The position numbers were made by a program, and so were the translations under genes. Positions 1 to 64,000 of a stretch of 64,000 bases of DNA are shown piece after piece. Position 1 is the stretch's first letter; every line of letters begins with the position of its first letter. Source of the stretch: Clostridia bacterium (lineage in GTDB: Bacteria > Bacillota > Clostridia > JAAYHZ01); NCBI GenBank assembly GCA_050950825.1, contig JBMNIH010000002.1, positions 320,001 through 384,000 on the forward strand, given 5' to 3'. Below the pieces are notes generated by a model. It was given only the letters and a program-made list of their open reading frames with translations. It had not been told where the DNA came from and did no database searches.

Positions 1-578
1 TCATATGTCGAAATGCCGGATTGGGGCGGAGGACAAAAGTTATCCGCCGTATGTAGACCCGAAAATCCGTAATCGGAAAGCACCTCGCATACCTTGTCCG
101 CAAAGTAATCTTCGTAATAAGTTCCGTCCTTGAAGCGTTTTAATACGTGTAGAGAATAAACGGCAACACCGGAAGGATTGGCAATTCGGGTCAATAGCTC
201 GCGCCGGTCTGCATACCATTCTTTATGACGTGCACTGTTGGTTGAAACACCCATAATACCCAAAAGCGGCTTTATTCCGGCCTTGTTTAAGTGTTCGACA
301 AGTATTTTTAAATCGATGTTCGTCCAGTTTTGCCTTTCTCTTTCTTCGTTTCTCGGGCTGCCGTAATAGGAGCAATTGTCAGGCGGCAGATGCCGAACAC
401 GATCCGTTCCGTCATGCAAGTGTACAATATCCGCATGAAACAGGAAAACGGATACGGCATCCGGGATAAACCCCATACGTGAAATCAGCTCCCCTACCCC
501 CTTGTCGGGCTTATCCCGATCAAATCCGATTAAAGGCATCCAAACCCATTGTGAACCGGCTGCGGTATTTTCACCCAT
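1..578 (-). CDS. Hypothetical protein, 5' part only (runs off the left edge)
   Basis: Not in the ORF track. ATG at 578 follows AAAGGAGG; the frame MGENTAAGSQWVWMPLIGFDRDKPDKG...HTADNFCPPPQ stays open to position 1. Confidence 0.75.
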   Translation of the reverse strand, partial: MGENTAAGSQWVWMPLIGFDRDKPDKGVGELISRMGFIPDAVSVFLFHADIVHLHDGTDRVRHLPPDNCSYYGSPRNEERERQNWTNIDLKILVEHLNKAGIKPLLGIMGVSTNSARHKEWYADRRELLTRIANPSGVAVYSLHVLKRFKDGTYYEDYFADKVCEVLSDYGFSGLHTADNFCPPPQSGISTY

Positions 579-971
579 AGTAAAGCCTCCTTTTGTTTTT
601 CGTCTTCTTTTGAGATTTCGTAATCTCTTTCAAAACCTGCGACAAGGTACCTACGTTTTGCTCCCCATCCGTTACGGATGCCGCTTTAGCGTAGCGCTGC
701 CTTTTGGTAAAGTCTTTTTCCGTTGTACTTAAGATCGCAGGTTTTGACTTGTCTCCGATGCATATCCTTTTATCATTCCTTATCGTTCGTTTTCACATGA
801 ATTTGCAATCCGTTGCTATCCTTTACTGCGGGACAACCTTTCTCAATACTTGTTCGGATATATTCGATATCGAGAAATCAATAGATGAATTGAAGGAACT
901 TGCCGTCTCTCCATAAGGTACAAATACGGTCCCGTTCCGCACGGTTCACCTTTTATTAACAGCCGTACCTT

Positions 972-1904
972 CTATTCTTCGAAGCAATTGTATTGTGTTA
1001 ACATGTATTTTCCTATCTCGTAGCATAAAGCCACCGTTTGTTTTTTGATATGTAAGGGGACTTCGTGTAAAACGGTAACTTCCTTGCCCTTGTAAAACCA
1101 AGGCTTTCTTTTATGAGGCCAAGAATTATGAGGAAATACAATACGCGTGCTTTCGAAATTAAACGTACCGGGAAATTGAATATCCAACAATCCTTGAATA
1201 ATCGGATCGAAATTACAGGTTCCGAAAAACGGAGCCGTGTGACTATCCATATCGCCTAAATTGTCCGCAATATGAACACCTCTTAGCAAATCGCCCAAAG
1301 CAATGATACTTTCGTATTGGTCCGTACCCTGCATATGAGCATGCCCCGTATCCCAACAAGCATAAAGCATGGGATGATCTACAAACTCGATGTATTCTCT
1401 CATTTCCGTGCCGAACCGAAGATAATAGCCCGGAGTATCTTTATCCGCGCTATTTTCGATTAAAATATTCACGCCGTGTTTTTCCATGTCATCGAAAAAC
1501 AGTTGGTTATATTTTTTATTTTCTTTCATAAATTGCGTCGGCGTTGCTTTCGGCATCATAAGGCTATGCATAACCATATCTTTAATGCCGAGCATGGCGC
1601 ATGCCTCAATGGCCCTTTTTGTCGTTAAGATTAAATTTTGCCGTTCCTCTTCTCCTGCGAAATATCTCCCGTCAGGGCTATGGCATATGGTAAAGGAAAA
1701 GCCCATTTTTTCTGCGGTTATACCCACGGCTTCAATTTCCTTTTTCCATGCATCATCTTTAGCCAAAAACACCGACCCCGGGGTGTTGACCGTATACAAG
1801 CTTAAGTCAAAATTACGAAAACCCGTTCCTTCGAACAGAGCCAGTTGCTCCGCTATACTGTCAGCATATTCGCGAAATTCTGCAGTCGTTGTAGATACTT
1901 TCAT
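972..1904 (-). CDS. Sugar phosphate isomerase/epimerase family (xylose isomerase-like TIM barrel), copy 1
   Basis: Metal-binding motifs IENS, CWDTGHAH, HIADN, FNFE; SD GGGAGG upstream. Confidence 0.85.
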   Translation of the reverse strand: MKVSTTTAEFREYADSIAEQLALFEGTGFRNFDLSLYTVNTPGSVFLAKDDAWKKEIEAVGITAEKMGFSFTICHSPDGRYFAGEEERQNLILTTKRAIEACAMLGIKDMVMHSLMMPKATPTQFMKENKKYNQLFFDDMEKHGVNILIENSADKDTPGYYLRFGTEMREYIEFVDHPMLYACWDTGHAHMQGTDQYESIIALGDLLRGVHIADNLGDMDSHTAPFFGTCNFDPIIQGLLDIQFPGTFNFESTRIVFPHNSWPHKRKPWFYKGKEVTVLHEVPLHIKKQTVALCYEIGKYMLTQYNCFEE

Positions 1905-1963
1905 TTCTCATTTCCTCCCGTTTTTTTCTATGAGCATAAAAATCGTTTCCTTCACCGCTGTCG

Positions 1964-2896
1964 TTATTCCTCAAAGCAATTGTAGCTTGTTAAAATATGC
2001 TTTCCTATTTCGTAGCATAATGCCACCGCTTTCTTTTTAATATGCAGGGGAATTTGATGCAGGGTTTTGACTTCTTCTCCTTTATAAAACCAAGGTTTTC
2101 TTTTATGAGGCCAAGAATTTTGGGGAAATACAACATTTTCGCATTCATAATTAAAGGTACCGGCATATTGAATATCCAACAATCCTTGCATGACGGCATC
2201 GAAATTGCAGGTACCAAAAAAAGGAGCGGTATGGCTGTCGGCATTCCCTAAATTATCCGCAATGTGAAGACCTCTTAGCAAATTACCCAATGTTACGATG
2301 CTTTCATATTGGTCCACACCCTCCATATGAGCATGTCCTGTGTCCCAACATGCATAAAGCATGGGATGACCGACAAATTCGATGTATTCTTTCATCTCCA
2401 TGCCGAATCTCAGATAGTAGTCTCTTGAATTTTTTCGAGTGCTGTTTTCAATCAATACGTTTACGCCGTGCTTTTCCATATCGTCAAAAAACATTTCGTT
2501 GAATTTTTTGTTTTCCTTTTTAAATTGTGTCGGAGTTATTTCCGGATACGTGACGCTATGAACCACAATATCTTTTATCCCGAGCATGGCGCATGCCTCA
2601 ATCGCCCTTTTCGTTGTCAGAATTAGATTCTGCCGCTCTTCTTCACCGTTATAGAATTGTCCGCTCGGACCGTGACACAAGCAAAAAGAGAATCCAAGCT
2701 TTTCAGCCATGATGCCTACGGCTTCAATTTCCTTTTTCCATTCATCGTTCTTTTCCAAATACAAAGAACCCGGGCTATTGATCGTATACAAGCTTAAGTC
2801 AAATATGCGAAAACCGGTCCCCTCGAAGAGAGCCAACTGTTCCGCTCGGTTTTTTGCATATCCACTCAAATCAGCGGTGGTTGTTGATAACTTCAT
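1964..2896 (-). CDS. Sugar phosphate isomerase/epimerase family, copy 2 (tandem paralog)
   Basis: Same motifs and colinear with 972-1904. Start moved to MKLSTTT (2896) after AAGGAGG. Confidence 0.85.
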   Translation of the reverse strand: MKLSTTTADLSGYAKNRAEQLALFEGTGFRIFDLSLYTINSPGSLYLEKNDEWKKEIEAVGIMAEKLGFSFCLCHGPSGQFYNGEEERQNLILTTKRAIEACAMLGIKDIVVHSVTYPEITPTQFKKENKKFNEMFFDDMEKHGVNVLIENSTRKNSRDYYLRFGMEMKEYIEFVGHPMLYACWDTGHAHMEGVDQYESIVTLGNLLRGLHIADNLGNADSHTAPFFGTCNFDAVMQGLLDIQYAGTFNYECENVVFPQNSWPHKRKPWFYKGEEVKTLHQIPLHIKKKAVALCYEIGKHILTSYNCFEE

Positions 2897-3075
2897 TTTT
2901 CCCTCCTTAAAGACAGCCATTAGGTATAAGAACGGGCTGTTCTATCTCCTACATTCGATATTTTACCATTATTCTATCAATATCTTTTATCAATAACGTG
3001 TAGTCCGTTTTTATTTTTTATAAAAATTATGCCGGCTTCCTAAAAAACCATATCTACGTTGAAGATAATAAAACA

Positions 3076-3095
3076 ACCGGTGTGAACACCGGTTT
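3076..3095 (-). terminator. Probable intrinsic terminator after the SGNH gene
   Basis: AACCGGTGT-GA-ACACCGGTT hairpin with T-rich flanks. Confidence 0.55.
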
Positions 3096-3126
3096 TCCTG
3101 CTTTTAATATATGTTTTTCGCTCTAT

Positions 3127-4152
3127 CTATTTTCTTTTTTGTATTTCTTTCAAAAGATTCAAGCCGTAATGCATAAAGCCTAAATCATTCGGATGAACTC
3201 CGTCCACAAAATATTCCGGCATATTCGGTACCATCTTTAAACCGTTAATGATATGAACCGATTTAAACCGGCCGGCAATTTGCTCTATTTCTTTCCTTGT
3301 TTCATAAAGATATCCCATAGCCTTAGGTTCTCCTTCGCTGCTGCACCATACGGGAGTGATTGCGTAAATTTTTGCTTCGGGATAAAGGGTCGTTAATTTA
3401 TTGAAAAAGCTTTTGCACATTTTTTTGAAATAGTCAACGGAGTCAAAACGGTACCAGTCATTAATACCGTATGCAACGGTTATAATGTCAGGCTTTATAT
3501 TCATATCTTCATCTAGTATTTTTTCATCGAAAATGTCGCCACCGATTCCATGGTTTAACATGTTTATTCCCAAAAATCTTGCCAGCTGTACGGGGTAAGC
3601 CGACGATGGATTTTTTGCGGTCATACCTTGCGTTATGGAATCCCCAAGGCACAACATTGTTTTCTTATGCATGGCTTCATCGGAGCAATGCTCTACTATG
3701 CTTCCGGCTTCCGGTTCGATTGCCTTTATACGTACATCCGCAAGATGCGGCAGATAGATCGTTACTTTTTGCATCTTCTTATCATCTTTAACCTTTCCGT
3801 TAAGATGCCTCCGGCAAAGGTCAAAGGATACGGAATCCGGTAAGCTTTTCACGGGTTCGGCACCGACGGTTTCTATGAAAACATCATCAATGTATAAGTC
3901 AAAATATGCAAAATTTCGGGCAAAAGCCAATGCTTGAACATGCAGCTTTATATACGAAGAGTCGGTAACCAATTCGATACCCACTCCCGAAGGACAATAG
4001 CTTCGTACTCTTCGACTTTCTTCCTTATGGAATTCCGAAAAAAGCTTATCCGAAAATCGGACAGGCCACAGGCTTCCGTCATCACAAATCTTTACATCAT
4101 ACGCATTTTTGAAGTACTTCTTTACATTGCCACTTTTTTGATCCAATAGCAT
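3127..4152 (-). CDS. SGNH/GDSL hydrolase family esterase
   Basis: LGDSITQG block I, GINDW block III, DGVHPN block V. Confidence 0.88.
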   Translation of the reverse strand: MLLDQKSGNVKKYFKNAYDVKICDDGSLWPVRFSDKLFSEFHKEESRRVRSYCPSGVGIELVTDSSYIKLHVQALAFARNFAYFDLYIDDVFIETVGAEPVKSLPDSVSFDLCRRHLNGKVKDDKKMQKVTIYLPHLADVRIKAIEPEAGSIVEHCSDEAMHKKTMLCLGDSITQGMTAKNPSSAYPVQLARFLGINMLNHGIGGDIFDEKILDEDMNIKPDIITVAYGINDWYRFDSVDYFKKMCKSFFNKLTTLYPEAKIYAITPVWCSSEGEPKAMGYLYETRKEIEQIAGRFKSVHIINGLKMVPNMPEYFVDGVHPNDLGFMHYGLNLLKEIQKRK

Positions 4153-4360
4153 CCCTATCCCCTCGCTTTATGTTTCGACTGTATTTATTCATAAACCGTC
4201 GTTTTTGTAAGATATCTTTTCACTTTTTCGACCTTCTCCTCATTTTATGATATTTTGCAAATGTCATCAACATATTCTAGTAAAATGATGGATTGTCCCG
4301 ATGTATCATTGTATAATAATGGCGGAACGAAACTATCTTTTAAAATTAAGGGTAACGAAT

Positions 4361-5086
4361 ATGAAAGAGTCAATTTGGCACGGTTTTAAAAGAACGGATT
4401 TTACATTTGAAGGAATGGACGCCATAATCGTATTTCCCGATGAATCAAATAAAACGGATAAATGGCTTTTAAAAACGGAATATTTTAACGCCTTTCCCGA
4501 AGCCGAAATACGGATGGTACAGCTGGGCTGGCATCTTGCGTATGTAAAAAACATCAGTCGCTGGGGCCCGGAAGAGGATTTTGACAGAAAAAAGAGATTC
4601 GCCGATTTTCTACATAAAGAATACGGTTTGTATGAAAAATGCATTCCTGTGGGTATGAGCTGTGGCGGTATGATAGCCGTGTATTTCGCGGCAAAATATC
4701 CTGAAAAAGTATCGGCATTATATCTGGATGCGCCTGTTATGAATTTTCTATCGTGTCCTGCCAATTTCGGTATTGCCAAAGGAGATATGCTGGAAGATTT
4801 TTTAAGAGACCGAAAAATGACTTTATCCGAATTAATTTGCTATCGCGAACATCCCATTGATAAAATTCCTTTGTTAGCGGAAAATGACATTCCCGTTCTT
4901 TTGGTGTACGGGGATAACGATGAAGTCGTTCCGTTCTGCGAAAACGGGAAATGCTTGGTTGATTATTATACAACCCACGGTAAAACCATCGAAGCAATCG
5001 GCAAGAAAAACTGCGGCCACCATCCTCATGGACTTGAAGATGCCAAACCGATTATCGATTTTATGTTCAAATACAAGGATCGATGA
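4361..5086 (+). CDS. Alpha/beta hydrolase
   Basis: GMSCGG nucleophile elbow, GDNDEVVP acid, GHHPHG His; likely start MKESIWHG. Confidence 0.8.
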   Translation: MKESIWHGFKRTDFTFEGMDAIIVFPDESNKTDKWLLKTEYFNAFPEAEIRMVQLGWHLAYVKNISRWGPEEDFDRKKRFADFLHKEYGLYEKCIPVGMSCGGMIAVYFAAKYPEKVSALYLDAPVMNFLSCPANFGIAKGDMLEDFLRDRKMTLSELICYREHPIDKIPLLAENDIPVLLVYGDNDEVVPFCENGKCLVDYYTTHGKTIEAIGKKNCGHHPHGLEDAKPIIDFMFKYKDR

Positions 5087-5307
5087 ATAAAATTAAAAAG
5101 ATAAATTTGCATGAATTAAAGTCAGCAGAAAAATATTCGGATGCCGAAACATCCGAATATTTGCATTTTTATTACCCTCGGTATGTTTATACCAAGGACT
5201 TTTCCACTCACTAGACTTTTCCAATAAGCAGATCATCTTTTCAATGATATTTATGCAAGCATTATAGACTCTTATTAGTAATATTACATGCGGGATTATC
5301 AAACCTT

Positions 5308-6238
5308 TTATAAAACATAATCGGTTATACAGTCATACCGGTGAACATAGGTTTCACCGTTAATATAGACAATTTCATTTTGCAGCAGTCTTTCACTCCA
5401 CTTTTGTCGGTATTTTTTGTAGGTCCAATCATCTTTATTATATCTTCGCCGGAGCACGGTTCTGCCGTTTTTATCGAGATATGTTTGTGTCATCAAGCCG
5501 CCGGTACAGCTTTCAATGCCAACAACCAAAATGGTATCATAGGTCTTACCTCCGATTATAACCTCATAGCGCCCAACAACATCAAGTGCATCTTTTTCTT
5601 TTGCAGGTTATCCTGTCGCCGTCCGGAGTAACTATGCCTTTAGGCTTGATATGCGTTTCTTTTCCACAGTTATCTATGCCATAACCCCAATTTTTAAGGA
5701 AATCTTCATCTAAAAAGGTATCGGTATGTTTGACATCTCCGACATAATGAGATTCAAGTAAAATCCGGCAGTGTTCTGAAGTTTTGCTTCGCCTTGTGCA
5801 AACGACTCTTAACTGTGCCCAAGGGTATACCTAGCGCTTTTGCAATTTCTTTTTGAGGTTTTTGCTTAAAATAGTAAAGATACGGTATTTGCTTTTCTTT
5901 ATCGACAAGGCTCGACAGAGTTTCGTTAACCACTTCATTTACGGTTAAGCCTACTCGTGAAAATGAAGTTTCATAAAGGATGTTTTCATCAAGCGGCAGT
6001 TCAAGTTCTTTAGCCTTTCCCCGGTAAAAGTCATTGATTTTATTCCCGGCAATAGCGATGATCCAAGGTTTGAATTTATCTTTATTGCTTAACGTGTCGA
6101 AATTTGAGAAGGCCGCAAGATACACTGCCTGCAGAATGTCTTCTCCATCGGTCTTATTATTTACTTTATAGAATACCGGGCGCTCAAGAGCGTTTTACAT
6201 GTGTTTAACAAATCTTCAAATTCTTTTCGCTTATCCAA
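5308..6238 (-). pseudogene. Decayed ECF sigma-70 factor with a long C-terminal extension
   Basis: TTG start after GGGGTGA (MDKRKEFEDLL). Frameshift before region 2 (GEDILQAVYLAAF...FKPWIIAIAGN). Region 4 is EIAKALGIPLGTVKSRLHKAK. Further frameshifted pieces follow (FLDEDFLKNWGYG, DVVGRYEVIIGGKTYDTI, YLDKNGRTVLRRRYN...YVHRYDCITDYVL). Confidence 0.75.
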
Positions 6239-6685
6239 ATCATCACCCCCATTCTTCATGTTTTACTTGAAACCGGTTTCGTCTATACAAGACGGATTAT
6301 TATATCAAAAGGTTCATCCCGGGAGAAAAAATTTGAGACCATCAATAGCTTTTTATATAAATGCCTTCGAATTCTCAAGCCATGCCATCGAATTTCAACA
6401 TATGAAAAGCCATCTATCTTTACATGGTAATGGGGTTGTCACCTGTGCAGGGAATATCAAAATGATAGAATCGATCATCCCGGAACTAGTGTTAAGCAAA
6501 GAGGAGGAAGATGCCGTTGGTTATGGCTTATAGTAGATATGTTTTGATCCTTACGAACGGAAAAATGTATCTTTGTTCTTGTTTTGGATTAACGATGAGA
6601 TTAAGAGCTTCGGACACTATTAAAAACCGGATACCCTATTTTTGACGCTGTTCTACGAAAATTCCCGGTTATCGTACCGGTCAAA

Positions 6686-7111
6686 TCACTCACTGATTTC
6701 AATATCGACGTTAACTTCTACGTTTCCCTTAATCATAGACCATACCGGGCATAACTTTTCTTCCGCAACTTTCAGTGCTTCTAGAGCGTCGGCTTTAGAC
6801 AACTCCTTCGACTTGATATCCAGTGTTAATAAAATATGTTGAAGCGCTTTCGGGTGTTCTTTACGTACAGTACCTTGTACTTCCACAACAACTCCATCTA
6901 TCTTTTTCTTCATCCTATAACGTAACAGTGATAAAAGTGTGGTGCTTACGCAGGAACCGAAGCTTGCCATAAAAAGCTCCAATGAAGTGTAGCCCTTCCC
7001 GGATCCGATAGGAGGAAAATAGTCAATTATTATCTCCGGATTCTCACGAGCCGTAGCGCTATACATGGTTTTTTCATCGATTGTTTGCATTTTTACAGTT
7101 ATAGTATCCAT
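6686..7111 (-). CDS. OsmC family protein
   Basis: SLELFMASFGSC and EKLCPV Cys pair; start MDTITVK after AAAGGA. Confidence 0.85.
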   Translation of the reverse strand: MDTITVKMQTIDEKTMYSATARENPEIIIDYFPPIGSGKGYTSLELFMASFGSCVSTTLLSLLRYRMKKKIDGVVVEVQGTVRKEHPKALQHILLTLDIKSKELSKADALEALKVAEEKLCPVWSMIKGNVEVNVDIEISE

Positions 7112-7115
7112 AATT

Positions 7116-7688
7116 TCAATCCTTTCTTTTTCTATGGTTTGAATGTGTTGCCACATCAAATATCATATTAATTTCTTCAATAATTTCGCTGTCCGGAATA
7201 TCTTCCTCCAGAAGAATAATTCGCTGAATCATTTCCGTAATAGACCGTGCAATAAACTTTGCCCACTGTACTGAACCGACAATAGAAGCATACTCCTCCC
7301 AAGCTTTTTGGTAGGCTCTCTGTTCCCATTCCATAAGCTTTTTTCGGCACTCATCAAAGCCGTCGCATCTCAGCCACGTTTTAATTGCAAGACGATAAAT
7401 GATGCGTTCGTCCTCCGATAAATGCTTTTTTTGTATGACCTTTTGAATATTGTACTCGATATGTGAAATGTCCTTAGGAAGCTGTGTCCAAAGCCGCGCA
7501 ACCAATTCCTCAAAAGCCACACGGACGACTTCATCGAAAAGCTTCTCTTTATTCTCATAGTAGTAGTATATTGTAGGCATCTTACAACCCGCAAGTTTAC
7601 AGATATCACGTAAAGCCGTACCGTGAAAACCGTGTATATCAAACAATCTTCGGGCATGGTATGCAATTTTCTCTTTCATTGGTTCCAT
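7116..7688 (-). CDS. TetR/AcrR family transcriptional regulator
   Basis: N-terminal HTH: GFHGTALRDICKLAGCKMPTIYYYYENKEKLF. Confidence 0.9.
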   Translation of the reverse strand: MEPMKEKIAYHARRLFDIHGFHGTALRDICKLAGCKMPTIYYYYENKEKLFDEVVRVAFEELVARLWTQLPKDISHIEYNIQKVIQKKHLSEDERIIYRLAIKTWLRCDGFDECRKKLMEWEQRAYQKAWEEYASIVGSVQWAKFIARSITEMIQRIILLEEDIPDSEIIEEINMIFDVATHSNHRKRKD

Positions 7689-7701
7689 TGTTTCACCTTG
7701 C

Positions 7702-7747
7702 TATATATCGTTAGATATATAATATGCCTGTGTTGAATATTTGTCAA
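7702..7747 (-). promoter_or_regulatory. sigmaA promoter with an overlapping palindromic operator (likely TetR autoregulation)
   Basis: TTGACA-17-TATTAT on the minus strand; TATATATC-GTTA-GATATATA inverted repeat at 7702-7721. Confidence 0.65.
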
Positions 7748-7905
7748 TAAGAACATATAGCCATGATTTCAAATTTGAACATGCCGTACCGTCCACATAT
7801 ACGATAAAGAAAGGCGTTCATGTATTTATAATATGCCCGTCGTTAAACATCTAAAAAAACGCTTGGCGTTCTTTTACGGTAAGTACAATTGCAGACGAGT
7901 ATCTT

Positions 7906-8301
7906 TTATGTGGTTGCTTCTATCCATCTCTCAACAATTTCTCTTATGATTTGACTATTTTCCTGTATTTCATCTAGACTTTTAAATGATGCAACGGCTC
8001 TGTCTTTTCCCTTCCATACTAAAATATCATAATTATCGCTTAGTAATCTTTCCTTCGGTTGCTCCTTAACCTTCGCTCCACGGTGAAATATAACTTGAAG
8101 ATGTTTTTGCGGATTTATTCTGATTGTGATACGATCTTCTCCATTAATACTGTAGTTAGGACCGTTCCACTTAATTCCCTCTGTTAATTCGTAATCCGTG
8201 CTCATTATTATTTTTCTTAAATATTCGATCTCTTCTCTTAACGAATGTTTTAGATTATCTAAAAATGCCGTCACTTCACCGTTTAATTTGTTTTGGCCCA
8301 T
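7906..8301 (-). CDS. DUF1801 (YdhG-like) domain protein
   Basis: EIEYLRKIIM...LTEGIKWNGPNY pattern; start MGQNKL after GGAGGAG. Confidence 0.8.
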   Translation of the reverse strand: MGQNKLNGEVTAFLDNLKHSLREEIEYLRKIIMSTDYELTEGIKWNGPNYSINGEDRITIRINPQKHLQVIFHRGAKVKEQPKERLLSDNYDILVWKGKDRAVASFKSLDEIQENSQIIREIVERWIEATT

Positions 8302-8658
8302 ATTCTTTCTCCTCCATATACAAAAAGCAATCCGGGTGTTCCGATCCATCAAAATACAGGTATCGTTTGCTGACATATGTACATTTTTTAACTCTTCAAT
8401 TCATCAAGATCCGCTCTAATGCGAGCGAGTTATTTCTTCTTCACTGCTCCGCGTGACATTCCTACAAATCCTAATACCCATATTTAAATAAACCAAGTGC
8501 CTGTCGATGTCAATAAACGATCTTATCATGTATGACGGCCGTAAAAAAAAGAAAGCATAGATGAAAGCCGGTAAGTAGTTGACAGAGAACGTAATTATCG
8601 ACAATGTGCTCCATGTTGTTTCTCGAACGGAAATACGAAAAAAGAAAGAAAGAAAACA

Positions 8659-8697
8659 ACCGCCACAATCTGCCGGTATCGGGCAGATTGTGGCGGT
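8659..8697 (-). terminator. Intrinsic terminator of hppA
   Basis: ACCGCCACAATCTGCC / GGCAGATTGTGGCGGT stem followed on the minus strand by a T-rich tail. Confidence 0.8.
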
Positions 8698-8762
8698 GAA
8701 GAGGTGAAATATAGTTTTATTTTGTAAACAGAACAGTAAAAATCGTTCAGCTTGCCAAATTG

Positions 8763-10895
8763 TTATCGGATGAGTGTGAAGTTTCTGAAAATATTAACCA
8801 GTGTATTCGCAACCGTTGACATTGTCTTGATAAAGATATCAAGGGCAACACCGACGACGTCTTTTCGTGTATCGCCGACAGTATCACCGGTAACCGCTGA
8901 TTTATGCGCTGCCGTTCCTTTGCCGTGTCCCTCCAGAGCTCCGGATTCGATATACTTTTTCGCATTATCAAACGCTCCACCGGAATTTCCCATAAAGATG
9001 GCACGCGGAATAGCGACAATCGTAGCTCCAATCAGCAAGCCACCGACAAATTCAACACCGAAAATAAATCCGCCCAGCACAGGAATTAACATAGCCAATA
9101 CGGAAGGGAACAGCATTTTACGGAGAGCTCCCTGTGTTGCCATCTGAATCATACGGTTATAATCCGGGCGAACTTTACCTTCCATGACACCGGGAACAGA
9201 CAGAAGTTTGTCGCCTTCATCAGCCATTGCACGTGCAGATTCAATCGTATTGTCCGTTAGAATTGCGCTGAAGTATTCTACCAAGGCACCGCCGATTACC
9301 GCACCGGCAACCACGGTGAAGCTGGCAATATTCAGAATCATTTCCGCATTTGCAGGAGTGTAATTACCGACATATGAAACGATCAAGCTTACCGTTGCAA
9401 AAGCGGCGCTGCCAATGGCGAAACCCTTACCGATAGCTGCGGTCGTATTACCGACGGCATCCAGTTTATCCGTAATCACGCGAACTTTATCGGGAAGGTG
9501 GCAGCTTTCAGCCAAACCACCGGCATTATCGGCAATCGGTCCGAACGCGTCAATGGAAACCGTTGTGCCAACGAAAGCGAGCATACCGAGAGATGCTACG
9601 GCAATACCATAGGTACCGCCTATTCTTCCGCTGACGAAAAGTGCGATACCGATCATCAGAATCGGCAGCAGACAGCTACGGCTTCCGATTGCGTCACCTT
9701 TGGTAATAACAAAGGCATCGCCCTCGGGTGCCATTTCGGCAAGTTTCCTGGTAGGTTTAAAGTCAGAAGAAGTATAATATTCGGTAATGGATCCGATTGC
9801 CACACCGCTGGCGAGACCGAGCACCGCGCAGATCCAAGGGCTTAACCAGCTTGCTCTCCATCCGTATGTTTCCAATGTGGCGGCATCGATCTTTCCGAAG
9901 ATAAGCCAAGATGCTCCCAGGCCAAGAATAACCGTTAATCCCGCAGAGATCCAGGTGGCCAGATTCAATTCGTGAGAAGGATCGTTTCCCATCTTTTTAA
10001 CATTCGCATACAGCATACCGATCAGGCAGCTCAACAAACCTGCTCCCGCAAGTATGATCGGGAAGATCACAGTCGGATTGAACATTTGTTCGATGTTGAA
10101 TTTCTCGAACATAATTACGGCAATCATGATGGTAGCGGACATCGTCGCAACAAAACTCTCAAGAAGGTCCGAGCAATTGCCGGCAATATCATTGACATTG
10201 TCCCCGATGAAGTCGGCAATAACATTCGGAATCCTGCTGTCGTCTTCAGGAAGGTCATTCCGGATTTTTCCTAGAATATCAGCGGAAATATCCGCAGCTT
10301 TTGTATAGTTGCCGCCTGCGACACGGTTGAACATGGCTACCAAAGAACATCCGAGCGAGTATGTTGATACACGCATTATGGAAGCGTTGACTCCTTGGAG
10401 GCGAGTCAGCAGACCGCCGCCATCCGCTTGGTGTGTGACTCCGCCCCAAATCAGCAGAACCGCAACCAGACCGAACATTCCGAAAGCTTGAACGCTCAAA
10501 CCGGAGATGCTGCCTCCGCACAACGCCACCTTAACAGTATCACCTATGGACATGCTTTCACGTGCTTTATTTGCCGTTCTTACGTTAGCGTATGTAGCGC
10601 TTTTCATCCCAAGTACGCACGCACAGCTGCTCATGGCGGCACCAACCAAGAAAGTAATACCGGCGGTTTTTTCTACAAAAAGTGATAAAGTCAATGAAAT
10701 CAAAACAACAACAATGGAAATGGTTTTATATTCGGTTTTCATGAATGCATTCGCACCGGAACGGATGATTGCAGCCATTTCAACCATATCTGCTGTTCCC
10801 TCAGGCATTTTGCGGATCCGGATATAATTCCAGGCTACATATGCGAGGGTTACCGCAATGATACACAGTACAGTGATGATCCAAGTGAGAGACAT
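8763..10895 (-). CDS. hppA: Membrane-bound ion-translocating pyrophosphatase (K+-dependent signature, divergent)
   Basis: Polytopic membrane protein with YTKAAD, PEDD, GDNV, DAFGPIADNAGG, LDAVGNTTAAIGKGFAIGSA, GGAFDNAKK, GDTVGD. Ala in GNTTAA is the K+-dependent signature. Start MSLTWII after AAAGGAAGG. Confidence 0.93.
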   Translation of the reverse strand: MSLTWIITVLCIIAVTLAYVAWNYIRIRKMPEGTADMVEMAAIIRSGANAFMKTEYKTISIVVVLISLTLSLFVEKTAGITFLVGAAMSSCACVLGMKSATYANVRTANKARESMSIGDTVKVALCGGSISGLSVQAFGMFGLVAVLLIWGGVTHQADGGGLLTRLQGVNASIMRVSTYSLGCSLVAMFNRVAGGNYTKAADISADILGKIRNDLPEDDSRIPNVIADFIGDNVNDIAGNCSDLLESFVATMSATIMIAVIMFEKFNIEQMFNPTVIFPIILAGAGLLSCLIGMLYANVKKMGNDPSHELNLATWISAGLTVILGLGASWLIFGKIDAATLETYGWRASWLSPWICAVLGLASGVAIGSITEYYTSSDFKPTRKLAEMAPEGDAFVITKGDAIGSRSCLLPILMIGIALFVSGRIGGTYGIAVASLGMLAFVGTTVSIDAFGPIADNAGGLAESCHLPDKVRVITDKLDAVGNTTAAIGKGFAIGSAAFATVSLIVSYVGNYTPANAEMILNIASFTVVAGAVIGGALVEYFSAILTDNTIESARAMADEGDKLLSVPGVMEGKVRPDYNRMIQMATQGALRKMLFPSVLAMLIPVLGGFIFGVEFVGGLLIGATIVAIPRAIFMGNSGGAFDNAKKYIESGALEGHGKGTAAHKSAVTGDTVGDTRKDVVGVALDIFIKTMSTVANTLVNIFRNFTLIR

Positions 10896-11123
10896 TTTCT
10901 TTCCTTCCTTTCTCTTTTCCCTTTTGGTTTTGCATCGATGTATCGGTTTGTTCCAAGTCAAGAAATAACTGCCGGGGAAACGCTTTTATTTCCCACAGTT
11001 GACTCAGAACCTTTCACATTATACTACATTTTGCCGCTAATTTTCCGGAAAGAATAAGCAGTAACAGAATGATTCATTACGAGATACGCAATACCATGAT
11101 ATAATACCTGTATCCATTCGGAG

Positions 11124-12206
11124 GTGAGCATTACGGATCGATTAAGAGCATTTCTTCAAAAAAATCAAATAGTAAAAAATGCACTTATCCTTGTGTTAAC
11201 GCTTGGCGCAACACTCGGACTTACGATACTTTTGTCTTTCATCAATGACGATAACAACCCCTTTGCTATGGCTGTTTTTATTATGGCTGTGGTCATTGTG
11301 GCCCGTTGGACAGACGGGTACATTTGGGGAATAGTTGCTGCTCTCATAGGTACATTTTGCGTAAACTATATTTTCACCTATCCGTTTTGGACATTCAGTA
11401 TCGACTATACAGGATATCCTCTGACTTTTACGGTCATGCTGATTGTATCGATACTGATCAGTACACTGACTACACAGATCAAACAGCAGGAACGGCTTCG
11501 GTTTGACATTGAACGAGAAAAAATGTACTCCAATTTATTGCGTGCGATTGCTCATGATTTGCGCACACCTTTGACTGCCATTATCGGGGCGAGTTCAACA
11601 ATACAAGAGCAGGAATTATCTGCTGACGATCTGATCCGTCTTGCGGAAGGTATCCGCAAAGATGCGGAATGGCTTGTACGTGTAACTGAAAATCTGTTGT
11701 CTGTCACTCGTGTCAGCGATCACGGTATGATAAAAAAAGAGGATGAAGTATTGGAAGAGATTATAGGCAGTGCAATTATGAAATATCATCGGTTCCCGGA
11801 TTCTTTGCCTGTGGAATCCGACACACTTAAAGATATTATTCTTGTTCCGATGGAGGCAATGTTAATCGAACAGGTTTTGATTAATTTGTTCGACAATGTG
11901 AATGCCCATGCGGAAGGTGCTTCAAAAATTTGGATTCACCTCAAGAAAGAGAATGGCAAGGTTTTTATCTCTGTTGAAGATGACGGATGCGGTATTCCGA
12001 CGTCATTATTACCTCAGATTCTTGACGGAACATATCTGTCCAAACGCAGCAGAAGCGATGATCGGCGTAGCATGGGAATAGGGCTGTCCGTATGCAGGTC
12101 CATCATCGAAGCACATGAAGGACAATTGTCTGCCGGGAAGAGCCGTCATGGCGGTGCCGCATTTGTTTTCTCATTACCGTGTAAGGAGAATATGTATGTC
12201 GAATAA
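11124..12206 (+). CDS. kdpD: Minimal KdpD-like sensor histidine kinase (DUF4118 membrane domain + HisKA + HATPase)
   Basis: Four TM segments ending NYIFTYPFWTF, then NLLRAIAHDLRTPL, LIEQVLINLFDN, EDDGCGI, GIGLSVCRSIIEAHEG. No N-terminal KdpD/Usp or GAF domain. Confidence 0.8.
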   Translation: MSITDRLRAFLQKNQIVKNALILVLTLGATLGLTILLSFINDDNNPFAMAVFIMAVVIVARWTDGYIWGIVAALIGTFCVNYIFTYPFWTFSIDYTGYPLTFTVMLIVSILISTLTTQIKQQERLRFDIEREKMYSNLLRAIAHDLRTPLTAIIGASSTIQEQELSADDLIRLAEGIRKDAEWLVRVTENLLSVTRVSDHGMIKKEDEVLEEIIGSAIMKYHRFPDSLPVESDTLKDIILVPMEAMLIEQVLINLFDNVNAHAEGASKIWIHLKKENGKVFISVEDDGCGIPTSLLPQILDGTYLSKRSRSDDRRSMGIGLSVCRSIIEAHEGQLSAGKSRHGGAAFVFSLPCKENMYVE

Positions 12207-12924
12207 GATTCTTCAGAAGATTTTGATTATTGAGGACGATCCGGGTATTCTGAATTATCTGAAAACAACCGTTGAAGCGGCCGGATATGAAACCGTTACG
12301 GCAACCGATGGAAAATTAGCACTCCATATGATTACTTCTCACTGTCCCGATTGCATTTTGCTTGATCTTGGACTTCCGGATATGGATGGGAGTGATATCA
12401 TAACAAGCGTCCGAAAATGGACATTGACCCCCATCATCGTGATTTCTGCGCGAAGCTCGGAAGAAAACAAGGCGCTCGCCTTGGACTCCGGGGCGGATGA
12501 TTATATAACGAAGCCCTTTGGTTCGATCGAATTGCTTGCCCGTATACGAACGGCATTGAGGCATTCACTCATCGCAGCAGAGAACAAAGAAATCGGAATA
12601 GACGGTTGTTATCATGTCGGGGAGCTGGAAATTGACTATAAAAAGTTAAGAGTGTGTGTGCGCGGGAAAGATGTTCATCTGACTCCGAACGAATTCAGAA
12701 TCGTAGCTCTACTGGGCAAACATCCGGGGCGTGTGCTTACATATAAATCGATATTGCGGGAGCTTTGGGGCCCCTCCGCCCCTATGGATAATAAAATTTT
12801 ACGTGTTCATATGGCCAGTATCCGCAGAAAGATTGAAAAAGATCCGACGAACCCTCAGTACATTTTCACAGAGGTTGGCGTGGGCTACAGAATTGCGGAG
12901 AACACGCAGGAGACCGACTATTAA
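12196..12924 (+). CDS. kdpE: KdpE-like OmpR-family response regulator
   Basis: IIEDD, LLDLGLPDMDG, VISAR, GADDYITKPF, winged helix LRVHMASIRRKIEKDPTNPQYIFTEVGVGYR; overlaps the kinase stop. Confidence 0.85.
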   Translation: MSNKILQKILIIEDDPGILNYLKTTVEAAGYETVTATDGKLALHMITSHCPDCILLDLGLPDMDGSDIITSVRKWTLTPIIVISARSSEENKALALDSGADDYITKPFGSIELLARIRTALRHSLIAAENKEIGIDGCYHVGELEIDYKKLRVCVRGKDVHLTPNEFRIVALLGKHPGRVLTYKSILRELWGPSAPMDNKILRVHMASIRRKIEKDPTNPQYIFTEVGVGYRIAENTQETDY

Positions 12925-13058
12925 CGATAAAAACACCCATTCATCACCTGAAGCGAGCAATTATAGAGCATTTTCTTTATCGGCATATATTTATTACCAT
13001 AAGAAAGACGAATTCATCAAGTAAAAATAATTAACAAAGGGGCTTAAGCAAAATTTCC

Positions 13059-14447
13059 GATAGTGTCTTGTCAAGTGGTGTAAAATGATTTCTACTTTAT
13101 CTTCCCTTCGTTTCATTTATGTAAGATAGCAATCGGAGCTAATGAAAACCCATTAGCCTGTGTAAGCTTTTCCATAGATTCTAAACTGAAGTATCGCCGC
13201 CCTACCTGCCATTCATCGTTCTGCTCCATAAGCATAGTACCTACAAGGCGAATAACGGCATCACGATTAGGAAATATGCATACAACATCAGTCCGACGGC
13301 GTATCTCACGATTAAGCCGTTCCAATGGATTCGTAGAATGAATCTGTATCCAATGCTCACGGGGAAAGGCCATATACGCCAATATATCCTCTTCGGCTGC
13401 TTCAAGGATTTCCATTGCTTTCGGAAAACGCCCCCTCAGTTCATCTACCACATGTCTTAGCTGTTCCCTTGCGGATTCCTGATCATTTTGTGCAAAAATG
13501 GTGCGTATGATTGAGGAGACCATTCCTTGGCACTTCTTCGGCACTTGGCTTAATACGTTCCGCATAAAATGTACTCGGCATCTTTGCCATGTGCTCCCGG
13601 TTAAAACCTTCTTTATGGCGGATTTTAACCCCTCATGGGCATCACTTACAACTAACTTCACCCCTTTAAGTCCCCTTGCTACAAGCTTTCTCAGAAACTC
13701 TTCCCAAAAAGCTCCGTCTTCACTCATGCCGACATCAAAACCTAGTATCTCTCGTTCACCGGACTGATTTACACCTACGGCTATTACAAGTGCCATACTG
13801 CATACTCTTCCACCTTCACGAACCTTAGGAAAAGTAGCATCAAGCCAAAGATAAGGGTATTCTCCTTCGAGTATGCGGTTCTTGAACTCGGTGACAAAGC
13901 CATCCAATTGCTTGCTGATCCCGGAAACTTCGCTTTTATCCATCCCTTTAATTCCGAGAGATTCTACCAACTCATCTACTTTTCTAGTGCTGACACCGTG
14001 CACATAAGCTTCCTGCACCACATTTAATAAAGCTTTTTCTGACATCTTCCGAGGCTCTAATAAACTTGGGAAATAGCTTCCATGCCTCAATTTGGGTATG
14101 CTTAACTGTAACGTACCAAGGCGAGTATCCCATTCTCTTTGTCGGTATCCATTACGATGATTGTTCCGATTCTCACTTCGTTCATACTTTTCCGCACCGA
14201 TCATCGACGTAACTTCCGCATCCATCAGAGCATTGATTAACAGCGTAAGCGCTTCCTTTAAAAAATCCTTATCTTTTTCAACAACATACTTGCTAAGTTG
14301 CTCTAAAAGTGACATTCTATTATTAGTAGCCACGGTATGACCTCCTTTACTTTATCTTTTTTGTGATCTAATAAAGTAAAAATCATATGGTGGTTACTCT
14401 TGTCAAGCATACTCCACGAAATTTACACCACTACTTAAGACTATAAC
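13059..14447 (-). mobile_element. IS256 family insertion sequence
   Basis: Imperfect terminal IRs: GATAGTGTCTTGTCAAGTGGTGTAAA (13059-13084) and the reverse complement of 14422-14447, GTTATAGTCTTAAGTAGTGGTGTAAA. No target duplication visible. Confidence 0.88.
13113..14333 (-). CDS. IS256 family transposase
   Basis: RNGYR, YLWLDA, VVSDAHEGL, WQRCRVHF, STNPLERLNREIRRR. Confidence 0.95.
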   Translation of the reverse strand: MATNNRMSLLEQLSKYVVEKDKDFLKEALTLLINALMDAEVTSMIGAEKYERSENRNNHRNGYRQREWDTRLGTLQLSIPKLRHGSYFPSLLEPRKMSEKALLNVVQEAYVHGVSTRKVDELVESLGIKGMDKSEVSGISKQLDGFVTEFKNRILEGEYPYLWLDATFPKVREGGRVCSMALVIAVGVNQSGEREILGFDVGMSEDGAFWEEFLRKLVARGLKGVKLVVSDAHEGLKSAIKKVLTGSTWQRCRVHFMRNVLSQVPKKCQGMVSSIIRTIFAQNDQESAREQLRHVVDELRGRFPKAMEILEAAEEDILAYMAFPREHWIQIHSTNPLERLNREIRRRTDVVCIFPNRDAVIRLVGTMLMEQNDEWQVGRRYFSLESMEKLTQANGFSLAPIAILHK

Positions 14448-14790
14448 GTAACAGCTGTTACCGCAACTGTTGCTTCTGTAACAAAACATAAGAGATTTTG
14501 GAACCTATAGGACCTAAGACCAAAACCAAAGCAACTCTCGAAATAATAACTAAACCTTTACAGAGGAAATAACAGAACCGATACCGGAGACAACGACCTC
14601 AGCAGTGACTATACCGGTAACATCATCAAAGCCTAAAGATACTTTTGACGAAATCCAAGTTAGTTTTTTCGATGTTGCCAAGCCGATTTAATATTGATTA
14701 AGACCGATGAAACATAGATACATATAGATACCGGAAACAATAATGATGGTGCCGGTCTTGACTCATATTTAAGGGCCTTAGGAAAAATGG
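14448..14790 (+). pseudogene. Remnant of a ComEC/Rec2-type metallo-beta-lactamase-fold protein
   Basis: Thr/Pro-rich linker, then EIQVSFFDV / frameshift / QADLILIKTDET*IHIDTGNNNDGAGLDSYLRALG, resembling the FIDVGQGDS..LIDxG motif. The 5' end abuts IS256. Confidence 0.55.
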
Positions 14791-14919
14791 TCTATACTAA
14801 CCGGTTCCTTATATTTATTAGAACACTGAAGACTTCGTTACAGTACCAAAAGTCCTGTAGTATCAGACTCCCTGTTGTATTGAAGTCTTTCTTCACAATG
14901 TACATCAATGTAATTTTTT

Positions 14920-14961
14920 AAAAAAAGAACCCACAAACTGTTCTATCAATTTATGGGTTCT
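14920..14961 (-). terminator. Terminator after the tRNA pair
   Basis: AGAACCCA...TGGGTTCT stem with a poly-T tail on the minus strand. Confidence 0.65.
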
Positions 14962-14965
14962 AATA

Positions 14966-15040
14966 TGGCTGGGATGGCAGGATTCGAACCTACGGATGCC
15001 AGAGTCAAAGTCTGGTGCCTTACCGCTTGGCGACATCCCA
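14966..15040 (-). tRNA. tRNA-Gln (TTG)
   Basis: TGGGATGTCGCCAAGCGGTAAGGCACCAGACTTTGACTCTGG...GGTTCGAATCCTGCCATCCCAGCCA; cloverleaf with encoded CCA. Confidence 0.97.
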
Positions 15041-15056
15041 AAGTATGAACATTTAA

Positions 15057-15134
<78 letters not shown>

Positions 15135-15160
15135 ATGTCCTCCCGAAAAGGCACGCGTTC

Positions 15161-15189
15161 ATTTTAAGACAAAATTCGTTTTTTGTCAA
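15161..15189 (-). promoter_or_regulatory. sigmaA promoter of the tRNA-His/Gln operon
   Basis: TTGACA-17-TAAAAT with an AT-rich upstream tract. Confidence 0.8.
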
Positions 15190-15225
15190 CAGCCTATTTT
15201 GAATATTTTTAAAAAAGCCGGATCT

Positions 15226-16932
15226 GCTCATTTGAAAAAGTAAATTCTACCCCCCGAGATACCTAATGTGGAATTTACTTTTTCAAATTCAGAAGTGGAA
15301 TTTAGTTTTTCAAAAAGGTAAGATGTTTATGGTGGTGCCTCTTTTGGAGGTACATATGAACAAGAACAAACATTTGACCTTGGAGGATAGGAATACTATT
15401 GAACTAAGATTAAAGGAAAGAGAATCCTTCAAAGCTATTGGACGTGAGCTTGGCAAGGATCCAACTACTATCGCTAAAGAAGTTAAAAACCACCTTCAGT
15501 TTAAAAAGACCGGTTGCTATGGAAAAGCCTTTAATGACTGCCGCATTAGAAAAAACTGTACTGTACGGCATCTTTGTGGCAGCAAAAGGTGCAGACGTTA
15601 CTGCTGCTTCTGTAACACCCATTTTTGTTCGACACTTTGCCCTGATTACCGGCAGGAAACATGTCAAAGACTTTCAAAGTCTCCTTATGTCTGCAATGGC
15701 TGCGAAGTCAAAACTTCCTGTACGCTGGAAAAAAGAACTTACTCTGCACTGCATGCGCAAAGAGAATACGAAGCAGTCCGTTCAGAGTCACGTCAGGGCG
15801 TACAACTAACCGAAGAAGATGCGCTGAGACTGGATTCTCTTATCAGCCCTCTCATTATGAAAGGCCAGTCTCTCCACCACATATGTGTTAGTCATGCAGA
15901 TGAAATCATGCTCAATGAACGCACTCTCTACAACTATGTGGACAAAGGCTTCTTTGCAGCCAGAAATATTGATATGCCTCGTGTTGTACGAATGGGAAAA
16001 CGCAAGAGGAAGAATGAACAGTTCAAGGTGGACAAGAAATGCCGGAACGGTCGCGCTTATCAGGATTTCCTTAAATTTATGGAGGAACATCCCGGGCTTC
16101 CTGTCGTTGAAATGGATACGGTCGAAGGAAGAAAAGGCGGCAAAGTGCTGTTGACGCTGCATTTTACCATACCTCAGCTAATGCTCGCATTTATCCGGGA
16201 TGCCAATACTTCACAGTCCGTTATTGACGTGTTCGATAGGCTTTACAAAGGACTTAATCCGGATGTATTTCGCAGCTTGTTTCAAGTGCTTCTCGGGGAT
16301 AATGGTAGTGAATTCTCCAATCCATCTGCCATTGAAATGGATTCTCAGGGAAAACAAAGGACCCGAATTTTTTATTGTGACCCTCAGGCGTCATATCAGA
16401 AAGGTGCAGCTGAAAACAACCATACGCTGATCAGACGTATAATCCCCAAGGGAACATCACTTGACAATTTTACGCAGGAGGACATAACACTTATGATGAA
16501 TCACATTAATTCCTACAAAAGACTCAATCTCGGTGATAAAAGCCCTTATGAAGTCTTCTCTTCCCTTTACGGTGAAGAAATCCTAAAAAAGATGGACGTG
16601 GAACCTATCGCGTCAGATATGGTCATCCTTCGTCCATCCCTTCTTAAAAAATAAAACTTTAATAAAGAGGCACCACCTGCCGTAACTTCATAAATACACA
16701 ATAAACAGGGGTGGAATTTACTCTTGCAAAAAGTGAGCTAACATTTCACCCTTTATTTAGTGCACCCTAAAAACGGTTGGTTTTGCGCTCTTTACTCATA
16801 TTTTATACTATTCATAAGTAAAAGTCACTGAAAATAAACCTTATTTTATTGCTGGATTAATATTGTTTTCTCCCGGTTTCAGAATCTGTGGAATTTACTT
16901 ACGCAAAGTGGAATTTAACTTTTCAATTCACC
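15226..16932 (+). mobile_element. IS30 family insertion sequence (1707 bp) with 13-bp flanking direct repeats
   Basis: Imperfect IRs GCTCATTTGAAAAAGTAAATTCTAC and GGTGAATTGAAAAGTTAAATTCCAC (reverse complement); AAAAGCCGGATCT at 15213-15225 and 16933-16945. Confidence 0.9.
15356..16654 (+). CDS. IS30 family transposase with a Cys-rich insertion
   Basis: HLTLEDR HTH, EMDTVEG, GDNGSEF, YQKGAAENNH DDE motifs; start MNKNKHL after GGAGG. Confidence 0.93.
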   Translation: MNKNKHLTLEDRNTIELRLKERESFKAIGRELGKDPTTIAKEVKNHLQFKKTGCYGKAFNDCRIRKNCTVRHLCGSKRCRRYCCFCNTHFCSTLCPDYRQETCQRLSKSPYVCNGCEVKTSCTLEKRTYSALHAQREYEAVRSESRQGVQLTEEDALRLDSLISPLIMKGQSLHHICVSHADEIMLNERTLYNYVDKGFFAARNIDMPRVVRMGKRKRKNEQFKVDKKCRNGRAYQDFLKFMEEHPGLPVVEMDTVEGRKGGKVLLTLHFTIPQLMLAFIRDANTSQSVIDVFDRLYKGLNPDVFRSLFQVLLGDNGSEFSNPSAIEMDSQGKQRTRIFYCDPQASYQKGAAENNHTLIRRIIPKGTSLDNFTQEDITLMMNHINSYKRLNLGDKSPYEVFSSLYGEEILKKMDVEPIASDMVILRPSLLKK

Positions 16933-16968
16933 AAAAGCCGGATCTCTCTGATGTCTGTTTGATATATA

Positions 16969-17013
16969 AAAGGTATATGCTATGCGCCTTTCGACGATAA
17001 AGCATATACCCTT
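16969..17013 (-). terminator. Probable terminator of nadE
   Basis: GGTATATGCT...AGCATATACC stem with TTTT on the minus strand. Confidence 0.55.
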
Positions 17014-17029
17014 CATTATCTACATATAA

Positions 17030-18937
17030 TCATTCCAAAGTCTCAAGCCATGTATCGGCTGCACCGTCGCTAGGCATCATCCAAGCGCCTCTAGGAGACA
17101 AGCTTATGCTTCCTACCTTCGGTCCGTCCGTAGAACAGGAACGTTTGAATTGCTGCGAGAAGAATCTCTTTAAGAATACGGTCAGCCATTTCTTTACGGT
17201 TTCTTTGTCATATTTATCTCGGAAAGCATGACGAGCCAAATAATATATCTTGTCGGGAGAAGAGCCGTATTGGATCATATGGTACAAGAAGAAGTCATGG
17301 AGCTCATAAGGCCCGACGATATCCTCCGTTTTTTGACTGATACTTCCTTCGGCGTTTTTGGGCAAAAGCTCGGGAGAAACGGGCGTGCTCAAAATATCGT
17401 TGAGAATCTCCTCCGTTTCCTTGTATAAGTTCTCGCCTACCCATTTTACAACGTGCCTGATTAAGGTCTTTGTTACACCGGCATTCACCACATACATGGA
17501 CATATGGTCTCCGTTGTATGTGCACCAGCCTAAAGCGGATTCCGATAAATCTCCGGTTCCGACATGCAACGCACCTTCTTTATTGGCTATGTCCATCAAT
17601 ATTTGGGTGCGTTCTCGGGCTTGGGCATTTTCATAAGCAGCATCGTGTATGCTCGGGTCATGGCCGATATCTTTAAAATGCTGCAAGCATGCTTCGGTTA
17701 TGCTGATTTCTCTAAAGTCTGCTCCAAAGGCTTTGATCAATGCAACGGCGTTATCGTAAGTTCTGTCCGTGGTACCGAATCCCGGCATGGTTATGGCAAT
17801 GATGTTTTTTCTCGGATACTGTAATTTATCCATAGCCTTAACGATGGCGATTAAGGTCAATGTCGAATCCAGACCTCCGGATACTCCTAAAACGGCCTTT
17901 TTCAAGCCTGCATGCTTTAACCTCTTGGCAATGGCCGAAGATTGAATATCCAACAATTCTTTGCACTGTTCATCCAATTCCTCTTTACCTTCCGCTATAA
18001 AAGGATAAGGATTGATCCTTCGTGTCAATACCGTATCGCAAAGCGGACTTCCGTCGTATTGGACGATACAGTAGTCATCCGTCATAATTCCGTCGAACAG
18101 GGCGGCGTTTTTCAATCGTAAGTTCCGGATCATATCCGTATCGATTTCCGAGATTACCAATTGGGAATCAAAGGAAAAGCGTTGAGATTCGGCTAAAATG
18201 CTTCCGTTTTCCGCTATAATTCCGTGGCCTCCATATACCGCATCCGTCGTGGATTCGTTGATACCTGAAGACGTATAGACATAACCGAAAATACATCTTT
18301 CCGAATGCTGTTTGATTCGATTTAGCCGTTTGCTTCTTATGCCGGTTTCTTCGGTGCTTGCTGACAAATTGAAAACAATCGAAGCTCCCGCCGCGGCATG
18401 GTACACGGAAGGAGGAACCAAAGCTCCGAAATCCTCTCCGATTTCCACTCCGAAGCACAAGCCTTCAACCAACGTATCTTGGAATAAAAGCTCGGACCCC
18501 ACCGGCACCTCTTCCTCATCAAGCCAAAGGGTTGTTTCCGGTAAATCCGCAGCCGACTTGAAACGGCGCCGCTCATCGGGCAAAAGAACGGTTTTCGGAA
18601 CGATACCCAATACTTGTCCGTCGAAAAGAACCGCTCCGCAGTCGTATAAAGCGTTATCGATTACCAAAGGAACGCCGACGATATAGACGCCTTGTTTTCC
18701 TTCGGTGTATTCTTTTAGCTCCAGAAGAGCTTTTTTGGCACCTTTTATTAATGCGTCCTGCAAAAACAAGTCGCCGCAGGTATACCCGGTTATACTCAGC
18801 TCGGGAAATACCGCGATTCTTATCTTCTTGTTTTCACACAGATCCATACTTTCTTTTATTCTTTCGACATTAAATCGAATATCGGCAACTCTCATCTCCG
18901 GTATGCAAGCGCTTACTTTAACAAATCCGTATTTCAT
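17030..18937 (-). CDS. nadE: NAD+ synthetase, two-domain (glutamine-type architecture)
   Basis: N-terminal nitrilase-like domain (VFPELSITGYTC); C-terminal LGVSGGLDST, ENAQARERT, GTGDLSE, SQQFKRS, SLSPRG. Confidence 0.95.
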   Translation of the reverse strand: MKYGFVKVSACIPEMRVADIRFNVERIKESMDLCENKKIRIAVFPELSITGYTCGDLFLQDALIKGAKKALLELKEYTEGKQGVYIVGVPLVIDNALYDCGAVLFDGQVLGIVPKTVLLPDERRRFKSAADLPETTLWLDEEEVPVGSELLFQDTLVEGLCFGVEIGEDFGALVPPSVYHAAAGASIVFNLSASTEETGIRSKRLNRIKQHSERCIFGYVYTSSGINESTTDAVYGGHGIIAENGSILAESQRFSFDSQLVISEIDTDMIRNLRLKNAALFDGIMTDDYCIVQYDGSPLCDTVLTRRINPYPFIAEGKEELDEQCKELLDIQSSAIAKRLKHAGLKKAVLGVSGGLDSTLTLIAIVKAMDKLQYPRKNIIAITMPGFGTTDRTYDNAVALIKAFGADFREISITEACLQHFKDIGHDPSIHDAAYENAQARERTQILMDIANKEGALHVGTGDLSESALGWCTYNGDHMSMYVVNAGVTKTLIRHVVKWVGENLYKETEEILNDILSTPVSPELLPKNAEGSISQKTEDIVGPYELHDFFLYHMIQYGSSPDKIYYLARHAFRDKYDKETVKKWLTVFLKRFFSQQFKRSCSTDGPKVGSISLSPRGAWMMPSDGAADTWLETLE

Positions 18938-19035
18938 AAAAACCACCCGATATAAAATTTTCTTACATTTTATTATAACATACCGTTAAAGCGCCAGTAC
19001 AAATTCAAAAAAATAGAAAAAATTTTATGAACCTA

Positions 19036-19083
19036 TTGACAACACCATCTTACTAGTGTACTATACAACTAGTACACTAGTAA
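19036..19083 (+). promoter_or_regulatory. sigmaA promoter with a YtrA-subfamily GntR operator
   Basis: TTGACA-17-TACTAT; perfect inverted repeat TTACTAGTGTACTA-N6-TAGTACACTAGTAA (19050-19083). Confidence 0.85.
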
Positions 19084-19094
19084 GGGAGGTTTCT

Positions 19095-19481
19095 ATGAAG
19101 TATGAGTCGAGTAAGCCCATCTATTTGCAGGTTATGGATTCATTGAAGCAAAGAATGGTAACAGGCGACCTGCGGCCCGGTGATCAATTGCCCTCCGTTC
19201 GTTTGCTGGCCATCGAGTACGATATAAACCCCAATACGGCGGCCCGTGTCTACAAGGAACTGGAGCTAGAGGGCATATGCTTTACCAAAAGAGGCGAAGG
19301 AACCTTTGTAACGGAAGACCCCGATCTGATCCGGTCGTTAAAAGAACAAACGGCAAAGTCCATAGTAAAAAAGTTCATCAAAGAAATGACGGGATTAGGG
19401 TATGACAAATTCGAGATTATTCAAAAAATACAGAAAGAAGGAGACGAAAATGATTCTATTGAAAACGGAAAAACTGACTAA
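19095..19481 (+). CDS. GntR family regulator, YtrA subfamily
   Basis: PIYLQV, LRPGDQLPSVR, INPNTAARVYKELE, RGEGTFV; short protein preceding an ABC transporter. Confidence 0.92.
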   Translation: MKYESSKPIYLQVMDSLKQRMVTGDLRPGDQLPSVRLLAIEYDINPNTAARVYKELELEGICFTKRGEGTFVTEDPDLIRSLKEQTAKSIVKKFIKEMTGLGYDKFEIIQKIQKEGDENDSIENGKTD

Positions 19482-20142
19482 AACATTCGGCGGAAAGCCT
19501 GCCGTTTATGAAGTGGATGCGGAATTTGAAGCCGGAAAGCTGTACGGACTATTAGGACCTAACGGCAGCGGAAAAACAACCTTCATGAAAATGGTTGCCG
19601 GATTGTTTTATCCTACCGCAGGAAAAATAACCGTTATGGACGGGTTATCGAAAACGGCATCCAAAAGCAAAGTAGCATATATGCCTACGGAGCCTTTTTT
19701 CTACGATTACATGACCGTGAAAACCGTAGGAGATTTTTTCAAGGATTTTTACGAAGATTTTGACCCCGAATGGTACAAGGAACAAATCGAATATATGCAG
19801 CTTACTCCGGATTTGAGAATCCGAGCTTTGTCCTCCGGTATGGCGGCGAAGCTGAAAGTGGCCGTAACCATGTCCCGACGGGCATCCATCTATATGCTGG
19901 ACGAACCCTTGAACGGCATCGATCTTGTGGCTCGCGACAAGATCATCACGTCCATCATCAAAAGATCCGCTCCGGACAACACGATTATCATATCCAGCCA
20001 CCTGATCGACATTATGGAAAACCTTTTGGATGAAGTCCTCTTTTTGAAAGACGGAAGGACGGTCTTAAAAGGCAATGCGGAGGAAACCCGTGAAAAGAAC
20101 GGCAAATCCATTGCGGATTTATACAAGGAGGTATATGCATGA
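19450..20142 (+). CDS. ABC transporter ATP-binding protein
   Basis: GPNGSGKTT, LSSG, MLDEP, SSH. Confidence 0.92.
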   Translation: MILLKTEKLTKTFGGKPAVYEVDAEFEAGKLYGLLGPNGSGKTTFMKMVAGLFYPTAGKITVMDGLSKTASKSKVAYMPTEPFFYDYMTVKTVGDFFKDFYEDFDPEWYKEQIEYMQLTPDLRIRALSSGMAAKLKVAVTMSRRASIYMLDEPLNGIDLVARDKIITSIIKRSAPDNTIIISSHLIDIMENLLDEVLFLKDGRTVLKGNAEETREKNGKSIADLYKEVYA

Positions 20143-20939
20143 TAGCTAAATTATTGAAATACGAACTGTTAAGAAGAAAAGGTCCCTTGACTGCTTTTGC
20201 CGTCATATTCATCGTATTGGAGGGTTTGTTACTCTTCGGTCTATTTAAAGGAGACGCATGGATCGGTTTATCCATCTTTATGACCATCCTCTTAATCGGC
20301 GGAACCTATGTCTTCGTGCTTTTGGATCCCATAATCTCCTTTTACTCCGACATCAAAAACAAGCACGGATACATGCTGTTTTTAACACCGGTAAACGGAT
20401 ACCAAATCGTAGGCTCAAAGGCTTTGTTCGGATTCATCCAGATGTTCGTAGCGGGAGCGATACTCTTTTTGACCTTTGTGTTAAATTCCAAATTAACGAC
20501 GCATTTATACTTTACGGGAACGGAGATCGAAAGCTTGTGGAATCGAATTTCCCATGACTTTAAGGACTTTTTGCCCACATTAGGTCAGATTATCCAATTC
20601 CTTGTCATGGTACTGCTGCAATGGTTTAACGTCATTATGATGGGCATATTTGCCATAACGCTGAACAAAACCATATTTTCCGACAATCGCCATTCCTTCC
20701 TTTTAAGCCTTTTGATGTACGTTTTCCTGTACGTTATCATTCAAACGGTTACCGTAGCGATTTTAGCTCCCTTCGGACTTTTCGGTGATATGTTACGAGT
20801 TCAAACAAGCAACGGTTCAATCCAAGGCTCGTTAAACGTAGGAAAATACACGACCTTAGGAATGATACTAAACGCATTCTATATCCTCCTCTTCTACTTT
20901 TTGTCCGGCCGCTTCTTACATAAACGAGTGGACTTGTAA
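20139..20939 (+). CDS. ABC-2 type permease
   Basis: About six TM segments, GYMLFLTPV motif, ATGA overlap with the ATPase gene. Confidence 0.82.
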   Translation: MIAKLLKYELLRRKGPLTAFAVIFIVLEGLLLFGLFKGDAWIGLSIFMTILLIGGTYVFVLLDPIISFYSDIKNKHGYMLFLTPVNGYQIVGSKALFGFIQMFVAGAILFLTFVLNSKLTTHLYFTGTEIESLWNRISHDFKDFLPTLGQIIQFLVMVLLQWFNVIMMGIFAITLNKTIFSDNRHSFLLSLLMYVFLYVIIQTVTVAILAPFGLFGDMLRVQTSNGSIQGSLNVGKYTTLGMILNAFYILLFYFLSGRFLHKRVDL

Positions 20940-20962
20940 ACGCCCTTTTGCCTTATTCGTTA

Positions 20963-20998
20963 AAAAACCTCAGGCCTTTGTAGGAACCTGAGGTTTTT
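20963..20998. terminator. Bidirectional terminator between the ABC operon and valS
   Basis: AAAAACCTCAGG...CCTGAGGTTTTT. Confidence 0.8.
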
Positions 20999-21013
20999 GC
21001 TTTATCATACCTA

Positions 21014-23656
21014 TCATTGCGTCAGTGCACGGATTCTTTCCAATACGCTTTCGTACATCATTTCATACTTGGCCTTTTTTTCTTTTTCCGCATTTACGAC
21101 TTTTTCCGGAGCTTTTTTCACAAAGCTTTCATTGGCCAATTTTTGATTCACCCGTTCAATTTCTCCTTCCAGTCGTTCCTTTTCACCTTGGAGTCGTTGA
21201 ATTTCCTTTTCGATGTCGATCAAGTCTCCTAACGGGATATAGATCTCACAGCCCTTCACAACAGCGGATACGAAGTTTTTATCGATACCCTCCTTGCTTT
21301 CGGTAATGACAACCTCGGAGCAATAAGCAAGCTTTTCAAAGTACACTTTACCGGATTCATAAATATCCGCTAAGCCTTTGTCCGACACCGCAAGAATGGC
21401 TTTGGCTTTTCTTGTAGGCGGTACGTTCATATCGGCTCTTATGTTTCGAATGGCCTTGATGGCGGTCATGATTTCGTCCATTTGCTTTTCTTCTTGTTCA
21501 TAAGTATAGCGTTCGGAGTATTCCGGCCATTTTGAAATCATGACGCTAGGATCGTCGTTTACCAAATGGGTGTATATCTCTTCCGTTACAAAGGGCATGA
21601 AAGGATGCAAAAGCTGCATCGAAACGGATAACACCTTGTTCAGTACGTACAAGGATTCCTTTCTGCCGGGAGCTTCTCTGTCGTACAGTCGAGGTTTCAC
21701 CAGCTCGATGTACCAGTCACAGAATTCTTCCCAAACAAACTCGTAAATCTTTTGCAGCGCTATACCGAATTCGTATTTATCCAAGTTGACGGTAACCTCT
21801 CTTACAAGGTCGTTGACTCTGCTTAAAATCCATTTTTCGGGTATTCCGAACAAGGACTCGTCGATATCGCTGAAGTCAATGTCCTCATCGAAGTTCATCA
21901 ATACGAATCGGGAAGCGTTCCATATTTTATTTGCAAAATTTCTTCCCGCCAAAATCTTGTCGTCGGAGAACCGCAAATCGTTTCCGGGAGACACCCCTAT
22001 AATCAAAGCAAAACGAAGCGCATCCGTTCCGTAATTTTCGATTACCTCCAGAGGATCGATTCCGTTGCCTAAGGATTTGCTCATTTTGCGTCCCAAAGCG
22101 TCTCTTACCAAACCGTGGATAACCACATGCTTGAAGGGTTCTTTACCGGTATGCTCCAAAGCGGAGAAAATCATACGGGCAACCCAGAAGAATATGATGT
22201 CGTATCCGGTTACCAAAACATCCGTCGGATAGAAATATTTCAAATCCTCCGTTTCATCCGGCCAGCCTAACGTGGAGAAAGGCCACAAGGCGGACGAGAA
22301 CCAAGTGTCCAACGTATCTTGGTCTTGTACCAAATTTGTACTTTGGCACTTCGGACATTTTTCCGGCGCCGTTCTTGCTACGATAATCTCGCCGCATTCG
22401 CAGTAATAGGCCGGAATTTGATGTCCCCACCACAGCTGTCTCGAAATGCACCAATCCCGGATGTTTTCCATCCAGTTATAATAAATCTTGCTGAATCGTT
22501 CGGGTACGAACTTCACGGTGCCGTTTTTCACCACTTCGATGGCGGGCTTGGCTAAGGGTTCCATCTTAACGAACCACTGCATGGAAACCATCGGTTCGAT
22601 AACCGTCGAGCACCGATAGCAGGCTCCTACGTTATGGGTATGCTCTTCAATTTTTACCAACAGTCCTTCCTTTTCAAGGTCTTTTACTACGGCCTTACGG
22701 GCTTCGTAGCGGTCCATTCCCGCATAAGCGCCGGCATTTTTATTCATGGTGGCATCGTCGTTCATGACCTTTACCAAATCCAGGCCATGGCGCAGCCCCA
22801 CTTCAAAGTCGTTAGGGTCGTGGGCGGGCGTAATTTTAACCGCTCCGGTTCCGAAGGAAGGATCCACGTACTCGTCGGCGATAACGGGAATTTCTCTGTT
22901 CATTAAGGGCAGTATGACCGTTTTCCCCACCAAATCCTTGTATCGGTCATCCTCCGGATGAACCGCCACGGCGGTATCTCCCAACATGGTCTCGGGACGG
23001 GTGGTGGCTACCGTGATGAAGCGTCCTTCCTGCCCTTTTACCGGATACTTGATATGCCACAGGTTGCCTTTTTGCTCTTCGTATTCCACTTCCGCATCGC
23101 TGATGGAGGTTCCGCAAATCGGACACCAGTTGATAATCCTTTCTCCCCTGTAGATCAATCCCTTTTCATACAAACGGACAAAGACCTCGGTAACGGCTTT
23201 GGACAAGCCTTCGTCCATGGTAAACCGTTCTCTTTCCCAGTCACAGGAGCTCCCCAGCTTTTTCAATTGGCTTACGATTCTGCCGCCGTACTGCTTTTTC
23301 CATTCCCATGCTCTTTCCAAGAACTTTTCTCTTCCTAAATCCTCCTTGGTCACGCCTTCTTCCTTCAGCTTTTCCACGATTCTCGCTTCGGTAGCGATGC
23401 TGGCATGGTCGGTTCCGGGTAGCCATAATGCGGAGTAGCCCTGCATTCTTTTCATCCTTATCAATATATCCTGCAGAGTGTTGTCCAAAGCATGACCCAT
23501 ATGAAGCTGTCCCGTAATGTTCGGCGGCGGTATCACGATGGTGTACGGTGTTTTGTTAGGATCTATCTTTGCATGAAAGTATCCGTTTTCCATCCACCGC
23601 TTATACAGTTTATCTTCAACTTCTTTCGGTTCATATGTTTTTGCCAATTCCATCAT
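21014..23656 (-). CDS. valS: Valine--tRNA ligase
   Basis: [31 protein letters not shown]-terminal coiled coil. Confidence 0.98.
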
Positions 23657-23696
23657 AATTATCATCCTTTGCTGTATTTAAAATTTTTAACTTTTA

Positions 23697-23936
23697 TCAC
23701 TCAAACAAAATCAATATCCCGAAAAGTCCGGGAAGAAGAAATACCAATCCGTACAATTTCACACGCAGTACCGCTTTTTGTCTTTTCATCTCGTCGATTT
23801 CTTTTTCCTCGAAATGTTCCGCTCCTTTTACCGTCTCTTTGCTCCTCAACCGGTATTTTTCTTCGATCTTACCTGCTAAGAAGATAACAAAAGCCCCTGC
23901 TGCAAACAATAGCAGCGATAACGCCTTTAAAACCAT
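23697..23936 (-). CDS. Small two-TM hypothetical membrane protein
   Basis: Hydrophobic N- and C-terminal helices with a charged middle; SD AAAGGA; lies between the T-box and valS. Confidence 0.7.
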   Translation of the reverse strand: MVLKALSLLLFAAGAFVIFLAGKIEEKYRLRSKETVKGAEHFEEKEIDEMKRQKAVLRVKLYGLVFLLPGLFGILILFE

Positions 23937-23975
23937 CTGCATTTCCTTTCACCGCCGTTTCCTTAATCCGTAATA

Positions 23976-24230
23976 CAAAAAAGCCTTCGTCATTTGGACG
24001 AAAGCTCGCGGTACCACCAAATTTCTTTGACAACCGAAAGCCAAACGGCCGTATTGTCAAAGCACTCTTTATGATAACGGTCTACACCGCCGATTTCTAC
24101 TGATCGTTCAAAATCGGAACTCCCGGGCGACCTTCGGTGTATCGATCTTATGAGAAACCTCTCAGCCGGTGAGTTTCTCTCTCTGTTAAGGGACAGACAC
24201 CTACTCCTCCCGTTCTTCGTTTTTCTGCTG
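23976..24230 (-). promoter_or_regulatory. T-box riboswitch (Val)
   Basis: AGAGA and GCTGAGA stem I motifs, probable GTC specifier at 24129-24131, T-box AATTTGGTGGTACCGCG (24007-24023), terminator GCTTTCGTC-CAAAT-GACGAAGGC-TTTTTT. Confidence 0.92.
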
Positions 24231-24467
24231 ACGGATTATCTTAATATATGATAACCGAAAAACATATTTGCATACTAATATATCGAAAAATGCATATGAA
24301 GTCAATGGGTTTTGAAACCGAAAATTTCGACCGACCGTATTGTTTTTTTATTGTTTTTTTCGCAATTTTCAACAAACAGTTTCATTTTTGTTGAATTTAA
24401 TGATAAAAATAGTAATAGATTTGATAAAATAGGTGATAATAAAACCCTTTCACGGGAGGTAAAAGAG

Positions 24468-27101
24468 ATGAAAAAATCCGCTGTCTTTTTTCACGACGGT
24501 TTTATACAATCTCTGCAGGAGAATATTCAATCCTCCGAAAGCCTGCAAAATTACGCAAAAGAAAGAATACACGCTGCAGATTATTGGATGAAGATGGATT
24601 ACGATCAAGTGTGGGAATTGATGTTCCCCCCTACCATCAAGCGATCATGGATGGTTCATTCCAACGGACAATGCCCGGATTGCGGGAATGACGTACATAT
24701 GTATAAATGGGTCATCGATGCGAAGAATAAGCCGTGGAAGCTTGTTTGTCCTCATTGCAACGGTGCCTTTCCTAAAAACGATTTTTATGCCTACTACAAA
24801 TCGGGAATCTGCGAAGACGGCATTTTCCGTTATGAAAAAGCCGATCCTTCCCTTCTCGTCAACGAAGAGGACGGTTCCCGATACGGTGTAGACGACGGCT
24901 TTTCCTATACGGACGAAAAAGGCGACAAATATTGGTTTATCGCCACCTACTTGGTATACGGACAGTGGAGGCAGATCGTTTTGGAGGGTGTCTCCGTTTT
25001 ATCCGACGCCTATTGCATTACGGGCGATTTGGAATTTGCGCGCCGCGCTATCATTCTATTAGACCGTATAGCCGACTTGTATCCCGATTTCGACTTCCGC
25101 GAACAGGGCATTATGTACGAGGACGAAAAGACCTCTCGAGGATACGTATCTTATTGGGCGGCCGCCTCTACCGAGGCACAAATTTTGGCCGTTTCTTACG
25201 ATAAAGTTTTCTCGGCCATAGAAAAGGATCCTTTTATCCTTTCCTACCTTCATGAAAAAGCCGTAAAACACAACTTATCCAATCGAAAAGCGACCGTTTC
25301 GGATATACGAAAGAACATTGAAGAACGAATATTGAAGGATACCATTGCAAATTTGCATAAGGTACGGACGAATTATCCGAATACGGAAATCACGGACATC
25401 ATACTTTCCCTCGTTTTGGATGATGCCGAATCCAAGAAAAAAGCTTTGGAAATCCTGGACGATATCATCGAAACGGGTACCTACGTGGACGGTATTGCCG
25501 GAGAAAAAGGCGGTTATTCATCCTCGTCCCCCGGCTGTTTATACAACTTGTTGTCTCTGCTCATCCAAACCGAAGAATTCAGTATGCCCGTATTACTGGA
25601 AAAATATCCGCGGTTAATCGATTGCTATAAATTCCATATCGATTCTTGGGTATTAAACAAGTACTATCCCGGTCACGGCGACGGCGGAAGATTATCCGAT
25701 CCTACCTCTCGTCACTTGCTATTTAACGATCGCGGCACGAGGTTTTCGACCTTTTCCATGACAAGACAAAAATTCGCTTATGAACTGTACCGCTGTACAT
25801 CGGATCCGGATTTCGTAAAAATACTATATATCTCCAACAACTTTTCTTCCGAAGGATTATTCGAAAAGGATTTTACCGTCACCGACAGCAAAGCTCTCCA
25901 AAAAGAAATCGACCGGATCATCGAAGAGCAAGGTCCGGACTTAAAAGGCGATTGCGTGGACTTTAAGCGGTTCCGCTTCGCTTTGCTGAAATCCGGATGC
26001 GGAAAGCACAAACGGGCGGCCTTTTTGGATTACGATACCGGCGGCAACCACTCCCACCAAGATGCATTAAACATCGAGCTGTATGCAAAAGGGATGAAAT
26101 TCTTGCCGGATTTCGGCTACCCGCCGGTAAACTGCGGCGGTTGGAGCGGTCCGAATTATAAATGGTATATTATTCCCGCTTCCCATAACCTGGTTGTGAT
26201 TGATCGAAAGGAACACAATCGGCACGAGCAGCCCGGTAAAACGCCCTTTTTAAGGTATCCTCTTTTCGGCGAAACCTTTATGTGGCTTACGGAGTCCCCT
26301 TCGAAAGCCGTTTACGCCAAAGCTCCGGAGTATGCCGGAACCAAGCGCTATGAAAGACTTATCGCTTTGATCGATTTGAACGATGAAGACTGCTATTTTC
26401 TTGATATTTTCCGAACCCAAGGCGGAAAAGAGCACACGAAGTTTATCCGTAACGGTTTTTCCGAGCTTACGGTGAAGGGACCGGGCCTTTTACATACGGA
26501 AGATATCTATCATCCGGACGCGTTGATGCGTAATTATAAGAAGGCCGTCAATCCTATCTTCGGTTGGCATGCGGACTTTTTGTGCAAAGACTTGTACGAG
26601 GTTTTGGAACCGGATATGAAGCTTTATCTTCGCTATACGTCTTTGAATACGGCAAATGCGATCTATACAGCCGAATCGAAGGTTTGTAAAAGCTGGGAAA
26701 CCGGAATCCCCGAAATTGCCGGCCAAGAGCATTGGATCCCCACCGTCATGGAAATGAAAATCGGCGAGGACGACGATTTTCAATCCGCCTTCGTTTCCAC
26801 ATATGAACCTCATACCGGAACTCCTTCGATAACGGAAATCACTCGTTCTCCCGCTTTCGATGACGAAAGCAACATCTTGTCCGACATGAACGTAGCTTTG
26901 AAAATTAAGACCGACCAAGGCTTTACCGACTATATTTTAGCCAAAGATCCGGAGCAGGACGGAAACATGAACGCATTCTCCATCCGAACCGACGCTCTGT
27001 TTTGCTTTGTTCGGGTATACGACGATAACAAGGAACCCGTAATCAAGGGAAGCAAAGGCAGTATTATCACCTTCAAGAATATGATCTATCGATTTGAATA
27101 G
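24468..27101 (+). CDS. Heparinase II/III-like polysaccharide lyase family protein
   Basis: GGNHSHQDALNIELYAKG, PDFGY, ASHNLVVID motifs; N-terminal CPDC..CPHC; start after GGGAGGT. Confidence 0.72.
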   Translation: MKKSAVFFHDGFIQSLQENIQSSESLQNYAKERIHAADYWMKMDYDQVWELMFPPTIKRSWMVHSNGQCPDCGNDVHMYKWVIDAKNKPWKLVCPHCNGAFPKNDFYAYYKSGICEDGIFRYEKADPSLLVNEEDGSRYGVDDGFSYTDEKGDKYWFIATYLVYGQWRQIVLEGVSVLSDAYCITGDLEFARRAIILLDRIADLYPDFDFREQGIMYEDEKTSRGYVSYWAAASTEAQILAVSYDKVFSAIEKDPFILSYLHEKAVKHNLSNRKATVSDIRKNIEERILKDTIANLHKVRTNYPNTEITDIILSLVLDDAESKKKALEILDDIIETGTYVDGIAGEKGGYSSSSPGCLYNLLSLLIQTEEFSMPVLLEKYPRLIDCYKFHIDSWVLNKYYPGHGDGGRLSDPTSRHLLFNDRGTRFSTFSMTRQKFAYELYRCTSDPDFVKILYISNNFSSEGLFEKDFTVTDSKALQKEIDRIIEEQGPDLKGDCVDFKRFRFALLKSGCGKHKRAAFLDYDTGGNHSHQDALNIELYAKGMKFLPDFGYPPVNCGGWSGPNYKWYIIPASHNLVVIDRKEHNRHEQPGKTPFLRYPLFGETFMWLTESPSKAVYAKAPEYAGTKRYERLIALIDLNDEDCYFLDIFRTQGGKEHTKFIRNGFSELTVKGPGLLHTEDIYHPDALMRNYKKAVNPIFGWHADFLCKDLYEVLEPDMKLYLRYTSLNTANAIYTAESKVCKSWETGIPEIAGQEHWIPTVMEMKIGEDDDFQSAFVSTYEPHTGTPSITEITRSPAFDDESNILSDMNVALKIKTDQGFTDYILAKDPEQDGNMNAFSIRTDALFCFVRVYDDNKEPVIKGSKGSIITFKNMIYRFE

Positions 27102-27115
27102 GGTGATTACATGAC

Positions 27116-27163
27116 AAAAACCTCCTTTTCGTAACCCGAAGGGGTTTTGGAAAAGGAGGTTTT
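27116..27163. terminator. Bidirectional terminator
   Basis: AAAACCTCCTTTTC...GAAAAGGAGGTTTT between convergent genes. Confidence 0.75.
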
Positions 27164-27193
27164 CTTTTACTCGTAAATCTCCATTTTTGCTCC

Positions 27194-28378
27194 TTACAAC
27201 TCCCGTCCTCCGTCTCCTACGGTAGCGACGTAGACGGTGCAGTCGTATCCGATTCTTTCTCTGTACTTTTCGGTAACGATACGGGTAAAGCTTTCGACCG
27301 CATCTTCCTTCACCAGGCTGACGGTACATCCTCCGAAGCCGGCACCGGTCATTCGAGAACCTAACACCCCGGGTACGGTTAACGCGATTTCATACAGCGC
27401 ATCCAGCTCTTCTCCGGTCACTTCGTAATCATCCCGCAAAGAAACATGGGACATTTTCATCAGTTCTCCGAATTGAACCAAATCGTTTGCCTTCAAAGCC
27501 TCGATGGATTTTAACACCCGATCGTCTTCGGTAATAACATGCCTTGCTCTTTTGTAAAGAACGGGGTCCGTAATGTAACTTCCGAATTTTTCGAAATCCT
27601 CTTTGGACACTTCTCCGAGGAATCGGATTTTCGGCAAGAATTTTTTCAAAATCTCCAGCGCTTGGTCGCACTGGCTCCGACGTTCGTTGTATTTTACCGC
27701 CGCCAAGCTTCTTTTTTTATTGGTATTGGTAATGACCAGCTTGTGTCCTTCCATCTTCAAAGGAATCAATTCGTAGGACAAGTCTTTGCAATCCAAAAAG
27801 ATAACGTGGTCCTTTTTCCCCATAGCCGAAGAAAACTGGTCCATGATACCGCAGCTGACGCCCACAAAGTTGTTTTCCGCCTTTTGTCCGATCTTTGCAA
27901 TCTCCACCGGATCAACCTTCGTTTTCGTCCCGAATTTTTCATCGTATGCACCGAGAAGGGCCAACGCCGTCACCGTTTCGATGGCAGCCGACGAAGACAA
28001 ACCGCTTCCGATGGGAACCTCGTCGTGGCACAGCATATCGCAACCGGTTAAGGAGTAACCGTGATTCATTAATTCGAAAGCCACCCCGGCTTGGTAGTTT
28101 CCCCATTTGAGCTTTTTGGCGGACTCCAAATCGTCCAAAGAAACCTCCGTGATTTCTCCGATGTCCGTCGCCATCATCCGCAGGATTCGATCCTCTCGAG
28201 GACGTACCGCCACATAACAATTCATGTCCAAAGCCGCGGGAAGGACATATCCTCCGTTGTAATCGGTGTGCTCCCCGATCAAATTAACGCGACCGGGAGA
28301 TGCAAACACACGAATATGCTCCCTTTCCCCTTTGTATACTTCCATGAACCGGTCAATAAGCATCGTCTTTTTATCCAT
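27194..28378 (-). CDS. galK: Galactokinase
   Basis: PGRVNLIGEHTDYNGG, PIGSGLSSSAA, CGIMDQ, RMTGAGFGGC. Confidence 0.97.
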   Translation of the reverse strand: MDKKTMLIDRFMEVYKGEREHIRVFASPGRVNLIGEHTDYNGGYVLPAALDMNCYVAVRPREDRILRMMATDIGEITEVSLDDLESAKKLKWGNYQAGVAFELMNHGYSLTGCDMLCHDEVPIGSGLSSSAAIETVTALALLGAYDEKFGTKTKVDPVEIAKIGQKAENNFVGVSCGIMDQFSSAMGKKDHVIFLDCKDLSYELIPLKMEGHKLVITNTNKKRSLAAVKYNERRSQCDQALEILKKFLPKIRFLGEVSKEDFEKFGSYITDPVLYKRARHVITEDDRVLKSIEALKANDLVQFGELMKMSHVSLRDDYEVTGEELDALYEIALTVPGVLGSRMTGAGFGGCTVSLVKEDAVESFTRIVTEKYRERIGYDCTVYVATVGDGGREL

Positions 28379-28383
28379 ACATC

Positions 28384-29367
28384 TTATCCTTCTTCCTTCT
28401 GTGTCTTCATAAATTTGGCGTAGGCTTCTCGAAGCTCCGCCGCTTTTTCTTCCGGTGCCGTAGGATTGCAGTGTGCCCAAGCTCCGGTTTCACTGGAAGC
28501 GTTGAACTTGATCTTTTCCTTCGACCGCATGGGCGGGAAGAATTCAATATGGAAATGGTAGTAATCCTTCGTATCCTCGCTGTTCACCGGGTCCTGATGC
28601 AAACACATCATATAGGGGAAAGGATAATCGAAAAGGCTGTCCAGCATGCCTACCGTTCTTTTGATACAGCGGGCCAAATCGTCTTTTTCCTTGTCGTTCA
28701 TTTGGCTTAAATTCTGCAAATGCTTTTTCGAGAAGATATACACGCCATAAGGATATTCCGTAAAGAAAGGAAGGATAACCGTAAAAGAATCGTTGTCGAA
28801 TATCACTCTTTTTTGGAATTCAACCTCGTTTTTATGCATGTCACATAGAAGGCAGCGATTCTCCTTCTCGTAATACTCCTTGCAGCTGTCTAACTCCAAT
28901 TGAATCTTTTTCGGAATTACCGAGTACCCGTATATCTGCCCGTGAGGATGAGGCATGGTGACTCCCACCGCTTCTCCCCTGTTTTCAAAAATGAATACGT
29001 ATTTGATTTTCTCGTCTTTTTGAATTTCTTCAAAACGCTCCGTCCACAAATCCACCAGCTTCCTCATATGGGCATCGGAAAGCTCGGGGAGCTTCGCGTA
29101 ATGGGAAGGCGAATACAAAATAACCTCGCATTTCCCGTACGCTTCCTTTACCTTGAAAAAGTCGGTGTCTACAGGATCCGGAACGGGAGGATTTTGCATC
29201 AGAGCCGGAAAATCGTTGTCGTATTTATACACGTCAAAATCATCCGGCACTCTTCCCGAACCGGGGCAAAACGGGCACCAGTCCTTGGGCATCTGGGGCC
29301 TGTTTTGCCTGTGGGACGCTATGATAATCCAATCCTTTATTAAAGGATGCCATCTTAATTCCGCCAT
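28384..29367 (-). CDS. galT: Galactose-1-phosphate uridylyltransferase
   Basis: CPFCPG, FENRGEAVGVTMPHPHGQ. Confidence 0.96.
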   Translation of the reverse strand: MAELRWHPLIKDWIIIASHRQNRPQMPKDWCPFCPGSGRVPDDFDVYKYDNDFPALMQNPPVPDPVDTDFFKVKEAYGKCEVILYSPSHYAKLPELSDAHMRKLVDLWTERFEEIQKDEKIKYVFIFENRGEAVGVTMPHPHGQIYGYSVIPKKIQLELDSCKEYYEKENRCLLCDMHKNEVEFQKRVIFDNDSFTVILPFFTEYPYGVYIFSKKHLQNLSQMNDKEKDDLARCIKRTVGMLDSLFDYPFPYMMCLHQDPVNSEDTKDYYHFHIEFFPPMRSKEKIKFNASSETGAWAHCNPTAPEEKAAELREAYAKFMKTQKEEG

Positions 29368-29391
29368 AATCCCACTCTTTCGTTTCTTCTT

Positions 29392-30708
29392 TTATTTCTT
29401 GAAATGACCTAAATAGTCTTTGTTCGCTTCAAACATTTCGTCCACCATGTCTTGGATTTCCTGCATACTCAAAACGGCAGAGGTCAAAGGATCAAACAAG
29501 ATTGCATGGTATACTTTTCTTGCGTCTCCCGTTAGAGCCGCTTCGACCGCCAACTCTTCACAGCGGACGCTGATATTATTCAGAAGGGCCAATTGAGGAG
29601 GCAATTTTCCGACGGCAACCGGATTCAACCCCTTCTTATTGGCAAACACGGGAACCTCCACGCAAGCGTTTTCCGGAAGATCCGGTAATAGCCCGATGTT
29701 GGGAACGTTACCGTTGAATTCATAGGGCGTGTTGTCGCCGAATACCGCATTAAAGATGTAAGCGGCGTATTCGTTGCCTCTATTTAAGTTGATATCGTCC
29801 TTTGCCAACCAATCTTCGATTTCTTTTTTCCAGACATGTTCACGTCTGCGGTATTCGTTCAGAATATACGCGTGATGCCCGGGATTCCAGCCGGTACCGT
29901 GGGTGCAGTATTTTTCAATCAAGTCCGGACGTTTCCGGAACCAAGCCACGTATTCCGAGTTGTGGCCGCTGGACTCGGTAACGTAATAGCCTAAGTGCTT
30001 GAACATTTCATTGCGTACTTGCTCTTGATTATAGATTTCCGGTTTTTCAATGGCTTCTCGGATCAAAGGATAAGCGTCTTTTCCGTTCCATTTGAAATCC
30101 AAATAGAAGGCCTGGTGGTTGATACCGGCACAAGTATAGGTAACCTCATCCATGGGAGCGCCGATCCATTTTGCCAGCATAGCCGCCGTACCCTGCACGC
30201 TGTGACACAAGCCGGAAATTTGAATCTTGCTTTGAGACTGCATTGCCCTGCACAACATGGCCATAGGATTGGTGTAGTTTAACAAGATGGCGTTAGGACA
30301 ATACTTTTCCATATCTTTTACGATGTCCAACATAACGGGGATGGTCCTTAATGCCCGGAATATGCCTGCAGGTCCTCTCGTATCCCCGACGTTGATATCC
30401 ACGCCGTACTTTTTGGGGATCAAGATATCATACTGCCATACATCCACTCCACCCTGCAGAATGGTACATACAACGCCGTCCGCGCCTTCCAAGGCTTCCG
30501 CTCGGTTTTTCGTGGCGGTAATTTTGGCTCCGTACTTTCCTTTGGCCACGATTTTTTGAACCGCTTTTTCGATGGCTGCCAGTCTCTCGTCGTCAATGTC
30601 CATTAAAGCCAAATGGCAATCGTGGAATGCGGGAAAGGACAATATGTCTCTTACCAAACTCCGCGTGAATCCGAAGCTACCTGCACCAATAAAAGCTATT
30701 TTTCTCAT
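29392..30708 (-). CDS. melA: GH4 alpha-galactosidase
   Basis: [42 protein letters not shown]. Confidence 0.88.
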
Positions 30709-30739
30709 ACCGTTTTCCTCCGAAAAATATATTTGAAAA

Positions 30740-32056
30740 CTATTTGTATTCAGGCAACCAATCTTTATGGGCTTCGAACAGATCATCGCACAGGGAAATG
30801 ATGTCATCAATGGAAAGCTCCGCAGATGTGTGAGGATCCAACAAAGCCGCATGGTAAACGTACTCTTTCTTTAACGTCAATGCCGCTTCGATGGTAAGAT
30901 TTTGTACGTTGATATTTGTTCGATTCAATGCCGCGCATTGCTCCGGCAAATCGCCTACAAAGCAAGGATGAATGCCGTATCCGTTTACCAAGCAAGGCAC
31001 TTCCACGCAGGCATTCGAAGGTAGGTTGGTAATCATACCGTTGTTAATAACGTTTCCGGCAATTTCGTAATGAGTATCCGTTGCGAGGGCTTTGATGATA
31101 TTGGCTGCATATTCGTGTGTCAAGCGATGTTCGATTTTCGTGTTTTCCACCAAATCCTTTCTCATGCTTTCCCAACGATTGATTTGGTTGATGCAGCGTC
31201 TGGGATATTCGTCCAAAGGTATGTTAAAGCGTTCGATCAATTCCGGGTATTTGCTTTTGATGAAATAAGGCACATACTCGGCATCGTGTTCGCCGGATTC
31301 CGTCAAATAATAACCGAACCGCTTCATGATTTCCAATCGAACCAAATTACCGGAATTTTTCAATTCCCCCGAAGCCTCCAATTCGGCAAAACGAGCTTTA
31401 ATTTCCGGATAAATGTCTCTTCCGTCGCCCTTGACTTCCAAAAGCCAAGCCATGTGGTTGATTCCCGCAACTTTTTGAACAACCTTTTGGTAGCGGTCCG
31501 CCATTTTTAACGTATGCAGAAGGCTGGAGGCACACACCTGTACGCTGTGGCACAAGCCTACGGTTTTCACATTCGAACCCCTTAAAATGGCACCGGTAAC
31601 CATGGCCATGGGGTTGGTGTAGTTCAAAAGCCATGCATCGGGGCATACTTCTTCGATTAAGCGGGCGTAATCCAGCATTACGGGAATGGTTCTTAAGGCT
31701 CGGAAAATTCCTCCGATCCCTAAAGTGTCTCCTATGGTCTGTCTTAATCCGTATTTTTTCGGAATTTCAAAATCGATAATGGTACAAGGGTCGTAACCGC
31801 CTACTTGGATGGCGTTGACAAGATAAGAAGCACCCTTGAAGGCTTCCCTGCTGTCGCTGTATGCTTTTATAATCATCGGTTCGCCGTAGTTGGCGTTGAT
31901 ATTTTTCATCATTCGGTACGAATCATCCAAACGAACCGGATCAATATCGTACAATGCCAATTCCGACCCTTTCAATTCCGGGGTCAGTACGATGTCGCCT
32001 AGAACATTCTTTGCAAATACGGTGCTTCCCGCGCCGATAAACGTTATCTTTCTCAT
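30740..32056 (-). CDS. melA: GH4 alpha-galactosidase/alpha-glucosidase
   Basis: [54 protein letters not shown]. Confidence 0.88.
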
Positions 32057-32088
32057 GTGTTTAGAACCTCCCTAAAAGTTTACGTTCT

Positions 32089-33711
32089 CTATTGTAACGT
32101 TATATGTACAACACCCATTCTATCATATGGAGCCCAAGAATAGGAGACTATGTTTCCGTTAATTTTTTCGGACAATTCCCGAATCAACGCCTTCATGCCT
32201 TCCGAGGTAAAGTCGTTGGGGTTGTAGTCTTTCAGACGGTATGAAAACGACCGCTCGCCCTTTGCGAAGGCATTTTTCATATGCTCCAGCATCTCGGTTC
32301 GGTTTTGAAGGTAAGTCCCGTTAAGGTTATAGTAATTGTAGCGGTCTTGGTCGCATACGGGATAAGCCGAACGGTCCCACAGACGGTATTTTTCCAAATC
32401 CTTATCGGTAACGTTAAAATAGTAGTGGCGTAAAACGCTTTTTGCTCCTACGGGGTCGTCGTAGGTAGCGTCTACGTGGTAATACTCCCCGTCCAGCCGC
32501 ACCATATTCCAAGAATGGCTTGTGCCTTGGTCGGTGCCTACCACTTCACGGCAATAGACTCCCGCCAAAGATAACAAAAGCAGCATGGCTCGGCTGTAGC
32601 CTTGGCATACGGCCTCCTTTTCAATCAAAGCACCGTAGGCATCGTAGCAGTGCTCCGAGTAACCGTAAGAAGTGTTCAGAACCAAATAGTCATGGACCGC
32701 CAATTCTTTTTCCACATCGGTCATGCCCGGCTTCACAAGATCGGCTACAATACGGCAAGCTTTTTTCAAAAGCTCTTTTCTTTCTTCCGGACTTACGGTG
32801 TATTTGATATGAATTTCATACCGAATGATATTTCCTTCCCTGTCTTCCAGCCACCGAAAATCGGCTCCCTTGTACATACCCGTGTAAGAATCGTTTGTTT
32901 TTAAGGATTCGCTTACGTCTTCACGAATATTCCCCGAATACTCGGAAGGATTGATGACAAGAGTCTCGGTATACCGGTACAAAGCTCGAAGAATCAGCTT
33001 GTCCAGCTGTTCTTTGCTTTGCACGTAATACGTGCCGTTAACCGTTTTGATATCCGGTAATAGCCCTTCTCCTAAGGCAAGGATGCAAAGCTCGTTTACG
33101 GCCCCCGTGCTTACGAGCCGGTCCGCAAGGCGGCTTTTTTCGTCCTTCATACGGCTCCAAAGGGCGCGGTAAGACAAAAGAATCAACTCTTTTCGGGTAA
33201 ACGATTCGCTTTTTTCGAATGCTTCCCTTTCGGTTCGGTTAAGGACTCCGACAGACTCCAATTTTTTCAAAGCATCGAAATAGGAAAAGTCCCCCTCTTC
33301 CTCGGAATACCCTAACGCGCGGAGAAGAAAAGCGGCATACTGAAGAGGTGTCGTTAAAAGAACGGAGCCGAACCGATTTTCTCCGATCCCTTTTGTAAGC
33401 CCCTCACGGTACAAAAAGCCGATGTAAGGGGCGGCCCAGCCGGGTACATCGGTAAAGGGGTGGGTATATTGTTCCTCCAGTGCCGTTTTTTCTTTTCCAA
33501 GAAGCCTTACCAGCATGACCGCCGATTCGGCTCGGGTCGGACTCCGATCCGGTTCATACCCTTTGTCGGTGCCCTGCATAAGCCCTAATATTTTTAAGCA
33601 ATCGGCGTAAAATTCGATATCCCGGATATATTCATCGGCATAAACAGGTACCGGATTGATAAATCCTATAAGCAGCGTTATGGATAAAACAACGGAAATT
33701 ACGGATCTCAT
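32089..33711 (-). CDS. Secreted SLH-like plus transglutaminase-like domain protein
   Basis: Signal peptide; TRAESAVMLVRLLG and HPFTDVPGWAAPYI SLH-like repeats; triad motifs VCQGYS, HSWN, HVDATYDD. Confidence 0.82.
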   Translation of the reverse strand: MRSVISVVLSITLLIGFINPVPVYADEYIRDIEFYADCLKILGLMQGTDKGYEPDRSPTRAESAVMLVRLLGKEKTALEEQYTHPFTDVPGWAAPYIGFLYREGLTKGIGENRFGSVLLTTPLQYAAFLLRALGYSEEEGDFSYFDALKKLESVGVLNRTEREAFEKSESFTRKELILLSYRALWSRMKDEKSRLADRLVSTGAVNELCILALGEGLLPDIKTVNGTYYVQSKEQLDKLILRALYRYTETLVINPSEYSGNIREDVSESLKTNDSYTGMYKGADFRWLEDREGNIIRYEIHIKYTVSPEERKELLKKACRIVADLVKPGMTDVEKELAVHDYLVLNTSYGYSEHCYDAYGALIEKEAVCQGYSRAMLLLLSLAGVYCREVVGTDQGTSHSWNMVRLDGEYYHVDATYDDPVGAKSVLRHYYFNVTDKDLEKYRLWDRSAYPVCDQDRYNYYNLNGTYLQNRTEMLEHMKNAFAKGERSFSYRLKDYNPNDFTSEGMKALIRELSEKINGNIVSYSWAPYDRMGVVHITLQ

Positions 33712-33741
33712 CCGGCACCCTCCCGACATTTCAAGCCCCGA

Positions 33742-34314
33742 CTAAACCTTTTTTATAATCAATTCATCCAAAGTTCTTTTCGGTACGTGGTGAACCTTGT
33801 TTTCGTCACGATAGTATTTTATGTCTCCTTTCGCATCTTCCGAAACCACTTTCTCGTCGGCATAACCGAAAGCGATCACCGTGTCGATTTTGTATTTATC
33901 GTCAATACCCAAAAGCTCTTTCAACCGGTCTCTTTTCAAGGAACCGATCCAGCAGGAGCCGATCCCTTCTTCCCAAGCCGCAAGCATCATATTCTGTGCA
34001 GCGGCACCGCAATCGTGCTCGGCACCGTCCTTTCGGATGTCGGTGTCCACCAACAGGAATACGTAAAGTACGGGTTTTTCACCTTCCTTCGGCGTTCCTT
34101 CTCCTTTTAGATATCCCGCCCAAGCCGTGTTCTCAAATACTTTTTCACACATATCGGGAGATTGAACGATAATATATTTCAAAGGTTGAATGTTAGCGCC
34201 GGACGGTGCTTGTCGAGCGGCTTCCATAATTCTTGTCACGATTTCATCCGGAATGGGATCTTGCTTGAATCGTCTTACCGTTCTTCTTGATACAATGAGA
34301 TCATAAAGAGACAT
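33742..34314 (-). CDS. Nitroreductase family protein
   Basis: RRTVRRF, APSGANIQP, GIGSCWIG. Confidence 0.92.
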   Translation of the reverse strand: MSLYDLIVSRRTVRRFKQDPIPDEIVTRIMEAARQAPSGANIQPLKYIIVQSPDMCEKVFENTAWAGYLKGEGTPKEGEKPVLYVFLLVDTDIRKDGAEHDCGAAAQNMMLAAWEEGIGSCWIGSLKRDRLKELLGIDDKYKIDTVIAFGYADEKVVSEDAKGDIKYYRDENKVHHVPKRTLDELIIKKV

Positions 34315-34450
34315 AGAAAAACCTCCTTGCCGTTTTGTACGTAAATTATACCATACCCATGCCGGCCCTTCAACGAAAGTTCGGTATACTTCTTCTCGGT
34401 TCCATAAAATATTCCTTTTGAAATATTGTGGCGGTTCGCTTTTAATTTTA

Positions 34451-35626
34451 TTATATATCTTCCAAATCGATCATATAGATCCCTCGATATCCTTCGTGGG
34501 TGGAATCAAAGGATACGGCAGAACCTGTATCGTTCCAGCGGGGATGCAAATCGCATCGAATGTCGTTGCAGGAAACAGGCATGGAGTAAAAAGAGCCGAG
34601 CATGATTTGAGTATCCTCCTCAAAATCGTATATGCTTAAGGATCTCATGCCGATTTTCGAAGGATATGTATCCATTAAAAGCCGTTTTCGGTCCGGGGAA
34701 TAACTCATGTGGGTATCTTTCGTAAAAGCGCCTTCGGCGATAAGCCTCCCCTCGTAGGTGCGGTCAATAAGCTCGTAGGTGTTAAGGTCTCCTTTTCGAC
34801 ATTTCAATTCCTTGCCGTCGGAGAAAAAAATCACGGTATTTTTATCCTTCCAATGGTAGTGGGATTGGATACCGTAGTCCGACAGCAAAAACAAATCCTT
34901 CCCTTCTTTATCGGCGGTAATAATGGCGGTTTTGTGACGTTCTCCGGGCTTCGGGAAATTGCGAGGCAAGAACAAAAAACGACTTTGGTCCGTATTGAAG
35001 GTAATGTGGTTGATTACCATTTTTTGATCCTCACCTTGGAAATACCCTCCCGAAAAATCCCATATGTCTTGCAGGGACAAGATCAATTTTCCTTTCCCGG
35101 ATTCCATATCCGTCAGAAAAATTCCGTCCTCCTTCGGATGGTTTTCGTTCTTAAAAGGGTCTTCGATGGTAGCATACCCGTACCCCGGTCGAAAATCATA
35201 AAGCCTGCTCATGTTGATTCCCAAAGCATATTCCCCCGATGAAGACACATTGGCTACAGGGTAATCCGTATACCTTTTCTTCCCCGTATTAATATCCATG
35301 ATTACGCCGACGTAAACGCCGTCCTCTAGCCGGTTGTAGATAATCTCCCGGCCCTTTGCCTTCGGGTTCCATTGAAGCATCGCTCCCTGCTGAAAGTTCC
35401 ATGCTTCGGTAATATCCAAGGCCTCAAATTTCCCGGTTTCAATTTCAATGATGCCGATTTGCGCTTTGTCCCCTTTTACATGGAGCCGATCCATGAAAGA
35501 AACCTTATGAGCAAGATGAAAACGTCCGGTCGGGTCGAAGGCCGGAAGATCGTAATAACCGAAGAAAAAATAGCCTTCTCCCGGAGAAATCCTTCGAACG
35601 AACGGCCGACCGTACCGAATTTTCAT
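34451..35626 (-). CDS. Hypothetical beta-propeller protein (oligogalacturonate lyase-like)
   Basis: FFGYYD, AWNFQQGAMLQW, INHITFN, RCDLHPRW..VSFDS; several His residues spaced like the PL22 metal site. Confidence 0.55.
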   Translation of the reverse strand: MKIRYGRPFVRRISPGEGYFFFGYYDLPAFDPTGRFHLAHKVSFMDRLHVKGDKAQIGIIEIETGKFEALDITEAWNFQQGAMLQWNPKAKGREIIYNRLEDGVYVGVIMDINTGKKRYTDYPVANVSSSGEYALGINMSRLYDFRPGYGYATIEDPFKNENHPKEDGIFLTDMESGKGKLILSLQDIWDFSGGYFQGEDQKMVINHITFNTDQSRFLFLPRNFPKPGERHKTAIITADKEGKDLFLLSDYGIQSHYHWKDKNTVIFFSDGKELKCRKGDLNTYELIDRTYEGRLIAEGAFTKDTHMSYSPDRKRLLMDTYPSKIGMRSLSIYDFEEDTQIMLGSFYSMPVSCNDIRCDLHPRWNDTGSAVSFDSTHEGYRGIYMIDLEDI

Positions 35627-35828
35627 ACCCGATCCCTCCTCCCTTAAAGGTTTTCCTTATTCTCCATTATATACCCTTCTTGTCCTTTGCAACATTTTTT
35701 CTTGCAGCATATTTATAATTTCCATAAGTTATTACAAAGGATGAAAGCTTCTTGCTAGAATACCGTGATGAAAGGGGGATATACTGAATAAGACTTGTGT
35801 AAAATCTATGATATAAGGAAGATAGCAG

Positions 35829-37196
35829 ATGAACGGTAAACAATTGGTTTTGGATACATTGGATCATAAAAAAACGGAGCGGATTCCGTGGATTCCCTTT
35901 GCCGGGGTCCATGCCGGATCCTTATGCGGATACAATGCTACGGAAATTTTAAAGGATGCGGACAAATTGTACAAAGCGGTTTTGGAAGCAAACCGTATCT
36001 ACAATGCAGACGGTCAGCCGGTCCTGTTCGACCTGCAGGTGGAAGCGGAAATATTAGGATGCGAATTGCAATGGGAGCCCTATTCTCCTCCGTCGGTAAG
36101 GACCCATCCTCTTGAAAATACCGACCGGATTCCTTGTCTATGCCGATTGCCGAAAAAAACCGACGGCAGAATACCCATGATATTGGACGTGATGAGACGC
36201 TTGAAGAAAGAAATCGGGGATCGTACCGCTTTGTTCGGCTTAATATGCGGCCCCTTTACCTTGGCCTCTCATTTGCGAGGCAGCAACATATTCATGGACA
36301 TGTACGACGACGAGGAATACGTTAAAAGCTTATTGTCCTTTTGCACCAAGGTTGCTATGGTCATGAGCGAGTACTACATCGAAGCCGGTATGGACGTTAT
36401 TGCCGCCGTGGATCCCTTGGTCTCCCAAATATCGCCGAGTCATTTTGAAACCTTTTTGTCGGACCCTTATACGAGGTTGTTTAAGTATATAAAAGGGGTG
36501 GGGGTACACACCGCTTTCTTCGTTTGCGGCAACGCAAGCGAAAGCATTGACGTGATGTGCCAAAGCTCTCCGGATGCCATTTTTGTAGACGAAAACGTGG
36601 ATTTGAAAAGAGCGCAGCAAACGACAAAGAAATACAATATCACCATCGGCGGGAATATTCCTTTGACCTCCATCATGCTCCACGGAACGCAGCAGGACAA
36701 TATCAAATACGTAATCGACCTGATCGATTCTTTGGACAAAGACAATTTGATCATCGCACCGGGATGCGACATGCCTTACCATACCCCCATTGAAAATACC
36801 GTTGCCGCTTCCCAAGCGGTTCAAAACACGGAAGCCATGAGAGTTTCGGTCCAAAACTACGAGATTACGGACGACGGACCGGATGTGGTATTGCCGGATT
36901 ACGAGCATTTGGATCGTCCCTTGATTGAAGTCTTTACCTTGGACAGTGCCACCTGCGCAGCCTGTACCTACATGATGGACGCAGCTTTAATCGCCAAGAA
37001 AGAATACGGCGATAAAATCGACGTGAAGGAATACAAATTCACCGAAAAAGAAAATATTTCACGAGTCAAAAAGATGGGCGTACAAAAGCTCCCCTCCATC
37101 TATATTAACGGAAAACTGCAGTTTTCCTCCATTATCCCGAGAAGGTCGGAGTTGTTCGAACGCATAAACGAGGTGCTCGACGGTGGAAAGCGCTAA
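35829..37196 (+). CDS. Uroporphyrinogen decarboxylase-like (MtaA/CmuA) protein with a C-terminal thioredoxin-like domain
   Basis: DLQVEAEILGC, GPFTLASHLRG, IGGNIP, APGCD; C-terminal TCAACTYM...GVQKLPSIYING. Confidence 0.8.
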   Translation: MNGKQLVLDTLDHKKTERIPWIPFAGVHAGSLCGYNATEILKDADKLYKAVLEANRIYNADGQPVLFDLQVEAEILGCELQWEPYSPPSVRTHPLENTDRIPCLCRLPKKTDGRIPMILDVMRRLKKEIGDRTALFGLICGPFTLASHLRGSNIFMDMYDDEEYVKSLLSFCTKVAMVMSEYYIEAGMDVIAAVDPLVSQISPSHFETFLSDPYTRLFKYIKGVGVHTAFFVCGNASESIDVMCQSSPDAIFVDENVDLKRAQQTTKKYNITIGGNIPLTSIMLHGTQQDNIKYVIDLIDSLDKDNLIIAPGCDMPYHTPIENTVAASQAVQNTEAMRVSVQNYEITDDGPDVVLPDYEHLDRPLIEVFTLDSATCAACTYMMDAALIAKKEYGDKIDVKEYKFTEKENISRVKKMGVQKLPSIYINGKLQFSSIIPRRSELFERINEVLDGGKR

Positions 37197-38112
37197 AAAC
37201 CTGTACATCGTGACCGGCTTTTTAGGCTCCGGCAAAACCACGTTTTTAAACCGTTGGCTTGAATCCTTTGAAAACCGGCCTATAGCATTGGTTATCAACG
37301 AATTCGGAGCCGTAGACGTAGACGGAGCCTTGTTCGATCCCTCTCGTTTCGACATTGCCAAAATCAGCAACGGATCCATCCTTTGCTCCTGTCGGTCCGA
37401 TCGCTTCATCGAAGTGATGGAAAGCCTGGCTAAAGCCTCGGTTACCGATGTGATCGTAGAAACCTCCGGCATATCGGACATATCGATATTAGGGAAGGTT
37501 TTAGGCACGATAAACCAGCTGACAAAGGATGCCTATTGCTACAAAGGCTTGATCACCGTTGCCGACTGCACCCGGATACGAAAAACCGCTTCCGTTTCTT
37601 TGCCCGTAAAAAGCCAGCTGGCATATGCGGATTACATCCTATTGAACAAGACGGATTTGTGCACCGAGGAAGAAACGGAGGAAGTCCTTTCGTTTATTCG
37701 AAGGATCAATCCCCTCTGCCCTATTGAAAAGACGTATTACGGCATAGCGAAGAATCCGAAAAAGCTCTTGGATTTGGAAGTCTTCCGCAAACTGCCCGTT
37801 AACATGAAGGACGTTGTTTCTCCTTGGCCGGATAAATTTACGTGCTTTTTTCAAAGAAAAATATCCGTCGATCGGTTGGAAGCCTTGGTTGATTTTTTAA
37901 TCTCTCATGCTTTAAGGGTAAAGGGCTTTGTAGATACGGACGAGGGTTTTCGATTTGTAGATGCCGTACCGGGTTCCGTAAAAACGAGCGAGTATAAATT
38001 TCATGATTTCTCCTTTTTGACGGTCATTTACGAACACGAGACGCCTTTAAAGCTTTTGACAAAGAAAAAAGGCGTGGATCTTTTCGGTCCGGAAATTTTG
38101 AAAATTGAGTAG
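37183..38112 (+). CDS. CobW/COG0523 family GTPase (putative metallochaperone)
   Basis: TGFLGSGKTT, INEFG, NGSILCSC, VETSG, LNKTD, RVKGFV. Confidence 0.88.
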   Translation: MESAKNLYIVTGFLGSGKTTFLNRWLESFENRPIALVINEFGAVDVDGALFDPSRFDIAKISNGSILCSCRSDRFIEVMESLAKASVTDVIVETSGISDISILGKVLGTINQLTKDAYCYKGLITVADCTRIRKTASVSLPVKSQLAYADYILLNKTDLCTEEETEEVLSFIRRINPLCPIEKTYYGIAKNPKKLLDLEVFRKLPVNMKDVVSPWPDKFTCFFQRKISVDRLEALVDFLISHALRVKGFVDTDEGFRFVDAVPGSVKTSEYKFHDFSFLTVIYEHETPLKLLTKKKGVDLFGPEILKIE

Positions 38113-38138
38113 ATATGTATTATTCAAAATACCTCCTT

Positions 38139-38183
38139 TTAAAACACCCGATAGAAGAAAAGCTCTATCGGGTGTTTTTAAAC
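38139..38183. terminator. Bidirectional terminator
   Basis: AAAACACCCGATAGA...TCTATCGGGTGTTTT. Confidence 0.8.
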
Positions 38184-38191
38184 GGTTTATT

Positions 38192-39274
38192 TTACAGAAT
38201 AATTTCTTTCCCCGTTTCCGCGGATTCGTAGATCGCCGTAATGATTCGGATCATATCCACGCCCTGTTGAGGTACGAAAATGGGTTTGGCTCTTCCTAAC
38301 AAGCAGTCCACTACGTGGTCCAAGTTTCCTGCATGCTGTTCTCTTTTACCGGATTTTTTGAAGTTCGGTTGAAGGTCCGTGGTAATTCCTTGTTCTTCGC
38401 TGAAAATGGACAGCTTGCTGTCAAAGTACGAGGAATGCCATCTTGCTCCGGCTTTGGTTCCCATCAGCTCGTAATAACGGTTTTCTCTTTCGATGTTTTC
38501 CGCCCAGCTGAATTCCACCGTCATGGTGGCGCCGTTGTCAAACTTGATGTAGCCGGTAGCCAAGTCTTCCACGTTGTAAATGCCGTCTTCCTTGGCATCG
38601 CCGAAAGCGGCGTTTACGCTGTCGGCCAAGGTTTGGCTTTGTCCGAATTTGGAATAGGTGGAGCCTACCACCGAAACCGGTCTCGGATTGCCCATGAGCC
38701 ATATGGTCAAATCCATCATATGTACGCCCAAGTCGATTAAGGGTCCTCCGCCGGACAACTCTTTTGTTGTAAACCATCCGCCTTTTCCGGGAATTCCTCT
38801 TCGTCTTACCCAACCGCATTTGGCGTAGTAGATTTCGCCCATTTTGCCGTCTTCTACGAACTTCTTAACAAAAGCGCTTTCCGCCGTAAAGCGGTTATTT
38901 CTCATGACCATTAAAAGCTTACCGGAGCGCTCGTAGGCCTCCTTCATCTTCAGCACTTCTTCGTAGTTCATGGCGTCCGGCTTCTCGCACATGACGTTTT
39001 TCCCTGCATTCAAAGCGTCTACGGCAATAATCGAATGGTATTTGTTCGGGGTGCAAATATCAACCAGATCCAAATCCTCCAAAGCAATTAAATCCTTGTA
39101 GTCTTCGAACACATAAGGGATGTTATGCTTCTGAGCGGCTTTTTCCGCCCGTTCCCTTATGATATCGCACACCGCAACCACTTCCACGTCCGGATTGGTC
39201 ATCCAAGCTTCCAAGTGGGTCCCTCTTCCGATACCGCCGATTCCTACAACTCCAACTTTGATTTTTTTGCTCAT
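38192..39274 (-). CDS. Gfo/Idh/MocA family oxidoreductase
   Basis: GVVGIGGIG, VMCEKP, GGGPLIDLGVHMMD. Confidence 0.92.
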   Translation of the reverse strand: MSKKIKVGVVGIGGIGRGTHLEAWMTNPDVEVVAVCDIIRERAEKAAQKHNIPYVFEDYKDLIALEDLDLVDICTPNKYHSIIAVDALNAGKNVMCEKPDAMNYEEVLKMKEAYERSGKLLMVMRNNRFTAESAFVKKFVEDGKMGEIYYAKCGWVRRRGIPGKGGWFTTKELSGGGPLIDLGVHMMDLTIWLMGNPRPVSVVGSTYSKFGQSQTLADSVNAAFGDAKEDGIYNVEDLATGYIKFDNGATMTVEFSWAENIERENRYYELMGTKAGARWHSSYFDSKLSIFSEEQGITTDLQPNFKKSGKREQHAGNLDHVVDCLLGRAKPIFVPQQGVDMIRIITAIYESAETGKEIIL

Positions 39275-39369
39275 AGATTATATCCTCCGTACACAATATC
39301 TACGAGCATTATACCATACCTATTGTGTAAAATATCCTCACAAAGCATATGAAATATGGCAAAACATCA

Positions 39370-40140
39370 TCATTTTTCGATACGTACCTGGGTTCCGTTC
39401 ACGTCCACCGCAAAATCCTCCGTAAACAGCATATCGGAAACCTTCACCGCTTCGTATCCTTTCATCCTTAACCTCGTCAATACCTCTCTCAACGTATCTT
39501 CTACAAATTTGCCGTTTGTTTTAAACAGAAATATGGACCCCGGCTTTACGTTCTCCATGGCCATTTCCACGGCTCGCTCTACGGGGACCTCCGGCTTCCA
39601 AGTCAGAGGGTCCGTATCATAGCGAACGGAGTACATACCCATCGCCGCCGCCGTCTTTACAACCCTGCCGCCGAAATCGTCGTAAGGCGCACGAAACAAC
39701 GTGCATTCGTCCTTCGTTATCCTTTGAAGCGTCGCATTGCATTCTTGAATTTCACTCTTGATCACGTTTGCTTTTGCATCCCCTAATTGTCGGTAGCTGT
39801 AGGTCATATTCCCGATATCATGCCCTTTTGCCCATAAAGAAAGAACCGCCGATCGGTTTTCCAAGGCCAATTTTCCGGGTATGAAAAACGTCGCTTTCGC
39901 ATCGAATTCGTCCAATATATACATGATATTTTGTATCTCATCGCCGAAGGATAGGCAATCAAAGGTTAATGCCACTTGCTTTAGCTCCGTATCCACCGAA
40001 CAAACGGGTACGGCGGAAATTCCGTTTATCGGTTTTGCCACATTGTAGAAATTTAGAACCCAAACGGTTAAAAACATAACCGTGACCAACAGACCGATAC
40101 CGATTCTTCGAACCCATTTGCTTTTATTTCTATCTTCCAT
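39370..40140 (-). CDS. Polysaccharide deacetylase family protein (PdaB-like, sporulation)
   Basis: N-terminal TM, VALTFD, ATFFIPG, GHDIGNM, LFRAPY, GSIFLF; degenerate His motif as in PdaB-like proteins. Confidence 0.75.
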   Translation of the reverse strand: MEDRNKSKWVRRIGIGLLVTVMFLTVWVLNFYNVAKPINGISAVPVCSVDTELKQVALTFDCLSFGDEIQNIMYILDEFDAKATFFIPGKLALENRSAVLSLWAKGHDIGNMTYSYRQLGDAKANVIKSEIQECNATLQRITKDECTLFRAPYDDFGGRVVKTAAAMGMYSVRYDTDPLTWKPEVPVERAVEMAMENVKPGSIFLFKTNGKFVEDTLREVLTRLRMKGYEAVKVSDMLFTEDFAVDVNGTQVRIEK

Positions 40141-40257
40141 AATTCACACTCCCGCCATGTTGCTACTACATCATATTAAAAAAAAGGACAAATTATACCC
40201 TGATCCGACAAAAACAATCCACCGAAAAGACAAAATCGAAAATCCGCTTGCTGTGCG

Positions 40258-40318
40258 TTATCCACAAAGTTATCCACAATTTTGATAACATATCCACATC
40301 AAGTTATCCATATCCACG
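40258..40318 (+). promoter_or_regulatory. DnaA-box cluster
   Basis: Perfect TTATCCACA at 40258 and 40270; near matches ATATCCACA (40290), TTATCCATA (40304), ATATCCACG (40310). Confidence 0.75.
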
Positions 40319-40440
40319 GGAGCGACGATTTTTTACGCGACGATTTTTTATGCGGAATTTCCTTTTTCAACATCAAGAAGAGAGGTTTTTCCGGTAAAAT
40401 AGGAAGGGTGAAGAACCTGTTTCATAAGGAGGTAGATCTG

Positions 40441-41532
40441 ATGCTGCTTGAGGACTTAAAAAAAAGAGAACTGCCACAGCTTACCGTATTCAATGACGGA
40501 ACCCAATGCACCCCGGAATCCTGGCCAAAAAGAAGAGAAGAGCTTTTAACGTTGCTGCAAGAAAATATCTACGGCTATACCCCGGCACCGCCGAAAAAGG
40601 TAACGGGAAAAGTCATAAAAAAAACGCCTCCTCACGCCTTTGCAGGAAAAGCCATACACGAAACGGTGGAAGTGTCCTTCGATACTCCCTATGGCGACTT
40701 TTCCTTCCCTCTCCAAGTGATTGTACCTGTAAACGTTCCGAAGCCTCCCGTTTTTCTTCATATCGCTTTTCGTCCGGACATTCCGGATAAGTACACACCG
40801 GCGGAAGAGCTTATTGATAACGGATTCGCGCTGGCCTTGTTTTATTACCAAGATGTGGTCAACGATAACCACTTCGGCGATTATTCCGACGGTTTGGGAA
40901 AGCTTTTCATCGGTTCTCGAAAAAGAGAAAAGACGGAATGGGGAAAAATCGGCATGTGGGCATATGCCGCAAGCCGTGCCATGGACTATCTTGTAACCCG
41001 AGAGGACATCGATGCCGAAAAAGTGGCGGTGGTCGGTCATTCCCGTTTAGGAAAAACCGCATTGTGGTGTGCAGCCCGGGACACGCGCTTTTTCACCGCC
41101 ATATCCAATAATTCCGGAAAAGGCGGTGCATCTCTCATGAGGCACGCAACCGGGGAAACGGTGAAGTCCTTTTTGGATGCCGGCAGCTGGGATTGGTTCT
41201 GTGAAAAATGGAAAGAATACCACGGACATGAAAATGAAATCCCTTACGACCAGCATTTCGTTTTGGCATGCATAGCTCCGAGATACATCCTGGTAGGCAG
41301 CGCCGAAATCGACCCCGGAGCGGACCCGAAATCGGAATTCCTATCCTGTGTAGCGGCCTCCGAGGTTTATCGTTTGTTAGGAAAAACAGGATTGGTCACC
41401 GAGGATAAATACCCGGTTCCCGATACCGCCCTCCACCAAGGAGAAATCGGATACCATATCCGCAAAGGCTTGCACTATTTCAGCCGCACCGATTGGCTGT
41501 ACTACATGGATTATTTGAAAAAGAGGATTTAA
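40441..41532 (+). CDS. CE15-like (glucuronoyl/acetylxylan) esterase
   Basis: WAYAASRAMDYL, GHSRLGK nucleophile motif, PYDQH, APR, ADPKSEF; SD AAGGAGGT. Confidence 0.8.
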   Translation: MLLEDLKKRELPQLTVFNDGTQCTPESWPKRREELLTLLQENIYGYTPAPPKKVTGKVIKKTPPHAFAGKAIHETVEVSFDTPYGDFSFPLQVIVPVNVPKPPVFLHIAFRPDIPDKYTPAEELIDNGFALALFYYQDVVNDNHFGDYSDGLGKLFIGSRKREKTEWGKIGMWAYAASRAMDYLVTREDIDAEKVAVVGHSRLGKTALWCAARDTRFFTAISNNSGKGGASLMRHATGETVKSFLDAGSWDWFCEKWKEYHGHENEIPYDQHFVLACIAPRYILVGSAEIDPGADPKSEFLSCVAASEVYRLLGKTGLVTEDKYPVPDTALHQGEIGYHIRKGLHYFSRTDWLYYMDYLKKRI

Positions 41533-41706
41533 AATACAAGGTCCAAAAATCGCTTGAAAAAACCGGTTTTTGGACCTTTTTCATCGATCTTTTTTCCGAA
41601 TGGAAAGCTTGTAAAGATAACTTCGGCATGGTACTTTCAAAAAAGAATGACCGTTTTTACCAAAAAAACTTTTGATATAAAGGGCAAACGGAAGGAGGCC
41701 GGGCCA

Positions 41707-42858
41707 ATGATTAAGACCTACAAATTGAAAGACGTTGATTTTGGCAATGGATGGACGGATTATGTGGAGAATCGATGGGAATACAAGCAATTTATCGACA
41801 ACAAGGATTGGAGAGAAGGCTGGATTTCATTCGATTGCTGTTATTACCACAAAGACTCTAAAAGCCTTTTTTTAGGGGTCACGTCTTTTGACGGTGACAT
41901 ATTCTATGAATTCGACGTAGAAACAAAGGAATTCGTCAACATGGGATTCAAGAAAATCGGGAATCCTTACGATGCGAAATTCCACCGCTCGCTATGCTAT
42001 CATCCTCAAACCGAAACCTTGTATGCCGCCGTGGCTCTGCTCCATTGCACGGATCGATACAAGGAGGCTCCCGGAGGTGCGGTCGTTGCGGCATCCGTTG
42101 ACGGAAAGCGTCTTGAAAAATTGTCCGTCCCCATCCCTCATGTCTACATACAAGCTTGCGACATCGACATTGCGAACAACAAGCTGTACTTACAATTCTT
42201 CACGCCTGAGTACATCGGAGAATTTGATCTTTGTACAAGAGAGTTTCGCTTGTTAGGCTTAGCGGGATCCGGTATCGGCGGAATGGCACAGGGACAAAAC
42301 ATTCTTGTCGACAAGGAAGGAAATCTCTGGGGCGCATGGTGCTTGACAAGGGCTTGGCAGGATAAACCGGGAAAAGACGTCAATCGGATATTTATTAAAA
42401 AAGCTCATGAGCCGGAAATTACTTGGTTGAATATCGGGCTGCCTTACTCCGACGGCGAATACGGGTATAACAAGGCGGATGCGTTTTTTGAACTCGGCGA
42501 TGATCACCATATCTACGTCTCGGACGTCAAAGGAAGCTTGTATCGAATTTCCAAAGAAACCTATCAAGTAGACTTCTTGTTTAATCCCGTTCCTTACGGT
42601 AAAGGAAGATTTTCCGCCATGATCAAGGCGGCAAACGGAGATGTTTACGCGGCGGTTGGCAAAGACGAGGATTGCCAAATCATCAAAGTGAACCTTTGTG
42701 AAGGCACATATGAGAAAGTATGCTCTTTACAAGATCAAAACGGTATTGTATGCCGACAAATTCACCACATGACCGAAGGTCCTCACGGCATTCTGTATTG
42801 CTGCGAAAACGACAACCCGAAAAGAAGCAGCTATTTATGGGAAATCGATTTACGATAG
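41707..42858 (+). CDS. Hypothetical protein, probably a beta-propeller
   Basis: Long ORF with SD AAGGAGG and repeated short beta-strand patterns; no family recognised. Confidence 0.7.
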   Translation: MIKTYKLKDVDFGNGWTDYVENRWEYKQFIDNKDWREGWISFDCCYYHKDSKSLFLGVTSFDGDIFYEFDVETKEFVNMGFKKIGNPYDAKFHRSLCYHPQTETLYAAVALLHCTDRYKEAPGGAVVAASVDGKRLEKLSVPIPHVYIQACDIDIANNKLYLQFFTPEYIGEFDLCTREFRLLGLAGSGIGGMAQGQNILVDKEGNLWGAWCLTRAWQDKPGKDVNRIFIKKAHEPEITWLNIGLPYSDGEYGYNKADAFFELGDDHHIYVSDVKGSLYRISKETYQVDFLFNPVPYGKGRFSAMIKAANGDVYAAVGKDEDCQIIKVNLCEGTYEKVCSLQDQNGIVCRQIHHMTEGPHGILYCCENDNPKRSSYLWEIDLR

Positions 42859-42893
42859 TACAAAACAAACACTGAATATAGGATAAAAAGAAT

Positions 42894-43625
42894 ATGATCA
42901 TTCTTGATTGCAATGTCACTTTACCGTGCATGATGAAAAAGGAAAGTATACGGCAATATATGGAGGAGTATAAAATCCGGTATTGCGGTCTTCGAAGCCA
43001 ATATGCCGTAACATACCATCCTTTGGACGGGAACGCCGACTTATGGAATCTTGTGAAGGACAACCCTGCCATTTTACCGGTGTTTACCGCCCTACCTTCC
43101 GTGGGAGGTGATTTTCCGGACGAAGAAGAATTCGCCGCCGACGTTATAAAAAAGAAGGGAATCGGGGTATATTTCGAGCCCTTCGGTGACGAGCTAACGA
43201 AGTCCGCCTGTCTTTGGACCATGGGACGGTATTACGAGGTTTTATCCTCGTACAAGCTTCCTCTTATGATCAAGGCCGAAAAAATCTCCTTTCACGTTAT
43301 TTACGAGCTGTCAAAATCATATCCCTCATTAAAAATTGTGCTTTTGGACATCCGGTACGCTATGATAAAGGATTTATACGGGCTTTTGGATGCAACCCGG
43401 AACCTGTACTTGGAAACATCCGGTTTGAAGGGCTATCGGATGATTCATGATATTTGCAAAAAATACGGCGCCGTGCGCCTTGTATTCGGGTCAAGATTTC
43501 CCGTTTTTGAACCCGGCACTTCCTTAGCGGACCTTTTCTACATGGATGTAAGCCGTGAAGAAAAACAAATCGTAGCTTGCAACCCGCATGTGTTCGGCGA
43601 TTCGTTTCAAGAAGGGGGTCAATGA
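42894..43625 (+). CDS. Amidohydrolase-family TIM barrel, metal ligands degenerate
   Basis: ILDCNV, NLYLETS, RLVFGSRFP align with the Amidohydro_2 layout. Confidence 0.65.
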   Translation: MIILDCNVTLPCMMKKESIRQYMEEYKIRYCGLRSQYAVTYHPLDGNADLWNLVKDNPAILPVFTALPSVGGDFPDEEEFAADVIKKKGIGVYFEPFGDELTKSACLWTMGRYYEVLSSYKLPLMIKAEKISFHVIYELSKSYPSLKIVLLDIRYAMIKDLYGLLDATRNLYLETSGLKGYRMIHDICKKYGAVRLVFGSRFPVFEPGTSLADLFYMDVSREEKQIVACNPHVFGDSFQEGGQ

Positions 43626-44416
43626 TGGATATCTCGGTTATTGAACGGTTTAAAAACGGCGAAGGCCTAAAAGGAATATGCATAAAGGACAGCCACATGC
43701 ATATCGGCAGGATTTATCATTTGCCCTTTTGCTCCGATACGGATACGATGACCAAAGATATGAAACGCTTTTCCATAACCGAAGGCCTTATATCCTGCAT
43801 ATTGAAATACAACGAACGGGAACCGGAAAACGATTATGTACTTCAGACCGTTCAAAAATATGCCGGCATTTTAAAAGGACAAATCTTTTTTTCTCCGACG
43901 GTGCATGGCGACCCCCGGGAGATGGTGGAGAAGTATTTTAAAACCGGCTTGTTTCGAGGGATCAAGATCCATCCCGAAATTAACGGTTTACCGGCAGATC
44001 ATAAAGGGTATTATCCTTTATATGAAATCGCCGGCTTCTACGGATTACCGGTACTTTTGCATACCTGGACGTTGAATAACGACATCCTGCCGGTCGCCAA
44101 ATTGGCGGCGGAATTTCCCGATACCGTCTTCGTCATGGGACATATGGGCGGAAAAGAACAAGCCTGCTTTGAGGCCTGTTTGGATATCGTAAAAAAGTAC
44201 GACAATGTGTATGCCGATACGGCCTTGTCATGGAGCTATCCCGGCAGGCTCGAATATGCCGTGAACAAGGTAAGTTCCGAAAAGATTTTGTTCGGTTCGG
44301 ACGCCAATTGGAACTCCATGCCGGCTTCCTTGGCAAGGGTGTTGTATGCAAAAATATCCTGTTCCCAAATGGAACATATCTTGTATAGGAATTACGACCG
44401 ATTGTACGGCGCATAA
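43622..44416 (+). CDS. Amidohydrolase family protein (Amidohydro_2)
   Basis: DSHMH, GIKIHP, PVLLHT, MGHMGG, ILFGSD. Confidence 0.88.
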   Translation: MMDISVIERFKNGEGLKGICIKDSHMHIGRIYHLPFCSDTDTMTKDMKRFSITEGLISCILKYNEREPENDYVLQTVQKYAGILKGQIFFSPTVHGDPREMVEKYFKTGLFRGIKIHPEINGLPADHKGYYPLYEIAGFYGLPVLLHTWTLNNDILPVAKLAAEFPDTVFVMGHMGGKEQACFEACLDIVKKYDNVYADTALSWSYPGRLEYAVNKVSSEKILFGSDANWNSMPASLARVLYAKISCSQMEHILYRNYDRLYGA

Positions 44417-44538
44417 CCCTTTTTCCTATAGGATGAAGGAATGGGATTGTACAAACAAAAAAGGAATACACGGTTTACAAGAATCTTTCGGTAACATATA
44501 ATAACCATAAAACGTGTTTTTGCATAGGAGGATAAAGA

Positions 44539-45549
44539 ATGACGATATTGGTCACCGGCGGCGCCGGATATATCGGCAGTCATACTTGCGTCGAGCTTTT
44601 GGAAGCGGGATACGATGCCGTGGTTGTTGACAATTTAAGCAACAGCGATAGAAAATCCATTGAACGTGTGGAAAAAATCACGGGGAAACCCCTCCCCTTA
44701 TATACATCCGATTTACTGGATATAGATGCATTAAACCGCATATTCGAAAAACACACCATCGATACGGTAATTCATTTTGCAGGCTATAAAGCCGTAGGAG
44801 AATCGGTTGCGAAGCCTTTGAAGTATTACGAAAACAATCTTGTCGGAACCATCCGACTGTTACAATGTATGAAGGAACACAACGTGAAAAACATCGTGTT
44901 CAGTTCTTCCGCCACGGTTTACGGAGATCCGCATAAGGTTCCCATTACGGAGGACTTTCCCATTCAAGCCACCAATCCTTACGGACGAAGCAAGCTTATG
45001 ATCGAAGAGATCTTAAGGGACTTGTATAAATCCGATTCGAGCTGGAATATCGCCATATTGCGATACTTTAATCCCGTAGGCGCTCACAAAAGCGGATTGA
45101 TCGGAGAAGATCCCAACGATATTCCCAACAACCTGGTCCCCTATATCTCCCAAGTGGCCATCGGAAAGTTAAAAGAATTAAGGGTATTCGGAAACGATTA
45201 CCCTACCCCGGACGGAACCGGAGTACGGGATTACATTCATGTCATCGATTTGGCTTTAGGACACATTAAAGCCGTTGAGAAAATACGCCAAAACCCGGGT
45301 CTTTTTACGGTGAACTTAGGTACGGGCAGAGGCTACAGCGTATTGGAAATGATCAAGGCCTTCGAAAAAGCAAGCGGAAGAAAGATCCCTTATATTTTTA
45401 CGGACCGCCGCCCGGGCGATATCGCCGTCTGTTACGCCGATCCTACCAAGGCTTACGAGCTTTTAGGATGGAAAGCGGAAAGAGACATCGACGAGATGTG
45501 CGAAGATACGTGGCGCTGGCAAACCATGAATCCCAACGGATACAAATAA
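44539..45549 (+). CDS. galE: UDP-glucose 4-epimerase
   Basis: [44 protein letters not shown]. Confidence 0.97.
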
Positions 45550-45562
45550 CTAAAATAACCGG

Positions 45563-45596
45563 AAGGGAAATGCATCGGCTGCATTTCCCTTTTTTC
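45563..45596 (+). terminator. Terminator of galE
   Basis: AAGGGAAATGCA...TGCATTTCCCTT followed by TTTT. Confidence 0.75.
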
Positions 45597-45601
45597 ATCT
45601 T

Positions 45602-46657
45602 TTATCGATCGATTCGGTTGACATGGTCGGCTAAAAACAGCCCGCTTGAAATGTCCGTTCCTTCTTTCAGCTTGACTTTTTTTCCTTCGCAGCGAAGAAT
45701 TACGTTTTCCACACCGTCGATTTGCTTGGCCGCCAAATAGATTTGGGATATCATCTCCATTTCCTTTTCCAAGCCGGAATAGTTTAAAAGGTTGGAATTG
45801 AAATCCAAAATCACCGTATTGGCCGAGTATTTACATTCCTCCAGCCGTGCATTGACGGGCAGCGCCGTTTCAAAGCTTTCCGCAAGATTGTTCATGGAGT
45901 CGAAGATCATGTAGGCCTGGTCCTCCACGGTCATAACCTCTACCTGTTTGGAAATCGGTATGCACCACTTGTTGTTATGCTCGTCCTTGATCCACATATA
46001 GGAGTCGAATTTGGCGTATCCCTGGGTAACAATGGTCTGATCTGCGTTGATCATGACGTTTTTACGGGTCAGCACCCCCGATATGTCGGTTTCGTAGGGC
46101 ATGGTCTTCACTTTGCTTCCGTTAACCGTAATGCTGACGCCGGATACGGTATCGAAGGATGTCAGCGTATACACAATGGACACCACCATGTTTTGTTCTT
46201 GATTTTTCGATAAAGGATTTAAAAACACGTCGTTCAAGTCCAAATGGGCAATGCTGTTTTTAATCGTTAAGCTCAACACCTTCAAGTCCTGAGGCAAAAC
46301 CGGGTACAATCCGTATCCTCGAATCTCGTTTTGCGTGATGGGATAATTGATTAATGCAATGATGCTCGCCCGTTCGATATTGTCCTGTTTTAAAATGCTT
46401 CTGCGTACCGGAATCAAATATCCGTTATCGTTTTGATAGTACAATACCGTTTCTACGGTAGGAAAGTCGGGCGGCTTTTCCGTTGCTTCCATAAATGCCG
46501 CCGCCATCACGCCTACGGCTCCGTCCTCTTCTCTTTCCATACCGTTATACAGCACTTTACCGGAAGGGTTCTTGTCGCTGTACATGGTCAAGACCCCGCA
46601 TCCGGACAAGCCGAACAAAATGATAAGTATGATGACAAACCCTGTTATTCTCTTCAT
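45602..46657 (-). CDS. gerM: GerMN-domain spore germination lipoprotein
   Basis: Lipobox LSGC; LYYQNDNGYLIPV, SIVYTLTSFDTVSGVSITVNG; two GerMN-like repeats. Confidence 0.75.
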   Translation of the reverse strand: MKRITGFVIILIILFGLSGCGVLTMYSDKNPSGKVLYNGMEREEDGAVGVMAAAFMEATEKPPDFPTVETVLYYQNDNGYLIPVRRSILKQDNIERASIIALINYPITQNEIRGYGLYPVLPQDLKVLSLTIKNSIAHLDLNDVFLNPLSKNQEQNMVVSIVYTLTSFDTVSGVSITVNGSKVKTMPYETDISGVLTRKNVMINADQTIVTQGYAKFDSYMWIKDEHNNKWCIPISKQVEVMTVEDQAYMIFDSMNNLAESFETALPVNARLEECKYSANTVILDFNSNLLNYSGLEKEMEMISQIYLAAKQIDGVENVILRCEGKKVKLKEGTDISSGLFLADHVNRIDR

Positions 46658-46688
46658 GGTATCCTCCCCGCCTATGGAAAAGAAATTA

Positions 46689-46717
46689 AAAAACCGGATA
46701 TATAAATATATCCGGTT
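46689..46717 (-). terminator. Terminator after the amidase gene
   Basis: AACCGGATATA...TATATCCGGTT with a T-tail on the minus strand. Confidence 0.65.
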
Positions 46718-46767
46718 ACAGGTTCAATTATTATTCTTTTGCCCTCATTATGTCATTTCCCGGCTGC

Positions 46768-48918
46768 TTATCTTCCGATAAAGTCCATGATACCGTTTGC
46801 GATGGCTTCCGCCGCCTTTGCACGGAATTGGGCGGTGCAAAGAAGGGTAAAATCGATGTCGCCCGACATGAAAGCTACTTCCACCAAAGCGGAAGGCATG
46901 GCGGTTCCCTGAAGAACGATGTATTCGTTTTGCACCCGAATACCTCTGTCGGGCATGCCCAAGTCCTTAGTCAAGCGATTCAAAATGACGGAGGCCAGCG
47001 CTTTTCCTTGGGTGCTTGCGCTATGATAAAATACCATGGAGCCGTTGACGCTGCTGTTGTTTTCCAAGGCGTTGTTATGAATGCTTACGAACCAGGATGC
47101 ATTTAACGCATTGGCGATATAGGCACGTTCATAAAGGCCGACGTAGCTGTCATCCTCTCGGATTATGTAAGTGTTAATCCCTCGGGATTCCAAGATTTCC
47201 TGGACCGTCAATGCAATATCCAAGTTCAGGTTCTTTTCGTAAACACCGTTGTAAACGGCACCCACTTCTTTACCGCCGTGGCCCGGGTCAATCACAACCA
47301 AACGGTCCTCTTTTTTCGCTTGCTTCACCAGTGTAATGGCCGTATTGTTTACATCATATCGATAAATGACGGTATGGACCATGGGTTCGGCCATATGAAT
47401 GGTAATGATGTTGTTGCCGGTCCGGGAGTCTTTTTCCAATATAATTTCATTGACCGTTCCGTCGTAGACGGAAATGGTACCGGTTGACAGGCTTCCGTAC
47501 TTGGACGGAAAAGTGATTTGCAGAGTTTTCCCGCCGTTTAACGAGGCGGACGTATAGTAGCGTGTCAAGGTTTTGCTTCCTTCGGTCAGCTGCACTCCGT
47601 TTAACAAGATGGCGGTGCGATCTCCGACGGAATGATAAGTAACGTTTCCTCGGGTTATGATATTCTTCTTGTTCTTATTTACCCAGGGTCCCGAAGCTGT
47701 AGGCTGCGCTTTGAAGACCAAATTCGTTCCGACGTTACCCGAGAGGACGGGTACGATCTCAATATCGCAGGTTACGGGTGTCTCTACGGTAATGCGGGTA
47801 TATTCCATAATCCGATTGTATCGGGAAGAAACGGTGTTTATCGTGCCGTCCTTCAGATTGAAGAATTGCTCCTCCGGCACGCCCGCCGACTTCTTTATTT
47901 CCAAAACGAATTTCTTTCCGTCCGCCGCTTTCCATAAGTCGTATGTACCGTTTTGCAGTACAATTCCTTCTAAAAACAAAGCGGAGGTACGTTCGTCGGT
48001 CTTTTTATACGTCATTTTCTTTTGTACGATACCTTCTTGTACCGGGCTTTCCGTATTTCCCGATTCGGCTTTTTCTCCTACGGTGGAATCGGTGCCTTCT
48101 TTCGGCGGTTGGGCTTTTTTCCCTACCGTTATTTGCAAACGGTTATTTGCCATAACGTATTCAAAATCCGGACTTCCCGACAAATCCAAAGCCATACCGA
48201 CGATATCCTTGTCGAATCGAGTATATCGGACGTTTTGCACCGATCGGCCGTTCACCGCTATGGTCTGTTGGCCGTCCTTTTTATTGGCACCGTAGATGCG
48301 CACCGCAATTCGCTCGGGAAGATTGTCGGCTGCAGCCACTCGAAATACGTCGGTTTTGTAGTCCCGATCCATCATAACTCTCAAATCGAACTCGGCATCG
48401 TAGCTCCAAAACTTCATACCCTTGATACCTTCCACGTCTTTTGCATAGGAGGATCGATTAACGGAAACGGTTCTTTTTTCGGAGTCTACGGAAACATTGA
48501 TATCAAAAACGTCAAAAAGGATATCCAAAGGCACTACGGTTACGCCGTCGATGGTGGTAACGTTATAGCCCAAATCTCGCGTTTGGTTATTGACGATACA
48601 AGTAGACCGGTTCATGGTAAAAACAAGGGTGTTACCATCCAAGAGAGCGGTTGCCGATGCGGTTTGACCGTCCCAAGATATGGTTCCGCCTAATCCTTCA
48701 ATGACCGGTCGTAAAGGAACCGTCAAACAAGACCCGTCAATCACGGGTAATACGCCGCTTTGTACGGAATTACCGTTCACGGTCAGCGAGAAATAAGGTC
48801 CAATTTCTTTTTCAACGTATTGGATATATCCGTATTTGACGGTTTTTGCTTCAACCGCTGACGATGAAATTGAAAAGAAAAAACAGCACAGAAGTATTGT
48901 TGCTATAAACTTTCTCAA
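46768..48918 (-). CDS. N-acetylmuramoyl-L-alanine amidase (Amidase_3) with a copper-amine-oxidase-N-like domain
   Basis: Signal peptide; VPLRPVIEGLGGTISWD; C-terminal VIDPGHGG, EKNLNL, FVSIHNN, PSALVEVAF. Confidence 0.9.
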   Translation of the reverse strand: MRKFIATILLCCFFFSISSSAVEAKTVKYGYIQYVEKEIGPYFSLTVNGNSVQSGVLPVIDGSCLTVPLRPVIEGLGGTISWDGQTASATALLDGNTLVFTMNRSTCIVNNQTRDLGYNVTTIDGVTVVPLDILFDVFDINVSVDSEKRTVSVNRSSYAKDVEGIKGMKFWSYDAEFDLRVMMDRDYKTDVFRVAAADNLPERIAVRIYGANKKDGQQTIAVNGRSVQNVRYTRFDKDIVGMALDLSGSPDFEYVMANNRLQITVGKKAQPPKEGTDSTVGEKAESGNTESPVQEGIVQKKMTYKKTDERTSALFLEGIVLQNGTYDLWKAADGKKFVLEIKKSAGVPEEQFFNLKDGTINTVSSRYNRIMEYTRITVETPVTCDIEIVPVLSGNVGTNLVFKAQPTASGPWVNKNKKNIITRGNVTYHSVGDRTAILLNGVQLTEGSKTLTRYYTSASLNGGKTLQITFPSKYGSLSTGTISVYDGTVNEIILEKDSRTGNNIITIHMAEPMVHTVIYRYDVNNTAITLVKQAKKEDRLVVIDPGHGGKEVGAVYNGVYEKNLNLDIALTVQEILESRGINTYIIREDDSYVGLYERAYIANALNASWFVSIHNNALENNSSVNGSMVFYHSASTQGKALASVILNRLTKDLGMPDRGIRVQNEYIVLQGTAMPSALVEVAFMSGDIDFTLLCTAQFRAKAAEAIANGIMDFIGR

Positions 48919-49094
48919 AAGTTATCCCCTACCCTATTCGAATGAAATTGCCTGCGGTTTGCTGCCAACTTCATATTTTTTAAATATATTTTCCCCTGAC
49001 ATCAACCTTTAAGCCCATTATATACCAAAGGACCTCTCTTTGAACAGACACAAACAAACTGTATCATGAATGTAATACAGTTGAAAAAAATAAT

Positions 49095-49652
49095 TTAATC
49101 CCATGTAATTTTTTCTTTAAAAGGAGATGCGTTATAGGAGTGAATGCATCCGCAATATTTCTGGCGGTATAACCCCATTTCCTTGGCCATGGATTGGCCT
49201 TGTCGAAAACCCGCCCGAAAGTCCCGATACAAAAAGGGAATCTTGAACTCTTCCTCGAATTCCAAAGCAATTTCCCTCATCAATTCGTGGTTCTGATAAG
49301 GACTTACAAACAAGGTGGATGTAAAACCGCCGTATCCATTTTCTTTTGCAAAACGGGCGGCTTCTTTCAGCCGCATTTTGTAGCACATAACGCAGCGATT
49401 CGGATCATCCGGAGCATAAGCTTCCCATCGCTCTTGAAGAAAGTCCTCGCTTATATGAACATTTAAATTCTTAATCCGAGCATAAGTCAAGAAGGTTTCT
49501 TTTCTTCTTGAAAACTCCTTTAGAGGGTGAATATTCGGATTGAAAAAGTATGCTTCAAGGTCAAACCCTTCCTCCCGCAGCCGCTCCACGGGCCATACGG
49601 CGCAGGGACCGCAGCAGGCATGAAGGAGGATTTTTTCATTTTCAGGCTTCAT
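49095..49652 (-). CDS. queH: Epoxyqueuosine reductase QueH
   Basis: [31 protein letters not shown]. Confidence 0.92.
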
Positions 49653-50668
49653 ATAATGGGAATATCTCCTTTGTATTTGATTCCAAAGTGTTCATAGGCA
49701 TTCATGCTGACGACCCGTCCCCGAGGCGTCTTTTTGATGAATCCTAACTGCATTAGATAAGGCTCGTAAACGTCCTCGATAGTGTCGTTTTCTTCGCCGA
49801 TGCAAGCGGCCAAGGTATCCAACCCCACGGGGCCTCCGTCAAATTTTTCGATGATACTTAAAATCAAATTTTTATCGATGCGGTCCAGCCCCAACGGATC
49901 GATTTCCAAGGCATTCAAAGCCATCCGTGCGATATCAAGGTCAATCACGCCTTTTCCTTTGACCTGGGCAAAATCCCGGACTCTTTTTAAAAGACGGTTA
50001 GCGATTCTCGGCGTTCCCCGAGATCGGGAAGCGATTTCCCGAGCTCCGTCCTCCGTAATGGGAACATCCAGGATGGCCGCCGATCGTTTAATGATGGTTT
50101 TCAATTCATCGGGATCATACATCTCCAAACGAAACAAAACTCCGAAACGATCCCGAAGAGGATGAGTCAACAGTCCGATTCGGGTGGTGGCTCCGATTAA
50201 GGTGAATTTCGGCAAATCGATACGGATGGAACGGGCGCCCGGTCCTTTTCCGATGATGATGTCCAAGGCCCGGTCTTCCATAGCCGGATAAAGAATTTCT
50301 TCCACGCTTCGGTTTAAGCGGTGAATCTCGTCGATAAAAAGTACGTCGTGTTCCCCGAGATTGGTCAAAATGGCGGCCAAGTCTCCCGCCTTTTCAATGG
50401 CGGGGCCGGATGTAATCCGAAAGTTGACGCCCATTTCCGTTGCAATGATATTGGCCAAGGTGGTTTTACCCAATCCGGGAGGTCCGTATAAAAGAACGTG
50501 GTCAAGAGGCTCTCTTCTTTCCAAGGCCGCTTGAATAAATACTTTTAAATTTTCTTTTACCTTCGTTTGTCCGAAAAAGTCGTCCAGCTTTTTCGGTCGT
50601 AAACCGGATTCGTTCTTATCTTGTGTACCGGCGTTTGGATCCATTAACCGTTCATCCAAATCCATCAA
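49649..50668 (-). CDS. ruvB: Holliday junction helicase RuvB
   Basis: [33 protein letters not shown]. Confidence 0.98.
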
Positions 50669-50689
50669 GCCTCTTCACCCTTTCACACG

Positions 50690-51298
50690 TTATATCTTGC
50701 AGGAAGATAATTTCTTTAAAGACTGCCTTATTAAGTCTTCTACCGTTTCGCATTCGTCGAGAACGCTTTTTACAGCATCCCTCGCTTCTCTTCCGGTATA
50801 TCCTAGCACAATAAGAGCGTTTACCGCCTCCGCAAATCGCAAATCTTTCCGATCGATATCTTTTTCGATTATCGGTTCGAACTCTTCTTTTCTTATCTTG
50901 CTTACTTTGTCCTTCAACTCAAGAATAATCCTTTGGGCGGTTTTCTTCCCTATTCCTTTCGCTTGGGCTAAAGCTTCCGCATCCTCGGAAACAACGGCCA
51001 AACCGAAGGCGGCAGGTGTTAAAGCCGATAATATGGCTATTGCCGCTTTCGGACCTACGCCGGATACCGAAAGGAGCATAACAAACACATCTCTTTCTTC
51101 CGCCGTAGAAAAACCGAACAGCGTCCAACCGTCTTCCCGCACATGAAGATACGTATATATTTTCACATCGTCCCCGCAATTACCCGTATGAGCCAAGGTA
51201 TTCAAAGAGGTATACACCTTGTATCCTATAGAGCCGGTATCGATGGTCAGATAATCGTCGGACTTTCTTTCTATTTTACCCTTAATGTATTCGTACAT
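50690..51298 (-). CDS. ruvA: Holliday junction protein RuvA
   Basis: MYEYIKG, YLHVRED, VSGVGPKAA, GIGKKTAQRIILELKDK. Confidence 0.96.
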   Translation of the reverse strand: MYEYIKGKIERKSDDYLTIDTGSIGYKVYTSLNTLAHTGNCGDDVKIYTYLHVREDGWTLFGFSTAEERDVFVMLLSVSGVGPKAAIAILSALTPAAFGLAVVSEDAEALAQAKGIGKKTAQRIILELKDKVSKIRKEEFEPIIEKDIDRKDLRFAEAVNALIVLGYTGREARDAVKSVLDECETVEDLIRQSLKKLSSCKI

Positions 51299-51323
51299 GA
51301 ATAAATCCTTTGACTTATATTTT

Positions 51324-51824
51324 TCATCTCTTGGAACAACATATTCCCGTACCGGAATGGGCGTGGCACACGGATACGGCCAATGCGTCGGCGGCATCGT
51401 CCGGCTTCGGGATGCTGTTTAAATTCAGTATGATTTTGATCATCTGCTGCATCTGGGCTTTATCCGCCCTTCCGTATCCGGTAACGGCGATCTTTACTTG
51501 CAGCGGCGTATATTCAAAAACGGGCAGTCCGCATTTCATGACCTCGTACAATACGACTCCCCTGCTTTGTGCAACCGAAATGGCCGTTTTTAAATTGGTA
51601 TTGAAAAACAGCTCTTCTACGGCAACGGCATCCGGCTTGTACATGGAAAGCAAATTCCCCACTTCGGTCCCTAAAATATGCAGCCTCTTAGGTAGCGGTA
51701 TTCCGGCATCCGTCCGAATAACGCCGTAGTCGATTACGGTAAATCGATTGCCTTCGTATTTAATTACTCCGTACCCGGTAATGGCAAAGCCCGGGTCAAT
51801 ACCCATTATGATCATGTTAGCCAT
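51324..51824 (-). CDS. ruvC: Crossover junction endodeoxyribonuclease RuvC
   Basis: [30 protein letters not shown]. Exact start uncertain. Confidence 0.95.
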
Positions 51825-51878
51825 TATATCATTATTTCTCGGCATGAACAAGTCGAAAGAACAATCGTTTCCTATCCC

Positions 51879-53672
51879 TTACGCGTACCATTTCTTTTGG
51901 GATTCGAACATTTCTTTGTAAATGCCGTTTTTCATCGACATAAGCTCCGTATGGGTACCGTCTTCCACTACGCAGCCGTCGTTTATCACGATGATTCTTT
52001 CCGCATTTTTCGCAAAACCGAGGCGGTGAGATATGAAAAACACCAAGCGGTCCTCCGCCAAGGAGAAAATAAAACGGTACATTTCGATCTCCGCCAAAGG
52101 GTCCAGAAAAGCCGTGGGCTCATCCAAAACCCATACATTGGCCTCCTCGTCGGCCAAAAGCCTTGCAATGGCCAAGCGCTGCCACTGTCCTTTGGACAAT
52201 TCCACTCCTTTATCCAGCTGTCCCAGCATCGTTCGGATCCCCTCCGGTTTTGACGCGATAAAATCATACAGATTCACTTTTTTTAGGATCTCAACAATTT
52301 TCTCATCGGGAAGAGATTTCCCGCCGCAGCCCAGCTCGATGTTTTCCTTTACCGTCATTTGGTATTGGCCGAAATCTTGCAAAACGGCGGTGCAGGATAC
52401 ACAATTCAATCTCAGGCTTCCCTCGTACTTTTTTAAAAGCCCCAATACTACGGATATCAGCGTGGTTTTTCCGCTTCCGTTGTATCCTACAACGGCAACT
52501 TTTTCTCCTTTTTTAAAAGAGATGTCGATACCCTTCAAAGCGTAGCTTTGGGCTTGGGCATACTTGTATTTTAATCCGTTTATGAAGATGGCCGTATCCG
52601 ACATCCCTTCTCCTCTTTCCCTATCCGTATCGTTTTTGTTAAGCTCAAGCAAATCGTAGTAGGCGCTTAAGACCTTGACATACCAATTTCCGTCCAACAT
52701 GAACAAGGTGAATTCCTTTAATACGGTAAAAAGGCTTACCAGCAGGGCGATAACCATGCTGTAATACCCGATGGTAAATCGGCCCGAAACCGTTCCTTTC
52801 CCCGTCATTACGGCGGTTAAAAAGAAAACGATCAAAAACAGAACCGATGTTATAAGCTCCGTATAAACGGAAAACAGGTTCAGCTTCAAATAGTTCTTTC
52901 GTTCTCGGTTGTTGTAATAGCGATATTTGTCAAAAAAGTAACCAATGGATCTTGTGTTTTGAATGTTTTGATGATGGACCCGATTTCGGAAGACGGATTT
53001 AAAGTAGACGTTTCTTCTTGTTTCCGGAGAAACATACATGCGCCAATAATCCAATTGCTTGTCCGTCACTTTTGCCGAAACGACGGCTCCCGCTGCAATG
53101 GAAACGAAAATGACCAAAACGTATAAAAGATGGATCTTGGAAAGCAAAACGGTATACACAACCAACATCACCAAAATCCTTATCAATTGGGTTACACCGT
53201 ACACCGCATTCGGATACTGAGAACCCGCTTGGCGAGCAAGATTGATTTTCTCGTAAAATTCATTGGATTCATAGTATTCGTAAGTTACATCGGACAACTT
53301 GTCGTTGATTTTTTTCTCCACTTCAAATATGATTTTGCTTTCGTATTTAGGAGATAACCGATTATATGCATTTTGAACCAAAAGGACGAAAAGCAACAAG
53401 ATCAAAAAAATGACCGTTTTGCGCACAATCTCTTGAAAAGACACCGTTTCATTCAGATACCCGGAAACTCCGTCGGTTATATGCTCCAAGAATTTCAGTT
53501 CAATAAACTTGGAACCGAATGCCAAAACGGATAAAATCAGAATGGCCGTTGTCTCCTTCCTGTATTTTCCGTAAAGCTCCTTTAGGATCTTCCATTGAAC
53601 CTTAAAAAATTGCCCCGGAGTGACTTTTTCCCTCATGGCTTTGTTGAAAAATTTCTTCGATTTTTCTTTCAT
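51879..53672 (-). CDS. ABC exporter, fused TMD-NBD, subunit 2
   Basis: N-terminal TM domain; GYNGSGKTT, LSKGQWQR, VLDEPT, ISHR. Confidence 0.88.
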   Translation of the reverse strand: MKEKSKKFFNKAMREKVTPGQFFKVQWKILKELYGKYRKETTAILILSVLAFGSKFIELKFLEHITDGVSGYLNETVSFQEIVRKTVIFLILLLFVLLVQNAYNRLSPKYESKIIFEVEKKINDKLSDVTYEYYESNEFYEKINLARQAGSQYPNAVYGVTQLIRILVMLVVYTVLLSKIHLLYVLVIFVSIAAGAVVSAKVTDKQLDYWRMYVSPETRRNVYFKSVFRNRVHHQNIQNTRSIGYFFDKYRYYNNRERKNYLKLNLFSVYTELITSVLFLIVFFLTAVMTGKGTVSGRFTIGYYSMVIALLVSLFTVLKEFTLFMLDGNWYVKVLSAYYDLLELNKNDTDRERGEGMSDTAIFINGLKYKYAQAQSYALKGIDISFKKGEKVAVVGYNGSGKTTLISVVLGLLKKYEGSLRLNCVSCTAVLQDFGQYQMTVKENIELGCGGKSLPDEKIVEILKKVNLYDFIASKPEGIRTMLGQLDKGVELSKGQWQRLAIARLLADEEANVWVLDEPTAFLDPLAEIEMYRFIFSLAEDRLVFFISHRLGFAKNAERIIVINDGCVVEDGTHTELMSMKNGIYKEMFESQKKWYA

Positions 53673-55483
53673 GCCGACTTTTCCTCCGTGTACAACTTTT
53701 TCTGTTCATTGAATAATGAAGCGTAATACCCGCCAAGAGCCAGAAGCTCTTCGTGGGTGCCTTCTTCCGTGATCTTTCCGTCTTGCATCATGATGATTCG
53801 GTCCGCAAGCCTTGCAAAGCCGATACGGTGGGATATGAGGACGGCGGTTTTGCCTTTCAGATTTTCCCGAAGGTTTCCGATTAGCTCCATTTCTTTTAAA
53901 GGGTCAATGGAAGCCGTCGGCTCGTCCATAAGAAGAATCTCCGGCTCTCCCATATACGCCGATGCAATGACAAGACTCTGCCATTCTCCTCCGGATAAAT
54001 CCACTCCCTCTTCGTCGTATTCTTTTCCTAAAACCGTCCGATCCTTGTCCTTGTATTTGTTTATGAGAGGTAAAATGCCGGCTTTTTTATACGCATCGAA
54101 AAGCTTTTCTTCATCGAACTTATCTTTTATGCTTCCCAATCCCACAAAATCCCGAAGAGGGATCGAAAAACGCGAAAATTCTTGAGGGGCTATACCGAAA
54201 TATTGAAACACAAGCTCCTTGTTCCCCTCGCAAACAGGAACACCGTTTAAAAAAATACGACCTTCCGTAAGAGGCAAGCTTCCCGTCATCAGTTTACATA
54301 GGGTGGTTTTACCGCTGCCGTTGTAGCCGAGAATACTTACAATTTCTCCTTTTTTAAGAGAAAAGGATACGTTGTCCACCGCTTTTTTATCGCTGTTGGG
54401 GTAAGTATAGGAGGCGTTGTGAATCGTCAACTCCCGGAACTCCCCGAAGGGCAGAGAACCGAAGGCATCCTGCGTGTTTTTTATGGACTTGATTTCTTTT
54501 ACGGTAACGGGCATTATGAAGTCGTAATAATCCGTCAAATACTTCGTATCTTTATGGGCTCCGGATATCATGTTGGTCATGAGCCGGTCGATGTTGTTGA
54601 AGACGGTTTCGATCAATCCGAATAAAAGAGCAAAGGTACCCAAGTCGTATCTTTTATGATACACCCCTCGGAGCAGAAGAATAATCGCCGCCCCTCTTAA
54701 AACATACTTCACGACGGAAAAAAGATTGTTTAAGCTTACCTTCTTTAAAGCGAGGTTCAGCTTTTCCAGTCTTAAAGCATCGTATATTTTTATCCACTTG
54801 CGGAAAATATGATCTTTGAAACGGTAGATCCGAAGCTCCTTTGCCGTCGGTTTTCCCGTAAGAACCTCCTTGTAGTAGTCATGGTATCGAAGCTCTTTAA
54901 TTTGCCGCTTGTCCAGCTCGTATTCTTTTTTGGCGATGTATCGTTTGACAGTAAAAGCAAGTATCCCGATAATCAAGCTGTAAATTACGAAAAAAGGCTC
55001 GTATACGGCGAACATAAGGACGGTTCCTACGATGAATCCGATATTGGAAAAGATAAGATTTGTCAAGCTGCCGATATAGGAGCTGATTTTACTTGTATTG
55101 CCGCTAACAAAAGAGTACTTTTCCATAAATTCATGGTCAAAAAACCGTTCTTGGGAAGTAGCGTAGCTTTTATACATGAAAATTTTGTGAAACAAAAGGT
55201 CCACATTCAGCCTGTAAAAATTCGAACCGAAGGCTTTGATAAAACCGAAAGTGAAATAGAGGATGTACAGGATTATGTAGACAAATACGAGTATGAAAAA
55301 AACTTTAGGAAGCTCTCCGGCATCGATTCCCGCCGAAAGGCTGTTAACGATATTCTTGTTTACGATATTAATAAAAAGTACAACTCCCGTTGATAAGGAA
55401 ACAATCAAGATATTGACCAATATATACGGCAAGCAAAAACGAAGCGCCGTCTTAAGCACCCACCAAACTTTCTTATTGACCAT
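53669..55483 (-). CDS. ABC exporter, fused TMD-NBD, subunit 1
   Basis: TM domain; GYNGSGKTT, LSGGEWQ, LMDEPT, ISHR; ATGA overlap with its partner. Confidence 0.88.
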   Translation of the reverse strand: MVNKKVWWVLKTALRFCLPYILVNILIVSLSTGVVLFINIVNKNIVNSLSAGIDAGELPKVFFILVFVYIILYILYFTFGFIKAFGSNFYRLNVDLLFHKIFMYKSYATSQERFFDHEFMEKYSFVSGNTSKISSYIGSLTNLIFSNIGFIVGTVLMFAVYEPFFVIYSLIIGILAFTVKRYIAKKEYELDKRQIKELRYHDYYKEVLTGKPTAKELRIYRFKDHIFRKWIKIYDALRLEKLNLALKKVSLNNLFSVVKYVLRGAAIILLLRGVYHKRYDLGTFALLFGLIETVFNNIDRLMTNMISGAHKDTKYLTDYYDFIMPVTVKEIKSIKNTQDAFGSLPFGEFRELTIHNASYTYPNSDKKAVDNVSFSLKKGEIVSILGYNGSGKTTLCKLMTGSLPLTEGRIFLNGVPVCEGNKELVFQYFGIAPQEFSRFSIPLRDFVGLGSIKDKFDEEKLFDAYKKAGILPLINKYKDKDRTVLGKEYDEEGVDLSGGEWQSLVIASAYMGEPEILLMDEPTASIDPLKEMELIGNLRENLKGKTAVLISHRIGFARLADRIIMMQDGKITEEGTHEELLALGGYYASLFNEQKKLYTEEKSA

Positions 55484-55655
55484 TTCGCCCCCCGGAGCAC
55501 TGCTATGACCGATTCTACCTTTGTAACTTACGGTTCCGTCATTCGCATTTCAATAAATTGCAAATTTTTATTGTTTATATTATCTCATGATTTATCATAG
55601 TTGTAAAGGTTTTCATAAAGCGTTTTTAATATGAAACTCCGAGTAAAATTTATTA

Positions 55656-55704
55656 TGCATATTTATAAATCACTCTTGCATATTTATTCATTTCGTAGTA
55701 TTAT
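55656..55704 (+). promoter_or_regulatory. Tandem ARG boxes (ArgR/AhrC) over the argG promoter
   Basis: TGCATATTTATAAA (55656) and TGCATATTTATTCA (55677), 21 bp apart; TTGCAT-17-TATTAT. Confidence 0.75.
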
Positions 55705-55820
55705 GGATACGAAATTGAAACGATGCTTTTTGTCTCGTTTTCTTTATTTTAAAAAGCCGTTGAATGTTTTTATGCTATAATTTGAAATACGCAATAAAAG
55801 AACAGGTTAGGAGGATATCC

Positions 55821-57035
55821 ATGAGCAAGGAAAAAATTTTACTGGCTTATTCGGGCGGATTGGATACGTCCGTCATTATTTCATGGTTATTGGAGAATTA
55901 CGATTGCGAAGTCATCGCCATGGCGGCCGATGTCGGTCAAGGAGAGGAATTGGCTCCCTTAAGGGAAAAAGCCATTAAATCCGGCGCCAGCAAAATATAC
56001 ATCGAAGATTTGAGAGAAGAATTCGTAACCGACTTCATATTCCCCACTTTGAAAGCGGGAGCCGTATACGAAGGCAAATATCTTTTGGGCACCTCTTTTG
56101 CACGCCCCATTATCGCCAAACGTATGGTGGACATAGCAAAAAAAGAAGGCTGTACCGCATTTGCCCACGGCTGCACGGGAAAAGGTAACGACCAAGTTCG
56201 TTTCGAATTGACCTTTAAAGCTTTTGCACCGGAAATGAAAATCATTGCCCCGTGGCGAATCTGGAATATAAGATCTCGTGATGATGAAATCGATTATGCC
56301 GTCGAAAGAAACATACCGGTCCCGGTAACCAAGGAAAACAACTACAGCATGGACAGAAACCTTTGGCATTTGAGCCATGAAGGAATGGATTTGGAAAACC
56401 CGGAAAACGAACCGAATTACGATCGCATCTTAAAGATGATTGTTCCTCCGGAAAAAGCTCCGGACAAACCCGCTTACGTAGAAGTCGAGTTTGAAAAGGG
56501 CATCCCGGTAGCCGTTGACGGTCAAAAACTGCCTCCGGTGGAACTAATCGAATATTTGAACAACATAGCGGGAGCAAACGGCGTGGGTATCGTCGATTTG
56601 GTGGAAAATCGCTTGGTGGGCATGAAGTCTCGGGGTGTTTACGAAACACCGGGCGGAACCGTCCTTTATGCGGCTCATCGGGAATTGGAGCACATCTGCT
56701 TGGATAAAGAAACGCTGCACTACAAAGACCTTGTCGCCCAAAAGTTTGCGGAATTGGTTTACAACGGTCAGTGGTATACTCCTTTAAGAGAAGCCCTCAG
56801 CGCTTTTGTGGACAGTACCCAAAGATTCGTTACGGGTAAGGTTCGCTTAAAGCTGTACAAAGGCAACGTTTTCCCGGCCGGCTCCTTCTCCGACTATTCC
56901 TTATACAACGAAGAGCTGTCTACATTCGGAGTAGACCAAGTCTACAGACAGAAAGACGCGGAAGGCTTCATTAATCTTTTCGGACTGCCGGTAAAAGTCA
57001 ACGCGTTAATGAAACGGAAAAACGGGATTGAATAA
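55821..57035 (+). CDS. argG: Argininosuccinate synthase
   Basis: [35 protein letters not shown]. Confidence 0.98.
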
Positions 57036-57043
57036 AACGGGCG

Positions 57044-58444
57044 GTGAACGGTTTGAAATTATGGAGCGGACGATTTAGCAAAGATACGGATAAAACGGTG
57101 GACGATTTTAATTCGTCCATCCGTTTTGACTGCCGAATGGCAAAGCAGGATATCAAAGGAAGCATGGCCCATGCGGAAATGCTGGGAAAATGCGGCGTTA
57201 TACCGGAAGAGGATGCGGCTTTGATCGTAAAAACCTTATCGGAGGTTTGGGAGGATATTAAAGAGGGTAAGGTATCCTTTGATCCCCGCGCCGAAGACAT
57301 CCACATGTTCGTGGAACAAGAGCTTATCAAAAGGATCGGCGATACGGGGAAAAAGCTTCATACGGGAAGGTCCCGAAACGACCAAGTGGCATTGGATATC
57401 CGCATGTATTTAACGGACGAGTGCAAAATCATCAAAGAAATGATTTTGGAGCTTATGAACACCGTGCTTCAGACGGCAAAAAAACACCGGGAAACCATCA
57501 TGCCGGGATACACCCATCTGCAGCGTGCCCAGCCTATAACCTTCGGTCATCATATGATGGCGTATTTTCAAATGTTTAAAAGGGACTTAGAGCGCCTTTC
57601 CGACTGCGTAAAGAGGATGGACGAAATGCCGTTAGGCTCGGGTGCCCTTGCATCCACTACCTATCCTTTGGATCGGTACTACGTGGCGGAAAAGCTGGGG
57701 TTCTCCCGTATTACGCAAAACAGCATGGACGCGGTAAGCGACCGGGATTTTGTAATCGAATTGGCATCGGTTTTGGCCATTTTCATGATGCATATAAGCC
57801 GATTAAGCGAAGAGATCATTTTGTGGGCTACCAAAGAATTTTCTTTTATCGAGTTGGACGATGCCTACAGTACCGGTAGCAGCATCATGCCCCAGAAAAA
57901 GAATCCCGACGTGGCGGAATTGGCTCGCGGAAAAACCGGAAGGATGTACGGCAACCTGATGACGCTGCTGTCCATGATGAAATCCTTACCTTTGGCATAC
58001 AACAAGGATATGCAGGAGGATAAGGAGGCCATATTCGACAGTATCGATACGGTCAAAATGTGTATTCCTCCCTTCAACGGAATGCTGGCTACCATGAGGA
58101 TAAAAGAAGACGCCATGGCCGAAGCGGTAAAGACCGGTTTTGCCAACGCTACCGATTTGGCCGATTACTTGACGGTAAAAGGAGTCCCCTTCCGAGTCGC
58201 TCATGAAATTACGGGAAAACTGGTAGGTTACTGTACGGAAAAGAATTTGAAAATTGAGGATTTGGATCTTCCCTTTTTAAAATCCTATTCGGAACTGATC
58301 GAAGAGGACATCTACCAAGCCCTTAAACCCGAAACCTGTGTCAACCGCCGCAATCTTCCGGGAGGACCGGCATTTGATGCGGTAGCCGAAGCCATTTCCG
58401 AGGCGGAAAGATACATGGATAAAGCTAGCAAAAAAACGGAATAA
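57044..58444 (+). CDS. argH: Argininosuccinate lyase
   Basis: KLWSGRF, HTGRSRNDQ, PGYTHLQRAQP, GSSIMPQKKNPD. Confidence 0.98.
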   Translation: MNGLKLWSGRFSKDTDKTVDDFNSSIRFDCRMAKQDIKGSMAHAEMLGKCGVIPEEDAALIVKTLSEVWEDIKEGKVSFDPRAEDIHMFVEQELIKRIGDTGKKLHTGRSRNDQVALDIRMYLTDECKIIKEMILELMNTVLQTAKKHRETIMPGYTHLQRAQPITFGHHMMAYFQMFKRDLERLSDCVKRMDEMPLGSGALASTTYPLDRYYVAEKLGFSRITQNSMDAVSDRDFVIELASVLAIFMMHISRLSEEIILWATKEFSFIELDDAYSTGSSIMPQKKNPDVAELARGKTGRMYGNLMTLLSMMKSLPLAYNKDMQEDKEAIFDSIDTVKMCIPPFNGMLATMRIKEDAMAEAVKTGFANATDLADYLTVKGVPFRVAHEITGKLVGYCTEKNLKIEDLDLPFLKSYSELIEEDIYQALKPETCVNRRNLPGGPAFDAVAEAISEAERYMDKASKKTE

Positions 58445-58455
58445 AAGACAGTATA

Positions 58456-58491
58456 AAAAGACAAGTCTTGTATTTAAAGGCTTGTCTTTTT
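58456..58491. terminator. Bidirectional terminator after argH
   Basis: AAAAGACAAGTC...GGCTTGTCTTTTT. Confidence 0.75.
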
Positions 58492-58548
58492 GTACTTACA
58501 TAAAGAATATAAAAAAAGAAGTGAATTCACGGTGAGTATGCTATTCAT

Positions 58549-59337
58549 TCACGCATAATTCACCCTTTTCAAAAAATCTCCGATTAAATTAAGCATTTCA
58601 TCGATATTTTCATTTATCTGAAAATCAACGCCTAACTGTAAATAACTCGGTGCCTCGGCGTATTTACGTGATTGCAGACCGTTTATTTTGCCACATAAAA
58701 GTACAAGAGCCTTTGTAATGGATTCTTTTAGTTTTTCGATGTATTCATCGCCGTCATATAATTCAGGCATTATAATTTCCCTGCTTTCCCAAATATGCGG
58801 TAACGATTTTATCAACTCATTTGCCTTTTCCGTCTTGCTTAGCTTTAAGTACAAAAAGAGAAGATTGACGGTAGCGGTGGTTCTTGACTTCATTACGAGA
58901 TTACCCTGCAAAGCACGTTCTGTCAGAGAAATTGCTTCTTCAATCAAAGTAACATCATTGATTTTATTACTTTTTTGAGTCGGCGTTGAAGCAAGCGCCA
59001 ATAATAAACCGCTATTATTTGGGTATAGCTTCAATCCCTCCTTAAGTAAAACGATTGCCTCATCAAGCAGGTTGTTTCCCGCAAGCCTGTGTACATCGCT
59101 GTGCAGCTTACCGATATTTTCATTCTTTCGTATTTCGTCCATACCGACAAGCTCGTCAATTGTGGTATTATAATAAATGGCAATACCCGGTAGCATTGTA
59201 ATGTCGGGATATGCGGTATTGTTTTCCCAACGACTTATCGCTTGAGGTGATACTCCGAAAACCTCTGCGAGTTGTTCTTGGGTAAGGTCTTTTTTCAACC
59301 TTAATCTTCTTAAATTTTCACCGATGTTAATTATCAT
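58549..59337 (-). CDS. XRE-family HTH regulator with a TPR-like C-terminus
   Basis: IGENLRRLR..LTQEQLAEVFGVSPQAISRWE..YPD; helical repeat EEAI/LKLYPNN. Confidence 0.85.
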   Translation of the reverse strand: MIINIGENLRRLRLKKDLTQEQLAEVFGVSPQAISRWENNTAYPDITMLPGIAIYYNTTIDELVGMDEIRKNENIGKLHSDVHRLAGNNLLDEAIVLLKEGLKLYPNNSGLLLALASTPTQKSNKINDVTLIEEAISLTERALQGNLVMKSRTTATVNLLFLYLKLSKTEKANELIKSLPHIWESREIIMPELYDGDEYIEKLKESITKALVLLCGKINGLQSRKYAEAPSYLQLGVDFQINENIDEMLNLIGDFLKRVNYA

Positions 59338-59588
59338 AATAACTACTCCTCATTTTTGAATTTTCTATAGTGATTCTATAGGAGTTAGTGAGCAGTTTTA
59401 ATATCAAATCCGTTGAGGAAAATTCAACTAAAGCGAGAGTTTTATTTATTACCTCAATATATACCAAAAAGAATCAATTATTTTTATAAGATTATTACGT
59501 ATAATAAAATAATAGATAGGACATACAATAATTCCGTGAATCCTATCTATTATTTATTATGATTTCTTTTTTATAACATTTGTCACGT

Positions 59589-59900
59589 CTAATGCTGCTT
59601 TACCCTTTTGTCCATCGCTCTGCCTAAGCTGTACCAAGAATCTCGCAGGCGGGAACGCATGTCATAATCAAGGGTTCTTTCAATGATGTCGTTGAAATCT
59701 TTTCTCATTTGGTGATATTTTGTCATTACAAATTCTTCTTCCGAAAGGAGCTCCTCCATTTGCTCAATCCATTCCAAAACGGAATCTTTCCCTTGGAATT
59801 CGGGTTCTATTTTCTTTTTTAAATGCACGATAACGAGCTTTATCGCTTTTCTTTTAACGTCTTCATCCGTTTGTACCTTTCTGACAGATTTGCTGCTCAT
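59589..59900 (-). CDS. Hypothetical protein
   Basis: 103-aa helical, charged ORF with SD AAGGAG. Confidence 0.7.
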   Translation of the reverse strand: MSSKSVRKVQTDEDVKRKAIKLVIVHLKKKIEPEFQGKDSVLEWIEQMEELLSEEEFVMTKYHQMRKDFNDIIERTLDYDMRSRLRDSWYSLGRAMDKRVKQH

Positions 59901-60047
59901 AATATATTCAACTCCTTATTCCGATCATAATGTTTTCGTAAATGATAAAAAAAGTCACCGGCTTTTTTGCGCGCTACAACAAGCGGCATTTTCTAAAGAA
60001 AATCACTTCTATTACTACAATGTATTCGGTTATACCGGAAAATTTGT

Positions 60048-60881
60048 TTACCTTACGGCTGTCGATAACATGTTTTGAATGTCTTTCAGATCATATACAA
60101 AGCCGTTCTTTAAAGCCGTCACCCATAGACCGTATTCTTTGTGTCTTTCCGTCCGTGCAGATTCCTTGTTCTCTACCGCGGTGACCGCTTCCCTGATGGC
60201 GGAACATAAAAACCCTCTGTTCGCCATGTCGTTCATGCTTGCCGGAGAATACTGCAAACACCAGTTGATGGCAAAACCCATATAGATGAGATGATTGATA
60301 CCGTCCTTCAAGCAGACGGCCTGCAGTTGATCGCCGTCCAGGGCAATAGGCTCATTGTCGGCGGGCATGGCCTCTTTCATAAAGGTAGCCTTCGCTTGAC
60401 CTCTTTCGATGTCGGCTTTGTTATGTAGCCCGACAAAAACATTTTCGAACCTGAATTTCCTCAATTCGTCTGACACTGCGTCCCTTTCGGCGTAAGGCAT
60501 TTTAAAGGACTCTTTACCTTGGGTGTATTCTTTTAAACATTGCTTTGCGTATTCGAACCCGGGAAACCCTTTGCAATGGGATTCGCTTCCGGCTACATGA
60601 TACAGCTTCATACCCGCATTTCGAATAGCCGACAACAAACCCGGGAATATTTCCCGAGCAATCTTGTTCGCTCTCGGGATGTATTCCACCGCACGATACC
60701 AACCGGGATGTTCTTCGTATGTTCCGCAGTCCCAAGCATGCATAACCACAAAAGCGGTTTTATCCGTATTCAGCTTTAAGTCGGCTTTCATCCATCCGCC
60801 GTAGCCTTCACCGGGAATGTCCCGAGAATAGTCAGCGTCAAATTGTCTATAGTACCAAGCAGGCACGGTCACAATGCTCAT
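60048..60881 (-). CDS. Isochorismatase-like (cysteine hydrolase fold) protein
   Basis: KTAFVVMHAW first strand; HLIYMGFAINWCL with the Cys nucleophile position; IREAVTAVE. Confidence 0.6.
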   Translation of the reverse strand: MSIVTVPAWYYRQFDADYSRDIPGEGYGGWMKADLKLNTDKTAFVVMHAWDCGTYEEHPGWYRAVEYIPRANKIAREIFPGLLSAIRNAGMKLYHVAGSESHCKGFPGFEYAKQCLKEYTQGKESFKMPYAERDAVSDELRKFRFENVFVGLHNKADIERGQAKATFMKEAMPADNEPIALDGDQLQAVCLKDGINHLIYMGFAINWCLQYSPASMNDMANRGFLCSAIREAVTAVENKESARTERHKEYGLWVTALKNGFVYDLKDIQNMLSTAVR

Positions 60882-61114
60882 TGTTTTTTCTCCTTCAGGG
60901 ATATATTCGTACGATTACAATATATCATACCATAGTTGTGATATAACTTCAACCGATTATGTCATATGAGGGTATTTCTTGTAATCATTCCCGAAGTTTA
61001 AGAAGCTATACGCCGGGAAGCCGGATATCGTGATTTTTAGACCTCCCTGTAGTGTTTATACGGTAAATATGCTATTATGGACTATGTAGTTAATATAAAA
61101 GCTTAGAGGAGTAT

Positions 61115-62398
61115 ATGGAAAACCGTAATGCCAATCAACCCGTTGATGAAAAGAATAACAATACGGAGGAGGTTCCCCCTTCGGCCGAAAACCTTATAGA
61201 GACCGTAGAAGAGGCCGACACTTTCGAGGATGAACCCGATAAAAAACAAGAGCGACATTCGCTGAAAGAAAGCGGATTTCGTTTCTTTACCTTGCCGGTT
61301 ATATTGATTCTTTTGGTTGCTCTTCGTTTCATATTCGACGCGGATAAATTTTTGGCGGATCTTAGCCGGCTGTTTTCCATTATCAGCTTTCTTGTATGGG
61401 GATTTGCCATCGCCTTTTTCATCGATCCCTTAGTTACCCTCTTTATGAAAACCCTCTTTAAAAAAATGAAAAAGGGAAAAAGAGGACTGGCCATGCTCCT
61501 TGCCTATTTGGTGTTTTTTGGAATCATCACTTTTCTTTCCGTTTACATCCTTCCCGTTATCGGGGAAAACATTATAGACATCGCTTCGAAGGTTCCTTCC
61601 TATTGGAACGATATCCAAAATTGGTGGAGCCGTATAGAAAATTCTCTTACCGACGACGGCATGATCAATCATTTCCTATTGTCCGTCGGTGATCGAATCG
61701 GACTTTTATTGTCCGATTACTTTAACAGCAGCGAATTTAACCGCCAATTGAAAGATTTAGGAACCGGTATTTTAAACACCGCTTTAGGGGCTACCCAATT
61801 TTTAATTGATTTTCTTTTGGCGCTGGTTATGTCCATCTACATGCTGGCGGATAAAGAAAATATGATCCGCGGCATTAAACGCATCGTATATGCCGTATTC
61901 AAAAAAGAAACGGCGGATAAAGCCGTTTTTGCAACCAAGAAAACCAACGAAATATTCAAAAAATTCTTTTTAGGCAAAGGATTGGCGTCCATCATAGTAG
62001 GAATCGTCGCTTTCATCTTTGCTTCCTTGACCAAATTGCCGGTGCCCATCCTTCAAGCCGCCATACTCGGTATCACCAACATGGTTCCCACCATCGGGCC
62101 CGTGATTGGAGCGGTGCCCTGCCTTTTGCTCACCCTTCTCTACAGCCCCGTTCAAGCGTTATGGCTTCTTATATTCATTCTTGTCATACAGCAAATCGAC
62201 GGAATGTATATGTCACCCAAAATTCTTGGCGATTCTTTGGGCTTAAAGCCGCTTTTCGTCATCGTGGGCGTATTGATCGGAGGCAGTATCGCCGGCATTT
62301 TAGGCGCTTTATTAGGCACCCCCACCTTGGCGGTTATCAGCTATTTTTTAAACCGCTATACCGAAAAACGCTTAAAAGAAAAACAACTGAACATTTAA
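61115..62398 (+). CDS. AI-2E family transporter
   Basis: AIAFFIDPLV, TNMVPTIGPVIG, QQIDGMYMSPKILGDSLGL. Confidence 0.9.
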   Translation: MENRNANQPVDEKNNNTEEVPPSAENLIETVEEADTFEDEPDKKQERHSLKESGFRFFTLPVILILLVALRFIFDADKFLADLSRLFSIISFLVWGFAIAFFIDPLVTLFMKTLFKKMKKGKRGLAMLLAYLVFFGIITFLSVYILPVIGENIIDIASKVPSYWNDIQNWWSRIENSLTDDGMINHFLLSVGDRIGLLLSDYFNSSEFNRQLKDLGTGILNTALGATQFLIDFLLALVMSIYMLADKENMIRGIKRIVYAVFKKETADKAVFATKKTNEIFKKFFLGKGLASIIVGIVAFIFASLTKLPVPILQAAILGITNMVPTIGPVIGAVPCLLLTLLYSPVQALWLLIFILVIQQIDGMYMSPKILGDSLGLKPLFVIVGVLIGGSIAGILGALLGTPTLAVISYFLNRYTEKRLKEKQLNI

Positions 62399-62952
62399 CG
62401 ATTCCGAGCATATATAATGTCAAACATTCGGGATATGGGCTTGTATATTAAGAACGTGGTCACGGAATTGATTACGGCCTTAATCAGGTTAAAAGGTATG
62501 ATACCGGGCAGCAGAAGATCCACCACCTGCTGTTTCGGAAAGCCCCAAAACTTGACCGTAAAGAACAGATTCGCGGGAATCATGACCAAGGTCATACACA
62601 AGGAGCTTACGATTAACGCAATTAGAGCGCCTTTTCTCGTGTGGATCTTTTTATACACAAAGCTTGCGACAAAGACATAGGATCCCGAAGCGATAATGTG
62701 CATTGCGATTCCTACCCAGCCGGATCCGGCGCTTACCGTCATCCCTTGGATTAAAGCGACGATGATAATTACGATAAGCCCTTCCACGGGACCATACAAA
62801 AATCCTGCAATTAATCCCACCACATCGCCGGGATCATATTCCATAAACGGAACGATGGGCAATATGGGAAATCGAACAAAAAACATCAGAACAACGGCCA
62901 ATGCGGACAAAACACCCAACATGGCTACCTTAACAACGTTAACCTTTTTCAT
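62395..62952 (-). CDS. ribU: ECF transporter S component, riboflavin
   Basis: FMEYDPGDV, IIPFNLIKA; directly downstream of an FMN riboswitch. Confidence 0.88.
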   Translation of the reverse strand: MKKVNVVKVAMLGVLSALAVVLMFFVRFPILPIVPFMEYDPGDVVGLIAGFLYGPVEGLIVIIIVALIQGMTVSAGSGWVGIAMHIIASGSYVFVASFVYKKIHTRKGALIALIVSSLCMTLVMIPANLFFTVKFWGFPKQQVVDLLLPGIIPFNLIKAVINSVTTFLIYKPISRMFDIIYARNR

Positions 62953-62995
62953 AAAACAACCCTTTCTTTTTTAATTTTTTGTATGGTCTGCGTAC

Positions 62996-63024
62996 AAAAA
63001 AGCCCTGATAGAAACTCAGGGCTT
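62996..63024 (-). terminator. Expression-platform terminator of the FMN riboswitch
   Basis: AAGCCCTGA-GTTTCTA-TCAGGGCTT-TTTT. Confidence 0.8.
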
Positions 63025-63051
63025 AGAGATGATCTATATTTATGTATGCAA

Positions 63052-63177
<126 letters not shown>

Positions 63178-63185
63178 ATAGGATC

Positions 63186-63214
63186 ATTATAGTATCCTGC
63201 ATACACGTTGTCAA
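63186..63214 (-). promoter_or_regulatory. Consensus sigmaA promoter for the FMN leader
   Basis: TTGACA-17-TATAAT. Confidence 0.85.
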
Positions 63215-63256
63215 GGATTTTGCCTCGGAAAATTTTTCCGCTTTTTATGGAAAAAC

Positions 63257-64000
63257 TTATTTTTCCCCGTAAATCCACGGATTCTGTCTGTGGCATTCCT
63301 CGATTACGGCAATTTGTCTTCTTACTTGTTCCGGCGTAACTTCCAAGGGAGCGCCTTCCGTCAAAGCTTTATACAGATTGTCGTAGAAAGCTCCGGTCAT
63401 ATTCCCGAATGTGCCGTATACTTCTCCTGCATCTTCCCATTCTTCTTCGTAGATCTTGATGTCTTCCGTGCAATAATGGGGCATTAAACCGGGCCGGTAA
63501 TGCAGCGATTCTTTTTGGAGAACCAAAGGTTTGTTTTCTTCGGGCTTAATGTATTTCCACTGAACCTTCTTTTGGGAAGCCAGTATACCGCCGAATTCCG
63601 CATCCACTTTGTAGGTGTAAGGTGCATAAGCATAAGCATATCCGCCTTGTACATCTACCACCGGGTGATCGGCGTCTTTGTAAAGAACCACTTTTACAAA
63701 GTTTTCGGCATCTCCTGCCGCCAAAGAGGTGTTTTGCAGCATGCTTACCACGTTCGGATAATCGTTTGCGTCTTTGGAGAACAGCATTAACGCTTGGTCC
63801 ATCGGGTGCGGACAGGTATTCATCAATTCACCGCCGTCAAATTCCGTCAATGTCTGCCAGTCCCATCTTCTTCGGAAGCCGCCGAAAAGAACACTGACTT
63901 GAAGAATTCTGCCTAAGATTCCGGAATCGATAATTTCACGGACCTTTTGGTAATACGCTGCGAATCGGGATTGTTGGAAAATGGCGAACAAAACGTTGTT
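63257..64000 (-). CDS. Gfo/Idh/MocA oxidoreductase, 3' part (start beyond the right edge)
   Basis: QQSRF, RRWDWQT..GGELMNTCPHPMDQAL C-terminal domain pattern. Confidence 0.75.
   Translation of the reverse strand, partial: NNVLFAIFQQSRFAAYYQKVREIIDSGILGRILQVSVLFGGFRRRWDWQTLTEFDGGELMNTCPHPMDQALMLFSKDANDYPNVVSMLQNTSLAAGDAENFVKVVLYKDADHPVVDVQGGYAYAYAPYTYKVDAEFGGILASQKKVQWKYIKPEENKPLVLQKESLHYRPGLMPHYCTEDIKIYEEEWEDAGEVYGTFGNMTGAFYDNLYKALTEGAPLEVTPEQVRRQIAVIEECHRQNPWIYGEK

Follow-up and report, generated by a model that had tools for sequence, protein, structure and literature searches.

What does a KdpD/KdpE-like two-component pair control when its divergent neighbor is a gene for a membrane pyrophosphatase (mPPase), hppA, and which ion would that pump move? 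The question comes from the window, a stretch of 64,000 nucleotides of a Clostridia bacterium. A preliminary description had placed hppA divergent from a kdpD-kdpE-like pair across a gap of about 230 bp. This arrangement was borne out (gap 10896-11123, 228 bp), and the unit formed by hppA, kinase and regulator is confirmed (Table 1). The hppA start originally given, 10961, proved to be an upstream TTG; the 710-aa proteins of relatives begin at the ATG found here at 10895. A profile search matched HppA to PF03030 along its full length (residues 15-696; 640 bits, cut-off 29.7). The hairpin 3′ of hppA is argued for by its position and 16-pair stem alone, the terminator scan having found 6 structures against 4.9 in shuffled sequence. 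Four RNA runs yielded contigs that match portions of each of the three genes at 95-100% identity and leave 7800-8680 uncovered; such contigs are blind to level, start and strand and may include DNA carry-over.

Table 1. Coordinates of the features of the hppA locus in the window.
Feature	Position	Strand	Basis or remark
hppA	8763..10895	-	ATG 10895, stop 8763; 710-aa membrane pyrophosphatase
Sensor kinase	11124..12206	+	GTG start, 360 aa, DUF4118 + HisKA + HATPase_c
KdpE-like OmpR-family response regulator	12196..12924	+	Receiver + Trans_reg_C; start overlaps kinase stop
hppA promoter -10, TATAAT	11018..11023	-	Sequence; kept in cassette relatives
Predicted regulator box, TTTCCGG-AAAA-TTAGCGG	11034..11051	-	7-4-7 direct repeat, comparative
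Probable -10 of kinase-regulator operon, TATAAT	11100..11105	+	Sequence; block kept in close relatives; inference
Terminator-like hairpin 3′ of hppA	8659..8697	-	16 bp stem, T run; consensus scan
IS256-family transposase	13113..14333	-	Outside shared unit

The kinase has the hallmark of KdpD, a DUF4118 four-helix membrane domain joined to a HisKA/HATPase core, and the best PDB matches of its two halves are both KdpD structures (6LGQ and 2KSF). A Pfam scan of its 360 residues detected neither the N-terminal domain of KdpD nor a Usp or GAF domain (reference architecture from PMC11018627). It scored 167 against the KdpD model NF007793, whose cut-off is 1123. The regulator, with a receiver and an OmpR winged helix, has KdpE (NF007820) as its best model, at 198 for a cut-off of 325. 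Four residues of the second periplasmic loop, which we take to form the external K+ site of KdpD, read P-x-x-T-L-x-V in E. coli and P-x-x-T-F-x-I in the kinase. Among 70 distinct kinase loops, P occurs in 69 and F or L in 68, while the position matching KdpD T469 varies, with T in 13. The loop thus seems partly kept, and K+ as the signal is something we only infer. Low K+, high Na+ and NH4+ are known stimuli of KdpD systems (PMC5401905). The absence of GAF and the variable T469 position count against the K+-sensing part.

The earlier statement that the window holds no kdpFABC, Trk/Ktr, KUP or KimA gene was followed up across the whole genome (97% complete). Searches there returned no KdpA, no KUP and no PF13520/KimA-type protein; one TrkH with TrkA is present on another contig (C6). 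A second, canonical hppA lies on C10. TrkH was found in all five cassette genomes, and KdpA, as a raw count, in 1 of 47 genomes that carry a kinase of this family or the associated small protein (see below).

The promoter of hppA supplied the main evidence for regulation. The perfect -10 and non-consensus -35 reported earlier are both present (TATAAT, 11023-11018; GGAAAA, 11046-11041), and reading the odd -35 as a sign of activator dependence gained support, GGAAAA falling within a 7-4-7 direct repeat (11051-11034). This predicted box of 18 bp has an 11-bp period, spans the -35 position and leaves exactly 10 bp between its end and TATAAT, the same spacing as that between the 7-4-7 pho box recognized by PhoB and the -10. 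With a matrix that includes the hppA site itself, the box is the top site of the 3.55-Mb genome (29.6 bits), the runner-up scoring 22.2 bits and lacking a -10. Genome-wide matrix and pattern scans detected no second boxed promoter in the window's genome, and a wider regulon there was rejected. Having no -35, the hppA promoter was, as one would expect, absent from the results of a sigma-70 scan. Riboswitch control was considered and discarded, no Rfam family lying near hppA in 14 loci.

Comparison between genomes ties the box to the kinase. It precedes hppA in all eight loci where a divergent kinase is present, and a consensus -35 is missing from every one of these; among 70 loci without such a kinase it occurs in 2 (L006 and L034, both 91-92% relatives); a kinase remnant remains at L034. 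Promoters of the form TTG[AC][CAT]-17..19-(-10) occur in 35 of the 70 kinase-less loci against 2.2 in shuffles, and where the kinase was lost at L001 and L005, TTGCAA now stands at the former box position. A matrix trained on hppA promoters alone was applied to 16 more distant kinases (48-65%) and recovered the box next to 13 of them, at the 10-bp spacing from a -10 (7 distinct promoters); of the three exceptions, two lie at contig ends and one has an apparent IS insertion. A box plus -10 pattern, written after most positive promoters had been seen, matched 28 of 30 genomes with kinase or small protein, a partly circular figure, as well as 3 of 20 family controls and, when reversed, 4 of 50. 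One genome (G448) keeps the box although small-protein gene and kinase sit on different contigs. Since the box is conserved, of activator type and the best site in the genome, hppA is very probably a direct target of this regulator, and direct activation appears highly probable. The kinase would belong to a family with its own DNA box.

All 20 metagenome loci whose kinase is at least 84% identical carry a divergent hppA within differing flanks, so that the pairing exceeds chance; many represent near-identical strains rather than independent events. In three families, kinase, regulator, box and hppA are found as a block with about 87% DNA identity. The DNA common to cassette relatives stops at about 12920, short of the IS256 element, which has two further genomic copies (99.8% identical). 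The unit is portable and common to digester and gut bacteria; record titles give digester and rumen as habitats. The proposed survey of homolog neighbors gave a divided answer: the unit is conserved and passes from one family to another, whereas 70 of 78 loci of the HppA clade have no adjacent kinase. The close kinase is absent from 43 of 50 genomes tested, several close relatives have shed it, and three metagenome loci carry it frameshifted. Cassette hppA genes fall into two separate clades (AU p 5e-58), and the cassette pump of genome G477 is a third, unrelated one of K+-independent type (K12.46/T12.49). Sequence comparison suggests about three separate recruitments of mPPase genes to the box, one of them of a K+-independent type; multiple losses could mimic multiple captures.

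Elsewhere the conserved target of the kinase is the gene for a 55-residue membrane protein (41 representatives), which seems to be the older, ancestral target, lost in the window lineage. It has no Pfam family and no usable Atlas match, and was modeled as a helix-turn-helix hairpin (pLDDT 84); a bare hairpin fold matches too much for a fold search to inform. A role as mPPase subunit was rejected: of 24 genomes that encode it, 14 had no mPPase match at 1e-60, and its co-occurrence with this hppA clade is at chance (5/201 against about 4 expected). TctBA is boxed in 2 genomes. For related short kinases (36-46%), the boxed genes are trkH-trkA and those for CitMHS, Na/Pi cotransporters and K+-type pyruvate kinase. 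Na/Pi cotransporters are the commonest neighbor in 29 such wider-family loci (10/29), with trkH and K+-type pyruvate kinase at 5/29 each; a PiT transporter lies in one operon and Na+-coupled symporters are many. The distant-family box pattern, drawn from those same 29 loci, gave 20 matches in 17 of them. The idea that the pyruvate kinases are K+-independent substitutes was dropped, as 5/5 have the Glu motif (E117), presumably a mark of the K+-type.

Which ion does HppA move? Its best solved match is the K+-stimulated Na+-PPase of Thermotoga maritima (PDB 4AV3 and related; 617 bits), and its clade, with at least 778 matches, is a divergent sister to Thermotoga-type Na+-PPases (stem branch 0.82). 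All 87 clade sequences keep K199, D202, E217, D218, D219, D228, D232, D236, D243, K490, D643, K646, K647, D671, D675, K678 and D679, and 86 keep D206; by alignment, every checked catalytic residue of the predicted hydrolytic center and coupling funnel is conserved. The Na+ gate, for which Na+-PPases use D6.50, E6.53, S6.54, D16.46 and K16.50 (PMC5150537), consists in the clade of D243, E246, S247 and K690 (87/87) and D686 (86/87); S5.43 is conserved. The motif GNTTAA[IV]GKG places A486 at 12.46 and G489 at 12.49, in keeping with the rule for K+-dependent mPPases (Ala 12.46, Gly/Ala 12.49; PMC10897367) and not with the Lys 12.46 of K+-independent ones. A K+ requirement by this rule is awkward beside induction at low K+. 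Helices 6, 15 and 16 carry unusual clade-invariant changes (N229F, G235N, G241C, L631R, P676T, R677, T680V and P683V), and N697 occupies 16.57 in 82/87. HppA scores 745 against NF001954, its best NCBIfam subfamily model, below the cut-off of 894 that the genome's other hppA passes (1009). It passes NF001960 (610 against 546), a label that does not fix the ion because the K12.46 enzyme passes too (792). Nor does the gate fix it, since E6.53 is also present in one type of K+-dependent H+-PPase (PMC6882861 Table 1). On these residues HppA probably exports Na+, with or without H+, and is most likely a sodium exporter rather than a potassium importer. The earlier idea that it moves K+ inward in place of Kdp is unsupported, given the Na+-PPase gate and the export of cations from the cytoplasm by characterized mPPases (PMC9408878); the alternative then offered, that the pump energizes K+ uptake, is plausible.

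We favor, with about an even chance of being right, a portable regulated pump in which sensing of cation imbalance induces hppA and thereby export of Na+, perhaps Na+/H+. The minimal KdpD-like kinase would sense monovalent-cation imbalance at the membrane, most likely K+ shortage or an excess of Na+ or NH4+ relative to K+; that the signal is K+/Na+ imbalance seems somewhat more probable than not. The kinase, to judge from its intact domains, would phosphorylate the KdpE-like regulator, which is predicted, with strong support from comparative genomics, to bind the 7-4-7 repeat covering the -35 region, thereby activating hppA. HppA itself, from its gate residues, would be a K+-activated, PPi-driven exporter of Na+ and possibly H+. 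Once induced, HppA would work beside the housekeeping PPi pump as a second one, removing Na+ from the cell and building up membrane charge; the charge would drive K+ uptake through the genome's TrkAH, and the imbalance would be relieved. In the window lineage, where the 55-aa hairpin protein appears lost, hppA is the only boxed promoter found.

The same wiring might answer another signal, such as phosphate shortage, low Na+ or pH, with hppA recovering energy or phosphate from PPi. The prevalence of Na/Pi cotransporters, the PiT operon, the many Na+-coupled symporters and the partial conservation of the K+ loop speak for this possibility, which we nevertheless consider unlikely given trkH and K+-type pyruvate kinase at the same loci, the proximity of both kinase halves to KdpD among solved structures, and the K+ independence of one captured pump. 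It is unlikely, too, that regulation is as described while the pumps of the clade now move H+, or are partly uncoupled and mainly remove PPi: all Na+ ligands, S5.43 and every checked catalytic residue are conserved, against which stand the long stem branch, the invariant changes on three helices and N697, H+ pumps having evolved from Na+-PPases on several occasions and substitutions at 16.57 being able to uncouple (PMC6882861). Perhaps hppA came to lie downstream of the small-protein promoter by accident, and its control by the kinase has no functional meaning. In favor of this, expression is constitutive in most of the clade, a -35 has reappeared in close relatives that lost the kinase, and small protein and HppA clade co-occur at chance; yet mPPases appear to have been captured about three times, and in the window lineage the unit has stayed together across three families with the small protein gone, making accident quite improbable.

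Transport of K+ or NH4+ by the pump itself, inward as a Kdp substitute or outward, would fit control by a KdpD relative, a genome lacking Kdp, the digester and rumen habitats and the invariant unusual residues flanking the gate. We regard it as very improbable: the gate ligands are those of the Thermotoga enzyme, known cargo is limited to Na+/Li+ and H+ (PMC5150537), transport is outward (PMC9408878), and our literature search turned up no K+-pumping mPPase. Inward pumping would need a reversed mechanism and claims only a sliver of this small probability. In the very improbable outward version, the helix 6/15/16 changes would have widened or re-tuned the cation site, and a KdpD-derived sensor would turn the pump on in rumen or digester fluid rich in K+ and ammonium; such an mPPase would be the first known to carry cargo beyond H+ or Na+/Li+. 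Finally, the element 190 bp past the regulator had raised the concern that IS256 removed a true downstream target. Relatives without the IS have unrelated genes there and the box faces hppA, which contradicts this idea and leaves it scarcely credible.

To our knowledge, little is known of how bacterial mPPases are regulated, and their repeated recruitment under one sensor points to a stress role. The regulated Na+ pump favored here offers a ready-made test of KdpD-type sensor use in Kdp-less anaerobes, with kinase, regulator, an exact 18-bp predicted operator and a one-gene output. The ion specificity of this large, long-branch clade is worth measuring, and the unannotated 55-aa protein is a candidate conserved effector of the kinase family. 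If NH4+ were the trigger, the system would bear on ammonia tolerance in biogas plants.

Among known systems, the unit shares with the KdpD/KdpE-kdpFABC loci of E. coli, M. smegmatis and C. acetobutylicum the DUF4118 membrane domain, the KdpD-type kinase core, a regulator that best matches KdpE and a divergent target promoter with an activator site. It differs in its short kinase, in scores far below the KdpD and KdpE cut-offs and in having no Kdp pump, the targets being the small membrane protein, mPPases and TctBA, joined in the wider family by Trk, Na/Pi cotransporter and pyruvate kinase. The box resembles that of the C. difficile OmpR-family activator RR_1586 in its 11-bp-period direct repeat (PMC6222199), a likeness taken from description rather than sequence comparison; repeat sequence and sensor differ. 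HppA has in common with the T. maritima Na+-PPase R5.50, K5.58, D6.35/39/43/50, E6.53, S6.54, A12.46, G12.49, K12.50, D16.39, D16.46 and K16.50, whereas its clade invariantly alters the DNVGDNVGD and DPLKDTVGP motifs and HppA appears to be under two-component control. The Na+-regulated H+-PPases of the Chlorobium limicola type likewise form a divergent mPPase branch, but they are K+-independent (PMC6882861 Table 1), while the HppA clade has A12.46 and lies far closer to Thermotoga.

The gene hppA, encoding a membrane pyrophosphatase (mPPase), is transcribed divergently from a kinase-regulator pair, as the preliminary description had it; the gene calls agree, and the two promoter hexamers it named are both present in the sequence (see table). 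The kinase, a minimal KdpD-like protein, is the product of the sole DUF4118 gene of the genome (3.55 Mb, 97% complete), and a whole-genome search returned no match to KdpA, KUP or PF13520. The genome has one trkH-trkA pair, away from the cassette, and contig C10 carries another hppA, of canonical type, that shares 48% identity with the window gene. The cell is thus equipped for K+ uptake and has an mPPase for housekeeping, to which the window hppA is an addition. No pyruvate kinase was found genome-wide with a single query, an absence compatible with PPi-centred glycolysis. Contig C10 also carries a second decarboxylase beta gene (19807-20896), which aligns in two pieces and is possibly frameshifted. 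Window positions 5754-6125 (minus strand) resemble by eye the C-terminal part of an ECF sigma factor.

Coordinates of the cassette, its predicted control elements and related genes
Feature	Location	Strand	Remarks
hppA	window 10895-8763	minus	710 aa, PF03030
Kinase	window 11124-12206	plus	
Regulator	window 12196-12924	plus	
IS256 transposase	window 13113-14333		after regulator
TATAAT	window 11023-11018		-10 of hppA promoter
GGAAAA	window 11046-11041		-35 of the preliminary description
Box	window 11051-11034		direct repeat TTT[CG]CG[GA]-AAAA-TTAGCNN, 11-bp period; intergenic alignment
Small-protein gene	L101:4478-4642	minus	
Small-protein gene	L041:5763-5927	plus	
Small-protein gene	L112:5618-5782	minus	
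K12.46/T12.49 mPPase type	L247:4556-6589	plus	also L257-L270

Alignment of the intergenic regions revealed one strongly kept block with TATAAT at its end. The block includes a direct repeat (the box) ending exactly 10 bp upstream of the -10, a geometry (7-4-7 plus 10 bp) that matches PhoB-activated promoters. Among the 78 hppA loci having upstream DNA, all eight with a divergent kinase carry the box and none a consensus -35. The other 70 include two boxes, both in close relatives (L006 and L034) whose DNA shared with the cassette stops at or inside the kinase gene; 35 of them have an ordinary TTG[AC][CAT] -35, as against 2.2 in shuffles. Two loci that have lost the kinase, L001 and L005, read TTGCAA where the box was. 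The least circular test used a matrix trained on hppA promoters alone and run on kinase loci lacking hppA: the box was recovered in 13 of 16 loci of 48-65% identical kinases (seven distinct promoters), with the correct -10 spacing and pointing away from the kinase; two of the three misses lay at contig ends, the third at an apparent IS insertion. Genome-wide, the pattern occurred in 28 of the 30 genomes that hold kinase or small protein, a partly circular set of positives, versus 3 of 20 controls, and reversed in 4 of 50 genomes. By matrix and pattern searches, hppA has the only boxed promoter in the window's genome. Direct repeats of this kind are binding sites of OmpR-family regulators (PMC6222199). 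We consider it very probable that the regulator directly controls hppA through the predicted box.

A one-genome-per-species scan gave at least 778 stretches related to hppA. The preliminary description had called for a survey of kinase neighbours; these occur across families, but the divergent arrangement was present in only 8 of the best 79 loci, five at 88-93% hppA identity and three, from the rumen by record titles, at 79%. Among the same 79, one (L018) has the kinase downstream of hppA on the same strand and another a 39% identical kinase 5 kb away. Kinases of 89-90% identity in two other families of a 399-genome class sample are probably records already among the 79 and were left out of the counts; a genome of the window's genus gave no match. 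At metagenome loci with a kinase of at least 84% identity, many from near-identical strains, a divergent hppA was present in 20 of 20, with varying flanks and, in three, a frameshifted kinase. DNA common to relatives (86-89% identity) runs from about 8640/8736 to 12920 and comprises only the three genes. The unit is portable, and IS256 lies outside it. This IS256 has two 99.8% identical twins, on contigs C8 and C11, and adjoins a second, transposase-like ORF (HTH_38; 15266-16654), the two marking a hot spot of insertion at the cassette's flank. In two separate lineages the cassette is succeeded by PF04018 (undecaprenyl-phosphate-translocase-like) genes (L247:6552-7439, plus; L052:540-1406, minus), and in L041 and L052 the regulator is followed by DUF1538 and a P-II-like gene. 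The hppA clade also occurs, at 68-77% identity, in four Saccharibacteria-titled records (L030, L056, L057, L074), three of which share flanking genes (histidyl-tRNA synthetase); this suggests real transfer from gut Clostridia-like hosts.

At the loci of 48-65% identical kinases, the box has downstream of it a conserved gene whose product is a membrane protein of about 55 aa. It is nearly always behind a box, and in L041, L047 and L052 it stands between box and hppA. The protein has no Pfam family and no Atlas match, is predicted to fold as a helical hairpin, and was not found in the window's genome. In 50 genomes with the hppA clade (from 50 of the 79 loci), a kinase of at least 46% identity was found in seven and the small protein in six, all with the kinase; in one genome (G448) the two genes are on separate contigs and the box remains with the small-protein gene. 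A 201-genome family sample held the small protein in 24, the hppA clade in 34 and both in five, the chance expectation, and 14 of the 24 gave no mPPase match; a role as pump subunit is therefore ruled out. A FastTree phylogeny nests the digester kinases among those regulating the small protein, which is likely the ancestral effector of this kinase subfamily. Unlinked boxes precede tctB-tctA in two genomes (L251:1665-3748 and L253:1139-3115, both plus; L251 with an apparently decayed small-gene copy ahead) and an 18-aa peptide in one. Single-helix peptides of 26 or 18 aa, presumably similar to KdpF in size, lie behind boxes in L107, L109 and L198 (directly after the small protein) and L252 (about 3870-3815, minus).

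Well-supported branches divide the cassette hppAs into two clades, and forcing all of them together was rejected (AU p 5e-58, on 33 of the sequences, the group having been picked after the first tree). In genome G477, box and small gene are directly followed by an unrelated mPPase (34% identity) bearing K12.46/T12.49, the K+-independent signature. Unless losses were numerous, the two clades and the G477 enzyme mean that the sensor gained control of mPPase genes about three times. A search of 50 genomes located the K12.46/T12.49 type in 15; its gate is without E6.53, D16.46 and K16.50, reading FDSN and INTQITVV.

The nearest solved structure to the window pump is the Thermotoga maritima Na+-PPase. 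The Na+ ligands of the gate (named in PMC5150537), the alanine of the K+-dependence rule (PMC10897367) and the catalytic residues are conserved in 86-87 of the 87 sequences of the clade. Characterised mPPases transport H+ and/or Na+ outward from the cytoplasm (PMC9408878). By these rules, the window pump would be a K+-activated Na+ or Na+/H+ exporter. The same evidence leaves the K+ import proposed in the preliminary description unsupported, and transport of K+ or NH4+ seems very improbable. An H+-only pump is possible. The clade has a long stem (0.82), and the window pump falls short of the cut-off for the subfamily model that fits it best (745 versus 894; the C10 paralog scores 1009). Clade-invariant changes (N229F, V230I, G235N, G241C, L631R, W642F, P676T, T680V, P683V) affect positions otherwise common to both outgroup types; R677, N240 and mostly N697 are further clade residues. 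Helix numbers follow the anchors in PMC6882861.

The kinase belongs to a wider family: the class sample contains, in 29 further genomes, 30 matches that are short DUF4118 kinases (36-46% identity, about 360 aa) with KdpE-like regulators. Two close ones apart, 29 regions (L150-L178) were taken; 68 of their 199 listed ORFs, picked by eye, were scanned and identified as neighbours Na/Pi cotransporter (at 10 of the 29 loci), TrkH (5), pyruvate kinase (5), CitMHS (3) and a decarboxylase Na+ pump beta subunit (2), besides YitT, Na+ symporters, antiporters and CNNM. A related repeat, e.g. TTAACCG-CATC-TTAACCG, 9-10 bp from a TATAAT, precedes many such neighbours and the kinase operons; Na/Pi cotransporter, trkH-trkA, pyruvate kinase, CitMHS and the kinases' own operon are all boxed. 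The pattern, drawn from these same loci, matched 20 times in 17 of the 29 versus 1.1 in local shuffles, and not at all in 64 hppA-only loci. KdpA was present in one of 47 genomes with the kinase family. The regulons of this family are independent of Kdp and revolve around cation-coupled and K+-using proteins. Mainly for this last reason K+/Na+ imbalance is favoured as the signal; phosphate, with Na/Pi cotransporters leading the neighbours, is a fair rival. Low K+, high Na+ and NH4+ are the reported stimuli of KdpD systems (PMC5401905). In the favoured scheme, K+/Na+ imbalance would act through kinase and regulator on hppA, whose product would export Na+; taken whole, this mechanism is about evenly poised between right and wrong. 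Metatranscriptome contigs from biogas and sludge (4 of 24 runs listed) include portions of each of the three genes, such contigs being blind to level, strand and start and open to DNA carry-over.

The literature surveyed, mostly abstracts, reports no K+-pumping mPPase and no KdpD-like sensor controlling an mPPase, and the portions covered, including those of PMC11018627 and 10.1101/2023.07.05.547876, do not report the box; the clade may already stand in a published mPPase tree. The cassette is real and previously unannotated, a variant of a known sensor and a known pump. Its kinase partly keeps the external K+ loop of KdpD and, unlike KdpD, has no GAF domain.
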